From Antechinus flavipes (lineage: Eukaryota), in assembly GCF_016432865.1 (NCBI RefSeq), contig NC_067400.1:571020001-571084000 (forward strand): a stretch of DNA of 64,000 nt, read 5' to 3'. The notes beneath the pieces are model-generated. The model made no database searches. It was not told the DNA's origin and saw only the letters and a program-made list of their open reading frames with translations. This document shows, in pieces, positions 1 through 64,000 of this stretch. Numbering within the stretch: the first letter of the stretch is position 1; each line of letters begins with the position of its first letter. A program made the position numbers and the translations under genes.

Positions 1-1005
1 CTTGGGGGTTGAGGGGGTGGGAAGGAATGGATATTCAATGAATTAGAGAACTTTTAAGCATTTTTGATGAAAAAACCATAACTGAGCAGAAAATTTGATT
101 TTCAAATATAAGATCCAAGAGAAGAATACAAGAAGTAATGAGGAAAGAGAAATCACAAGGGATTTGCTATTGAGCAGAGAAACAAAAATTAAAACAATTG
201 AGGTACTACTCCATACCTTCAGATGGGCTAATATTACAGAAAAGGTATATGACAAATGTTGGATAGAGTATTGGAAAATTAAAATATTAATGCGCTGTTG
301 GTTGTTATATCTAATTTGGAATTAAGCCTAATTAAGAAACTTTGACCCAGAAATTTTATTACTCGGTCTATATCCCAAAAAAATAGAAATTAAAAAAAAA
401 ATGACCTACATGTAAAAAACTATTTATAGAAGCTGTTTTAGTGGTGGTAAAGAATTGAAAATTGAGGGGATGCTCATCATTGGGGAATGGTTGAACAAGT
501 TGTGGCATGTGATTGTGATGGAATACTATTGTGCTGAAATGATGAGCAGGATGCTCTCAGAAAAATCTGGACTTACATGAACTGATGCAAAGAGAAATCA
601 GCAGAACCAGAACACTAGGCACAGCAACAGTAATATTGTATCTACTGTGAATAACTAAGCTATTCTCAGCAATACAATGACCCAAGATAATTTTGAAGGA
701 GTTACAATGACAGGTACTGTCCATCTCAAGAGAAAAAGCTGGTGGAGCCTGAATGCAGATCAAAGATACTTTTCCTTTACTTCATTTTTCTTTTCTTTTT
801 TTTTTTTTTTTGGGGGGGGGTCTATTTTTTTTTTCAAGGCAAAACTAGACATGGAAATATATTTTATGACATGAATAACCTAAGACAAATTGCTTTCCTT
901 TTCAATGAAGGGGGTAAGAGAGGGAGAAAATGTGTAGCTCAAAATTTAAAAAAAATTAAAATTGTTATTACATATAATTGGAGAAAAAATATTAAATATA
1001 AAAAA
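1..1005 (+). mobile_element. Old L1 3' end (degenerate ORF2 C-terminus, 3'UTR, A-rich tail)
   Basis: Similar to the L1 copies at 10.8-13.3 kb (gggaatggttgaacaagttgtgg...atggaatactatt). Confidence 0.75.
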
Positions 1006-1925
1006 CTTCTTGCTTCATCTCTTTTAGGAATTCTAGCTGAGTTTGTGTCCTAGTTGTGTTTTTCTTTGAGTATACTTGTAAATGTTTTGAAGTCACATTT
1101 TCTTCTGTCTTAATATCCTGAGCACCCCTGCCACCATAATAGCTCATTATGTTTGGATTCTTTTTTTCGTTTGCTCATTTTCCCAGGCTACTTCCTGATT
1201 TCAGACTTGATGTTAGGTCTGTGCTCTGTAGCACTTGTGAAGGGAAGGTCTGAGTTGATCTTGCTGCTGTGTTCTTGGGGCACTGAATGTTGTGGGATCT
1301 CAGGCCTGGGAGCTGCAAGCTTTCAGTGTCTCCAAAGTGGTCTGATCCAGAGCAAAGTCTGATTGCTGCCCCTCAGTCTGATCTCTGTAAATTCTTTACC
1401 TGAGTCTGGGTCTGAGAAAGAGGTGACTGCTAGACTCAGTGTCCTATTGACCAATAGGAAAGCTCTGTTGGCTCAGGATGGCAGAATGGTAGGTTCTCCT
1501 TTGATGTGAGATTAACGAGAGTCTTTGTCCTTTTTTTACAGGTTGGTCTAGATGCTTTAACCTGGGGTTTGGGTCATGCTGCTGCTGCTTCCTCCTTCCT
1601 CTATCTACCTCAGAGGGCCTTCCTACCCACTTTTCATTCTGCGCACACCATTGGGACCTGGGGTGGGGAATGCTCCAGTGTGGTGCCCCACCTCTCCCTG
1701 GCTGCTGGCATTCTTTCCCCCATCCTGTTCCAGAGTCTGAAGACCTCTCTGTCTGTCTCCCTGTGCCAAGGTGGGCTGGACCAAGAGTTCACAGTCACTT
1801 CCCATCAGGATTTGGTCTGGTGCATTTTCTCATTAGGTTTGGAGGAATTTGTGGGTCGGGAGCTCACTGCCCTGCTTCCTTTTGCTGCAATCTTGGTCCT
1901 ACCTTGAACTATTTTCTTTCTTTAG
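1006..1925 (-). mobile_element. Probable old L1-type 5'UTR/ORF1-start fragment
   Basis: Resembles the antisense 5' region of marsupial L1 (from recall); boundaries approximate. Confidence 0.45.
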
Positions 1926-2184
1926 GACACCCTCAATGCCGAACCTCGGATAGGATATCTGGGCTCAACCTGCCATTTCCTCTCTGTGTAAAAGTCCCTT
2001 CTGTCCTTAGGTGGCTCAGCTGGACATTGTACCTGTAGGCATGTTCTGAGGATCAAAAGGTAATAGATAGGAAACCATTTTGAAAAGCCTAATGTTCTGC
2101 AAACTGTTGCTATAGAACTTTGTTAAAAAACAAACCAAAAAATCATAGTGTCCTTAATATTCTCAAGGTAATAGCTAATAATAA

Positions 2185-2425
2185 TATTAATAGTTAATAT
2201 TCATATATTACCTACTTTAATGTGCCAGAAATTGTGTCAAGCACTTTACAAACAGTATCCCATTTGATTCTCAAAATACCTCTAAGAAATAGGTGTTATT
2301 ATTATTCTCATTTTACAGATGAGGAAACTGAGTCAGGTAGGGGTGAAGTGACTTGCCCAGTGTCTGAGCCCGGATCTGAAGCTGTCTTCTTGACCCCAGG
2401 CCCCGCACTCCATCACGTAGCTGCC
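2185..2425 (-). mobile_element. MIR-type CORE-SINE
   Basis: Core motif cattttacagatgaggaaactgag...gtgacttgccca. Confidence 0.7.
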
Positions 2426-3581
2426 CCATGGTGGTGAGAACAAGGCCAAAGCCAGCACGCGCAGCTTTCGCTTCTTACTCTTTCCTCCTACAGCTCCCGT
2501 TACTCTCACATTTGCCCTTTTGTGATGATCTCCTCGCCCGATGTTCCCTCTGACGCTCACCACCTACCGGCATGCCTCAAAAGCTTCAGCAAAGGCTCTG
2601 GAGCCCTGTATTCTGCCCGCCTGGGCCCGGGTACCTCTCGCCTCAGAGGTCGTCTGAGGAAATGGAGGAAGAGCTAGACTTGGGAGTCAGGAAGCTGGGC
2701 TTGGGTCCTTAATGCAGCTCCACAACCTTCTCAGTCTCAGGAAACCTCAGCCTTCTCCCCTGTAAGATGGTGTCCTGCTGCTTGCCCTCAGGGCAGGATG
2801 GAGTTTAAGGCTTCATGACAGCAAGAACCGTCCTGTCCTTTGGCACAGAATGAGGTCACACCAGTCCCGGCCTGAACAGCCACCTCCCCCTAAAAGAGTC
2901 CGTCCTCCCCTCCTCCAACAGCTCCCCACATCCCATGCTCTGAGGAAGCCTCTCTCCCAGCCCTGCCAGACCCTGACTCAGACACGCCCTGTCTCTGACC
3001 AAAGCTTCCCTTTCCTCGTACCTGGTCCGGCTCCCTCTGCGCCCACTCCCACAGTGAGTCCTGGGATGGGCCCGGGCCGGGCACTTAGGCGGCCCCACGT
3101 CCAGCTGCTGCAGAGAGCATCTCTCCTGGCTGTGGCTGCTGCCGCAAGGCCAGACCCAGGGATGGTCCACGGCCAGGTAAGGGGGCCCGCGCTTCTCGTG
3201 GGCCCTACACCGATTTCGGTTGGGATGGGGATGGCCAGCTGCTCTGTTAGTCAAGGAACAGACAAATGGCCCAGATGGGCAAGCCAGATGGCAGAGGCTC
3301 AGGATCTCCAGGTCCATTCTCTTTTGGAAGCTGCTGCCCCCGAGAGGAGTGGAATTGCCAGGAACCTCCAGGGGACTTTGGCAATGCTCTCTGACAGCAG
3401 GGATGAAAGCACGTGGTGGGCATCAGAGAGCCGGTGCCAGGGACACTGATGGCTGCTTCCCCCACGCTGGGACAGGATTAGGATAATCCCTACCAAATGG
3501 GGCCTCTCCTGGGGTGGGGGCAGGGAGGTGAAGCAGATTTCCACTCTCCAAAAAGCCAGCCATGATATAGAAAAGAAAACC

Positions 3582-3587
3582 TTTATT
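3582..3587 (-). terminator. P3H1 polyadenylation signal AATAAA
   Basis: tttatt on the plus strand, about 350 nt past the stop codon. Confidence 0.7.
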
Positions 3588-3937
3588 CTTTGGTTGTCTA
3601 CAGAAGGTACCCAAATACTGGAGTGTTGCTGGCTCTGCAAGCCGGCCTGCACCATGACTCCTGGCAGCTGCCCAGTGCCCCAGAGAGGGAGACCAGAGCC
3701 TCCAGGCCATGGAAGAAGCAGCAGGCCGGCCCTTCCCGCCAGCCACTCAAGTAGTAGCACCAAGCCTGGGGGACGTGTCTGGTCACTTTGGCTCTGCAAA
3801 TTGGTGCAAAGCAGCAGACAGAAGTCACGACAGTTCTCTAGCCCCAAGGCACTTGAGGGGGCCAGCACGATCTCACCGCAGGCACCCCGCTTCCCCATCA
3901 ATCCATGTGCAGCCAATGCCCTTCCTCCCGGGCACTG

Positions 3938-4093
3938 TCATAACTCATCCTTGCTCCCTGACTTGGTTGCTGAGGGAGGCTCCGTGGGAGGCACAGGTGA
4001 GCCCTGGGACTCGTGATGGGGCTGCTCCTGGGACAGGTCTGATTCTTCGGGGCTGAAGAGCATCTTCACCAGGTCATCTGCCTGCACTCGGTC
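3938..4093 (-). CDS. P3H1: P3H1 exon 15 (last coding exon), ends KDEL-stop
   Basis: DRVQADDLVKMLFSPEESDLSQEQPHHESQGSPVPPTEPPSATKSGSKDEL*; TGA at 3940-3938. Confidence 0.97.
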   Translation of the reverse strand, partial: DRVQADDLVKMLFSPEESDLSQEQPHHESQGSPVPPTEPPSATKSGSKDEL

Positions 4094-4497
4094 CTGTGGG
4101 CACAGAGGCAGGTAGGGAAGGTAGGGAAAGTCCCTATCACCTTTCCCAGTGGCTAGGGGTTCTTGTGAGCTGGGAAACCATTTTCTCCAGTCATCTCCAA
4201 CTCTGGAGGAAGGGGCCTTGAGAAGACCTCACCCCTCGTTCTGCCTGCCCTTGGCATTCTGGGGCAGAAGACAATGAGTCACTTAAAATTACTGTCATGA
4301 TATCTAGTCTGGTGACATAGCCAGGCTCCCAACAGAGTGAAGGGGCCCGAGGCATTCGTCCAATCTGCCCCTTTATCTGAAGTGGTCAGAGATCATCAGG
4401 ACCCACGCCTGTCTCAAGTCCAGCCGGGCGCTCCTCCCACCACACCGCAGTCAGGGAGGAGGAGGACGGAGGGGGGGGGGGAGAAGGAAGCACTCAC

Positions 4498-4638
4498 CCG
4501 CTCACTGTGCCGGGGGTCCAGGGTAAACCAGAGCGCGATGGCGCAGCGCTGCCCCCTGGTGACAGCCCTCACCCCGTGCGGGTTCTCGGCCCCCGAGGTG
4601 AAGCCCACCGCCCTGCCACACCGGGGCTGCACTTCTGC
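4498..4638 (-). CDS. P3H1: P3H1 exon 14 (141 nt), distal His and 2OG-binding Arg
   Basis: AEVQPRCGRAVGFTSGAENPHGVRAVTRGQRCAIALWFTLDPRHSER; |gtgagt donor. Confidence 0.97.
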
Positions 4639-4752
4639 CTGGGAAAGGAAACCGGGTCAGCCGCGGCGCTTGGGCTGCCTCCAGGGAGCCCCTGTGCCCC
4701 CGTCCCTGGCACTGCAGTGCCCTACACCCGCCGGACCTCGGCAGCCACTCAC

Positions 4753-4828
4753 CGTCACTGTCTTGGCGTCTAGTTCAGTGAAATAAAAGTTTCCTCCATC
4801 AAAGTCCCCGTTTAGGTAGAGAATAGCA
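4753..4828 (-). CDS. P3H1: P3H1 exon 13 (76 nt)
   Basis: AILYLNGDFDGGNFYFTELDAKTVT; ccag| acceptor, |gtgagt donor. Confidence 0.97.
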
Positions 4829-4919
4829 CTGGAGGAGACACAAGCAGAGGCTGAGTGGGGGCTCCCTCAGGCTCCAGGCCAGCTGGCCCGAGGGGAGGGA
4901 GAGGTCCCGAGGGGAGGGA

Positions 4920-5153
4920 GAGGCTGGGGGGGGGGGGGGGAGGCCCTGGGCAGGGGGGGAGGGAGAGGCCCTGGGCAGGGGGGGAGGGGGAGGCCCTGGG
5001 CAGGGGGGGAGGTCCTGGGCAGGGGGGGAGGGGGAGGCCCTGGGCAGGGGGGGAGGGGGAGGCCCTGGGCAGGGGGGGAGGGGGAGGCCCTGGGCAGGGG
5101 GGGAGGGGGAGAGGCCCTGGGCATGGGGGGGGAGGGGGAGGTCCTGGGCAGGG
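4920..5153. repeat. G-rich minisatellite, about 9 copies of a ~25-bp unit, in P3H1 intron 12
   Basis: Repeated GGCCCTGGGCAGGGGGGGAGGGGGA-like unit read directly. Confidence 0.95.
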
Positions 5154-5162
5154 GCCTGGTAC

Positions 5163-5280
5163 CTGTAGTCCCGGAAGGTGTAGGCAGGAGGCTCCTTGAC
5201 GCACACCAGCGCCTCCGAGTTGAGGATGCAGTTGTCCGCGTGCACCGGATGGCTGCTGTCGGTCCTGTCCTCCTGGGCTT
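5163..5280 (-). CDS. P3H1: P3H1 exon 12 (118 nt), Fe-binding HxD
   Basis: EAQEDRTDSSHPVHADNCILNSEALVCVKEPPAYTFRDYS; HAD fits the HxD motif of 2OG-Fe(II) dioxygenases. Confidence 0.97.
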
Positions 5281-5395
5281 CTGGAAGCCAAGCGTGTCAG
5301 CCATGAGGCAGGACTCCCCCTCCCTACCAGGAGGCCCCAGCCCCCCCCCCCCCCCGAGAGAGACAGGAGGCAGGGGCGCCCCCTGCGGGCCCTAC

Positions 5396-5546
5396 CTTCG
5401 ATGGCCGTGCGGCACACCAGGTGGGAGTAGGAGAAATAGAGGGGCGTGTCCAGCCGGAAGTAGGACTCCATGACGCGCCTCACCTTCTCGGTCACGTTGT
5501 AGTAGAGATGGGCACTCTGCAGGGGCACCTTCCCCTCCTGGCCCAG
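5396..5546 (-). CDS. P3H1: P3H1 exon 11 (151 nt)
   Basis: LGQEGKVPLQSAHLYYNVTEKVRRVMESYFRLDTPLYFSYSHLVCRTAIE; |gtaggg donor. Confidence 0.96.
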
Positions 5547-5935
5547 CTGCCCGGGGGCACGGCCTGGGGTTAGTGCCAATGCCTGGCCCTTTCCAGGCAG
5601 CCCCCGAGGCTTCTGGTCCTCAGCCCCTCACTTTCCCATCACACACAACTTCCTCAGGACCAAGCTCCTTTACCCCAATCTCCGGGTGGCTTTTGGGTGC
5701 TCCCCCGGGGCCCCTGAGGTTTCTCCGCAGAAGACAATCTTCCCCTGATCCTGAGGTCTCCCCATCTTGTCCTCCCTCTTCCTGACAGCACGTGACCCAG
5801 TGCCCAGCAGCAGGACCCCGGAACAAAGCTCCTTAAACACGGTGACCCTGCTCTCCAGGGACAGCAGGAGAGGAAGGGGGTAAAGCAGCTTTCTGAGCGC
5901 GCCCTCCTTCCCAGCCAGTCTGTCGCTCTCCTCAC

Positions 5936-6031
5936 CTTGAGGGCTTTGAAGACAGTGACCCCGTAGAACCTCTCACTTTTGGTGTGGGGGGACGTGTGAC
6001 CGCGGTACCCATCCCCCGCGGTTGCTGCTGC
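5936..6031 (-). CDS. P3H1: P3H1 exon 10 (96 nt)
   Basis: AAATAGDGYRGHTSPHTKSERFYGVTVFKALK; ccag| acceptor, |gtgagg donor. Confidence 0.96.
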
Positions 6032-6136
6032 CTGGAGGACAGAGCCCCGATCAGAGATGAGTCACTGTCCCCGCCCAGAGCCCGCCGGCCGAGGGGAGGG
6101 GAGCGGAGCTGGGATCCCTCTGGCAAAGCCACTCAC

Positions 6137-6264
6137 GTTGGTGAGTCTCTGTAGCTGCCGACACTCGTCATCAGAGATGACTCCATCCATCACCACCCGC
6201 TGGGAGCCATTCAGCACCTTGGAGCTCATGGTAAGGCTGATTCCATCATAGAGGAGGGGGCCTC
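6137..6264 (-). CDS. P3H1: P3H1 exon 9 (128 nt)
   Basis: GGPLLYDGISLTMSSKVLNGSQRVVMDGVISDDECRQLQRLTN; |gtgagt donor. Confidence 0.97.
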
Positions 6265-7194
6265 CTGCAGGGCGAGGATGGAACCCGGCTGGGATCCGCT
6301 CCTGGCCCACCCAGCAGTGCCCACTCACTGGGGACGTCTCCCTTCCATCCCCCCAGAAGCAGTGTGGCTTTGAGGGAAGGAGGAAGCTGTGGAAGGCAGG
6401 GGTGGGCCCTGCTCCTGGCTCTGCCCCTAGAGACCGTCCGACAACCTGGGCTACTATAGCCTACAGAGAAAGGTTTCCAAAAGTCTCAAACAGGAACAAC
6501 CCAAGCCATTTAAGAAGCACTGGCAGCTCAGGGGTGCTTTCCCAATGCCCCCAGGAAATGGGCTGCCCAAGCATCTGCCGTGTCACAACAGGCAAGGCTC
6601 TCCCAGATGAGAGGGTGCTCCACGCCGGGTCTCAATGGGGGCACTGGCTGAGTGTGGAACTGAGATGAACTGACCCCAAGGCCAAGCAGCCCCTGAGTAG
6701 AAAATTCGCAATCTGAACCCAGGGCTTCTGACTATGAATCTAGAGGCTTTTTCCCATCTGACCACCTAAGGACCCTGACAGGCCCCCTCCAATTATGAGG
6801 GTCTGCCTTATTCTCCCAAGCAGATAATAATGGAGAGGAGGGACCACGTCTCCTCCCTTCTGGGTTTTCCACAGAGCCAATAAGGCCTTGCTGAAATGAA
6901 TGGCTATTGGACTCTCAAGGGTCTTGTTTGAATATTACCATGCACAGCATTCATGAAGTAATTCCTGTGTCAGCAGTCTCCTCTAAAAGCCAGGAATGAC
7001 CTGAGCCTCAGACTCTAGTCCTTTTCCTGGATTACCTCAGCCCCCCTGGGCCTGCCCCACACCTGCTAGGCAGGGGCGCTTGGGGCCCAATGCTACTTTA
7101 CTCTAAGGCAGTAAAGCCCCCTGGGGCCTAACTGGAGCTATCAACTCTAAGGGCCTGACCCCCACATCTGTTCTGTCACCATTGGCCCTCTCAC

Positions 7195-7316
7195 CTTCCC
7201 GAGCTAGCAGGCTCACGTCCACAGCCTCCTTTGTTTTCTCCTCCACGAGAGTTTCGATCTCCTTCATGAGGTTTCCAATCTCTTGAGAAATGCGTACAGC
7301 TGTCTCCCGTTCTGTC
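7195..7316 (-). CDS. P3H1: P3H1 exon 8 (122 nt)
   Basis: TERETAVRISQEIGNLMKEIETLVEEKTKEAVDVSLLARE; AG/GT sites in phase. Confidence 0.96.
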
Positions 7317-7514
7317 CTGTTAGGACAAGTCCTCTGAGGAACCCCGCTCCAAAAGCAGCCCTAGGGGCCCAACGTCATCATCCTGGGCCCACCCCTCTGA
7401 CCGTCTGTCATCCCTGAACAGAATTCAAATCAGGCAAGGCCTGATTGATAACACATCAGGAGTTAGTTATTCAAGGGCCCAAACCTAATCAAAGGCTCAA
7501 CTTAAGGTCCTCAC

Positions 7515-7567
7515 TTCTGCTTTTCTTGCAGTCTCTTGGGAATCACCTCCTCTGGGGTCCATGTGTC
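7515..7567 (-). CDS. P3H1: P3H1 exon 7 (53 nt)
   Basis: DTWTPEEVIPKRLQEKQK; ttttag| acceptor, |gtgagg donor. Confidence 0.95.
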
Positions 7568-7819
7568 CTAAAACAGGCATGAAAATGTTAGGAAAAGCTT
7601 GCTAACCACTTAGTCCATATTTCTGCTTACAAAATAGGGCTAAGATGTATTCCAGGGGGAAAATGAGCTGATTCTGCTCTCCTATGACCTATTCCATTCC
7701 TGTCTCCTCCTCCACTCCTGACAATCAACATCCTTCCAACCTTTTCCTGAACTCCCTCCAGACAGTCCCAGGACCATGTCAACTTTAGACTTCCCAGGCT
7801 ATCCCAAGTTACTTCTTAC

Positions 7820-7909
7820 TGGGTCCACAAAGGGAATTCCAAATACATCGTAAGCAAAGAAAAGCAGCTCCTTCTCCAACAGGCTTCGGTGTCGGTATCT
7901 CTGGGCATT
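7820..7909 (-). CDS. P3H1: P3H1 exon 6 (90 nt)
   Basis: NAQRYRHRSLLEKELLFFAYDVFGIPFVDP; ccag| acceptor, |gtaaga donor. Confidence 0.96.
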
Positions 7910-8179
7910 CTGGGGAAAAAAGACAACAAAAACAATTACTAATTACTTATTGAATGCAAAACATTACTCGATTCTGGAGGAGAGGATAAAAATCTTCTAT
8001 AAGATAGTCCTTGTCCTGGAGCTCACACCATGTATTTGGTTAAGGTGTAGGACAGAAATAACCCTAATACTTAAGAGTGAAGGGCTATGTGATGCCTGGA
8101 AAGGGAAGAGAAGGGGGAAACAGAGAAGGCTTCTTGGAGAAAGTGGCATTTAAGCAGAGTTCTAAAAAATGTAGTTGGG

Positions 8180-9370
8180 TATAGAAATCTATTCTATCCT
8201 ACAGGAAAGTAGGAGAGGAAAGGAATAAAAGAGGGAGGGGGAGTGCTGATAGGAGGGAAGGCAGATTGGGGGAGGCAGTAGTCAGAAGCAAAATGCTTTT
8301 AAGGTTGCACAGGGTAAGAAAAGAGAATGAGTAGGATAAACAAGGGGAGAAAAGGATAGAGGGAATATACAGAAATCTTAACCATGAAAAAAAAATTTAC
8401 AGCAAGTTTCCCTGATAAAGCCCTCATTTCTCAAATATATAGAGAACTGAGTCAAATTTATAAAAATAAGAGCCATTCCTCAGTTGAGGATGTGCACAGG
8501 CAGTTTTCAAACCAAATGATAAAAGCTATCTATAGTCAAATGAAAAATGCTCTGAATCACTACTAACTAGAAAAATGTAAATTAAAACAACTCTGAGGTA
8601 CCAGCCACACTTATCAGGATTAATATGATAGGAGAGGATATAGGAAAATTAAGACACTGATGCATTGCTGGTACAGTTGTGAACTACTTTAACTATTCTG
8701 GAGAGCAATTTGGAATTAAGCTCAAAGGGCTATAAAAACACATATACACTCAACAGCTAGGTCTGCATCCCAAAGAGATTTTTTTTAAAAAAGGAAAAGG
8801 GCCGATACGTACAAACATATTTATATCAACTTTTTTGATGGTGGCACACAAAAAAACAGAAATTGAGGCAATATATATAAATTGGGGAATGGCAGAATAA
8901 ATTGCGGTATGACTGAGATGGAATTCTATTGGGCTATAGAAGTGAGCAGGATGCTCTCAGAAAAATGTAGAAAGGCTTACATGAGTTGATCCAAAATAAA
9001 ATGAGCAGAAAAAACACTGTATACAGTAACAGCAATATTATACAATGATCAACTAAGCGATTATCAATAATCCAATGATCTAAGATAATTCTGGAAAATG
9101 CTAGCCATGTCCAGAGAAAGAACTGATAGAATCTGAATGCAGATCGAAACATACTTATTTAGGCTTTATTTTTCTTTGTTGATGTTGTTGTTTTTGTGGG
9201 GGACTATCTTTCATGATATGATTAATAAAAATATTTTTTGCATGATTATACATATATAACTACATTAAATTGCTTGCTTTCTCAATGAGGAAAGGAGAAA
9301 GGAAATTTAAAATCCTAAATTTAAAAAAGTGTTAAAAATTTTGACATGAAAAAACAATTAAAAAAAAAAA
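8180..9370 (+). mobile_element. Old L1 3' portion
   Basis: Degenerate ORF2 end (DKALISQIYREL...), 3'UTR and poly(A) at ~9360. Confidence 0.8.
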
Positions 9371-11017
9371 AGATGTGTAAGAGTCTGAGCAAAGAAAGGA
9401 CATTTCAAGTAGAGGGAAGAGTGTAAGCAAAGGGATATTTAGCTTGGTTAATGAATCTCTAAGTTGTGAGAGATCTTAAGAGAGAGCCTATTCCCTCTTT
9501 CACATGACAGTCCTTCTGCCTCCAGCACGTCTTCTTCTGACTGAAGACTGAGAATTGAAACACTCCCAGTTCCTTCCTTCTACTGATTTTCACATGGCAT
9601 GAACCCAAGAGCTCCATTCTCTCGACTGCCCTACTCTAGATACTTTCTAGTTTCTTTCTTTAGTGTAGAACCCAGAACTGAATAAATACTCTAGCCATGG
9701 TCTCACTGTGGCACAGGCCAGTAGGATGACCATTTCTCCAGAAGTGGACGTTACATTTCTCAATATGGAAGCCTTTGATTGTGTGAGCCTTTTTTGCTGC
9801 CATGATACTCATGTTAAATAATCAACCCCTAGATCTTTTTCAGAATTGATGCCTAGTCAAATGTCTCATTTTGTAGTTGGAAAATTATTTTTTGAACCCA
9901 TGTTAGATTAAAGTCTCACATTTACTTGAATTTTATTTGCATTAAATTTCCATATATATATATATGTTGCCTTATAAGAGGCAATATGGTATATAGCTGG
10001 CCTAGTCAGGCGCCACCAATCATACATCCTAGCTGTTATTCTGGTCAAAATACTGAATTTCTCTGCATTTTAGGGATCTCTTTAGGATGGTGAGCTGCAG
10101 AGATGCCGCCACTCTGCATTAACAGAGAGAATTCCTCTCCAGAAGTTTCCTACAATGATGAGATCACAGAGTTAGATCCAATTTCACTATATTTCATTAA
10201 GCCCAGTGTTTTAGCCTCCAAAGCCTAACTGTACTTCATATCAGCTGATGTGCCAGCCACAGTTCCCAGGCCTGTTTCACTTGCATCCCAACTATGCCTT
10301 GGTCCTGATGACAATATTAAGCAGCATAGGTCTATGGGAGCATGTCTCCAAAGACTTTTTCCTAAGATGATGCTCAACTATGACCAGTCTTGAGGTCCCA
10401 TCTTTCAGCCAGTTCTGAAAATATATCTTCTTTAGCCCACCTTTCTCCATTTTTTCCCCAAGAGCAAGATAAGATATTATTTAAAAGCATTTGTCAATTT
10501 TGGCAAGACATATTCTTCTTTATAGCTTTTTATTTACAAGATATATGCATGGGTAATTTTTCAGCATTGATAATTGAAAAACCTCTTGTTCTAATTTTTC
10601 CCCTCCTTCCCCCTATCTCCTCCCCTCAGATGGCAGATTGATCAATACATGTAAAATATGTTAAAGTATAAGTCAAATACAATATATGTATACATGTCAA
10701 TACATATTCTTGATGAAGCCATGAGAGCTGAGACCTCTGACTCTTTTTCTAAGGAGATGCTTATTAACCATCTCTTTAAAATTTGCTCTAAAATTTTTTT
10801 TAAGAATTGGAGTCAACAAAAAGCTATCAAACTGTGCATATCCTTTGATCCAGCAGTGTTACTACTAGGCTTATATCCCAAAGAGATTTTTAAAAAGGGA
10901 AAGGGACCTATATGTGCAAGAATGTTTGTGGCAGCTCTGTTTGTAGTGGCCAGAAAACTGGAAACTGAGTGGATGCCAATCAATTGGAGAATGGCTGAAT
11001 AAATTGTGGTATATGAA

Positions 11018-11643
11018 TGTTATGGACTGAGGCTTGAGTTGATGCACTGAGGTCCCAAGCACATGAGGCTAAATAGTAATTGGACCACACTCTATTAATA
11101 TATAAGCTTGGAGGAAGAATGGCCCCCGCCCACTCTTTGTGCAAGTCCTGATGTGTTGTATAGGAAATGATGATTTTGGTGGGTGGAGGCAGGGGAGTGA
11201 AAAAGGAAGGGGAAAGAGAGACTGCTTGCTTTTGCCACTGCAACGACCTTTCTGTTTGTTTCTCTTCTTCTTTTTGCTTTTGCTGAGGCAGTTAAATGAC
11301 TTGCCCATGGTGACACAACCAGGAATTGTTAAGTGTCTGAGGTTGGATTTGAACTCAGGTCTTCCTGACTTCAGGGCTGGTGCTCTACCCACCGAACCAT
11401 CTCAAACAGAAAGGTCATTACAATGGCAAAAGCAAGCTGTCTCTTTCTCCCCTTCCTTTTCCACTCCCCTGCCTCCACCCACCAAAATCATCATTTCCTA
11501 TACAACACATCAGGACTTGCACAAAGAGTGGGCGGGGGCCATTCTTTCTCCAAGCTTATATATTAATAGAGTATGGTCCAATTACTATTTAGCCTCATGT
11601 GCTTGGGACCTCAGTGCATCAACTCAAGCCTCAGCCCATTACA
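11018..11643. mobile_element. Fold-back element: inverted 241-bp LTR-like arms around a SINE
   Basis: Arms 11018-11258 and 11403-11643 are reverse complements (about 11 mismatches by eye); TG...CA ends; TATGAA on both sides. Confidence 0.9.
11259..11402 (-). mobile_element. WSINE1-type CORE-SINE, slightly 5'-truncated, forming the loop of the fold-back
   Basis: Reverse complement of ...tagagcaccagccctgaagtcagga...gagttcaaatcc...cctcagcaaaa; same family as 56515-56665. Confidence 0.85.
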
Positions 11644-12223
11644 TATGAATATTATGGAATATTATTGTTCTATAAGAAATGACCAACAGGATGATTTCAG
11701 AAAGGTCTGGAGAGACTTACATGAACTGATGCTGAGTGAAATGAGCAGGACCAGAAGATCATTATTTACTTCAACAACAATACTATATGATGATCAATTC
11801 TGATGGACATGGCCCTCTTCAACAATGAGATGAACCAAATCAGTTCCAATAGAGCAGGAATAAACTGAACCAGCTACACCCTCTACAGAGAAAGAACTCT
11901 GGGAGATGACTATGAACTACTTCATAGAATTCCCGATCCCTCTATTTTTGTCTGCCTGTATTTTTGATTTCCTTCACAGGCTAATTGTACACTACTTCAA
12001 GTCCGACTCTTTTTATACAGCAAAATGACTGTTTGGACATGTATACATATATTGTATTTAGCTTATACTTTAACATATTTAACATGTATTGGTCAACCTG
12101 CCATCTGGGGGAAGGGGTGGGGAGGAGAGAAAAAGTTAGAACAAAAGGAGCAATTGTCAGTGCTGAAAAATTACCTGTGCATATATTTGTAAATAAAAAG
12201 CTATTAAAAAAAAAAAAGATTTC

Positions 12224-13264
12224 CAAGCCATTCTCCAATTGATAAATGGTCAAAGGATATGAACAGACAATTTTCAGATGATGAAATTGAAACTATTACC
12301 ACTCACATGAAAGAGTGTTCCAAATCACTATTGATCAGAGAAATGCAAATTAAGACAACTCTGAGATATCACTACATACCTGTCAGATTGGCTAAGATGA
12401 CAGGAAAAAATAATGATGAATGTTGGAGGGGATGTGGGAAAACGGGGACACTGATGCATTGTTGGTGGAGTTGTGAACGAATCCAACCATTCTGGAGAGC
12501 AATCTGGAATTATGCCCAAAAAGTTATCAAACTGTGCATACCCTTTGATCCAGCAGTGTTTCTATTGGGCTTATACCCCAAAGAGATACTAAAAAAAGGA
12601 AAGGGACCTGTATGTGCCAAAATGTTTGTAGCAGCCCTGTTTGTAGTGGCTAGAAACTGGAAAATGAATGGATGCCCATCAATTGGAGAATGGCTGGGTA
12701 AATTGTGGTATATGAATGTTATGGAATATTATTGCTCTGTAAGGAATGACCAGCAGGATGAATACAGAGAGGACTGGAGAGACCTACATGGACTGATGCT
12801 AAGTGAGATGAGCAGAACCAGAAGATCATTATATACTTCAACAACGATATTGTATGAGGATGTATTCTGATGGAAGTGGATTTCTATGACAAAGAGACCT
12901 AACTGAGTTTCAATGGATAAATGATGGACAGAAACAGCTACACCCAAAGAAGGAACACTGGGAAACGAATGTGAACTATTTGCATTTTTGATTTTCTTCC
13001 CGAGTTATTTTTACCTTCTGAATCCAATTCTCCCTGTGCAACAGGAGAACTGTTTGGTTCTGCAAATATGTATTATATCTAGGATATACTGCAACATATT
13101 TAACATATATAGGACTGCTTGCCATCTTGGGGGCGGGGGTGGAGGGAGGGAGGGGAAAAAACGAAACATAAGCAAGTGCAAGGGATAATGTTGTAAAAAA
13201 TTACCCTGGCATGGATTCTGTCAATACAAAGTTATTATTAAGTAAAATTAAATTAAAAAAAAAA
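12224..13264 (+). mobile_element. Younger 5'-truncated L1 (element B); ORF2 C-terminal 203 codons still open (12259-12870)
   Basis: CWRGCGKTGTLMHCWWSC Cys-rich ORF2 motif; TSD (A)nGATTTC ending at 12223 and 13270. Confidence 0.92.
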
Positions 13265-15642
13265 GATTTCATCAGTTCTTTTTCTGGAGGTGGATAGCAT
13301 TTTAAATAATAAATTTTTTGAAATTGTCTTTGAATAAATTATTGTATTTCTGAGAATAAAAAAAAAAAGAATTGGAGTCAAGCTCCTGTGCATGGCTATC
13401 AGGCTCCTTAATATTAAATTTTAAATCCTTCTTTTATTCCTAATCAGAATTGTTCCTTTGTCTTTGGTTTCCCATGCCTCCTAGATTGATTTCTACTGCA
13501 TAATTTTCATCTATAGACTCCTCCATATATATTCTTTCTCTAAATCCTTTTGGGCTCTCCTAGAAATTTAGGGTAGATAAGTAGGTTTCTTTATCTTCTT
13601 TATCACAAATTCTGAGAGAAATTTTTTCCCAAGGGTTTCATCATTTCCACCTCAGTTATTTCCTCTTGGGTATTAATAAAATTCCATAGAGAATTTCCTT
13701 TATATTGATTCTTTTCCCATCTGAAGGATAAAATTATTATTAAGGCAAGTTAAGAAATTATTAGTTTCTCTGCTTTTAGCAAATGACTGGATAACTGAAG
13801 TCCTTGATCCCTATTACATCCAATTTCTTTATCAGTTTTGTAATCTATTACTCAAGCACCTCACCCATCTCTCTGTTTAGGTGGGCTATCATACAATTTG
13901 TATGATAATAATGTGCCTGTTTCTACCTCCATTGGTTTTCATCTAAATAGTCTTATGTCATCTTAATTTACAATGGTATTTTGCACCTCACTAATCTGAT
14001 CCTATTTCTTTTGAATATGGTACATCCTTTCATGTTTACTTTAATCATGAATCTCTCTCCACTCATCAAACTTTCAAGAAACTTAAAAAACAAAAACAAA
14101 AAACTAGACCTGTGATTTCATCAGTTTAGGGAGATCCCTGTGAGTAATTCTCCCTAACAATGTAGACCAATAACTACTCTGCAATGAGAGGTGCTTGGAG
14201 CACTTGGACTTACTGATCTACCCAAACCATAAGGCTAGGAGGAGTCAGAGGATTTGAATTTGTTTCTTGCTTCCTCCAGAAGCCAGCTTTCTCTCTATTA
14301 TATCACAATGTCTCCTTCTGGCTTGACAGCCACATTCTGGACACAGGTATGTATCTGGATTTGGGGTCCTCTGAACTTCTAGCTAGCATTGCCTGCTATT
14401 TTTCCTATAGTGTGATGTCTACTCTTTAGACTGAGGGGTATAAAAAGCAGTTCTTTTCCTCTCTCTTTCATTTTTAAAGCCTAAATAATCAGAATTCCAG
14501 TGCACTAGGCAAATGCCCCCTGACCAGCTCTTCTTAGGAGCACTCTCTTTCTCCTCAAGAGCATATAATCTAATCCATGAAAGGCTCAGGAGGAAATGAT
14601 AGCTATCTTCAATACTGAAGGGCTGTTATGTGAAAGAGGAATTAAGGTGGTCCTCCTTGGCCACAAAAGACATTACTAGTAGCAGTGGGTAGAAGTATAA
14701 AGAAGCCAATTTAACTGGATTTAAGAAAAACGTCTTAATAATTGGAAGTTTTCAAAAGTGAAGCAAACAGCCATGGACAAGCAAGGGAGAGGCTGGATGA
14801 CTTCCTATCTGACCCTCTGCAGAAGGAATTCTCGATTAGACTTGATGGGCTCAGGATTCTACAACTCAGACCCAAAGACCAGTGTGACTAATATCTAGAA
14901 ATATCTTTTGGATGGGGAAAGAAGCACAAAAGTGAGGGATGAACCGGAATGAGATGAAGGGGAAGAGGAAAAGGAAAAAGTTGGCATAAACCGCTAGTAA
15001 GCTGTCTTGGAGGAGGATGATAATGATTAGTTTCAGCTGCTTAATGATGCCCAGTCTGTCTCTGGTGAGGAATGGACTCTATCCCATACCAAAGAACCAG
15101 ATCCACCACACACCCTGTCCTTCCAGCATCTTCAAGCCAGAATCCTTTGCTCTTTTGCCGGGCCCAAGGCTGCCCCTATCATCATTATCTCAGGAGAGCA
15201 TCCCAGAGGGTGAGGTGGAAGGCAAAGGGCTGAGCTCATGCCAAAGGAAGAGTGTGAAACTTGAAGAAGAGAAGACTTGAATGGGCCATGGAAACTACCA
15301 TTTGTTGAAAGGTCATAAATGTTCTGTATGGCCTAAAGAGCAGAATCAGGAAAGGAGTGAAAGCCACAGAGAGGCAAACTTAGTAATAAGATAGGATGTC
15401 CAAGAGTAGAATGGGCTGCCTTGGAAAGTAGGGGATCTTTCTGCAGATCTTTGCACAAAAGCTAGATAACTATATAGGGACTAGGTTGTACTAGGGATTT
15501 TTTTCAGGTTTGATTTGGACAAATCCTTTTTACACTAAGAATTGATAACCAACCACAGAAAGAATGGGGAACAGATGCTGCCCCATCTCTGGGCCTGGAT
15601 CCACCTGGCCAGCCACCACCATGACTAACAGAAGCCACTCAC

Positions 15643-15782
15643 CTCCCGGGGGCTCAGGAACTTTGCCGGTTCTTCTCCCAGCATCGCTGTGTAATAGACC
15701 AGGTTCTGGTTCATTACCTCATCATTGGGAAAGAAGAGCAGGTACGTCTTGGCACATTCAATAGCTTGGGTATAATTCCCGA
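15643..15782 (-). CDS. P3H1: P3H1 exon 5 (140 nt)
   Basis: IGNYTQAIECAKTYLLFFPNDEVMNQNLVYYTAMLGEEPAKFLSPRE; |gtgagt donor; not in the ORF track. Confidence 0.96.
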
Positions 15783-16441
15783 CTGCAAAGAGAAACACGG
15801 CTGCAAAGGAGGGTGCCCTGGCCCTCAGGGTATATCTCAGTCTCAGTTGGGGCTAGGTTGGGTTCAGTGTTCATAGGAGGAAGGCAAGGCATGTTGGGCC
15901 AGCTGACTAACTAATTTGCACCTGATTTTACTGGGAATAGCCTTCAGGATCAGTTATAATGGCATTCGTGCTTTATTAATAGAAAATACAGATTATCCAG
16001 AAAACAGGGAGAGAGGGCAAAGACAGAATAAAGTTTGCATTCCTCTAAAATTTTAGTCTACAAAGTGCTTCCCTCTCCCCAGTAATGTAAGGGAGATAAA
16101 AAGCAAGGATTTTCTCCATTTTACAAATAAAGAAATTGAGGTTTGGGGTACAGGCAGCAAAGTTTAGGGATAGGATTTATTTTCACTTGCCTGTCTCAAA
16201 TCTAGCACCCTCCCCATACCAGGTACCATTATAGTGATGAAACATTTATTTCTCCTACTTGGTCACTCTTGGGCAGAGGGAAGGGGAGGGTTAACCTAAC
16301 AGAGAAGGGGGGTTAACAGTTGATAAGCTCATCCCACGAGGCTCCTACCAAACAACAAAAGACAGATTCCTAAAACATGTTTCCAGAACTTGAAATTTCT
16401 ATATTGCATCTTGTCACTAAATACCCTCTGCTGATTATCTG

Positions 16442-17796
16442 CCTCTTTGCTCTCTCTGCCTCAGCTCTCCTCCCCAGGTCCTACCTCTTCTATCTACCAG
16501 TACCCTCCCACTCCTGTTAAAATTCCCTGGTTTTTTCCAGGTCTACTATTAGGGGTCAGGGACAAATCTTTGTGAAGAAATCTAGAACGTGGTTCTTCAT
16601 GTGTGAAGAAACTTGGCCCATAGTTGGTCCTTGACTGCTTATTGACTTGACCTCCCATCTACCCTTCCCTGCCTCAAATCTGGGCTGGCCAAAGACCAGG
16701 CAATTTTACAAGAAGCCATGTCTGTGCTGCTACCTCTACTATCACTGTTGCTGCTACCTCTAGGACCAATATTTTCCCCTGTTTTGCCACTAAGGACTAA
16801 ATCATGGAAAGACAATCTCAGCCTTATCCCTTCCCCTCCACCCCCCGAGGAAATTGAAGTTAAGTGACACAACCCAGCCTTATCCTTAACCATATAACTG
16901 CAGCTGTACTGAAAAGCATCTTTTTGCTACAGTACACATTGTTAGACAAGCCCCCTCCCCTGCCATTGCTCATAGACCTTTGACATTCTCATGTTTGTGG
17001 CACCAATAGTATCCCAGGGAGTGAAATACCAGAAAGGTATTTCTTGGCTAAAGCCTTGTAACAATAGGCACAGCCAGGCAAGGAGACACCTCAAACCTAT
17101 TCCATAAGTCCAACTGCACTCAAAAGGAGTAGCCTGAAAAAGGCCCAACAATTCTAATTAGGAATTTGAAGCTGATGAAGTCTATGTGTTTTTCTTATAC
17201 ATCAGCTCATAGTTGAGTAGATCTCCTCCCACCCAAAGTGAAATGACCTGCCTCCCAATAAGAAGGTAACAAGTGCCTCAAGTTTGATTCCTAAGCTTCC
17301 CCTCCAAATCAGCCTGTTCCTCATGCCTAGAACACTCTCCCTTTTCTCTGTTTCTGAGAAGTCTTGGCTCCTTTTAAAACCCAAGTCCCATGAGCCTATC
17401 CCAAGAGGTTTTCCTGATTCTTCCCCTCTCATTCCAAAATCAATTTGCATGTGTTTTAATTTACTTATGGTTGTATGTTGTCTCGGCCCCATTTCCTGCC
17501 ATCCCACAGAAAGTAAGCCCCTAGAGCAGAGGGGCCAGTCTTGTCAACCTGGCATTCCCATCGCCCAGCACAGTGCCTGGCACCAAGAATGGAGCTAAGC
17601 CAGGACCATTTCCTGGCTGGGCCTATCCCTCTTTGCCCTCTCTGCCTCAGCTCTCCCTCCCCAGGTCCTACCTCTTCCATCTACAAAAGTTGCCTCCCAC
17701 TCTTGTTAAAATTCCCTGGCTTTTTCCAAGTCTGCTATTAGGGGTCAAGGACAAATCTCTCTGAAGAAATCTAGAACGTGGTTTCTTCATGTGTGA
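16442..17796 (+). repeat. Dispersed direct repeat, ~165-bp copies at 16442-16606 and 17628-17796
   Basis: Both copies run cctctttgc...gaagaaatctagaacgtgg..tcttcatgtgtga with scattered differences. Confidence 0.9.
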
Positions 17797-17799
17797 GTG

Positions 17800-19460
17800 A
17801 ATGAGCTCTCAATGTGGGGGAGGAGTCAGCTCATCTGTGTGCCATATTTCTGCACTTCTGACTCTCAGCTTTGTTGTTGGCACCATCCCCCCTCCACAGT
17901 GCTTCCTCTCCCACTTTCTCGATGACTTTGTTGCTGCTCCCTCTCTATCCCCTTCTGACATCTTTAGTGATGATGGTAACTTTGATGGTGGATAACCTAC
18001 TCAAAAAATAGGCTCATAAACTCTTGGCTCCTACCACCAATATCCCCATTGGCCCTTGGCTACCCTTTTAGACCTTGGGAGCATTCACAACTGCTCTAAG
18101 AGGTGGGAAACTGAAATACTTCTTTCTTACTGGCTCCTTACTTCCAAATGAACCTGTTCTCTGACCTCCCCAAAATCTCTGCGCCTCAAAGCCACTATCA
18201 TCAGACTTCTCTTCATGATCTCAAGCTTGTGGTTCACTATTTCAGTGATGCACTCTCCTCCACTCCGGACACCTGGTTCTTCTGCCATTCCATTCTACCT
18301 CTGTTAATCCTGAAGTTCTATTAGCCTCCTCTGTTCCCTCTTCCTGAAAGGTTGAACACTGCTAGAGGAAGGAAGGAAGTGATCCTGACTGGACCCCATT
18401 TATAGATACCAAACCCCAAACATTCATCATTTCCAAGGGACAACCCTAACAGCTCCTCCCAATAGCTCTTTCATAGATTTATCTCTCAAACTCCCAACTT
18501 CATCCAAACTACCTTCTCTCTTTTTCTATTTTACTAAGAAGACCAAAGGCAATCAACCTGTTGCTCCTCTACTTCTTTAAATTTCTCTCACTCTTAGCCT
18601 CTCTTCCTTCTTTCCCCAATCACAGAATTGAGAAGAGTTGGAAGGGATTCTGTTGCTTATCTAATCCAATCCCCCTCAGTTTACAAATGAAAGTGAGGCA
18701 AAGAAAAGTTAAGATTCTTTGTTCAAGATCACACAACAGTAAATATTAAAGGCAGGATTTGAATCCAGGCCTTCTTGTATCCAAGTCCAGCATGCTAATT
18801 CCTTGATTCCATTCTCTCTTCCTATCTCCAGAACCTGTCTCACTGGTCATTCCCACTCTCTGGTATTTTCAATTTCCTCTTTAAAGTCCTGTCATCAAAA
18901 ATGTTTTAGCCTCCTCTAGTCTAAAAGAAGAAAAGCCTTCTCTTGACCCTGCTACCTTCTCAAGCAATTATCATTTTTTCCCTTATGGTCAAACTTCTTG
19001 TTTGTTTCTTGACCAAAAAAATCTACTGGTCGCCTCTAATTCTTTTCCATCAACACAGTTCTTCAGTCTTTGAGAAAGCGCAAATACTCCTAGCACAATC
19101 TGAAACCTCTCCAAGGCCAATGATGACCCTTCTCATTGTCCAATAATTCACAGGACTTCCTATCGTTATCCTCCTGTCCATCCTATCCCAACCCACCTCC
19201 AACTTTCTCTGCATCTTCTCTCTTGGTTTCGTGACACTGGACTCAGGCCAGGAATGTCTTCATTCCTCTCAAGGCATCACTTCAGATTTTCTCTATCATG
19301 TCCTCAAATTGAAAACCTCCCTGTCCCCCTTCAGCTTCTTCTTATGTATTATCTTCTCTCTTTAGAAGGTAAGTTCTTGAGGGCAGGTTTTTGAATTCTC
19401 TGAATATTGAACACAGTGCCTGTCATACAGTAAGTGCTTAATAAACACGTGTTGATTGAA
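17800..19460 (+). mobile_element. Degenerate L2 LINE, interrupted by a MIR
   Basis: Pyrimidine-rich body ending in the L2 tail cacagtgcctg...agtgcttaataaa...ttgattgaatga. Confidence 0.6.
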
Positions 19461-20582
19461 TGACTGTTCTAATCTTGGCTCCCTTCCTCCCTATTAACTC
19501 CTTTTGGGTTTCCTTCTCAATTCCCTCTTCATCTTCTTTATGGCTCCCCTTTCTTCTTACCCCTCTATGTGGACAGCTCCCAATCTTTCTGGCACCATCA
19601 TCTTTCCTGATCCTGAATATGACTCATCTTATTTTTTCTAGAAAGCCTTCCTGATTTTTCCAGTCTTTCCTTATCTTGTCTCTAGTCTCCTTTTATATTT
19701 ATAGAGTATGCCATCTTGTTTAGAAATTAATTGCAAGCTGATTTCTATTTTTTTAAAGCTGCAAGAGCCCATTTTCTTATTTACAAATAAGATTAGGGGC
19801 CAGAGGGGTAAAGGTATTTGTCTAGGATCACAGAACTCATTATTAGTACAGCAGAGTCTGGGACTAGAATCCAGGTTGCCCAACAATAATAATTGTTGCC
19901 ATTACTTACATGTCCACAGTACTTTCTGATTGACAAAACACATCCACTCCCTGGGTTGTCAACTGACTTGTGTAGTTCACAGATCTTTCCCTATCCACAT
20001 TGTAGTCATCAAAAACCCTGGCATTATGACAATGGGCAGATCTAGTGTCTGTTTCATGGGCTGAATAAGAAGACACAGGGCCCTTATGAGTTGCTTTGTT
20101 TTATTTTAGTTTCAGTGCAAGCTCTAATTAGAAGATGTCATAAAAAGAACTGCAGAATAGTGCTTGGGGCCCAGCCCCTTCCCCTTCCAGGGCTTTAGGA
20201 GGTGCTGGTACTGGCTTCTGAGGCCAGGTACTTGATATGTCAAAGAAAACCTTGGGATCAGATCAAGAACATCTAGCTTTAATTCCTCATTACTCAACTT
20301 CCTACTTGTATGAACTTGGGCAATTACTTCTCTGGGCCTCAGTTTCTCTTATCTGTAAAATGGGGTGTTTTCTAGTTATAAAAATCTGAGATTCTGTGAA
20401 ATTTGTAAGATTATATGTAGGAACCATGTAATCTACATACTATAAAGAGCATTCCTGAGCATCCCATGTACTAATGTACTAATGAGAAATCAAATATATT
20501 AATGAAGAGGTAACAGTTCTTTTTTCTATTGTTTTGATAAAGAGAGCAGAAAGAGGCAGAAGAGGAGGAAAATGGCTCTTAC

Positions 20583-20714
20583 TGTTGTAGTAGGCAAACT
20601 GAAGATAATTATAGTGCGATGGGAGGAAATCTTCAAAGGGCTTCTCTCGGCTGGGATGAGAGGCAAGCTCGGTAACACAACTCTGTTTACAACTCAGCAC
20701 CTGGATGTAATGAT
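20583..20714 (-). CDS. P3H1: P3H1 exon 4 (132 nt)
   Basis: DHYIQVLSCKQSCVTELASHPSREKPFEDFLPSHYNYLQFAYYN; ttcag| acceptor, |gtaaga donor. Confidence 0.97.
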
Positions 20715-21095
20715 CTGAAGGGAATCAGAGAGAGGAATGAACAATGGATCAGTCTGGGACATTTAAAGCTGCAGACCAGATAAACAAAATCAAGCAAAGG
20801 TAATTGTTGGTTAGATGCCTAAAAGGATGCAAGCCAACAGACATTGAGACAGAGTTGGAATCAGAGAACAATAAAAGAGCTACAATGTAGATTTCTGATA
20901 CATGGAGCAGAAGCAGCGGAAGCCCTGCATATTTCCCAGGCTGGGGCTGAGCCCAGAGCCTCATCCTCTTCCAGACTGCACTGACTTCATTCCAGAATAC
21001 AAAACCTACTTAGATAGCAATCAGATCTTTCCTAGAGAAAAAGATGAGGAAAAGGTCCCATTGAGCAGAGCAGAGAAGAGCAGAGCAGCACACAC

Positions 21096-21285
21096 CTGTG
21101 ATGGACTGGAAGAGGTCAGCATTGTATTCGAGGTAGTTGTAACCATCATAGTCATAGGGGCCCTCACAGAGGGCACGGCATTCCTCATCTGCCACAAAAT
21201 ACTCTTGCAGGGCTGCCTCCAAATGGGGCACAGCTTCATGGGGCTGCTCCTCTGAGTAGAGCCGCACACCCAGCCGGAACTCGTG
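21096..21285 (-). CDS. P3H1: P3H1 exon 3 (190 nt)
   Basis: HEFRLGVRLYSEEQP...EECRALCEGPYDYDGYNYLEYNADLFQSIT; AG/GT sites in phase. Confidence 0.96.
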
Positions 21286-22039
21286 CTTGAAGGAGGATAG
21301 GGGATTCAGCCTGCCAGGTCATGAATTAAGCAAGGCCCATCCCTTCCCTTCTGCCCACTGCTATGAGATTCACAAATTCCTGTGTCTATAAGTCAGTCCT
21401 AACAAAAGCTCAAGGAATGAATGAAGTGTGCCTGGCAGGAAAATTAATAGGAAAAATAGATTTGTTGATTGATAATTACAAAAGGCTCTCACAAGAGCCT
21501 TTTACACAATAATAAAGCACTCAGGCATCATTAGCCACATTTTACAGATGATGAAATTGAGGCTCAGGGAGGTCCATCAATTAGCCTAAAGCCATGTTCC
21601 ACTTTACAAAATGGAGAGGGATATTCAGAAAGTCCCTGTGCAGCCTTAGAACTTTTCAATCTTCAGATTTCATAATTTAGGCTGCTACTTTGAGAGAAAT
21701 AACTTACACTTTGTAAGAAATAATGAATTTTCTTCTCACTGCTACTCTAAGATGCCACTAACCAAGGGAGGCCTTTCCCCTAAACCACAGGATCTGAAAT
21801 CAGAATTCACTGTCCTGTGCATATCAAATTTATGTTCCACCTGGACCAAAGTCAAATATACTGGCTTTGATATGCCGTTTGCAGGGAGTTTCTAATGTAA
21901 TTAAAAGCAAAGATTTTTTAGTTTAGAAGTGTACAAAGACTTTCAGAAGGTTGCTCTTCCCTTTTTAGAAATGGAGGACCTTCTCTGCTGGCAGAGGGGG
22001 TAGGATAGAAAGAAAGGAAGGCTGGAGATCCTGATTCAC

Positions 22040-22192
22040 CATGTGAGGTTTTGCCTCGAGATCCTTGAAGTCCTCCTCCTTGACCCCTGACATTGTTTGA
22101 TAATAGTCCAAGTTCTGCCGCATCTCCAGGTGCTCTGGGTTCCCCACAAAGAAGGTGTGTGCAGCTGCAACAGCCTTCTCCAACTTGTTAAT
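22040..22192 (-). CDS. P3H1: P3H1 exon 2 (153 nt)
   Basis: INKLEKAVAAAHTFFVGNPEHLEMRQNLDYYQTMSGVKEEDFKDLEAKPHM; ttccag| acceptor, |gtgaat donor. Confidence 0.97.
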
Positions 22193-25139
22193 CTGGAAGT
22201 GAAGCAAAATGAAGTAGTTCCCCAGTCTACACCAAGCAGATAGCCTCCCTTCTGAAGAGACTCCCTGCCTCCAGGCTCCCTCTGGTTGTCATCGAGGGCA
22301 GGCCTGACCATGCCATCTCTTGCTCAAATGCTAGCAACTCCCTAAGACACCATAGCCCAACAACATATACTGCTGTGTTCCACATTAGAAGTTCTTTACA
22401 ACTCAGCCCTTCATAGCACTTTTCTGCAGTTCTTTTTATGGCATCTTCCAAGTCTGCCATTCCTCCCTGAACCATTCTACAATCCAACACCATGACCCTG
22501 TCCATGTATAGCACAATTTGTCCCTAGCTTTGATCATTGCCCAAACCTGCGACATTCTCCTCACCACCTCATTCCTCTTGGCTTCCCATGTTTCCCTCAA
22601 GACTGAACTCAAAACCCCTTTTCTTCAAGAGACCTTTCTTGGTCCTCTTTAAAATTACTCCCAGTTCTATTGCATATAGTTTGTATGTGTCTAGTAGTTT
22701 GTGTTGACTCCCTCATTATAACACAAGTTCCTAGAAAGCAGGGACCATGTCTCTACTTTCTTTCTATCTTTGAATTTACCTGAGTACAAAGTACTCTTAT
22801 TAAATCTTTATTGACCAGCTGATTGGCACATTAGGGACACAGAATTAGAAAAGCATGATATACAACTATGCCCCAAGAAGTCAGCCTTTGGTGAGCAGGA
22901 ATCCTCAAACCCTTTCCAGCCAACTAAGCCCAGATCTTTCCTTTTAAGAGGATGAACTGCCTTTTGTTAGTCCTGTTCTACGTGCCTCTGGTTGAAAGGA
23001 ACTAGGAAGAACAACAATTTCTCTGGGATAAACTTAACACAGCAGATGCTGAAGAGTAAATGAGTGTTTCTCTGATCAGGCCTGGGGATATAGCTGTTAA
23101 AACAACGTACAATGCTTCACTCAGTAGTGCTTATTTTCAATTTTTTAAAATAAAGGTTACACTTATAACTATTCAATCTTCTAATTCCAGGATTCTGATC
23201 AGGAACTGAGATAACCAAAAACAGAAACATCAAAGGGACTAAGGATGGATATAGGGTCTTAAAGAATGACACTGGGCTCAATAAGTACTTTGAAAGACAA
23301 ATTCGGGGAGGTGGATTAAATTATCCAGGCATATTCAGAAACAGGCTACATTATTGGCAAATCCTAAACTCTTCACAAAATTATGGGGAGCTGGTGGCAC
23401 AGTGGAATAGAGTGTTTGTCTGGAGTGAGAAGACCTGAGATTAAATCAAGCCTCAGACACTAACTCTGTGACAATTGGCCAAGTTACTTAACCACAATCT
23501 GCCAGTTTCCTCAGCTGTATAAGCATAATAGACTTGTTCAGGGCAAAACGAGAATAGTAAAGCACTTTGTAAAGCTTAAAGTCTTATGCACATATAAGCT
23601 ATCATTTCACTTTTATCTTTGTATCTCTTTTATACTTCTAGCACAATACCTGGGACACAGTAGATGCTTAATTGGTTCATTTGATTCCTACCCCAAAATC
23701 CATTCTGGAGAATTCTAGTTCCTGCTCCAACAGTAACAAGCTGCAGGATCTTGAAAAAACACAAAATTCTTATAGGCCTCAGTTTCCCAATATGTCAAAT
23801 GAAGTAATTGGAATAGATAATTGGACTACATAAATGGACTAGAAACCTCTCAGGTTTCTCTTTCCAGGACTAGATTAATTTTTATTGTTAGAAGTGATGA
23901 AGCCTTCCAGATATGAATTTTTGCTTGATTTTCTTCCATTTTCTCTCTTTGTGCAATGAAATATCCCTTCCATTAAGTAACCGCTGTCCTCCTCTCCTAC
24001 AATTATGCTATTACATCATTCAGTTTTTAAGGGCATATGAGTTTGGGGAAGAATTATATATATCTTGCAGAATTTTATATTCTCTTATCTAGAAGATTGG
24101 GGGGGGGGGAAGGAAAGGTATTTTTTTCAGAGTAACTGTTTCCTGGAGATGGGCGTTTGAGTCCATATTCTTTGTGGCTTATCTGTGGGCTGTTAAAGGT
24201 CTTTTCTTTAAAGATGCATTTTGAAAAAAACATAAGCAGTTTTGCCAGCCAGCTCTTGTCTGGAGCCAAAAACCTTGGTTTTTGTTCTGTCCTCAGAACT
24301 GCTCTTAACATTCTGCAGAACTGAAGGGCTGGCACTAGTGAATTAACCCTTAAGGGCTAGACTAGTGAAGTCAAATAGCCAATAGGAAAAGAAATAAAGA
24401 ATACCGCCAACCGAGAAACGGGACAAAGTAGTATGTAATTTCTGTGTTTTAACTTAACTCAGAAACTTGAGAGGGTCCCCGGCAGGGAGGAGCCTGGGCC
24501 CCTGCCTGCTACGTGGCATTCCAGGGCCTGAAACGGAAGGCGCTGGAGTCGCTAGAAAAGGAAGAGTAATCAAGAAACCTTTTCTAAGCTTGAAAAGAGA
24601 TGGGGCTAAGAAACAAGGGAAAGCACTGGTGGAAAAAAAAGCCCTGCAACTTTGTTCACAACCAAGCATTGCAACTTTGCCTACAACCAGGCATTGCAAC
24701 TTTGTCTCTAAACTAGCTGTAGGGTCAGGGGGTGGAGAGCTCCCAGCTCAGCCGGTATCCCGGGGGTTGGGGCAAGACCTGGAAGGAAAGATATCTCTCC
24801 AAGTTCTAGAGACTTAAGCCTGGGTCACACCTGCATTTCATCTTCAAAATCCCTTCTCGGTCTGACTCGGACACGGCCAGCTCCCTGGAGCATCCTGGAG
24901 GGAATGGGGGATGCCATCAGCTAAGCCCACAGAACCTCAGAGTGGAGAGAACCCGGACACTCTCTCCATCCTGAATCTGAACAAAGGTCCGTTCTATTAT
25001 GTGCTCAATGGGTTATGCAGCAGCATCTCCAGTGAGGGGGAGCTCACTACCTATCAGGCTGGTGTATTCATTTTGGAGCAGATCCTGCTCACTCGGGGCC
25101 TGCCCGTGTCCCCCACTAGGCCCCCAGCCGCCGCCGCAC

Positions 25140-25619
25140 CTTAAAGTAGGCCACTTGTAGGTAGTTGTAGGGGCTCCGCTTGCGGAACTCCAGCTCCAGC
25201 TCCTCGCTGAGGGTGTGAGCGGCGGGCGGGCCCAGGCAGGCGCGGAGGCAGGCGGCACGATGCAGCAGGCTCCCGAAGAAGCGCAGGTCTTGCAGGGCAG
25301 TTGCGGCCCGGCTCGTCTCGGCCTCGAGCCCCGGCTCAGGCTCCCAGGGGTGCTGGGCGGCGCACTCCGAGCGGCAGCGCAGACGCAAGGCTCGGAGCGA
25401 GGCCCGGGAGCGCAGCGCCCGTTCCATGTGCAGCACCACCGCCGCCCAGTCCCCGCGGGCGTAGGCCGCGGCACCCGCCGCGAACAGTCCGTCCGGGGCC
25501 TCGATCGACTCCAGCCCCGCTGCCACAGACGCCGTCCCCGGGTCCGCGGCAGTCCAGAGCCAGGCCTCAGCCCCAGCCCAGGCCACGGACACCCACAGCC
25601 ACAGAGCTAGCCAGGCCAT
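25140..25619 (-). CDS. P3H1: Prolyl 3-hydroxylase 1 (leprecan), coding exon 1 of 15; spliced CDS 2226 nt = 741 aa
   Basis: ATG at 25619 starts MAWLALWLWVSVAWA (signal-peptide-like); contains YARGDW, CRSEC and CLRAC (CXXXC) and FRKRSPYNYLQVAYFK; donor AAG|gtgcgg. All 15 exons join in frame with GT-AG sites. Confidence 0.97.
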
Positions 25620-26718
25620 AGCCGACCGTGCACACCTAACGGACCCGGCGGGCAGCCACTCACAACCCGCCTGGAGCTCCGCCCCAGAAGCCAACCCCGC
25701 CCTAAAGGCTGAGCCCCGCCCCTAGGCGGCCTGACCCGACTAGGGTGAAACCTCGGCCTTAGACTGCATCCCAGAATGAGACCTACCCTTAGACCTATGC
25801 ACCACCCTCGAAGGATAAAGCCCTGCCTTTAGACCGCCTCAGAGAACAAGCTCCGCCTCTAAACCTATGCACCTCCTCCAAAGAATAAAGCCCCGCCTTT
25901 AGGCCAATGCACCTTTTCTACTGGACGTTTTGCCCTTAGACCTCCAAAAAAAAAGTGAGCCCCACTTTCTAGACCTATGCCCGCCCCACAGTGTGAAGCC
26001 CCACCCCTAGACCAATACACGTTTGGGGGCCAAGGGATGCAACACGTCACACATATACCATGCCTTCCTCTAGACTGATTCACCACCCCTAGGTTCCTTT
26101 TTCCTCTTTTCCGTCCGTCAGGAAGGAGGTGAATCTTAGACTTGAGCCTCACAGGTAGAAGTCTTCCCAGGACAAAAGACTTAAATCATAACCGTGTCCC
26201 CGCCCCCGCCTCTCTGGTAAGTCTTTAGGCCAGAGCCCTCAGAGTGTAGCCCCGCCCACAATAGAATGCCATCCTTGGCCTAGATAGAAAGACTATCTCC
26301 GCTCCTCAGAAGGGAGGCGGCATCTTCAGAACAGAGCCCAGATAACAGTTTGAGTAACCCAATGGTACCCAGATCATCTTTACATTCATATTTAACATAC
26401 TCTACATTTACATCTTTACTTTAGAGAGAGGTCTCAAGCACATCAAATGGATCCTACTAGATTGTAAGCAAATGCTAATATTTTTATTTTTCTGCTTTCC
26501 CTAGCTCTTAGCAAAGAACAGAGCCCCATTTTTAGTGACCCGTCCCTACAACGAAGCCCCGCTTCCCAACCAGGAGGCAGCGAGCTTAGTCCCGTCAGCC
26601 CCTCTCCAGGAGGCGCGACCTTATTTTAAAGCCACGCCCCCTGACGTAGCCCTTCCATTAGCCCGCCTCTTCCTCACAGCGCATGCGTCACCTGTCGGGC
26701 TTCTCCAGAGTCGGGAAC
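25620..26718. promoter_or_regulatory. Bidirectional CpG-island promoter shared by P3H1 and C1orf50
   Basis: Divergent ATGs at 25619 and 26719; many CCCCGCCC/CCCCGCCT GC boxes; CRE-like TGACGT at 26642; NRF1-like GCGCATGCGT at 26679-26688; YY1-like AACATGGCGGC overlapping the C1orf50 ATG. Confidence 0.85.
26340..26516 (+). repeat. 177-bp copy of 28749-28926 (C1orf50 intron 2) inserted in the promoter
   Basis: Near-identical text agataacagtttgagtaaccca...ctagctc(t/c)tagcaaag; AGAACAGAGCCC on both sides. Confidence 0.93.
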
Positions 26719-26797
26719 ATGGCGGCTCCTGAGGCGTCGGTCTGTGAAGACGACGTGGTGGGAACTGAGGCGGGCGGGGGGACGGACCCTCAGCCAG
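26719..26797 (+). CDS. C1orf50: C1orf50 homolog exon 1 of 5; spliced CDS 630 nt = 209 aa
   Basis: aacATGGCG Kozak context; MAAPEASVCEDDVVGTEAGGGTDPQP; G|gtaaga donor, phase 1, matches exon 2. Confidence 0.85.
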
Positions 26798-26880
26798 GTA
26801 AGAGGGCTGGGGGCGGCGGGGTTGAGGCAGATGCTTAGTGTCCGCCGACTACATGCTCAGGGCTCATGTTTCACTCGTAG

Positions 26881-27029
26881 AGACCACTATGGAGACTCAC
26901 CAGGATCCCGCCAACTGCAACAACGCCGTCTCCACGGTCTCGTCCGACCAGTTCCTGGTGACCCCTTACCACACCCGCCGCATAGGGAACCCTGAGGACC
27001 TCGTGGAGCTCGCTCAGCAGGTCCAGAAG
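26881..27029 (+). CDS. C1orf50: C1orf50 exon 2
   Basis: cgtag| acceptor; ...LVTPYHTRRIGNPEDLVELAQQVQK; |gtgagg donor. Confidence 0.88.
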
Positions 27030-29268
27030 GTGAGGGGAGAGAGACGAGAAGGGAGCAGAGAGAGCCTGGGACAGGGGGAGAGGAGAGAGAGCCGAGAGAA
27101 GGGAGGGGTGGGGAGAGAGAATATGGTGGGGGCGAGAGGGGAGGATGCCGGGGTTCTGGTGGGATGGAGGAAGAGGGAAAAGAATATAGAGGTGAGGTGA
27201 TGGGAGGGAGGGGAAGAAAAAATACCTGGGAGTGAGTGGATGAGGGAAGGACCAGATCTGGGTGAGGATCGTAGAGTTTGGTGTGGAAGTGGTAGAAAGA
27301 CTTGGCTCTTGTGGGGAATATGGAAGGCAGTACTTGAGCTTTGTGAGGATAGGGAAAAGTCTTAGCCTTTTTATTTATTTTTATTTTTTTTGAGGAGAAA
27401 GAAGGATGGAAGAAGATTCCTAGCTTGTGGCAAGATTAAGGAGACTTTGTCCTTGGAAGGTTGGAGAGACCTTTGTATATTACCTGATGACGGTAGCCAG
27501 AGCAGGCATTTATATATATATATACATGTACACAACACATGTGTATTTGTATGTCCATACATATATGTATACACACATATCTTGTTTATGCTTGTTTGTG
27601 GTGCCCCCAGTAGGCAGTAAATTCTTTGAGAGCAGAGGGACTACTTTTGCTTTTCTTTGTATCTCTAAGGCTTAACACTATAGTAGGTGTTTAATAAATG
27701 CTTGATGATGATTGGAGCTGGAAGGGACCTCAGAAGCCTTCATGTCCAACCCCTTTGTTTTTACAGATAAGGGAACTGAAAGGTTAAGTGATTTGCTCAA
27801 GGTTGCACGGTTAGAAGTTACGGGTTGAACTAGATGATCCCATTCAAAAATTCTGTCATGTGCAATACAAAGCTATCCATACCAACAAATAACAGTATAG
27901 TAGATGATTTTCCCAAATTATCTCAGTTTTCAATCTCACATAGTTTTCATTTCCAGTGGAAGTTTCTTCTCATACAATGTTACTTCTGCACTTTGCCTCT
28001 AAAAGATTACTTGTGTTTTAGAAACATTGTGATATTTGATGATAGTAATGAAAAATGTTCCCATTGTTCCCACTGCCTTAGAGTGCCCTTGATGATGATA
28101 AATAAAGGTAACCATTTTCTCAACTGCACCTTTGATAGATTTCTTGGTCCCATTTTCCAGTAAAGGAAAATTCAGATTTTTATGACTTTCTGTGACTTTT
28201 ATCTTCTCCTTTTTAGAATGGGGGAAAAACTATGGGTCAAAAGATGCTAATTTACACAGGTAGATAAGTGGTATATTATCAGACTATTGTGAGGAAAATT
28301 AGTATAGAATATTGGAGGCACAATTTTTAATTCTTCTAAGCTTACATGCTGATTTTGTAAATACTCCATGGACAGGGAAGGCAATTACTGAGTGTCTCCT
28401 ATATTTATAGAATTGTCTTGGATGCTATTGGTGGGAATAAGATTTGGTCTTTTTGGAGCTAGGTAAGTTGAGAAAGCATATACAAGAAATATGCAAGAAA
28501 CAATTAGCTAACATTGAGTAGTTTACAATGTATGTGTACGTGGATATATATGTGTGTGTGTATATATTGTCTGTATGTGTGTGTATCAAATGCACAAGTT
28601 AAAAGAGCACTTCATATTCTTGTTATGCTTATATTCTCATTTGTGATATTTTCATTTTATATCAATAATGACCTATATACCAGAAGTCATTATAAGAAAT
28701 GTACCATCAGAAAGGGAGTAGGCTATTTATATGGCAGAAATGAGGGGAAGATAACAGTTTGAGTAACCCACTAGTACCCAGGAGATCTTTACATTCACAT
28801 TTAACATACTGTACCATTTACATCTTTACTTTAGAGAGAGGTCTCAAGCACATCAAATGGATCCTATTAGATTGTAAGCAAATGCTAATATTTTTATTTT
28901 TCTGCTTTCCCTAGCTCCTAGCAAAGTACTTTGTATGTGGTGATGAAGTGATAAAGAATTTAATTACATGACTTAGAAACATAACTGATGAGAAAGCACA
29001 GTACTGGATAATTTTATTTGGGTAATTGGAGTTACATGGGAAGGCTTCAGAGTTCTTTCTTCTTCCTGCTTACTTTGAATGTGTATAGAGTGGCAAGGGA
29101 TCTGGACCTACTGGAGTTTCTACCAGTAGCTATATAAAGTTTGTTAGGAGATCTTTTAAGATATTGCTCTTTGCTATGTCCAGCCCTTTTCATTACACAT
29201 CTATTTTATCATATAAAAAAAATTGGAGCAGGGAGTTTGGAAGAAATATTATAATATTCTCTCTAAAA

Positions 29269-29730
29269 TGTAATATTCTCTGTTTCTTTTTCTTTGGGGG
29301 ATCTCTGGAAGAAGCCTTCCTTTCAGTTCAGTACTCACCACAAGTGCAGCCAGGGATTAAAGTCCAAATCCTTTATTGTCCCTTTCCAAGTGTTTTCTCC
29401 TTTCCTGTGGTCCAGTTAGCTTTCTTATAGTCAAGATCCTTTATTATCTCCTTACTGGAGCTGGGAAGCTTTCTGGAGATCCTTTCAGTCTGGCCTTGGT
29501 TCTGAGAGCTTGAGCTCCTGCCTGCCTTCTCTGGCTTCTGAATCTCCCCGACTGAATCCTGGCTGAGGCTCCTAGCTTATATATGCTCTCTTATCAAAGG
29601 TGTGAATCTTATAAAACTATAGTAAATACTAAGTACATGTACTGAACTAGAGAAGTGTTAAGCATCATGCTAAATAACCATTGCCTCTATCAATTCCACT
29701 TAGCACCTTGTTAAGTTGTGGCCCATAACA
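29269..29730 (-). mobile_element. Solo LTR (ERV), antisense in C1orf50 intron 2
   Basis: Minus strand starts TGTTATGGGC and ends ...ATTACA; TATA-like element at ~29580; AATAAA at 29445-29440 and 29377-29372; left boundary and TSD uncertain. Confidence 0.7.
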
Positions 29731-31040
29731 GAAAATGTTATTCCTCTGGCAGCTAGATCAAACTGAACAGTGAACAGATCAAACATTTGGAGTTAGGAAA
29801 ACCCTGTTCTCTCCTTGGGCAAGTGACTTAACCTCTGCCTTGATTTTTTTCAGCATTATAGGGTACACCTATTTCTCAGGAGTGTTGTGAGAATCAAATG
29901 AAATAATATTTGTAAAGCACCCTTAGCACCATTCTGGCACTTAATAAATAATGTAATGTTTATTGACTGACTGTTAAGTGGCATAGTCAAGATTATAGAA
30001 CATCAGATTCATTTGGCTATTCTTTCCACTAGTGAATTGTTAGGATAACTTCTAAGTTGTAAAAACCTTGAAGGTATGAATTGTATTTATTTTTCTATAT
30101 TTCTCAGTGTCTAACAGTATTCTTCCCCAACTTCCCTATCTATAATGTCCCCTCCTCCTTTTTGCCACTCTCACAGCTGTAGTTCACATCACCCCTGCAA
30201 GTCCTTATCATCTTATCCTTGAACTATTTCAATAACCTTCTGGTTAGTCTTCCTGCCTCGGATCTCCCTGTTCCAGTCCATTCTCCAGTCACTACACGAA
30301 ATAATTTCCCTAAAAGTATACTTTCAGACCATATTGCTCTCTAACTCAGTAAAATTTAGTGGCTCTTTGTTATCACCAGGATCAGATATAAAATCTGATG
30401 TTTTATTTTCAGGCTATTCATAACCTGGCTTCTTCCTATATTTCCAAGTCTTCTTATACTTTTTATAACTTCTTATACTTCTTACACTTTTCTTCCCTTC
30501 ACATACTGGTTCTTCTGTGATCATAGCACTTAATCTCCTAGCTTCATGCCTTTTCACTGATAATGTACCATTCTTAAAATGCTCTCCCTCTCTACCCTGC
30601 CTCCCCCCTTGATTCAAGACAGTTTAGATACCACCTTCTCCAGGAAGCCTTTCCTAGGGATCCATTCCGCTTTCTCCTTACCAAACCTGTACTCTTCCCT
30701 CTCCCCACCTGTGTTCCCTATATTATCTTCCATTTACTGTGTACTACATGTTCAAAAAAAAAAAATTATTTTCATGTTAACTCTCCCATTAGAATGTGAA
30801 CTCTTCTAAGGCAGAGACCATAGTTTGAAGTTGAAACAGGGTTTTTAAAATTGTTGTTTGTGTGTTTTTTGACTATTCTTTGTATTCTTCCTTTTTAGTA
30901 CAGTGCCTAATACAGTGAACAAATGCTTGTTAACTGCCTGCTTGACTGAAAATTTATGCTTACTAAAGAGTTCTCTGAATTTTTAGCTCATAAAAAGACA
31001 TCCTTTTCTAGCTTTCATTGAGTTTTCTTTTCTTTCATAG

Positions 31041-31202
<162 letters not shown>

Positions 31203-31891
31203 TAATTACTATTATTATTATTTTTTTTTACTATGTAACTGCTACTAGTCTGTTTGAACAAAGTATTAACCATGTAGGTCTGTCAGATCAATAGGGGGAG
31301 CAGTTATGGAATAGATGGTTCAGCAGTTCAGGCCAGAGTCCAGTTCAATAGGACATTCTTCTCTGTCCTCAATACATATTAGGAAACTCTTAGGAAAAAG
31401 AAAAAATACAAAGGGTTCAGATTTTGATACAGTTTCTAGTAACCTAATCCTTTCCCCCTCCCCCCCTCCCCCAAATTTCAGTTCTCCACATTACAAAGTA
31501 AAATCTTAAATGTTACAAAGTGTTCTTTTAATTATGGGCAACTGTTGCATAACTCTATATTAGGGTAGAATATGTTTTTGCATTTTATATCTTTGCAAAC
31601 AAGTCAGAGTATAAACAGATTGGTCATAGCTCATCTCTCTAAGACAAGGTAAACTTCATCTTGTGGTGCAGAGAGAATTATTTGGACCAGATAATGTATA
31701 CAAACACAAAGGCATGGATAATGAAAAACAAGACTAGTGGAAGCTAAGGGATCAAGAAAAAAAAATAGGTACTGTGTTAAAAATAGGTTAGTTTATATTT
31801 CTTCAAAATTGCTTAAATATTTCATTTTTATTTTCACTATTGTGGATAAAGCCAGAAAACCAAAGCTACCTTCAGACAGAAAAATATGTAG

Positions 31892-32119
<228 letters not shown>

Positions 32120-33962
32120 TGAGACAGGATACACCTGAGCAAATTTACCCTTTAAGAAATCTCTTTGTGAAATCCATAAGAATACATTTATATAGTTGCC
32201 AATGGCAAAAAACGCTGTAGCTCTTTTGTGTGTGTGTGTTTTTTTTTTTTTTTTAAGGGAAAGAATGAGCCTAGGTATAGGCCTGGCAACAGACTTTGCT
32301 TTCCAATGATCATCTAGCTAACTAACAAGTAGGCTTTTCACAAAGTGATTAATTCATTAGCTCACCCCCCAAAAAAGAAAAAAAAATTCCTGATATGGGG
32401 CCCTTTTCTATCTTTGCAGTAATGGTGGCAGAGTTGGGGGAAGTAGAAGGGTGGGGAATGAAGGAGCAAAGGATACTAAAAGAACATAGTTTTTAGACCA
32501 TTTATAAATATTGAGCATTGATGTCTAATGACTGACAAATGGACCTGGTACTGGAGGAAGATAAGTCACATCGATTTTTACTTTTTTTTAAAATAAAACT
32601 AGGGGACAGCCAGAAGTGGCAGCTAAATGGAATGATCATAACTGGAAGGGACCACAGAAGCTATTTAATCCAACTCCCTTTACAACCCAGGGAGAATAAA
32701 TAATAAACAATGGAGGTGAAGCTCTTTCCAGTTCACAAGACCTCCCTAGACAGATAAGGCATTGGCATAATTGGTTTTTGGTTCATTCATAGGCAATAAA
32801 AAGCATAATTTCCTAGGATGTTTGGGCATCTGTTGAAATATTCATAAATATTTGTAAAAAGAACATTACAAAGGGAATTGTACTTATGTGCCAACATTTG
32901 TTACAAAGAATGAGAAGGCTGAGAACTCAATGAGCCTCCCCTCCTCATTCAATAACTTCTATGGGAAAGTGGGCAGTAAGGGAAGATGATTAAAAACATG
33001 TTGGAAAATATATGGCTCAGGAGTAAAAAAAGGAAGGACATCAAAGACATGTAGACTCATGCCTAGATCTTGAATATTTTGTTTAAGAGGAGAATCAGGG
33101 AGCACAGAATATGCCATGCCAATCATGGCAAATGGAATTGGAAGCATAGAAAATGGAATTGATTACATTTTAACAGATGGGAAATAACTAGGAAGAGAAT
33201 TCCTGTGCAGCTGTCTGTATCAGACTGTTGACTTGTTAAGAGACAAGGTCAAAAATCAACAGCAAATTAGAAGAATAAAAGTAAGTAGGGATTTGGTGCA
33301 GTTGCAGCAATTTCAGTCTGACCTTTTTAGACAGTCTAATTATGATAAAACAAGGGAAACAGATAAAAGACCAGACAGTAATAGAAACTATCACCATTTC
33401 CTAAGAAAATTTAGCTAATGTAAATCAGTTGTCATTAACAGACCAATAGAAACCTAGAAACCACTGTACCCAGTAAACCTTTGATTTTGCCAGGCAGGTA
33501 TGTTAGCCAAGAACAACAGTAATCTAGAACACAAATTTATTTGAAAATTTTTATTGAGGATTATAGGAGATAGTGAATGACTGTATCATCTCAAGAATAG
33601 CATGAAACTAATAGGAGAAGGTTTGGAGTTTAGTTTTATATATGTACATGTATGTGTATATGTATGTACATATTTATATGTATGCAAGATAATTTCAATG
33701 TTATAACTTAATTGTTATTAATTTAGTTCATTCCCTATTTAACAAACCATGTCTGACCAATCCTGGAGGATTCTTGAATTCTAGTCTTTCTACTTTCAAG
33801 AATTAAATGAAAATTCTCATACCTTAGCATATAATTATCAGATTTGGAGAATTCCCCAAGTAACTGACTTTTACCCTGTAGAAATCATATCATGAGAATA
33901 TAGTAGGATTTTTAAAAATAGAAATGTATGGTATATTTATATGGCTTTTTTGCCTTCTCTAG

Positions 33963-34145
<183 letters not shown>

Positions 34146-36085
34146 TGACCATGGACAATGCCAAATAGAATGTGGGCCTGGCTATGCTCGTCTTCTTAGC
34201 TTCCCTACATCCTACTTTGTAGGAGTTGTGAGAAGTGAGATGTGATGTACACACATATGAGTATCTTGGATGAAGACTCCCTGTGTGAATTGAAGTATAT
34301 TTATCAACTCCATTTTGGGTTTCACACTCCCTACCTTCAGAGAATCCCCAACTAAACATGGGCCAGTAAACATTATAACACATCACAACTCATCCAGATA
34401 GACAAAATCCATCACTGTAGCTGTACAAGAGACTTTATAGGAAAGAGAGGAAATGTCACTTCCTTTAAAAGTTTGTAGACTACTGTTTATACACAAGGGA
34501 ATCTGTTTTGCCATTTCTTTTAACTCAGGAAATTTACAGATGGGACTAAAGTCAAGCAAAAGGCTTGCTTTTCTGTTTCTATAAGTGATGCTTCCCTGTT
34601 CCAGAGAATTTTAGGCTCAGTCATTATCCAAGGTCTTGGGAATATGTGTTATGCAGAATGGCAGATAGAATAACGGGGCTAATCAGAGAAGTGATTCTAA
34701 TTTCCTTAAAGGGGATGTCTGTTCTGCATTTTCTCTAGCTCCTGTGGCCTTCTCATTTGGGTAGGAAATTGAGACAAGAGCCCTCAGCTCCTAATCAGTG
34801 TTTTAGGATCATAGATTTAGAGCCAGAAGTGACTTTCAGAAACCATTGAATCCATCCCCCTTCTTTTAGGTGGAGAATGAGATGTTAAATGACTTACTCA
34901 GGCTCTGAGGCAGTAGTTGAACCTATTTCCCCCATGAAGCCATACTGCCTTATGGATGAAGATAGTTAAGTTCATGGTAGCTTGCTTTGGGGAAAAGATC
35001 CAGGCTAAACCATGAGAGTGATAGCTTGAGTCCGTTTCAATTCCAAATATCATGAAAGGAAGAGTTGAAACAAGGGAATGGAAATATGAGGACTTTGAAG
35101 TTGTTTGCATAGAATTTATTTTCCTTTTTTCAATAGAATTCAGAGTATCTAGCCTCCTGATCTTCTGTATCATGGACACATCAGACTGAAAGATTTAAGG
35201 ACCTAAGAAATCATCTAGTCCATCCTTATTTGTTTATGGACATAAGAAAACTAAGATTGATAATTCCAAGGTGATCAATATCACATAGATAACAAGGCCA
35301 GGTTTCCAACCCAAGTCCTCTGATTTCCAGTCCAGTACATTTGATGTTATACCAAGTTTTCTCTTATAGTAGTGATAGTAAACAGCAAGGGAAATTCCTG
35401 AAGTTGGGAGCAAATTGCCAATTGCCTTCACTTATGTAAGGCACAGAACAATTATATGAGTAATTTAGAGAAACTGAAGTATGCACAAACCTAGTGTTGA
35501 GCTAGGATTTTTTTTCTGTGAATTACCCAGTTAATTGTTCTAATTAGTTGTTTTCTTTTTCCTCAGGAAAACAAAACAAAACAAAACAAAAAAAAACCTG
35601 TTTTGTAAATAGGATCCTCCTAGATTTATCCCTAGCTAAAAGTTCCCATCAGTCTACTTTCAATTCGTATTCATTCAGTAACTGTTAAGTGCCTACAAAG
35701 AGTATAACAACAGATAAACTTCAGTATCATCATGTGTGATATAGTTTGCTGTGAAGAGATTAAGCTGTATTTTAACTACAGAACTGCCACAACTCCTTGG
35801 AGAATAGCATCTATACTCTTAAAACACATCTTAGAGTTTAGGGTCTTTCCCACTTAGCTGGTTTGACCAATGAATCACATATGGCTAGTCAAAGCCTAAC
35901 AAATTCATCTGGATTTTTTTGTAAAATTAAGGCATATAAATCAAAGTTGGAACTGGAAGTAATGAAGAGGGAACCATGGGGGAGGATGAAAACATGGGCA
36001 GAGAGCCAAAGTGGGAGAGCACTGGCATAGTGCTGTGGCTACCTTTGAACCTAAGTCCAGAATCAAATCTGCTGGAAGGACTTTA

Positions 36086-36429
36086 TTTTTATTTATTTTA
36101 TTTTTTTAAAATTTTTATTTAATAATTACTTTATATTGACAGAATCCATGCCAGGGTAATTTTTTTTACATTATCCCTTGCCCTCATTTCTGTTCCGATT
36201 TTTTTCCCCTCCCTCCACTCCCTCCCCTAGATGGCAAGCAGTCCTTTATATGTTGGATATGTTGCAGTATATCCTAGATACAATATATGTTTGCAGAACC
36301 GAACAGTTCTCTTGTTGCACAGGGAGAATTGGATTCAGAAGGTATAAATAACCCGGGAAGAAAAACAAAAATGCAGATAGTTCACATTTCGTTTCCCAGT
36401 ATTCTTTCTTTGGGTGTAGCTGCTTTTGT
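36086..36429 (-). mobile_element. Young 5'-truncated L1 (3'UTR only)
   Basis: 16-bp TSD TGCTGGAAGGACTTTA at 36070-36085 and 36430-36445; reverse complement of the 12940-13260 sequence. Confidence 0.92.
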
Positions 36430-36899
36430 TGCTGGAAGGACTTTAAAAAAATAGTTCTGTTCATCAGGCTCAGTTTCTGGGAACTCAAAGTGAAAGCAGA
36501 TAATAGGAAGGGAGAGCTAGTTTTTACTTAAGGAAATGCACTAAGTTTTCAGACAGTATACATTGACCATTATCTCCCTGCTCTGAGCATTGTAACAGGA
36601 AAAATTAGAACATCTGCACTTTCTATTATAACATCTCCTTGCCTGGCTATGCCTTTGTCTGATTAACCTCTTGGGTCTTTCTATGTACTGCAAGAATTTG
36701 AGCATGGAACCATTCAGAGAAATTTGATGTTTATTAAGTGCTGATTGTCTAGAGCACTGTGCTGGACTCTGGGATAGAAGGATTAGATGGAGCCTTGCTC
36801 TCAGAATTTATTATAAAGAGAAGACATTGCTAAAATAAACATTACAGTCAAATTTATTCCTATTACTGATGGAAGGGAGGGAATTCAGAAAAAAAAAAA

Positions 36900-39300
36900 A
36901 AGGAGCTAAGAAAATTTAGGGATGATTTAGCCAGATGAAATACATCTAAAAAGAGCTAATTAAAATGAATTTATTTGAAGACTTGAATCTGATCAAAATG
37001 GCTGTAAGGGGAAAGAAAACTTGCCAACATTTAGCCAATAAGCTCGATGGTATAGAAAGCTCCTAACAAGAATAATCCATAGGAAACTGAGAAACTATAA
37101 AACTGTTAGGCCTCAGGTGTCTACATTTTTATATACCATAGCTAATAGGGAGAATTAGAGATCTTAATACAAGAGGTAAATTTGATGTAGGTATCACTGA
37201 GCTTTAGTGAGATGAGACTGGACTAGAATTTGGTTTTGGAAGAAAGGTGTACTTTATTCAGAAGGAATTCCAGTGGGAGTAACCTTGCATATAAAGAAGG
37301 TAAATGAGGAAATCTAAGCACTCAAACGTGAAAACATGGCAGCATTTTAGAGAGTCAGTGGAGGCTAAAAAATGCAATATAGACACTAGACAAAAGATGA
37401 GTTTGACTATCAATAGGCATTAAGTGCTTCCGATGTCCCTGAAACATGTTAAATGCTGAGAAGACCAAAAAAAAAAAAAATGTTCACATTCTGATGGGGG
37501 CAAAAAATATAATTGACAAGGTACCTAAAAGAAAAGTAAATGGAAGTTAATCTGAAGAGAAGGAGGAAGGGAAATCAGGAAGTGGGGGTAGAGGGGAGGA
37601 GGATTCCAAGTATAAGAGAAAGCCAGTGCAAATGTAGAGATGAGCAATGGAAAGTCCTTACTATGTGTCAGGTCCTGTCCCATTTTATTGCAAATATTTC
37701 ATTTGTCACAACATCCCTATCTTTATAATTTATTATAGCTAAGGAAACAGAGTCACATGATCAATATCTGATGCTGGATTTGAACTTGTGTCTTCCTGAT
37801 TCCAAATGTGGCCCTCTATCAAGGCACTTGACTGCCTCCAGGCCAATGTAAGTGGATCATAAGAGTCCAAGGAAGGAAATAAAATGGAAGAAAACTGCCC
37901 TGGTAGGAAAGGGCTAGGTTGTGAAGAACTTTATGTATGATCCTGGAGGGGGTAAAAGATGGTTTGGAGTAGGAAAAATTTAGGCAGGGTGCCCAACCAG
38001 AAGATTATTGGCAATAGTCGAAAGGAGTAATGAATGTCTAACCTATCATAATGCTCTAACCTATCATAATGCCTCTGAAAGTGGAGAGAAAGGAATCTAT
38101 AGGAGATTGTAAAGATAAAAAGATTCAGCAATGGATTGGATAAGTGAGATATGGGTGAGAAGTTAAAAATGACACCAAGGTTGTGAACCTGAGCAATGAA
38201 TAGTATTTATATAGCACTTGAAGGTTTGCAAAGCTTAGAAAATGCTGCATTTTATCCTCACAATGAACCTAGGGGCAGGTGCTAGTATTCTCATTTTATA
38301 GGTGAAACAGGCAGAAAGCCACTTGTTCAGAGCTATGCAGCTATTATGTTTTTGAGGTAGAATTTTCAATCTCTCCAGTCCATGTGCACCAATATCCATT
38401 ATGCCATCTAGCTGAGTGACTGGGAGTACCCTTGACAATAATAGGGAACTTTGTGGGAGGGAAGGGGAAGATGTTTTGTTTAGACCATTTATGTTTGTAA
38501 ATAACCAATTCATGTTATTTAAGAGAGTTTTGATAAATGACTAGTCCAGGAAAGAGACTAGGGCTGAATATATCATTTGGGAATTATCTTACAGATAGAT
38601 GATAATTGAACTTAAGGAGCTGATGAGCTTACTCAGACAAGGCCTAGTACAGAACATTAGTCGATGGTCATGATTTGGGGGATTGAGGAGGAGGAACATG
38701 ACATGGATGAAGAACTAGCAAAGGATATTAAAGAATGATCAGATAGATGGATGATTAGGAAAGAACATGAAAATTCAGAGAAGAGAGAATATTCAATAGG
38801 GAAAAGTCATTAGCAGTGAAGAAAAGTAAAGGTGAAGATTTGGGAAAAGGGCCATTATATTTGGCAGATCATGGGTACCTTAGGAGCAGACAATTGCTGT
38901 CGTCATTTGATTGATGAGGTCAAATGCCATACTGCAAGAGTTTAGAAAAGAGGAAGTGGAGGCAACTAGTACAGATGGCTTTCTCATGAATTAGCAGGTT
39001 ACAAACCTGGATGGAAAGCACTTTGATCATGCAGATGTTTGCTGGAGTACTTTTTCTGCTGAAAGAATTGACAATCTTGGCTTGTCTTCTTGTTTTCATT
39101 CTTTAAAAGGAGTAGGAAGCCAAAAGGGAATTGGCATTCTAGACTTAATTCTTCTCAATAAGAAGGAACAGATTATTTAAATAGAAATGATGGGCATCTG
39201 AGGAGCAAATAATCATTATGGAATTTATGAACTAAGCAAAATCTGTCATGGACTCTAGACTGTGAGAGAATAGGTAACAAAATACTAATAGAAAAGTAAG
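36900..39300. mobile_element. Ancient CR1/L3 fragments interrupted by an antisense L2 and a MIR
   Basis: Degenerate LINE-like text; family assignment from recall, boundaries approximate. Confidence 0.4.
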
Positions 39301-40663
39301 GAAAAATTCCACGTAGGAAAGGTGAACAACTGGTTAAGAAAATTATATTTTAATGTTTGGACACAGTGAAGGAATTTAGCCAGGCAGCCGAAGTAAGTGC
39401 TGATACTGGGGATGCAAAGAAAGACAAAAAGACAATTTTGCCCATAAAAAGCTCACAATCCAAGAGGAAAGTACATATCAAAAACTAAGTACATAAAGAT
39501 ATGTACACAATAGATGGAAGGTACAGAGCACAGCTTCTTAAACTTTTACCACTCACAACCCCTTTTTGCCTGACTTTTTACACAAGCTTAGCTATATAGA
39601 TATATAAATCAAATACTGATAATTCCCACATTGTTACAAGACTCCATATGAAATTTATACCCTTAAATTTAAGAAGCTTTGATATAGAGTACAGAGCACC
39701 ATCTAAAAGAGGCTAATATCTTTGCTTGAATTTTTGTGACCATGAGATCTTCAAAATGAAAAGGGTAAAAAAAGAAAATTCCACTCCAGGAAGTTATCTG
39801 AAGAATGACAGAAAACACTCCAGAAAGACATTTTGAAGAGATGATTCCAGTAAGGAAATATGATGGGAAGAAAGAGAGTTCTTAAAGAGAAAAATGTGGC
39901 TGAACAGGAAACTTAATTCTGAATTTTTAAAAGACATTTTGGAAATGGAAGCAAAAGCAGGTAAGTAAGGATAAAAACAAAAGTATCCTATGATTTCTTC
40001 ACTTCGCCATCCACACTTCCGTACTTTCTCCCCACTTTCCTGTTTCTGTTGATACAATCTCTCTAATATCTAACCAGACAATAGTCTGATAAATGCTAAA
40101 TTCACATCTCATTTCCTTTTCCCCATTCATAGAGTCACTATGTTCAAACCTCCAGTCCCAATTGTCAAAACTGTTATAGTGCAATATCCTCCTAATTAGT
40201 TTTGTTTGACTGTACATGTTTGGCAGTTTTTCCTTCATTGTTTATTCTTGGGGTAGGAGCTTAGAGCAGGTGGGAGGGAGAGGGGTAGATTTTTGTTGAT
40301 TGACAAAATAAAATTATAATTTTAGAAAGTTACCTCCCTGTCTCCAATCTCTCTTTTTATAGGGCTACTGAAATATTTCTAACATACATACCTGATCACT
40401 CTGTGCTGATAAGTTTTTAGGATAGAATCAATTGCTTCTAGGATGACACTTTCCTAGTCATGTTTTCCAAGCCTTGATCCAAATGATTACACTTTACATA
40501 TTCAAGTTCCAGCTAAATTACAGTTCGTTTTTTTACTTCACTTTATACTCCAGTATTCCATCTCCTGCCATGAGATGAGGCTGCTGCTATGAGCCTCAGA
40601 CACATTTTCAAAGCTCAGCCTAGACGTTTATTTCGCCTAGCTGAAAGGATCCTCTCCTTACAA

Positions 40664-40811
40664 TTGTATTTTATTTTATTTGCTGAGGGGATTGGAATTA
40701 AGTGACTTGCCCAGGGTCACAAAGCTAGGAAGTGTTAAGTGTCTGAGGTCGCATTTGAACTCAGATCTTCCTAACCACCCCCTGCCCTATCCACTGCGCT
40801 ACCTAGCTGTC
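40664..40811 (-). mobile_element. WSINE1-type SINE
   Basis: Full-length antisense copy; near-perfect TSD CCTC(T/C)CCTTACAA. Confidence 0.88.
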
Positions 40812-41154
40812 CCTCCCCTTACAACTTAGAATACTAGGTTTCTTTCTTCTTTCCCCAAAACTGGTTACACCCTACCTGGTACTTCTCTGTGGGCTCATTT
40901 CCACCTCAGATTGCTGTTTTCCCGGATCTTGGAGGCAGGGGTAAATCTGGGGAACTTCCTTGTCTCAATTTCAGTTGCTGCCCCATTTCTATGTGTCCAC
41001 TTGGAACTCTGCAAGAAGTCTATAGGATTCTCTCTGGGCTGAGAGGAATATGTGAAATGGGAAGGGCGACCCACACAAGTCTCGGTTTGTGAGTCTCTGA
41101 AACCGATAGAATTCACGAAACCTTCTCAAAGACGATCGTCTTGCCTGACTCTCG

Positions 41155-41272
41155 GAAGGAAAGAAAGAAAGAAAGAGAAGAGAGAGAGACAGAGAGAGAG
41201 GAAAAAAGAAGGAAGACAAGAGAAGGAAGGAAATAATATGGAAAGCAGAGGGAAGGAAAGAAGGAAGGAAAA
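41155..41272 (+). repeat. Purine-rich (GAAA)n/(GA)n/(GGAA)n simple repeat
   Basis: Read directly. Confidence 0.85.
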
Positions 41273-44200
41273 ATGCGTCTAAGTGCTGGTTCGTCCCGGA
41301 GTTAATAGCTGCCTCTCTGCGACCCCCATCCCCAAGACTCCTCCGCCCTCCGGGATTGTGAGCTCAGAGGGATATGAGAAAGGATAAGGAGACCAGTGTC
41401 CAAGCCAAGGATACTCCCTACCCCACCTTCGACTAGTATAGTTATCCCCTCGGAATACCCTGGCCCCGGGGTAAAACGTAATCCAAGTGGAGCAGCTTCC
41501 CTAAAGCCTCCTGAAAACAAAAAAAGGGGGTTTCAAAACCCTGCTTTCCACATTTAAAACCTTTGCTCCTCCAAAGCTAGTGGCTGGGAGACTTCCCGGG
41601 GGTCGTCAAATAGAAGGGATCAGATCTGACTGTAGACACTACAGTGGCCTGGGCGTGAGAATCTTAGAACCCAAGTAGAGGAAATAGTTGGAGTTGTTCT
41701 AAAAGGGAAGTCTTTTAAGCCGCAGGATAAGGGCCGTTGGGGATCCTCCCCAAAGTATTCTAAGTCAAACCCAAAACTCGAGTAAATGATAGATCGGGAG
41801 CAGGTTGATCCTAAGTTCTAGGTGAAGGAAAAGGGGAGAGAAGGGCGAGGGTGGGAGGGAGGAAAATGGACCAGCGGGATCTAAGGAGTGAATTGCCAAT
41901 AGATTTTCTCTATATAGTTTTTACATCAGCTTTGCCCTTATATAAAAATTTAATTTCCTGTGATTATGGTTGTGCCATTAGGAAAGCCAGCCTCCTCCAT
42001 GCTTTGAAACTTAGTTCCCTTACTGCACTTTACTCCATGTGGAAGACTGAATTAGGCAATTTCTAATGTTCTCACCAGAGTTGACAGTTTGTAGGTTCAA
42101 TAATTACATTATAGGTGTTTCTCTTTAAGCCACTCTTGAAAGCCAGTAGGGAAGGGGTGGTGAGGGAAGAAAAGGTGAAGGGGGAAAAAGGGATGAGGGA
42201 GAAAGCTCTGGATTTGGAGTCAAAGGATCTGGGAATCTCAGCTGTTATTTGTCCTTGTATGACCTTGGACAAGTCAATTCCCTTCTGTGTTTCCTGTTTG
42301 ATTCTCTGAAAAATGAGGGGCTTGGACTTGTCTGTTAACATGATCCTTCCCAGATTGAATTCTTATGACCTTGACCAATGTTTGTAATCCCACTCACTCT
42401 ACTCGGTATTTATTTTTTCACTGACAAGTCCACCACCTCTGATGCCTCACCTTGGCTTAGAGGTGACTATAGCTTCTCCAAAAAGGCTGAACTGATGGAG
42501 CACAAGCTCTGGAAAGATTTGGAAGATTGCCCCAGCTGCAGGCTGTCTGGCATTGGCCCAAGAATCAGCCTAATTGAAAAGATGGTCATTGTGATGGAGT
42601 TGGCTGGACCAGTGATCATTTTTTTTAATTAAAAAAAAATGTTTTTGGTGGCTGAAGAAGCTCACATAAACCACTATGCCACAGAGGGGTAAGAACTGTA
42701 GAAGTGGAGAAAACCGCCTTCCCAGTAAAGTCACTGAACTTTGAAGTGTTGAAGAAACAGTAAATATTTGTCAGAATTAAAGTACCAGCTCTATGCAAAA
42801 AACCTCTGTCAGACTCTGAGGGCAAGGGAGAGATAAAATTTAAAGACAATATATTCCTTATCTTTGGGGGCCCACAGCAGAAAAGACACAAACAGGTAAC
42901 TATAATACATAGCATCACATGATAAATACATTAAAACATTATGAAATGCTGTGTTTAGTACTAGAAAAAGCCTTTAGTGGGGCAGGGATGCAGTATGGTT
43001 TTGTGAAAAGTGGTGCTATTTGAATTGGTTTTAAAGAATGGGATTGGAATACAGATGAAGAAAGAGGAAATTAGCATAAACAAAAGTGGAAAATCATGGG
43101 TTGTGTTCATAGGATTATAATATTTAGAGCTGAAAGGGACTTGGAGATTATTTAGTATACCCCTTTATTTCACAGATTTATGTTGTCAACAGGTATTTGT
43201 GTATCTCCCATGTGCCAGATATTATCACTAAATACTTATGTACTACAGGGATATAAAGAAAGACAAAAATACCAACAGGAAAGTGGCAAAGAATACCCAT
43301 ATTGGCTGACATAGATATTGTGAAGGGAGATAACAGACTGGAAAAGAGGTGGAATTCCTTCAACGTTAAGCACTAAGGTTTGAACTTTACTCATTAGGCA
43401 ATAGGAATCAGTTGAAATGTTTTCAACTATGGGTTAATATGTCTATATCTACAGAATAGAAAGATTATATGGACTGTACCAGAGGACCTGTCCAGATGTT
43501 ACATAGTCCTGGTAGATTATATAATAAGAGCTTGTTGTAAGGTGATGGCAATGGGAAGAGAGAAGAGAGGACTCATTTAATTTTTAAAGGTTTAGTTAAT
43601 ATTTTAGATAACAAAGTCAAGATTTGAAATCTTGACAAGCTAGAGCACTGAGTTGAAACTGAACAAGCATAAAAATATTTACGTAGTATAAAAAGTCAAC
43701 TTCAGAAGAGGCAAAGTTAGCAGCTCATCTGAAAAAGAACTTGGACTTTTCATTGACTATAAGCTCAATAGGGTCACATTGATTGTAAGTTCAATAGAGT
43801 CACATTGACTGTAGGCTCACTAGGAGTCAACAGTATGACATGGTAGCCAAAGGGTTGCAATTTTGGGCTGCAGGACAATAGGCATAGCCACATTGACTAA
43901 AGAGGGACTGGTGGCTTAGCCTGAAGAAGAGGAGACTGGAGAAAGCACCTAACATGCTATATCAGCACCAGTTGGAGGAGTTAAGGATGTTTAGTCTGAA
44001 GAAGAGAATTGTTTTCAAGAATTTGAGGGGCCAGCCATCCTGAGACTCATTTTATTCTTTTGTAAAATGGGTATGATGATAGAATTACTATGAGGAAAAC
44101 ATTTCTTAATCTTGCCTTATAAATGAGGTTTTTATATATATATTTCGATGATGTCCTCTTGTTCTACGGAGGAGTGAATATGCATGGGAAAGGAATACAA

Positions 44201-46064
44201 AGATGGGATGAGAGATCACTAGAGGGGTTCAGTGAAGGTCTGAGTAAAAACTCCTGATTCTGATTGAGGCAGAACTCTGAAGTCAGTGTGCCCAAAGACA
44301 CTAAACCAAATGCAAACCTTGGTCTTCTTCTTACTCCAATCTCTGCCCTGCCTTCTACTTCTGTTCTCTAATCTTCAGTATATCAGCCTCTAGCCTCCAT
44401 TCTCATAATTAATTTCATTCTCCATGCCCACTCCTTCCATAATTTATCCCCACATCTGATCCCATCCTCTATCAGCATAACTGCCTCCACTTTCTATCTC
44501 CATGCCTGCCATTATTCTTTGCCCCATACCAGTTATGTTACCCACTATCTGATGGACAGAGACATAGCTTAAGATAAAGATCCCACAGAGAAGCTGCTCT
44601 AAGGAAGACATTCATTTTAGGAATTTTAGGAAGACAAGTTCCCCAGGAGGTGGGAAGGTCTGAAGGTCCAGAGGTCAAAGCCTTGGGGACACTTTTCATG
44701 TTGATTCCCTTCTTGATCCTAGATTTCTCTGACTACATCAAGCCCTTCAAAGAGTAGAAAGCATTCCTGAAGAATGCTGAAAATATTCTGTCCTTCTCAA
44801 CATGACTATGGGATTGTTTTTTATCTCCATTGTTTCCATGTATGGGCAATGATCCCAGGACTACGGTGGCTATGGGGCTGAGGTCAGGGGCCACAGGGTG
44901 GACACATAGCCTTGTCCAACATAAGCTAGGGCACGGGGTTCAGTCAGGAGACCTGTATTCTATGTCTGGTCTTGCCCCATACTTCATAGGTGATCTTAAG
45001 TAGATCACTTTCTTTCTCTGGTCCTCAGTTTGATAACTGTAAAATGGGTTGGAGCAAATTATCTCTATGATTTCTTGTAACTCTATAGTTCTTCATTTTC
45101 CTGCTTTCTCCCTCCCGCCCCCCCCCCCCCCGAAAATCCCAATGTGCCTTTTGGTTCCTTTTCAGCAGCTTTTTGATTAAGGGCCAGACGACTGAATATC
45201 TGCTCTACTCTGGGTGATGATTTTACACCCTATGTCTCAGAACAGTCCCCATCTCATCTTCTTGCCCTCTTAATATTTCTAATCCACCACATTTCCCATA
45301 GCCATAATAGACATGCTACTATTCCCTAAGTCACAGCATTATAGACTATGTACAGAAGGTTCTGGAAAGGACCTTTGAAAAGAGCCAGCAAGTCCAACAC
45401 ACTCATTTTACAATATACCCAGAGTCACCTCGAAGAGATGGAAGCAGTCTGAATTCAGGCCTTCCTGACTCTAAGCCCACGATGCCATTACTGTATTAAC
45501 TAGCTGCCTCAAATAAGGTCAACAGTGGGACTTGAAGTCAGAACTTCTTACTTTCAAAGTTGCCTTCTCTTTCTCTCTTATCCCCAACCACTTCTATATT
45601 CATTCATTAACTCACAAGCATTGCTGACCTCTGCTTTATAGAGGGTCTTGTCCTGGAGCACTCACTGTTAGGAACAGAGAAGAGAGAAAGATCCCACCTT
45701 AAGACTTAACAGCTCAGTAGAACAGTAAGTACATAATAATAGAAAACTTTTTAAAATTACAAACTTAAGAAATAAAACAAGTATTTCTGTAGCAAAATAG
45801 AATTTTATAAGGGGAGAATGACATGAAATTGCAAATCCATTATATATAATTTTTTTTTCCTTTTAAATGTATAATACAATTATCATGTAATTTTTTTTTT
45901 GCTGTTCCATTCTCCTACCTGCCTTAGAAATGCCTACCATCAGACCCAAATATCTCTCTCTGAAACCAAAAATAAGGGACAATTAAATTGCACTTATGGT
46001 TTACAAAATTGTTTTGTATATTTTACATACATTTTCTGTTCCCTTTAACTCTATAAGGTTTCTT

Positions 46065-46325
46065 ACCTAGCCCTGATCACTGAATGGGTGTTGCCTCAGT
46101 CAAACTGGGGCCTATTAAAGAGCTTAGCTTAAAAAAGCCAAGGTCTCCCATTGCATCCAGTCGTCTGATCTATGTCTGGCCACTAGACCCAGAGGATTCT
46201 GGAGGGGAAAGTGGGGCAGGTGACCTTGCCCAGCCCTCCCTCCCTCCAATCCAATTCACTTGCATGTCATGGCATCACCTCCCTGATGTCATCTCATCTT
46301 CAGGAATGAAGGATATACAACTACA
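46065..46325. mobile_element. Marsupial RTE-related SINE/LINE fragment
   Basis: Matches a common marsupial repeat (gaatgggtgttgcctcagtcaaact...caattcacttgcatgtcatggcatcac), from recall. Confidence 0.5.
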
Positions 46326-46606
46326 TCATGAAGAAGAAAGTACAACTTTCATAATCCCTATTTTATGAATAAGGAAACATTTCAGAATGACTGAGTGACT
46401 TCCCCAAAGGACTATCACTCTGAACCCAGATTCAAACTTATGTTACAAAGTTGATGTTATTCCATAAGAAACTCTGTGCTAATGAGAAAGAGCCAGATGG
46501 CTTGCTCCTAGAAGACACTGCCTTTGGGAGATATCTGTCTGATTTCAGCTCCTCATTCCCCTGGAAGACCTGAGCCTTTGCTGACTCTTTACAAAACTGA
46601 AGGCAA

Positions 46607-47247
46607 TGTTTGTAGTGGCTAGAAGCTGGAAAATGAATGGATGCCCATCAATTGGAGAATGGTTGAGTAAATTGTGGTATATGAATGTTATGGAATATTA
46701 TTGTTCTGTAAGGAATGACCAGCAGGATGGATACAGAGAGGACTGGGGAGACTTACATGAACTGATGTTGAGTGAAATGAGCAGAACCAGGAGATCATTA
46801 TATACCTCAACAATGATACTGTTTGAGGATGTATTCTGATGGAAGTGGATCTCTTCGATAAAGAGAGCTAATTCAGTTTCAATTGATCAAGGATGGACAG
46901 AAGCAGCTACACCCAAAGAAAGAACACTGGGAAATGAATATAAACTGCTTGCATTTTTGTTTTTCTTCCTGGATTATTTATACCTTCTGAATCCAATTCT
47001 CCCTGTGCAACAAGAGAACTGTTCAGTTCTGCACACATATATTGTATCTAGGATATACTGTAACCTATTCAACATGTAAAGGACTGCTTGCTATCTGGGG
47101 GAGAGGGTGGAGGGAGGGAGGGGAAAAATCGGAACAGAAGTGAATGCAAGGGACAATGCTGTAAAAAATTACCCAGGCATGGGTTCGTCAATAAAAAGTT
47201 ATTTAAAAAAATAATAAAATAAAATCTAAGAACTTAAAAAAAAAAAA
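46607..47247 (+). mobile_element. Young 5'-truncated L1
   Basis: ORF2 end nearly identical to 12640-12870; 14-bp TSD AAAACTGAAGGCAA at 46593-46606 and 47248-47261. Confidence 0.93.
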
Positions 47248-47923
47248 AAAACTGAAGGCAAGTGGTTGGTAATGTTAATATTAGGCCGGAAGTCAAGGTT
47301 TGATTCCAGGTTTGGTCGTCCTTGTCTTTCTCATCCTCTGCCCAAAGGAGAGCACGTATGGCAATAATCTGGGAATTGGGAATGGGGAGTTAACTGTTTC
47401 TTAAAAGGGAATAAGATTGGAGATCATCTTGGTCCTGTGGAGCCTAGTCCTTGGAGAAATCCTGTGCAGCCAAAAACAGTTTATGTCTCTTTATTTGCCC
47501 TTTCTCTTCAGCATGCCCCTTTGTCACTGGCATCATCTGTTGCCATACCTTATCTCCCCATTGCCCTTCTCCCAAGGAGCCTGACTCTCATCCTGCTGAG
47601 CAGGGGCCAAGTTAGATGGTTTGGCTGACTTCTTTTTTGGCCTCAACACTGCCCTGCTTTTGACGGTGGTTGGGCTCCTGAGTGGAGTGCTTGCCTCCTC
47701 GTTTATGCTGGCTGTCTTCCTCCACTTGTGTTTCCATTCAACTAGTAAACATGGTCAAGGGGAACCAGAAAGCTAAGCAAGACAACAAGGAGTCTTAGTA
47801 CTTCAAGTCCCATAAATTAGAGCCCAAACAGTTGTCAAGAAGTTAGGATGGTCCAAATCTGACAATATGCTTTGGTAAGGAAAATGTTAGGTTTTGAAGT
47901 TGAGTTTAAAAATTAACTTCACA

Positions 47924-48512
47924 TGAATTATGCTGAAAAGGCTATTAAACTGTGCATACCTTTTGATAAAGTAGGGCATGTACTACTGGGTCTGTATCCT
48001 AAGGAAATCATAAAAGAGCGAAAAGGACCCACATGCACAAAAATGTTTGTAGCAGTTCTTTTGTTGTTGTTGGGAAAGAATTGGAAACTGAGTGGATGCC
48101 CATCAATTGGAAAATTATGAACAAGCTGATTTTAGAAAGGTCTGGAAAGATTTACATGAACTGATACTGAGAAAAACAATCAGAACCAAGAATACATCGT
48201 ACATAATAATAGCAAGATTATGCAATGATCAATCATAAAAGACTTCATTCTTCTCAGTTGTTCAGTGAGCCAAGGGAATCTCAAAAATTTTGGATAGAAA
48301 ATGCCATCTGCATCCAGAGAGAAAACTATGGATACTGAATTTAAGTCAACACATGCTATGTTCACTTTTTTCAGTTATTTTTTTCTCTTGTGATTTTCCC
48401 CTTTGATATTTTTCTCTCTCAACATTATTCATAGGGAAATGAGTTAAAGAAAAAAAAATAAATGTACATGTATAAGCAGAAAAAATTTTAAAGCGCCAAA
48501 AAAAAAAAAAAA
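47924..48512 (+). mobile_element. Older 5'-truncated L1
   Basis: NYAEKAIKLCIPFD ORF2 remnant, poly(A), flanking TAACTTCACA duplication. Confidence 0.85.
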
Positions 48513-48929
48513 ATCTAACTTCACACACTCAGGGTGGGGAAACTACAGTTTGTGGAGAAAACTTGTTGTGGATCCTTAAAGAATAATGAATTCAGTAAGT
48601 CAAGAGTATGATAAGAAATTTTAAAAATGAACATAAGTTTAAGCTGTATTGAGAAGTATGGTGTCTAGAAGAAGACATGACAGTCTTCCTGGCCTTTGCC
48701 CTAACTAGATCATATCTGGAGTATTTTTTAATTCTGGTCAAGATATTTTAGAGACAAGCTAAAGAGGGTGCAGAGAAGGGTGAACAGGATGAGTGAAGGG
48801 GAGACTTTAAAATATGCCCTATAATGTTTAATGGAAGAAACTGAGGACATTAGCCTTGAGAAGAGGACTTAAGAGAATTGTCTCCAAGTATTTCAAGTGC
48901 TGTCACAGGGAAAAGGAATTAAACTTTTC

Positions 48930-49080
48930 TTTGTTGATTTTTTTTTATTCAGTCATATCCAACTTTCTGTGACCTCATTTAGGTTTTCTTGGCAAAGACA
49001 TTAGAGTGGTTTTCCATTTAGTTTTCTAGCTTCTTTTACAGATGATGAAACTGAGATACACAGGATTCGGTGACTTATCC
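48930..49080 (-). mobile_element. MAR1-type CORE-SINE
   Basis: ttcagtca...ttttcttggcaaaga...gagtggtt..ccatt...ttttacagatga.gaaactgag. Confidence 0.7.
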
Positions 49081-50714
49081 TACCTCCCACTTCTCTAAAA
49101 ATTACAAGATAAAATTGGAGTGGTCTGCTTCTTGAGATTTAAAGTGCCCTGATACTAGAGATCTTTGACCAGTGCAGGAATGACTACATGACTTGTTAAG
49201 GATTCTTCTTCAGGTCATATTGAACTAGAATCTCCAAGAGTTCTAAGAGATGGGAAGAGTCTAGGGTCTGCCCAGAGGTGGGAAATGACACAACAGAACT
49301 TGTCAAAGGGAGCCTTACTCAGTAAAACTGTGAAATCTCCAGGAGTTTGTCTTAGATACCTCTTCTCTAAAGATCCCTCTCCCTTCCCATTCCCAGCATC
49401 TATTCTGTGTCCAAACAAGTTGCATAAGGCCTAGTCCTCCCACCCTATGTATCAATGTTAGTGGCAGTTAATATGCTGCCTCTCCAAGAGTTGACACCTT
49501 TCAAGAAGTGAACATTGAGGAGTCAAAAGAAAAGCATCTCTGATAGTGGAACTGAAGATGTAACAGGCAGTAGGGGAAATAGTCTTGTGCATGTGTCTGG
49601 AAGAGCAGGGAAGGGGGAGGGCAAAGTTGACCCTCTGATCCCTTTTTCATAAGAAATGTCAGGTATCCATTTTCATGTCAATCTCCTAGGGAATGGCTAT
49701 CTTATCCCCAAGCCCTACTTTCCTGTGAGGGAGTCAGTCTGATCCAGTCTATATTAGGGAATAGAGATGAAAGAATAAAGCAAGGATTAATGTGGACAAA
49801 GATGACCCAATCCCCTAATGAACAACTAGACGTCTGTTCTTTAGAATGTTTATTTGATAGTAAAACATCATCTTCATATTGTTTTGTCATATCATTTCTG
49901 CCCTGGAAATTACTGAAGCCTGGACACAACCAGAGCAAACTGGTCTTCAGGTCAGAATATATATACACGAGTGTCTATGTGGGCAAGGGATAGATGAATA
50001 GAAGTGTCCACTGACTTCACACTTTCATTATGGTTCAGAATGGATTGAAAGCCAGATAACCTAGTTTCAAATTCTAGCTCTTTCTCATTCTGGGCTTCAC
50101 TTTTTCCATCAATAAAATGGTGAAGGAATGGGGGTCAATGACATGCCATTTCCAGCTCTGTCTTCCAAAGGGCTTCCTATTCCCTGGAAGGGTCTTTGAT
50201 CTTGAGAACAGAACCCACATCCCCACCATCAAAGAGCACTGTCTCTTAGAAAAGTGAAAAGAAAAAGTTCTAGATTCACATTCACAGATTAAGACACTTT
50301 GAGCTGTTGGACCTTTATGGATCCTTCACAATGATCTCTAGGATGATCCCTGAGTACCCTTTCTGATCCTTGAGTTGTTCTAGGAGCTGCAAGGATGCCT
50401 TCTTCTGGCCCACAAACTATTTCAGAGTCAGGACCTGACTGGACTTCATTCTCTAAATCTTCTCAGACCTGCTAAGGCCTATTCCTGACTGGTGAAATGC
50501 TATAGATCTGCTCAGTAGCAAGAACAAACTACCCCCCCACACACACCTTATTTGTGTGCTGGGTTGGCAAAAGGGAAGGGGCAGGAGCAGGATTCAGAGC
50601 CAGAATACTTGACAAAGAATAAGGATCATGTTAGATGGTGAGATGCAGGCAGAATATGGGGCTTGATATGGCTCAGAGGTTAAGACTGATAGCTTAACGT
50701 TGCTCTAGGTGCAG

Positions 50715-50935
50715 GTTATCATTCCAGTTGTGTCTCACTCTGTGAACCCACTGAGGTTTTCTTGACAGAGATACTGGAGTGGTTTGCCATTTCCCTCTCC
50801 AGCTTATTTTACCAATGAGAAAACTCAACTGCATTAAGTGACCAGCCCAAAGTCACACAGCTAATGTCTGAGGCCAGATTTAAACTCGGGAAGATGTCTT
50901 CCTGACTTTAGAAGCTCTATCTACCATACCTCGTA
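50715..50935 (-). mobile_element. MAR1-type CORE-SINE
   Basis: gatactggagtggtttgccatttcc tail followed by core and tRNA-derived head. Confidence 0.7.
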
Positions 50936-53900
50936 GCCAAACTTTAATATAGAGATAGTTTAAACATTTTCCAGGCTGGACAGATCTAGACCTCGCTGTG
51001 ATGTGACTTCTAGAAGTAAGGATGTTCTTAGATTAGGGGATTCTTAAGCTTAAGGTTCTTAAGATCAGGGTCTCTGAACTCATTTTTAAAATATTTTGAT
51101 TACTACATTACAATATAATTGGTTTCCTTTGTGATCCTATGTACTTTACCTTATTCTGAGGAGACCCTGGTTTCATCAAATGGTGCCCTAGAATCCATGA
51201 CAGAAGAAGAACCTAATTCTAGGTACTAGATGGATTCTACAGGCTCTGCACAAACCAATTCACATTATTGATGCTAAAAGTTGCTAATTCTAATGTGTAA
51301 TGCTTCCTGGGACACTTAAATAAAACACGTCTATACTTCAGATATCCACAGAAAACAGACAGGAGATTTGCAGGCAGACAGGCTTTCCCAGCACTTTTCA
51401 GGCTTTACGGAACACGTGGCTACCTAGTTCACCTAAAGTATTGAGATGTGATGTCTCCCTGGGCCTTCTCTGAGGGAAAACATCTCTGTAGCAGGGTATA
51501 TCGTTTGTTTTAGAGCTCTGTGTAGAAGGCAAAGGGCCCAGTGGTAAATGTCCAAGAAAAGATAGTTGCACATGTTCCCTCTTGCTTATAGCCCCATCTC
51601 CAAGCTTCCCCAGGGAATGTGGTGCTATCCAATTTCTCTCCCACTGGCCTGGTTTATGAGGGCACAGAGCTGGGGACATCAATTCTGCTTTTCTGACAGG
51701 GACCCTAACCCTGGCCAACCAGCAAAGTTTCGACTAAAAGCAAGCCCATCCCCAATGCTACAAACTTCATTCAAAACATGATGGGGGCAACCTCCTTCCT
51801 GAGGCAAATTCTTTAACTCCTGAGACCTAGCTCTCCAAGGGTTATTGCCTGTCCTAGAGGGGACATTGGTTTTAGGGGAGAGAAAAGTATGCTTTTGGGC
51901 AGATAATCCTATATGATAATCGTATCATAGGGATCCTTTTCATGTACCAGGAACTACCCATAGGCCACAAACTACTCCTTCACAGCCTGTCCTGACAATG
52001 GACTTTCCCTAGAACAACACTTCCATCCTCAGAATAAAATTCTAGAGTCCAGGTTTTTAAGGTGATTTTTATCTTGGGTGAGTGAAAATCTACAGTTTAA
52101 ATAAAATGAAGCTATTGCACTGTGAGACTGAAATCCACTCTGGGCCAAGAGTGACTAATACCAAGATCTCACTGAATTAGGCAGTAGAAGCAAGGCAACT
52201 TACCTTCTCTGCACCATCACTGTCCATGACAGCTCTTCTCTTGGTCCCAGGACCTTGCAGTCCAATCCCATCCTTCCCATCCATTCTTTCCCATTTTACC
52301 ACTCCTATGCTGGCATTGGCAATCACGTGCTCATTCTTATTGCTGGCTCCTGTGTGTCCAGAGTTGAGAAGGCAGCGCCCCTTACACGAAAATTCCATTA
52401 CTCCCACCAGGATCTCCCTCCTGTCTATGCTGCCAAGAGCTCCCATTTGCCTTCCCCATTCATTATGGACTAGACAGTGAGCTTTAGATTAAAGGTCTAA
52501 GCTTACCATCATAAAACTCTCTTTACTTAATCTTTAGACTCCTAAATAGTAGAGCAGACCTGGTGGTCAATCACAGGAGTTCGTGTATTCATGGGCCTTG
52601 GTGCTGGTCTTCCCAGCCACTCCTCCCTCCTAGCCCTTTCCTTCCAGGTTTGTTGGGATTTCATGGAGAGTATAGTTCATAATTCAATCCTTAAGTAATT
52701 TTGAACCTTTTAGGAAATTAAAATGAAAAAGCTGGGGAGGTAGGGGGTAGTAGACTGTGGAAGTGGTAGCCAGGTGAGTCTTAGTCCCTGTAGGCTTGCG
52801 TTTTTTTCTTTCAGGTGTTCTGGTGTTCACTCTCTCTGACTCCTTTCTACCACTTGGTTTGAGCTACCTCTTATAGCTTCTTTCCAACTACTACATGGGG
52901 CAGTGTAACTTCCCCAGCACCAAAAACTTGTTTACCAAACACTTCCTTTGCTTTCAGTGAAGAAGCCAATGTGTTCCATCATGCTGCACCCAATCTTCAA
53001 TAAAACTTTTTCAAATGATTTAGGTGAGCCTGAATATGGGATCACAAATCAGAGTAAAGGACTTTTAAGATTTTTGCCATTTGTCAGGATTCTCTAATTC
53101 TCCCTTACCACTTTAGAGAAATACTAATCTGGATTTTAATAATTTCCTTTACTTATGTGAGAGGGCTATACTGGAAAATGAACACTGGTGATTTAAATGC
53201 CTTGGAAAGGTATGACAAGCCAGTTGTTTTAAAGTCCCACTTCCTCTCCCACCACAATCATTACAGCTGTGATTCTGTCTTATTTGGTGCTTCTTCCTGG
53301 TTGCCATGTAGAGAAGAGAGGTAAAAAAGACATGGTCAGTCCAGAAATAGTTGAATGGCTTATGAGCCTGCCACTACGTTAGTGTTTAGAAGGCTTCATT
53401 CATGTTATTTAAAAATGCCAAATCTCAGGGACATTAAACAAGATAATTGCCACATGACTCACTGCTCGGTACCCCGGAAGAAGGAGTCCCTGGATGAGTA
53501 GAGAAGGTTCTGCCCCACATGCAGAGGTCTAACTCTTTCTGTTTTAGAGCAGCAACTTCTAACAGCAAAAAGATGCACTAGTTCCCAGCTCATCACGGGT
53601 ACAAGCCAGGCCATGGAAGAGATGCTAACAAAGATAATCTCCAACTTACCAATGGATTTTGCTTCATGGTTCAACAAGTCGGCTTTTCACAACTTGGCAC
53701 ATTCCCCATAAAAGTAATGTTGCATTCCTAAGAGATCCTATAAAAGCCTATTCCATCTATAATAATCTGAATTATAAAATATAACAGAAGCTATCATTTA
53801 TAACATTATTTCTATGTGGAAAATTTATTCCAAGTTCCAATTTGCAAATGCTAGATCACATCTCCTCCGGGCACAACCTTGGCAGAAAGGAATGGAGCTG

Positions 53901-55098
53901 AGACTTTCCCATTATTCCTTGCCACCTTCTCTCAGAGCTGCAAAGGTAAGACTGGGGCATAGAGGAAGTAGGTAATAGGTAACAGGACATCCCAAAACAT
54001 GTTCTAGTGATTTTATTGAGAAGTTGAGCCTTGTTAGTCTGGACTCCTTGGAGGACACTAGAATCTTCCACACATTTCCATCCTGTTTATCTCAGGGTGA
54101 CTTTTTTTCTTATCTAAATTCTCACAAACCATTTCTATAACAGACTAGCCCTTGTTCCGACATCTTGAAAAAGGACCCCAATATCAGAAAATAGATAAAC
54201 CTGAGGTAATAAACCTAGAAAGGTGTAGGTAGAAATAATTTCTGTTACACTTGTTAGAAACAAATGAGAGTAGGAGAGATTAAACTGACTGTCCCAAAAA
54301 CTTTGGATAGGTGGCTAGCTGATTCTTGAGAGGCCAATCAGGATCCTCCCCTCACTGTTTAATTTCTAGGGCTGCTGCCACTGCTCCCAAATGGCATTTT
54401 TAAAAACCCACACTCCTTTTGTGGCCAATCTGTTAGGTGTCCATTTGTGAGGGTAAAAGAAGAAATCTGGCTTTGAGGTTTACAATCAGGATTCACACAA
54501 ATCTGGGCCAATGACCCAGATATTTAAATTCATTCAGCAGCATTCTCATCACCCCCAAAAACCTAACAGCTGGAAATAGCTGCAGATAATGAACAACAAT
54601 AGTAGCAATGGATAGGGCTGGAGGCAAGAGGAAAGTTTCATCAACAGATTATGTTCTTTCTAGGATACTGAATACTCTAGGTTTTCTTTGCTCATGTCAA
54701 TATTTTTTACCCACTGAAACTTCAGCCTCGATGATTTGGCCATCCAAGCTAAGGCTTAGACAAGCAGGCCTTGAATTTGTAGTTTATTTTCTTGGAAAAG
54801 AAAAAAAAAGTCCCACGACAAATTCTGACTTTCTTCCCCACTCCCCACTCCCAGTTCAAACAATTGAAATTGGGAGGAAAAAAAAGTTCAGAAAAATGAT
54901 GCTAACCTGAGGAAGACAGAGATAGGTGAAGAAGCAGTCATAGAAAGTAGCAAATTCAGATTTATCCAACTTTAAAAAGTACATAAATCTTTGTCTTTAC
55001 ATTTGTATGGCCCAAAGTGAGCCACCTCGGAAGAACTGGTTACAAAGGTAATGACCCAAGCCTCAGGGGCCCCACCTGGTCTTAATGATGGGGAGAGC

Positions 55099-55185
55099 TC
55101 ATTCTCTTGGAGGCTGCATCTGCTTACAGAACTCATCAAATTGCTGCTGCTCCAGCTCCGTCATTACTCTGTTGAGAGCATAAAT
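55099..55185 (-). CDS. SVBP: SVBP last coding exon; total 66 aa
   Basis: ttcag|[28 protein letters not shown]; candidate AATAAA at 54788-54783. Confidence 0.96.
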
Positions 55186-56514
55186 CTGAAGGGAAGAGAA
55201 AGATGGCAGAGAAAAAGTAAGGTAATCAGTGTGATATCGGGAAGGGCTTTGTGAAATGGCCTCTTTACAAATAAGCCTGGAAGATAAAAACTTCCCAGCT
55301 GTGACAAAAGGGAAAAAGGTGAAATCACTTTTTAGGTGAGAACACAGTGCAGATGGACATTTGTAAGGTAGGGGCTACTGATGATATTCTCGATTTACAC
55401 ATGAAGAGCCTAAGGCTTGGAACAAGGAGGTTCCCACTGTTCAGTACAGGTCAGAGATTCTATAGGTAGGAATCACAGGCAAGGAGATAAAGAAAGGATC
55501 AGCAATTACACTGGAAAAGAACATGCAGAAAGTGAAGGCTGACCTTGTACCAAAACTGGCAACAGTGGTTAAAAATAACATAATTGAATGTGGAGGGAGG
55601 AGGGGAGGACAAGGGCAAAAGGCAGAACTGTTATATTTTGAGAGAATCTGGCAACATACGAAGATTTATAAAACTGATTCTATCTTATGACCCAACAATT
55701 GCAGTGGAACCATTAGGATCATAGTCTAAAGATGTTATTTAAAGGAAAAAAAGACTATTTATGCAAACACATTCAAAACAGTTGTATTTATAATAAGAGT
55801 GAAAACTGGAAATATATGATTCCTGGGGAAAGGCTGAATAAACTAGCCTGATACAACATGCTCGCTGAACCATAGGATTATTAATAAAAAGAAAGCAAAA
55901 TTGGCTCACAGCAACTATAACTATATAAAAATAACAGCAAGAAAATCTGATCAGTATAGATAAAAATAGATGGAGAAACTGAACAAATAAAATGCTATTT
56001 GATATTATTAAAGTATCTCTTTTCCTTTGAAGCAAACTTGTGTTAAGAGTTTGCAGATCATTCTTTAAGGTTGTTTATGAAAATTATTTTAAAAATACTT
56101 TGATGTACAATAATAACAAAAAGCTGTTACGCATCTAGATTTCTCTTTCTCCTATGACCTAAATTTGGTAACCTCCTGGTATGTCTCTAATATTTGTTAA
56201 TCCTATTAGTTCCCAGAACATCAAATTTCTGGTTATAGGTCATATGGTCACTGGCCAGAGGTGATTCCCAAAAGGCAAAGTGTTTATGTCCAACAAAAGT
56301 CAGTGACTTTAAAAGGCCAACAATTTGTGAACAGGTGAAGAAATCATATTTTACAAATGTAATGGAATATTATTTTGTTGCCCAAAATAACAAAAGGGCT
56401 AATTTCAGAGAAACCTAATTAGATTTGTGTGAACTGATGCTTGGTGAAGTGAGTAGAACAAGAACAATGTATAAAATTATTCTAAAGAAAAACAACTTTA
56501 AAAGATCTCAGCAT

Positions 56515-56665
56515 GGGACCACTATGTGGGGCAGTGGATAGAGCACCATCCCTGAAGTCAGGAGGACCCGAGTTCAAATCAGATCTCAGACATTTAACAC
56601 TCTCTAGTTGTATGACCCCGGGCAAGTCACTTAATCCCAATTGTTTCAGCAATAAAAACCAAACA
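56515..56665 (+). mobile_element. WSINE1-type SINE inserted in an old L1 remnant
   Basis: B-box GAGTTCAAATC; TSD AAAAGATCTC. Confidence 0.88.
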
Positions 56666-57924
56666 AAAAGATCTCTGCAGTCCAATCCATGCCACACAAT
56701 CACTGGTCATTCCAGTAGAGGGGTGACAAGTTCACAAAATATCTCTGATATAAAGCAGACTGTGATAAAGGTACATGAAGGATCCATGTATTGATTCAAC
56801 ATTAACTATTTTTACAAACCTTTATGAAGTTCTTACTGTAAGGACTGATGGTGGCCCCTGCTCTAGGTAATCTAGCCAAACCCATGGCTATTCCAGAGGA
56901 GAGGAACCTTCCCATTCCAGTGTCTGGGTTATGAGTACTAAGGAAGGGCTGCATTGTTGGTGTAGTGGCAGGCTCTGGAGTCACTGAAAAGTCCCATCTT
57001 TGAGGGCTGTGGTTGGAGTGCTAACCTCCCAGCATCAAAAATGGAAAAGGGAAGAAATGTGTGGGCAGAAGCCCAAGTTCCTGCTAATGGCTTCAGCCTG
57101 GGCCCTTAGGTGGAAATAGAGGGCTGAAGTAGACACAGTCTCTGACCCAGCATCTGATCTGCACGGAGCAGGGCTGGAAGCCTTTCCTTCCTGGGTCCAG
57201 GATAAAAAATAATGAAGAGCTTGTTGATAGTGGAATCTATATGGTGTGTCTATAGTAACTCAGTGGAGGACCTATTCTCCAGGGCAGTGGGCTCCCCCAG
57301 GGAGGGGGCTTCCATAGCCAGAAGCTGAATTAGAGCTTGGAGTTGGGACACTCATCTTCCTAAACTGCTTCCATGGGGCAGTCTCTGGGTAAGACTAGAG
57401 TGATAGTAGGCAGAACAAAAAGGAAGGGGGTGGGGAAAAAAGAGAAATGGAGAAAGCAATCAGGGATTTTAAAAGGAAAGGGAGCCTTCCAGTATGAGAT
57501 GGAGGAGTTTGCAGGACTCTAGAATTCATGAAAGGGAATTATATGTAAAAGGGCTAGAAAAGTCACCAAAGGCTTGAGGGTTGACCCTAGAGCTAACAAG
57601 CTGGGAGCCCCAGAAATTTACTGAGCAGGGGAGTAAAACTGAGGCCTGCTCTTCAGGAAAAGCCTTTGGGCCACAGCGTGGAAGGTGTGCTAAAGAGAAG
57701 CGTGTGGCAGGGAAACCAAGGAGGAGTCGCCAGAACAGGCGACGGGAGGAGAGCGCGGCGTCTCCAGTCTCCGACTCTTCTTCGGGAGTTCAAAAGCTCC
57801 TGGGCTGGTCACTTCACCCTGTTTGCCTCAGTCTCCTCATCTGTAAAAGGAGCTGAGAACCAAACGGCCGAGCGAAAAGGCCCGGATGGGGCAGCGCAAC
57901 CACCCAAGAATAGTGGCGGCTCAC

Positions 57925-58038
57925 CTCGGCCCTCTGTCTCTGCTTCAGTTCCTGCTGAGCTGATCTCTGCCTGGCTTTCTCTATTCGGTTCACAGTCTCC
58001 TTCACTTTGGGTTTTTCTTTCCGACCAGAGGACTCCAT
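57925..58038 (-). CDS. SVBP: Small vasohibin-binding protein (CCDC23), first coding exon
   Basis: [38 protein letters not shown]; |gtgagc donor. Confidence 0.96.
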
Positions 58039-58099
58039 GCCTTATCTTTTCTGCAATTCAAGCACAGAGCTGATCCAGGCAGAGCTTTTTATTGGGGGG

Positions 58100-59170
58100 T
58101 GGGGAGCCTCTGCGGCAGACCCCCGACCCCATCCCCCCCGAACCTGGCAAATTATCCAGAGACTGGGAACTAGAAAGGCCACTGGGGACATCAGCCAGTC
58201 CGCATCTGACAGACAACTCGGGAGGGGCTGCTCTGGGTCTCTCAGATAAAGAGCACACCCCGCATTTCCGAGCCCGATCCTCCCGATTCAAATCCGGCAT
58301 CTCCTCCGCGCTCGTCTCCGAGGCAGGTTCAGGCCACACCTGCCGGCTTCTACTCCGAGGCACCCACATCCCTGGCACCTCTCCTGGGGTTCAATCACCC
58401 CCGCCCCAGCTGTCCTCTTCTCCCCCCACGTTATCCCACAGCCCACCTCCGCCCACGCGCGCCCTCCTCCTCCCTTCCAGCTGTTCTCTTCTTTCTCCCC
58501 TCCCCCGAGGGCGGCTCTGCTCCCAATTCTATCCCCACCTCCCGCAGTAATATCCCCAGCCCCTTCCCCCCACCACGAGTGGCAGTTCTTTCAACCAATC
58601 CTCCCTCCCCCCGCGGCTATTCTCTCTTTCCACTCCCCGCCCCCCGCTGCTACGGCTGTTCTCTCTTCCCTCCCTCTCCCCGCGGGTACATCTTCCCTCC
58701 CCCGACCCCCCAATCTCCCCGGCCTCCAGACAGGGCTAGGGACCACGGTCCTCCAGCTCTTTGTCCAGGTCTAGCGGGTTTCGGCTATGGCCACACCGCT
58801 GGGCGAAAACTATGCCTTCCATCCCGACTCCAGCTCCCGCCGCAGGGCTCTCCCCCTCCACTACAATCCAGGGTCACAAGCTCTCCCCGCCCTTCCTTAC
58901 CCAGGCCGCCCCCGGGGCAACTCCTACCTCCCTCCCTGGGCAAAATGTTGAGGAGAGGGGCGGGGCACCTGATCCGATCGCGAATTCGGAATTCGATTCC
59001 TTCCCCTCGCCTAGAGAAGAAAGAAGCGAACAAGGGGTGTGGGGGAGGGGAAGAAGCTTGCACGCGCGGTCCGGGAGCTGGCGGGGGGAGGGGCCGGGAG
59101 CGCGCGCGCACGGCCGCGCGGAAGGAGAGAAGCATGCGCCCTGAGCTATTGAGGGGAGGATCGCGGGGCA
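58100..59170. promoter_or_regulatory. CpG island with SVBP promoter and non-coding first exon
   Basis: Dense CpG and GC boxes; candidate minus-strand donors at ~58899 (TGG|gtaagg) and ~58968 (CAG|gtgccc). Confidence 0.75.
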
Positions 59171-59999
59171 GTCTTTGAAAGGCTCTTGTGGAAGCCTTGG
59201 AGGAAACCCTGGGAGAGGGAGCAGTACTTGAGGGCCACCTGGAGGAGGGGAAGAATCAAGCCAATAATCCCAGACTCGGAGCCGGAAAAGACTCCTCTTT
59301 CCCTCTTTCTCTCTCCCTCTTCCCTCCTCCTCCTCCCCACCCCCCACCCCCGGGTCTTCCACCCTCGGCTCTCCCTGCCCAGGAAGCCTAGCCTTGTGTC
59401 GGACAAGCCCTTGTCCAGTTTTGTTTAAAGATGTATGGGTCCCTTCCAGCTCTAAATCTCCAATCCTCCCTGTGAAGCCCCTTCATTCCGCTTTGGGAAA
59501 ACTCTTCATCGTTAGGAACTCTTTTTTTAGAGACCAAATCCACCTTTCTGAGACTTTTTTTTTTTAATCCATTGCTTCTTTTTCTGCTTTCTGGGCCCAA
59601 GCAATTCGGTAAGAATACTTCCTACGAGCCATAGACTAGGGATACAACGTCCTGCCCCTCGAGGACCTCGATGTACTATTGGGAAAGCAGCAGATCATCT
59701 CTTCCCCATCCAAGCAATTCAGCATCAGAAGGCAGCTATCGTGTTTTAATTTCTCCAGGCTAAATGCCAAACGTTTCCTGTTCCTTCAGTCAATCCTATA
59801 ATTTTCAGGTTTTTCCTCATCCTGGTCACCAAACAACCTTAGCCCAGATCTTTAAAACTGCAGTTTCCTTCTTCTTGAAACGATTCCATGTACTCATCCC
59901 AATTCAAAGCTGGGTTCTTCCCCCTCCCCCCCACACTCTTCTCTATCTTCCCTTCCTCCTCCCTTCTCTAAGAGAGGAACTGGATATTTCTTTTTAATA

Positions 60000-60378
60000 C
60001 TTTTTTTTTGCATTTTTTAATTGATTTTTTAAAAATTTCAGAACATAAGCATGGATAATTTTTCAACGCTGACCCTTGCAAAACCTTGTGTTCCAATTTT
60101 CCCCCTCCCCGCCTCCCCTAGAGAGCAAGTAATCCAATATATGTTAAACATGGTAAAAAAAAAATATGCTAAATCAATAGAGGCACACATATTTATACAA
60201 TTATCTTGCTGCACAAGAAAAATCAGATAAAAAAGGAAAAAGAAAGAAAGAAAAAATTCAAGCAAACCACAACAAAAAAAGAGAAAATTTTGTGTTGTAA
60301 TCCACCCTCAGTTCCCACAGTTCTCTCTCTGAGTGTAGATGGCTCTCATCATCATAAGGTCATTGGAACTGGCCTGTC
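60000..60378 (-). mobile_element. L1 3'UTR, antisense
   Basis: Poly(T) start, L1 3'UTR text, approximate TSD tt(t/c)aatactt. Confidence 0.8.
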
Positions 60379-63300
60379 TTTCAATACTTCTGATGCTACT
60401 TTTGTGCACACTACCAGTCCTGGCTTACTTGAAAGGGTCTCTCTATTCAAGGAATTACTCCCCACTATACCCACAAATCCAAATTTGGCTCAGCCCACTC
60501 TTATTACTTACTCCTTTTTTGCTTACTGCTCCTTTTTTGGCCCCTAGCTGAAATTCAATCTACCCTTAGCTTTTGATAATGAGCCTTTCTCCCCATTTGG
60601 ACATACTCAAAAAACAAAACAAAAAACAAAAAATTTCCCTGTCTTGCTTCTGTCTCCACACTTCCATTTACCAAGATACCAAGATTATTCTCATTTTCTA
60701 AAGAAGTGAACTGGAGAGCAATTTAAAAAACAACTGGAATGCAGGAGTCATTAACAGTGAAAAATGTGATTTCACAGATGTGGACATTTTAATTCAACAA
60801 TGCAGACCACAGCTATTAGTGTATAATAACTTTACAAATAGTTTTATTGGATGTCATAATGAGTGGGGGAAAAAAGGAGTAATCCTTTGATTGTAATATT
60901 GGGAAATGAGCCTAGCTCAAGTTGGCTAACCTGTTCTTTATAGGACAAGCACAAAATTGAGCCAGATTTAAAGCCTTTTCAGGTTAGTAGAGACCACTAA
61001 AGCTCATATTTCACTAACATAGCATCAATTTATAAAATGGAGCGAAACTTCTATAACATGAACCAAAATCTCTTGAATTGTTATTTAGCTGAAGAAGGAA
61101 AAGATGCTGAAGTATGTGTGCTGAAGTAGAAAGCTTCATGGAGCTGAAGGAAAGATAGAAATTGGATTAACACTTATCAACAGCTTCCCTTATTGCTTCC
61201 ATTGATTTGTTCACCATGCCTAGCATTCTTTTCTTTCATATGTCTACCTCCTAGCTTTCCTGGTTTCCTTCAAGTCCCTGACAAAATCCCATCAAGAAAC
61301 CTTTCCTGATTTGCATCCTAGTGCCTTCCCTCTGAGATTATTGCAATTTATCCTGTCTGTATATCTTGTTTGTTATTTGCATGTTGTTTTTCCCACTAAA
61401 TTGTAAGTTTCTCTAGAGCAGGCACTGTTTTTGCTTTTCTTTGTATCCCAAGTGTCATGCATATTATAAGCCCTTGATATATTTCCATTGCTCAGAATAA
61501 AGTAGTTTTAATACATTATGATAGCATGAGTTCTATCAGTCAAGCCTGCAAAGCTATTGCAATACTGATCTCTTGATTTTGAATAAGATTGGAGAATTTG
61601 GCTAGGTGGAGACCCAATCCAAATACAGGCTGGCAGAATGCCTCTCTAGGCTTAATGATTTACAAAGGCATATTGTATCCTGTCTTAGGCACTGAGCTAA
61701 AATGAAATAAAAAGACAGGTAAAGTTTTTTGTTTGGAAAAATGCCTACTTTCTAGAAGGGGGAATTTGGGGATCCACTTGGAAAATAGCCTGAATTTGGC
61801 CTTAGTAAAGAATAGGAACTTATATTTAGCCAGAAGGATTTCTAAATCAATATTCTGGAGTGGCAATCTCAGTACCATGTGGTGGTTTGGTAGGAAAGAA
61901 AAATCCATTTTAGCACTGAAAAGTGAAGCAAACTTTGGAAAATTTTAGAGAAAAATTGAAAGGGAATAGTGATTACAGGAAGCCTAGAAATTCATACTAA
62001 GGAACATGACACTAGAATCCAACAAAACAAAATAGCTTACCAACAAATAAAATCAGACTGACACACAGCCTGGCACACTGGAAAAATAAGATTAAAAAAA
62101 ATCATACCTGCACAAGTTGATAAAATTAATTTTCTGAATTTAGTTTTGTTCAAGTAAGGGACCTACTCAGTAACAGTCACCGTTGTTGTTGCTGGGATTA
62201 AAAATCCAAAGATAAAATAAAAATGGACCCTGCATTCAAAGAAGTTTTAATTCTATTAAACTTCCAAAGCTTTAGCCTGTGAGATCCTGGAAGATAGAGA
62301 CTGTTTTACCTTTCTTTTGTATCTGCAGTGCTTGTAACATAACACAACACATAATAGGTGCTTACTAAATGCTAGTTGATTGACTAAAGATCATAAGGAG
62401 AAGCAGCATCATATAATGGATAGAGCATGGGATACGGAATCAAATGACTTTGTTCACTGTTACTTATCTTCTACTTCTGTGATTTTAGGTAAGTGTTTAA
62501 TTTTTCAAGGTCTTCATACATAAAACATAAATTGGATTCAATGGCTATAAGTTTCCTTTCAGTTCTAAATCCTATGATTCTATAAACCTATCAATGAATA
62601 CTCCATGAAATTTTGTCTGAAGTGGCTAGCCTACCAAGTCTGCTCCTCTCCATGTTAATGAAATACAAAGTTGATCTGAGAAATAACAAACCAACGAAAA
62701 CCAAATGGTTTTTGCATTCTTCATATGTTGTCTGTAATTGTCCTTCATTTCATTTATTTTATATCACATTAACAAGCATTCATTAACCATCTATCATGTA
62801 CCAGCTATTGATGCTAGGAGATACAAACTAAGGCAAAACACAGTCCTTGCTCTCAAGGAGTTCACAGTCTAATGGGGGACACAACCTATCAACAATTATG
62901 TACAAATAAACTATAGATGGAATAAGTTGGAGATAATCTCTGAAGGAATATACTGGTATTAAGAGAACCTGGAAAAGGTTCTTGGAAGAAAGGTTCTTGG
63001 AAGAAATCCCAAAGGGCCCAAGATGGAGCTGAAGCATGCAGCAAGATTTTAATAAATGTGGAAAGAGAAAAGGGAAGGATATATTTATCAGAGTAGAAAA
63101 GAGAGACCATCACAGATAGAATGACTAGCATGTATATGGTTTGGGAGTAGAAATGTGTTTTTCAAGAGTGTAAACAGGTTTGTTTGGCAGAGAGCAATAA
63201 CCAACATGTAGATAGAGGTGAGGGTCATTTAGTTAATAGATTTGACCATTGGTGACTGCCAGGAAAGTCGATCATTAGTTTTGAATTGAAAAGGAATTAG

Positions 63301-64000
63301 CAACAATTTGCAGATGCTGCACAAGGGATGTGGTATAATGAAGAATGAATGTATAATTACCATTTGAAAATGTGGGACTATTTTAATCAAGGGGTTCTTT
63401 GATTATAGTTCCCTCCCTTAGAGTTATTCTGAAAATTCCCTTATTATATAGGGAGCTTCTTAGCCCTATTTCAGGGATGGGGAACCTTTTGTTCTGTGAA
63501 GAGCCATTTATATATCTAAATTATCAGCTTATACAACTCACGCAGTCAAAGGTTGTTCTACCTAGTTTCTACTTACCTTTCAGCTCTTCATTACCTTCCG
63601 TTGATTATACAAATTATTTCACAGGCCTTATTTGGCACTCAAAACCCTGCCCTATTGCTCTATCAGCAACAGACAGGCAGGGTGTGGTTTGTTTTTATGG
63701 GGACTGTTAGTGATGGAGAGTCTCCTGGGCAGACAGAGCTTCCATTTTAGGGGCTTATGCCCTAGGATAAAAATACACATTTTATGGATGTACCTTCTGT
63801 TTCCCTGATACTACAGCAATAATCTTTGGATGGGCTGAGAAAAAAAATAGGAGTCCCTGTTCTACTACTGTAGAAAAAATCTAGTGGATCTCCTGATTAA
63901 GGTGAGTGAGCCTCTTTTCTTTTCCCATTGAGTCTGAGATGAATTTTCTCTTTATTCTTCAACTTGCTTCCAATTTGGAATAATTAAATCCTTGAGTCTG

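Follow-up and report, generated by a model that had tools for sequence, protein, structure and literature searches.

A fold-back unit of two inverted betaretroviral LTR starts around a SINE in a P3H1 intron of Antechinus flavipes

Results

The locus

The DNA analysed here, which we refer to as the window, is a stretch of 64,000 nucleotides of Antechinus flavipes contig NC_067400.1 (assembly GCF_016432865.1, positions 571,020,001 to 571,084,000 of the forward strand). P3H1 lies here on the minus strand. An exon at 15640–15780 matches residues 315–360 of PDB 8k0e_A (E = 3e-24) and the next lies near 7810–7900, giving approximate bounds of 7900–15640 for the intron between them. Its earlier designation as intron 5 fits the four exon-like open reading frames found upstream by eye. 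Inside this intron is an older, 5'-truncated L1 3' end on the plus strand (10818–12219), which served as the target of the insertion described here and is split by it.

The L1 block has a history of its own. A nested L1 3' fragment lies at 12226 to about 13256, with a 16-nt target site duplication (TSD) at 12208–12223 and 13255–13270; an apparent 3' transduction of about 95 nt, carrying a poly(A), also belongs to the block; and a 15-bp TSD (10802–10816 and 13367–13381) encloses the whole of it (10802–13381). About 100 nt upstream, a minus-strand L1 3' end (10513–10704) is 83% identical to the tail of the host L1, and the two make up a second, older inverted pair around the unit. Elsewhere in the window there are two direct local duplications of 165–180 nt at 90–94% identity (16442–16606 with 17628–17796, and 26340–26519 with 28749–28929), and a GC-rich tandem repeat (4892–5154) lies between P3H1 exons close to the 3' end of the gene.

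Structure of the inverted unit

The inserted unit, 626 nt long, consists of two 241-nt arms (11018–11258 and 11403–11643) in inverted orientation, separated by a 144-nt loop (11259–11402) that abuts both arms directly. The arms differ by 11 substitutions, nine of them transitions, and by no indels, an identity of 95.4%, in accordance with the figures of 241 bp and ~95% in the preliminary description. That description had also stated that the loop has no TSD of its own, that TATGAA flanks the unit and that its removal restores the L1, and all three points hold. No direct repeat flanks the loop. The hexanucleotide is present on the left, as host L1 sequence (11012–11017), and again on the right (11644–11649), where the L1 continues, and it occurs once only in the intact L1s at 12710 and 46680. 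Deletion of 11018–11649 leaves a continuous L1 3' end when compared with the L1 copies at 12630–12810 and 46600–46790. The fold-back structure is real. Folding of the minus-strand RNA and of the DNA gave z = −54 and z = −37, respectively, each against 20 shuffles, and the unit is the strongest of the four inverted pairs in the window with arms less than 3 kb apart, the remaining three being two L1 pairs and one 37-nt pair. The last of these (20128–20164 and 22415–22451, 92% identity, 2.3 kb apart) lies around P3H1 exons.

Neither AATAAA nor ATTAAA occurs on either strand of either arm, and the unit, read directly against the published primer binding site (PBS) and polypurine tract (PPT) of the retrovirus identified below, has no PBS, PPT or U5. 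It is thus not a solo LTR or a provirus, in which the LTR is complete, running through the poly(A) signal to the U5 end, and direct in orientation, and it is not a non-autonomous LTR element or TRIM, in which direct LTRs accompany a PBS and a PPT.

Origin of the arms

We have found that the right arm (minus strand) is colinear, from base 1, with the LTR (29..497) of the record Marsupial_endogenous_betaretrovirus_3 (MEBrv 3) in PMC11334065. Counted by eye, 120/137 nucleotides agree in a first block and 34/35 in a second, about 154/172 or ~90% in all, a count that skips a 61-nt duplication carried by the published LTR and absent from the arm. The purine-rich inner part of the arm aligns only loosely, and the published poly(A) signal falls beyond the point where the arm ends. 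The left arm, on the plus strand, has the same 5' 241 nt in sense orientation and stops in a T-rich stretch after which the poly(A) signal would follow. According to PMC11334065, MEBrv 3 is an env-less, Type A/IAP-like class II endogenous retrovirus (ERV), a betaretrovirus of dasyurid marsupials; most dasyurid ERVs belong to it, with intact copies in quoll, dunnart and antechinus and degraded ones in the devil, and its record is of a provirus bounded by a 6-bp duplication. The alignment supports assignment of the arms to the U3-side LTR starts of MEBrv 3. An LTR-start origin of ERV2/betaretroviral type, as first proposed, is therefore borne out by the LTR match together with the 6-bp TSD of the family, and a DNA-transposon terminal inverted repeat is excluded as the source of the arms since the ends are those of a retroviral LTR.

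The unit thus resembles the MEBrv 3 LTR in its register from LTR base 1 and in the 6-nt length of the duplication. It differs in holding the 5' 241 nt only, twice and inverted, with no poly(A) signal, U5, PBS, PPT or genes, and it departs from the published quoll LTR in the missing 61-nt duplication and the diverged purine-rich part.

A relative of the arm was found in a predicted Sarcophilus harrisii POLR3G (UniRef A0A7N4PBV1; E = 1e-13), one of three candidates obtained with a second reading frame and the only one to match, in which 34 of 40 residues are identical to the right arm. The arm is therefore a dispersed repeat in a dasyurid. Over the stretch in which the devil POLR3G copy departs at 6 of 40 residues, only 2 of 120 nt separate the two arms, and both arms therefore derive from one molecule. 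The C-terminus of the devil prediction is itself an antisense MEBrv 3-type LTR, either exonised or an artefact of annotation.

The start of an LTR at 29730 had been noted as similar to that of the arms. This is so for the first 10 nt (9/10), which together with a 16-nt TATA-like motif are all that the two have in common; the similarity goes no further, as the local alignment score of 70 is no better than the shuffle mean of 74, and the LTR at 29730 therefore belongs to another family. The element in question (29269–29730, minus strand) is solo LTR-like, with TG...CA ends, a TATA sequence, two AATAAA signals and a flanking duplication that is not clean.

Self-BLAST of the 64 kb revealed no third copy of the arm. 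Four 12-nt arm motifs were absent from four supplement files of PMC4408412, in which alignment gaps can hide motifs, and arm motifs were likewise absent from the searched part of the PMC13641905 supplement. The LTR table of the latter paper may already annotate the arms.

The loop and its age relative to the arms

The loop is a single, decayed, tRNA-derived SINE, sense on the minus strand, and is 83–86% identical to SINE copies at 40698–40775 and 56534–56634 in the window. Its tentative label, WSINE1 (a tRNA-headed CORE-SINE of about 140 nt with an A tail), is based in part on PMC3403934 and not on a match to a named consensus. About 9 nt are missing from its 5' end. A short deletion precedes the degenerate A-rich tail, and the tail in turn meets the left arm at its T-rich end. 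The limits of the SINE are the limits of the loop, with no host DNA alongside, and the flanks are inverted rather than direct, leaving the SINE without a TSD of its own. At its 5' junction there is no microhomology, as judged against a fuller copy in the window. Protein matches derived from the loop are tRNA-like and SINE-derived; two sub-threshold Rfam matches were taken as chance.

The loop lies ~9% from the centre of three window copies, a distance that is based on those three only and in which subfamily and CpG effects are contained. Outside the first 9 nt, 9 of 232 positions (3.9%) differ between the arms. With the rate quoted for WSINE1 in PMC3403934, 0.0045 per site per Myr, this second figure corresponds to about 4 Myr (range 2–8), or more if the rate is slower. 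The larger distance of the loop suggests capture of a SINE that had by then already aged. The internal differences between the arms are clustered next to the loop, with seven of the nine in 45 nt (11200–11244 and 11417–11461, P about 0.005; counted by region, 7/59 against 2/173). The outer stem may have been homogenised by conversion, or the purine-rich tract may be mutable; because of the first possibility, the event may predate the 3.9% estimate, and the argument from an old SINE and young arms is weakened. RNA editing as the source of the arm differences is not supported: seven of the nine transitions give G–U pairs on the minus strand (P = 0.18), and a transcription-linked asymmetry fits equally well.

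The two ends

The two ends of the unit are unequal. On the right, the arm finishes in a precise CA joined straight to the target, with the two terminal bases of the unprocessed viral end missing: CA is followed by TA, and the PPT-side bases published for MEBrv 3 are AA (PMC11334065). On the left, the first 9 nt of the arm (11018–11026) read as the continuation of the L1 and match the start of the right arm at 7 of 9 positions. The two discrepant bases, 4 and 9, are those of both intact L1 copies and differ from the right arm and from the published LTR, which agree with each other at these positions. The left 9 nt are therefore host-derived or host-converted, and they extend the 6-nt repeat, equal in length to the MEBrv 3 TSD, to a host duplication of 15 nt (11012–11026 and 11644–11658, 14/15 identical). 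An alternative in the preliminary description, that the left start is L1 continuation and points to microhomology, is thus supported by the L1-type bases, with the correction that the duplication is of 15 and not 16 nt.

The similarity between target and viral end is uncommon. A 7/9 match to the right-arm start is reached at 197 of 127,984 sites in the window (0.0015 per site), and the match of the target to the unprocessed viral end, 9/11, at 29 of about 128,000 (0.0002), a number that includes the two ends of the unit itself and two homologous L1 sites. It is implausible that the similarity is due to chance and that two separate mutations then brought the arm closer to L1. This leaves two possibilities, a left joint formed through the homology itself and a concerted 6-bp joint that underwent conversion afterwards. 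The first is favoured by how rarely such a match occurs, the second by its beginning at a distance of exactly 6 nt from the right joint. With one precise, processed end and another with short homology and an altered duplication, the unit has the features by which aberrant one-ended proviruses are recognised in PMC5041404. We also considered that the whole unit was inserted in the manner of an L1, with a TSD of 15 nt, and rejected this on finding no terminal poly(A) and no endonuclease-like site at the ends.

Protein searches

A stop-free frame of 180 codons runs through the unit, and its only matches are SINE-derived, tRNA-like or repeat sequences. In protein space this frame was matched by none of 1514 candidates and by none of a further 116. 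A representative protein library returned five matches (three SINE-derived, one tRNA-like and one repeat with no match in the window), none of which aligns credibly to the arm, and a search of the Atlas gave nothing above 0.79. These searches covered some of the reading frames, and their blanks say little about copy number.

Discussion

That the unit is a one-off event derived from MEBrv 3, by the route set out below or by one of its two leading rivals, is very probable. The reading that we favour, with about an even chance of being right, is that the unit is a single aberrant cDNA product of MEBrv 3, fixed in the germ line, in which a U3 duplex was closed by a loop of SINE cDNA and then inserted by integrase at one end and by host repair at the other. 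In a virus-like particle, the A-rich tail of a co-packaged RNA from an old SINE would have annealed to the T-rich part of the LTR that ends at nt 241. Plus-strand synthesis from the U3 start would then have continued onto the SINE RNA almost to its 5' end, and ligation of the SINE cDNA end to the opposite strand of that same U3 duplex would have produced a hairpin with the U3 end as stem and the SINE as loop. Its 3' CA end would have been joined to the L1 target by integrase to form the right junction. Host repair would have completed the other end through the 9/11 match between target and unprocessed viral end, duplicating 15 nt of host sequence. All of these steps are inferred from this single locus.

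Such a hairpin closes on one U3 duplex, which accounts for both arms stopping at the same base. In its favour are also the coincidence of SINE and loop limits, the derivation of both arms from one molecule, the rare 9/11 match and the orientation of the loop, which places the CA-3' end on the precise side (a one-in-two test). Against it, the LTR-like 9 nt start exactly 6 nt, the TSD length of the family, from the right joint, for which a coincidence is needed; a decayed SINE is as compatible with a template of DNA as with one of RNA; and the sequence gives no account of a minus strand that ends at the U3 terminus. Both of its less usual ingredients have been seen before. PMC5041404 reports integration at one end only, accompanied by short homology, duplication of host sequence, viral sequence in inverted orientation and foreign inserts, and the packaging of host small RNAs and their patching into retroviral cDNA is described in PMC4997597.

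An unlikely but substantial rival is that the same one-off MEBrv 3/SINE chimera, fully double-stranded and with two U3 ends (or two viral ends held in one intasome), was integrated in concert and that the 6-bp TSD is genuine. Conversion of the left 9 nt to L1 would have followed, the nearby 15-nt near-repeat taking part in branch migration and mismatch repair. The duplication does have the TSD length of the published MEBrv 3 record and LTR base 1 is in register at the start of both arms, but a chance 7/9 match at the site (0.0015 per site) is required, followed by conversion of exactly two bases towards L1, and the reciprocal LTR bases are absent from the right flank. Somewhat less likely again is a hairpin formed without the ERV reverse transcriptase. 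A normal U3 end may have integrated alone and the rest of the cDNA been lost at nt 241, a host polymerase then extending the free end over a genomic SINE, folding back over the LTR strand and rejoining the target by microhomology; or ERV DNA not yet integrated may have been nicked at nt 241 by L1 ORF2p, which then copied the SINE RNA, as in L1-bridged fold-back inversions. Extension of a free end over several templates, on either viral strand and on distant host DNA, is the model given in PMC5041404, and in PMC7058536 two inverted copies are linked by a retro-copy. This origin would suit the decayed state of the SINE and predicts the same asymmetry of the ends. With a DNA template, however, the stop within ~9 nt of the SINE 5' end, the exact limit at the tail and the equal arms would all be coincidences. 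With L1, there is no L1-type TSD or clear endonuclease site at the inner junctions (a T-rich arm end is seen at the tail junction), and WSINE1 mobilisation in Dasyuridae ended about 30 Ma according to PMC4408412.

Two further explanations carry much less weight. The preliminary description had suggested a MITE-like non-autonomous element, that is, a family with LTR-derived inverted ends moved by ERV integrase. The anatomy is indeed MITE-like, with long terminal inverted repeats, a short, non-coding centre and a 6-nt target duplication, and the integrase attachment sequence is present at both ends. MITEs and foldback DNA transposons nevertheless take their ends from a DNA transposon with a cognate transposase, and MITEs occur as many near-identical dispersed copies, whereas here the ends are those of a retroviral LTR and multiple copies are not in evidence. 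There is one copy in 64 kb, and no arm–SINE junction is spanned by the protein-space matches, sparse as these are (three SINE-derived and one arm match in all). The unit has no PBS, PPT or U5 and so could not be copied again by the ERV route, and its left end is not a clean integrase joint. Retroviral integrase is not known to excise chromosomal DNA. The suggestion of a family is therefore not sustained by the window or by the protein-space searches, and we regard it as improbable. An artefact of assembly, or two independent back-to-back LTR insertions followed by a deletion, is the least credible of all. Fold-back chimeras do arise in amplified or long-read libraries. The arms, however, have diverged by 11 substitutions with no indels, are closer to each other than to another copy of the family and end at the same base; the target duplication is single and the L1 is restored on removal, and for these reasons an artefact is very unlikely.

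Among the systems to which the unit can be compared are the aberrant one-ended proviruses of HIV-1 and ASLV (PMC5041404). These too have one normal end, while the other shows short homology and a host duplication of increased length, and they can hold additional viral sequence, inversely oriented, and a foreign insert of host origin. The present unit differs from them in being natural, fixed in the germ line, only 626 nt long and symmetric, and in having as its insert one SINE with near-exact limits. In the L1-bridged fold-back inversion described in PMC7058536, a retro-copy likewise links two inverted copies with no TSD; that inversion spans megabases between sister chromatids, whereas here 241 nt of ERV cDNA are folded and the product inserted whole. 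The solo LTRs of the devil “novel ERV1” and its L1-mobilised fragments, as presented in PMC4408412, are dasyurid ERV LTR pieces of similar size (589–711 nt) that have moved by unusual routes, but they are class I, with a 4-nt TSD and poly(A)-tailed fragments, and are not described there as inverted. No precedent for a U3–SINE–U3 structure was found in the part of PMC6466679 covered, and no report of such an arrangement in the literature searched by title and abstract opening, with thin coverage of subscription journals. The component parts are already known, and the unit is a real, well-preserved and unusual variant of aberrant ERV integration.

Taken by itself the unit is a curiosity, and it would gain importance only if a recurrent class or family emerged genome-wide. 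We hold it to be improbable that the unit is one of many, with MEBrv 3 repeatedly yielding U3–loop–U3 palindromes at the T-rich site and some of these being re-mobilised as DNA. Were this so, cruciform extrusion would offer two U3 ends to one intasome and retroviral integrase would act as the transposase of an LTR-derived MITE. Small RNAs directed against the most abundant ERV of dasyurids could also arise from hairpins of this kind when these lie in host transcripts. At present the effect of the unit would be to place a double-stranded ERV LTR stem of ~240 bp in the P3H1 pre-mRNA, a possible substrate for RNA editing or small-RNA production. If our favoured reading of a single aberrant cDNA product is correct, the unit would be a fossil, naturally preserved in the germ line, of events otherwise studied mostly in cultured cells, namely one-ended integration and the capture of packaged host RNA, and an IAP-like ERV would have moved SINE RNA after the reported end of SINE retrotransposition in dasyurids.
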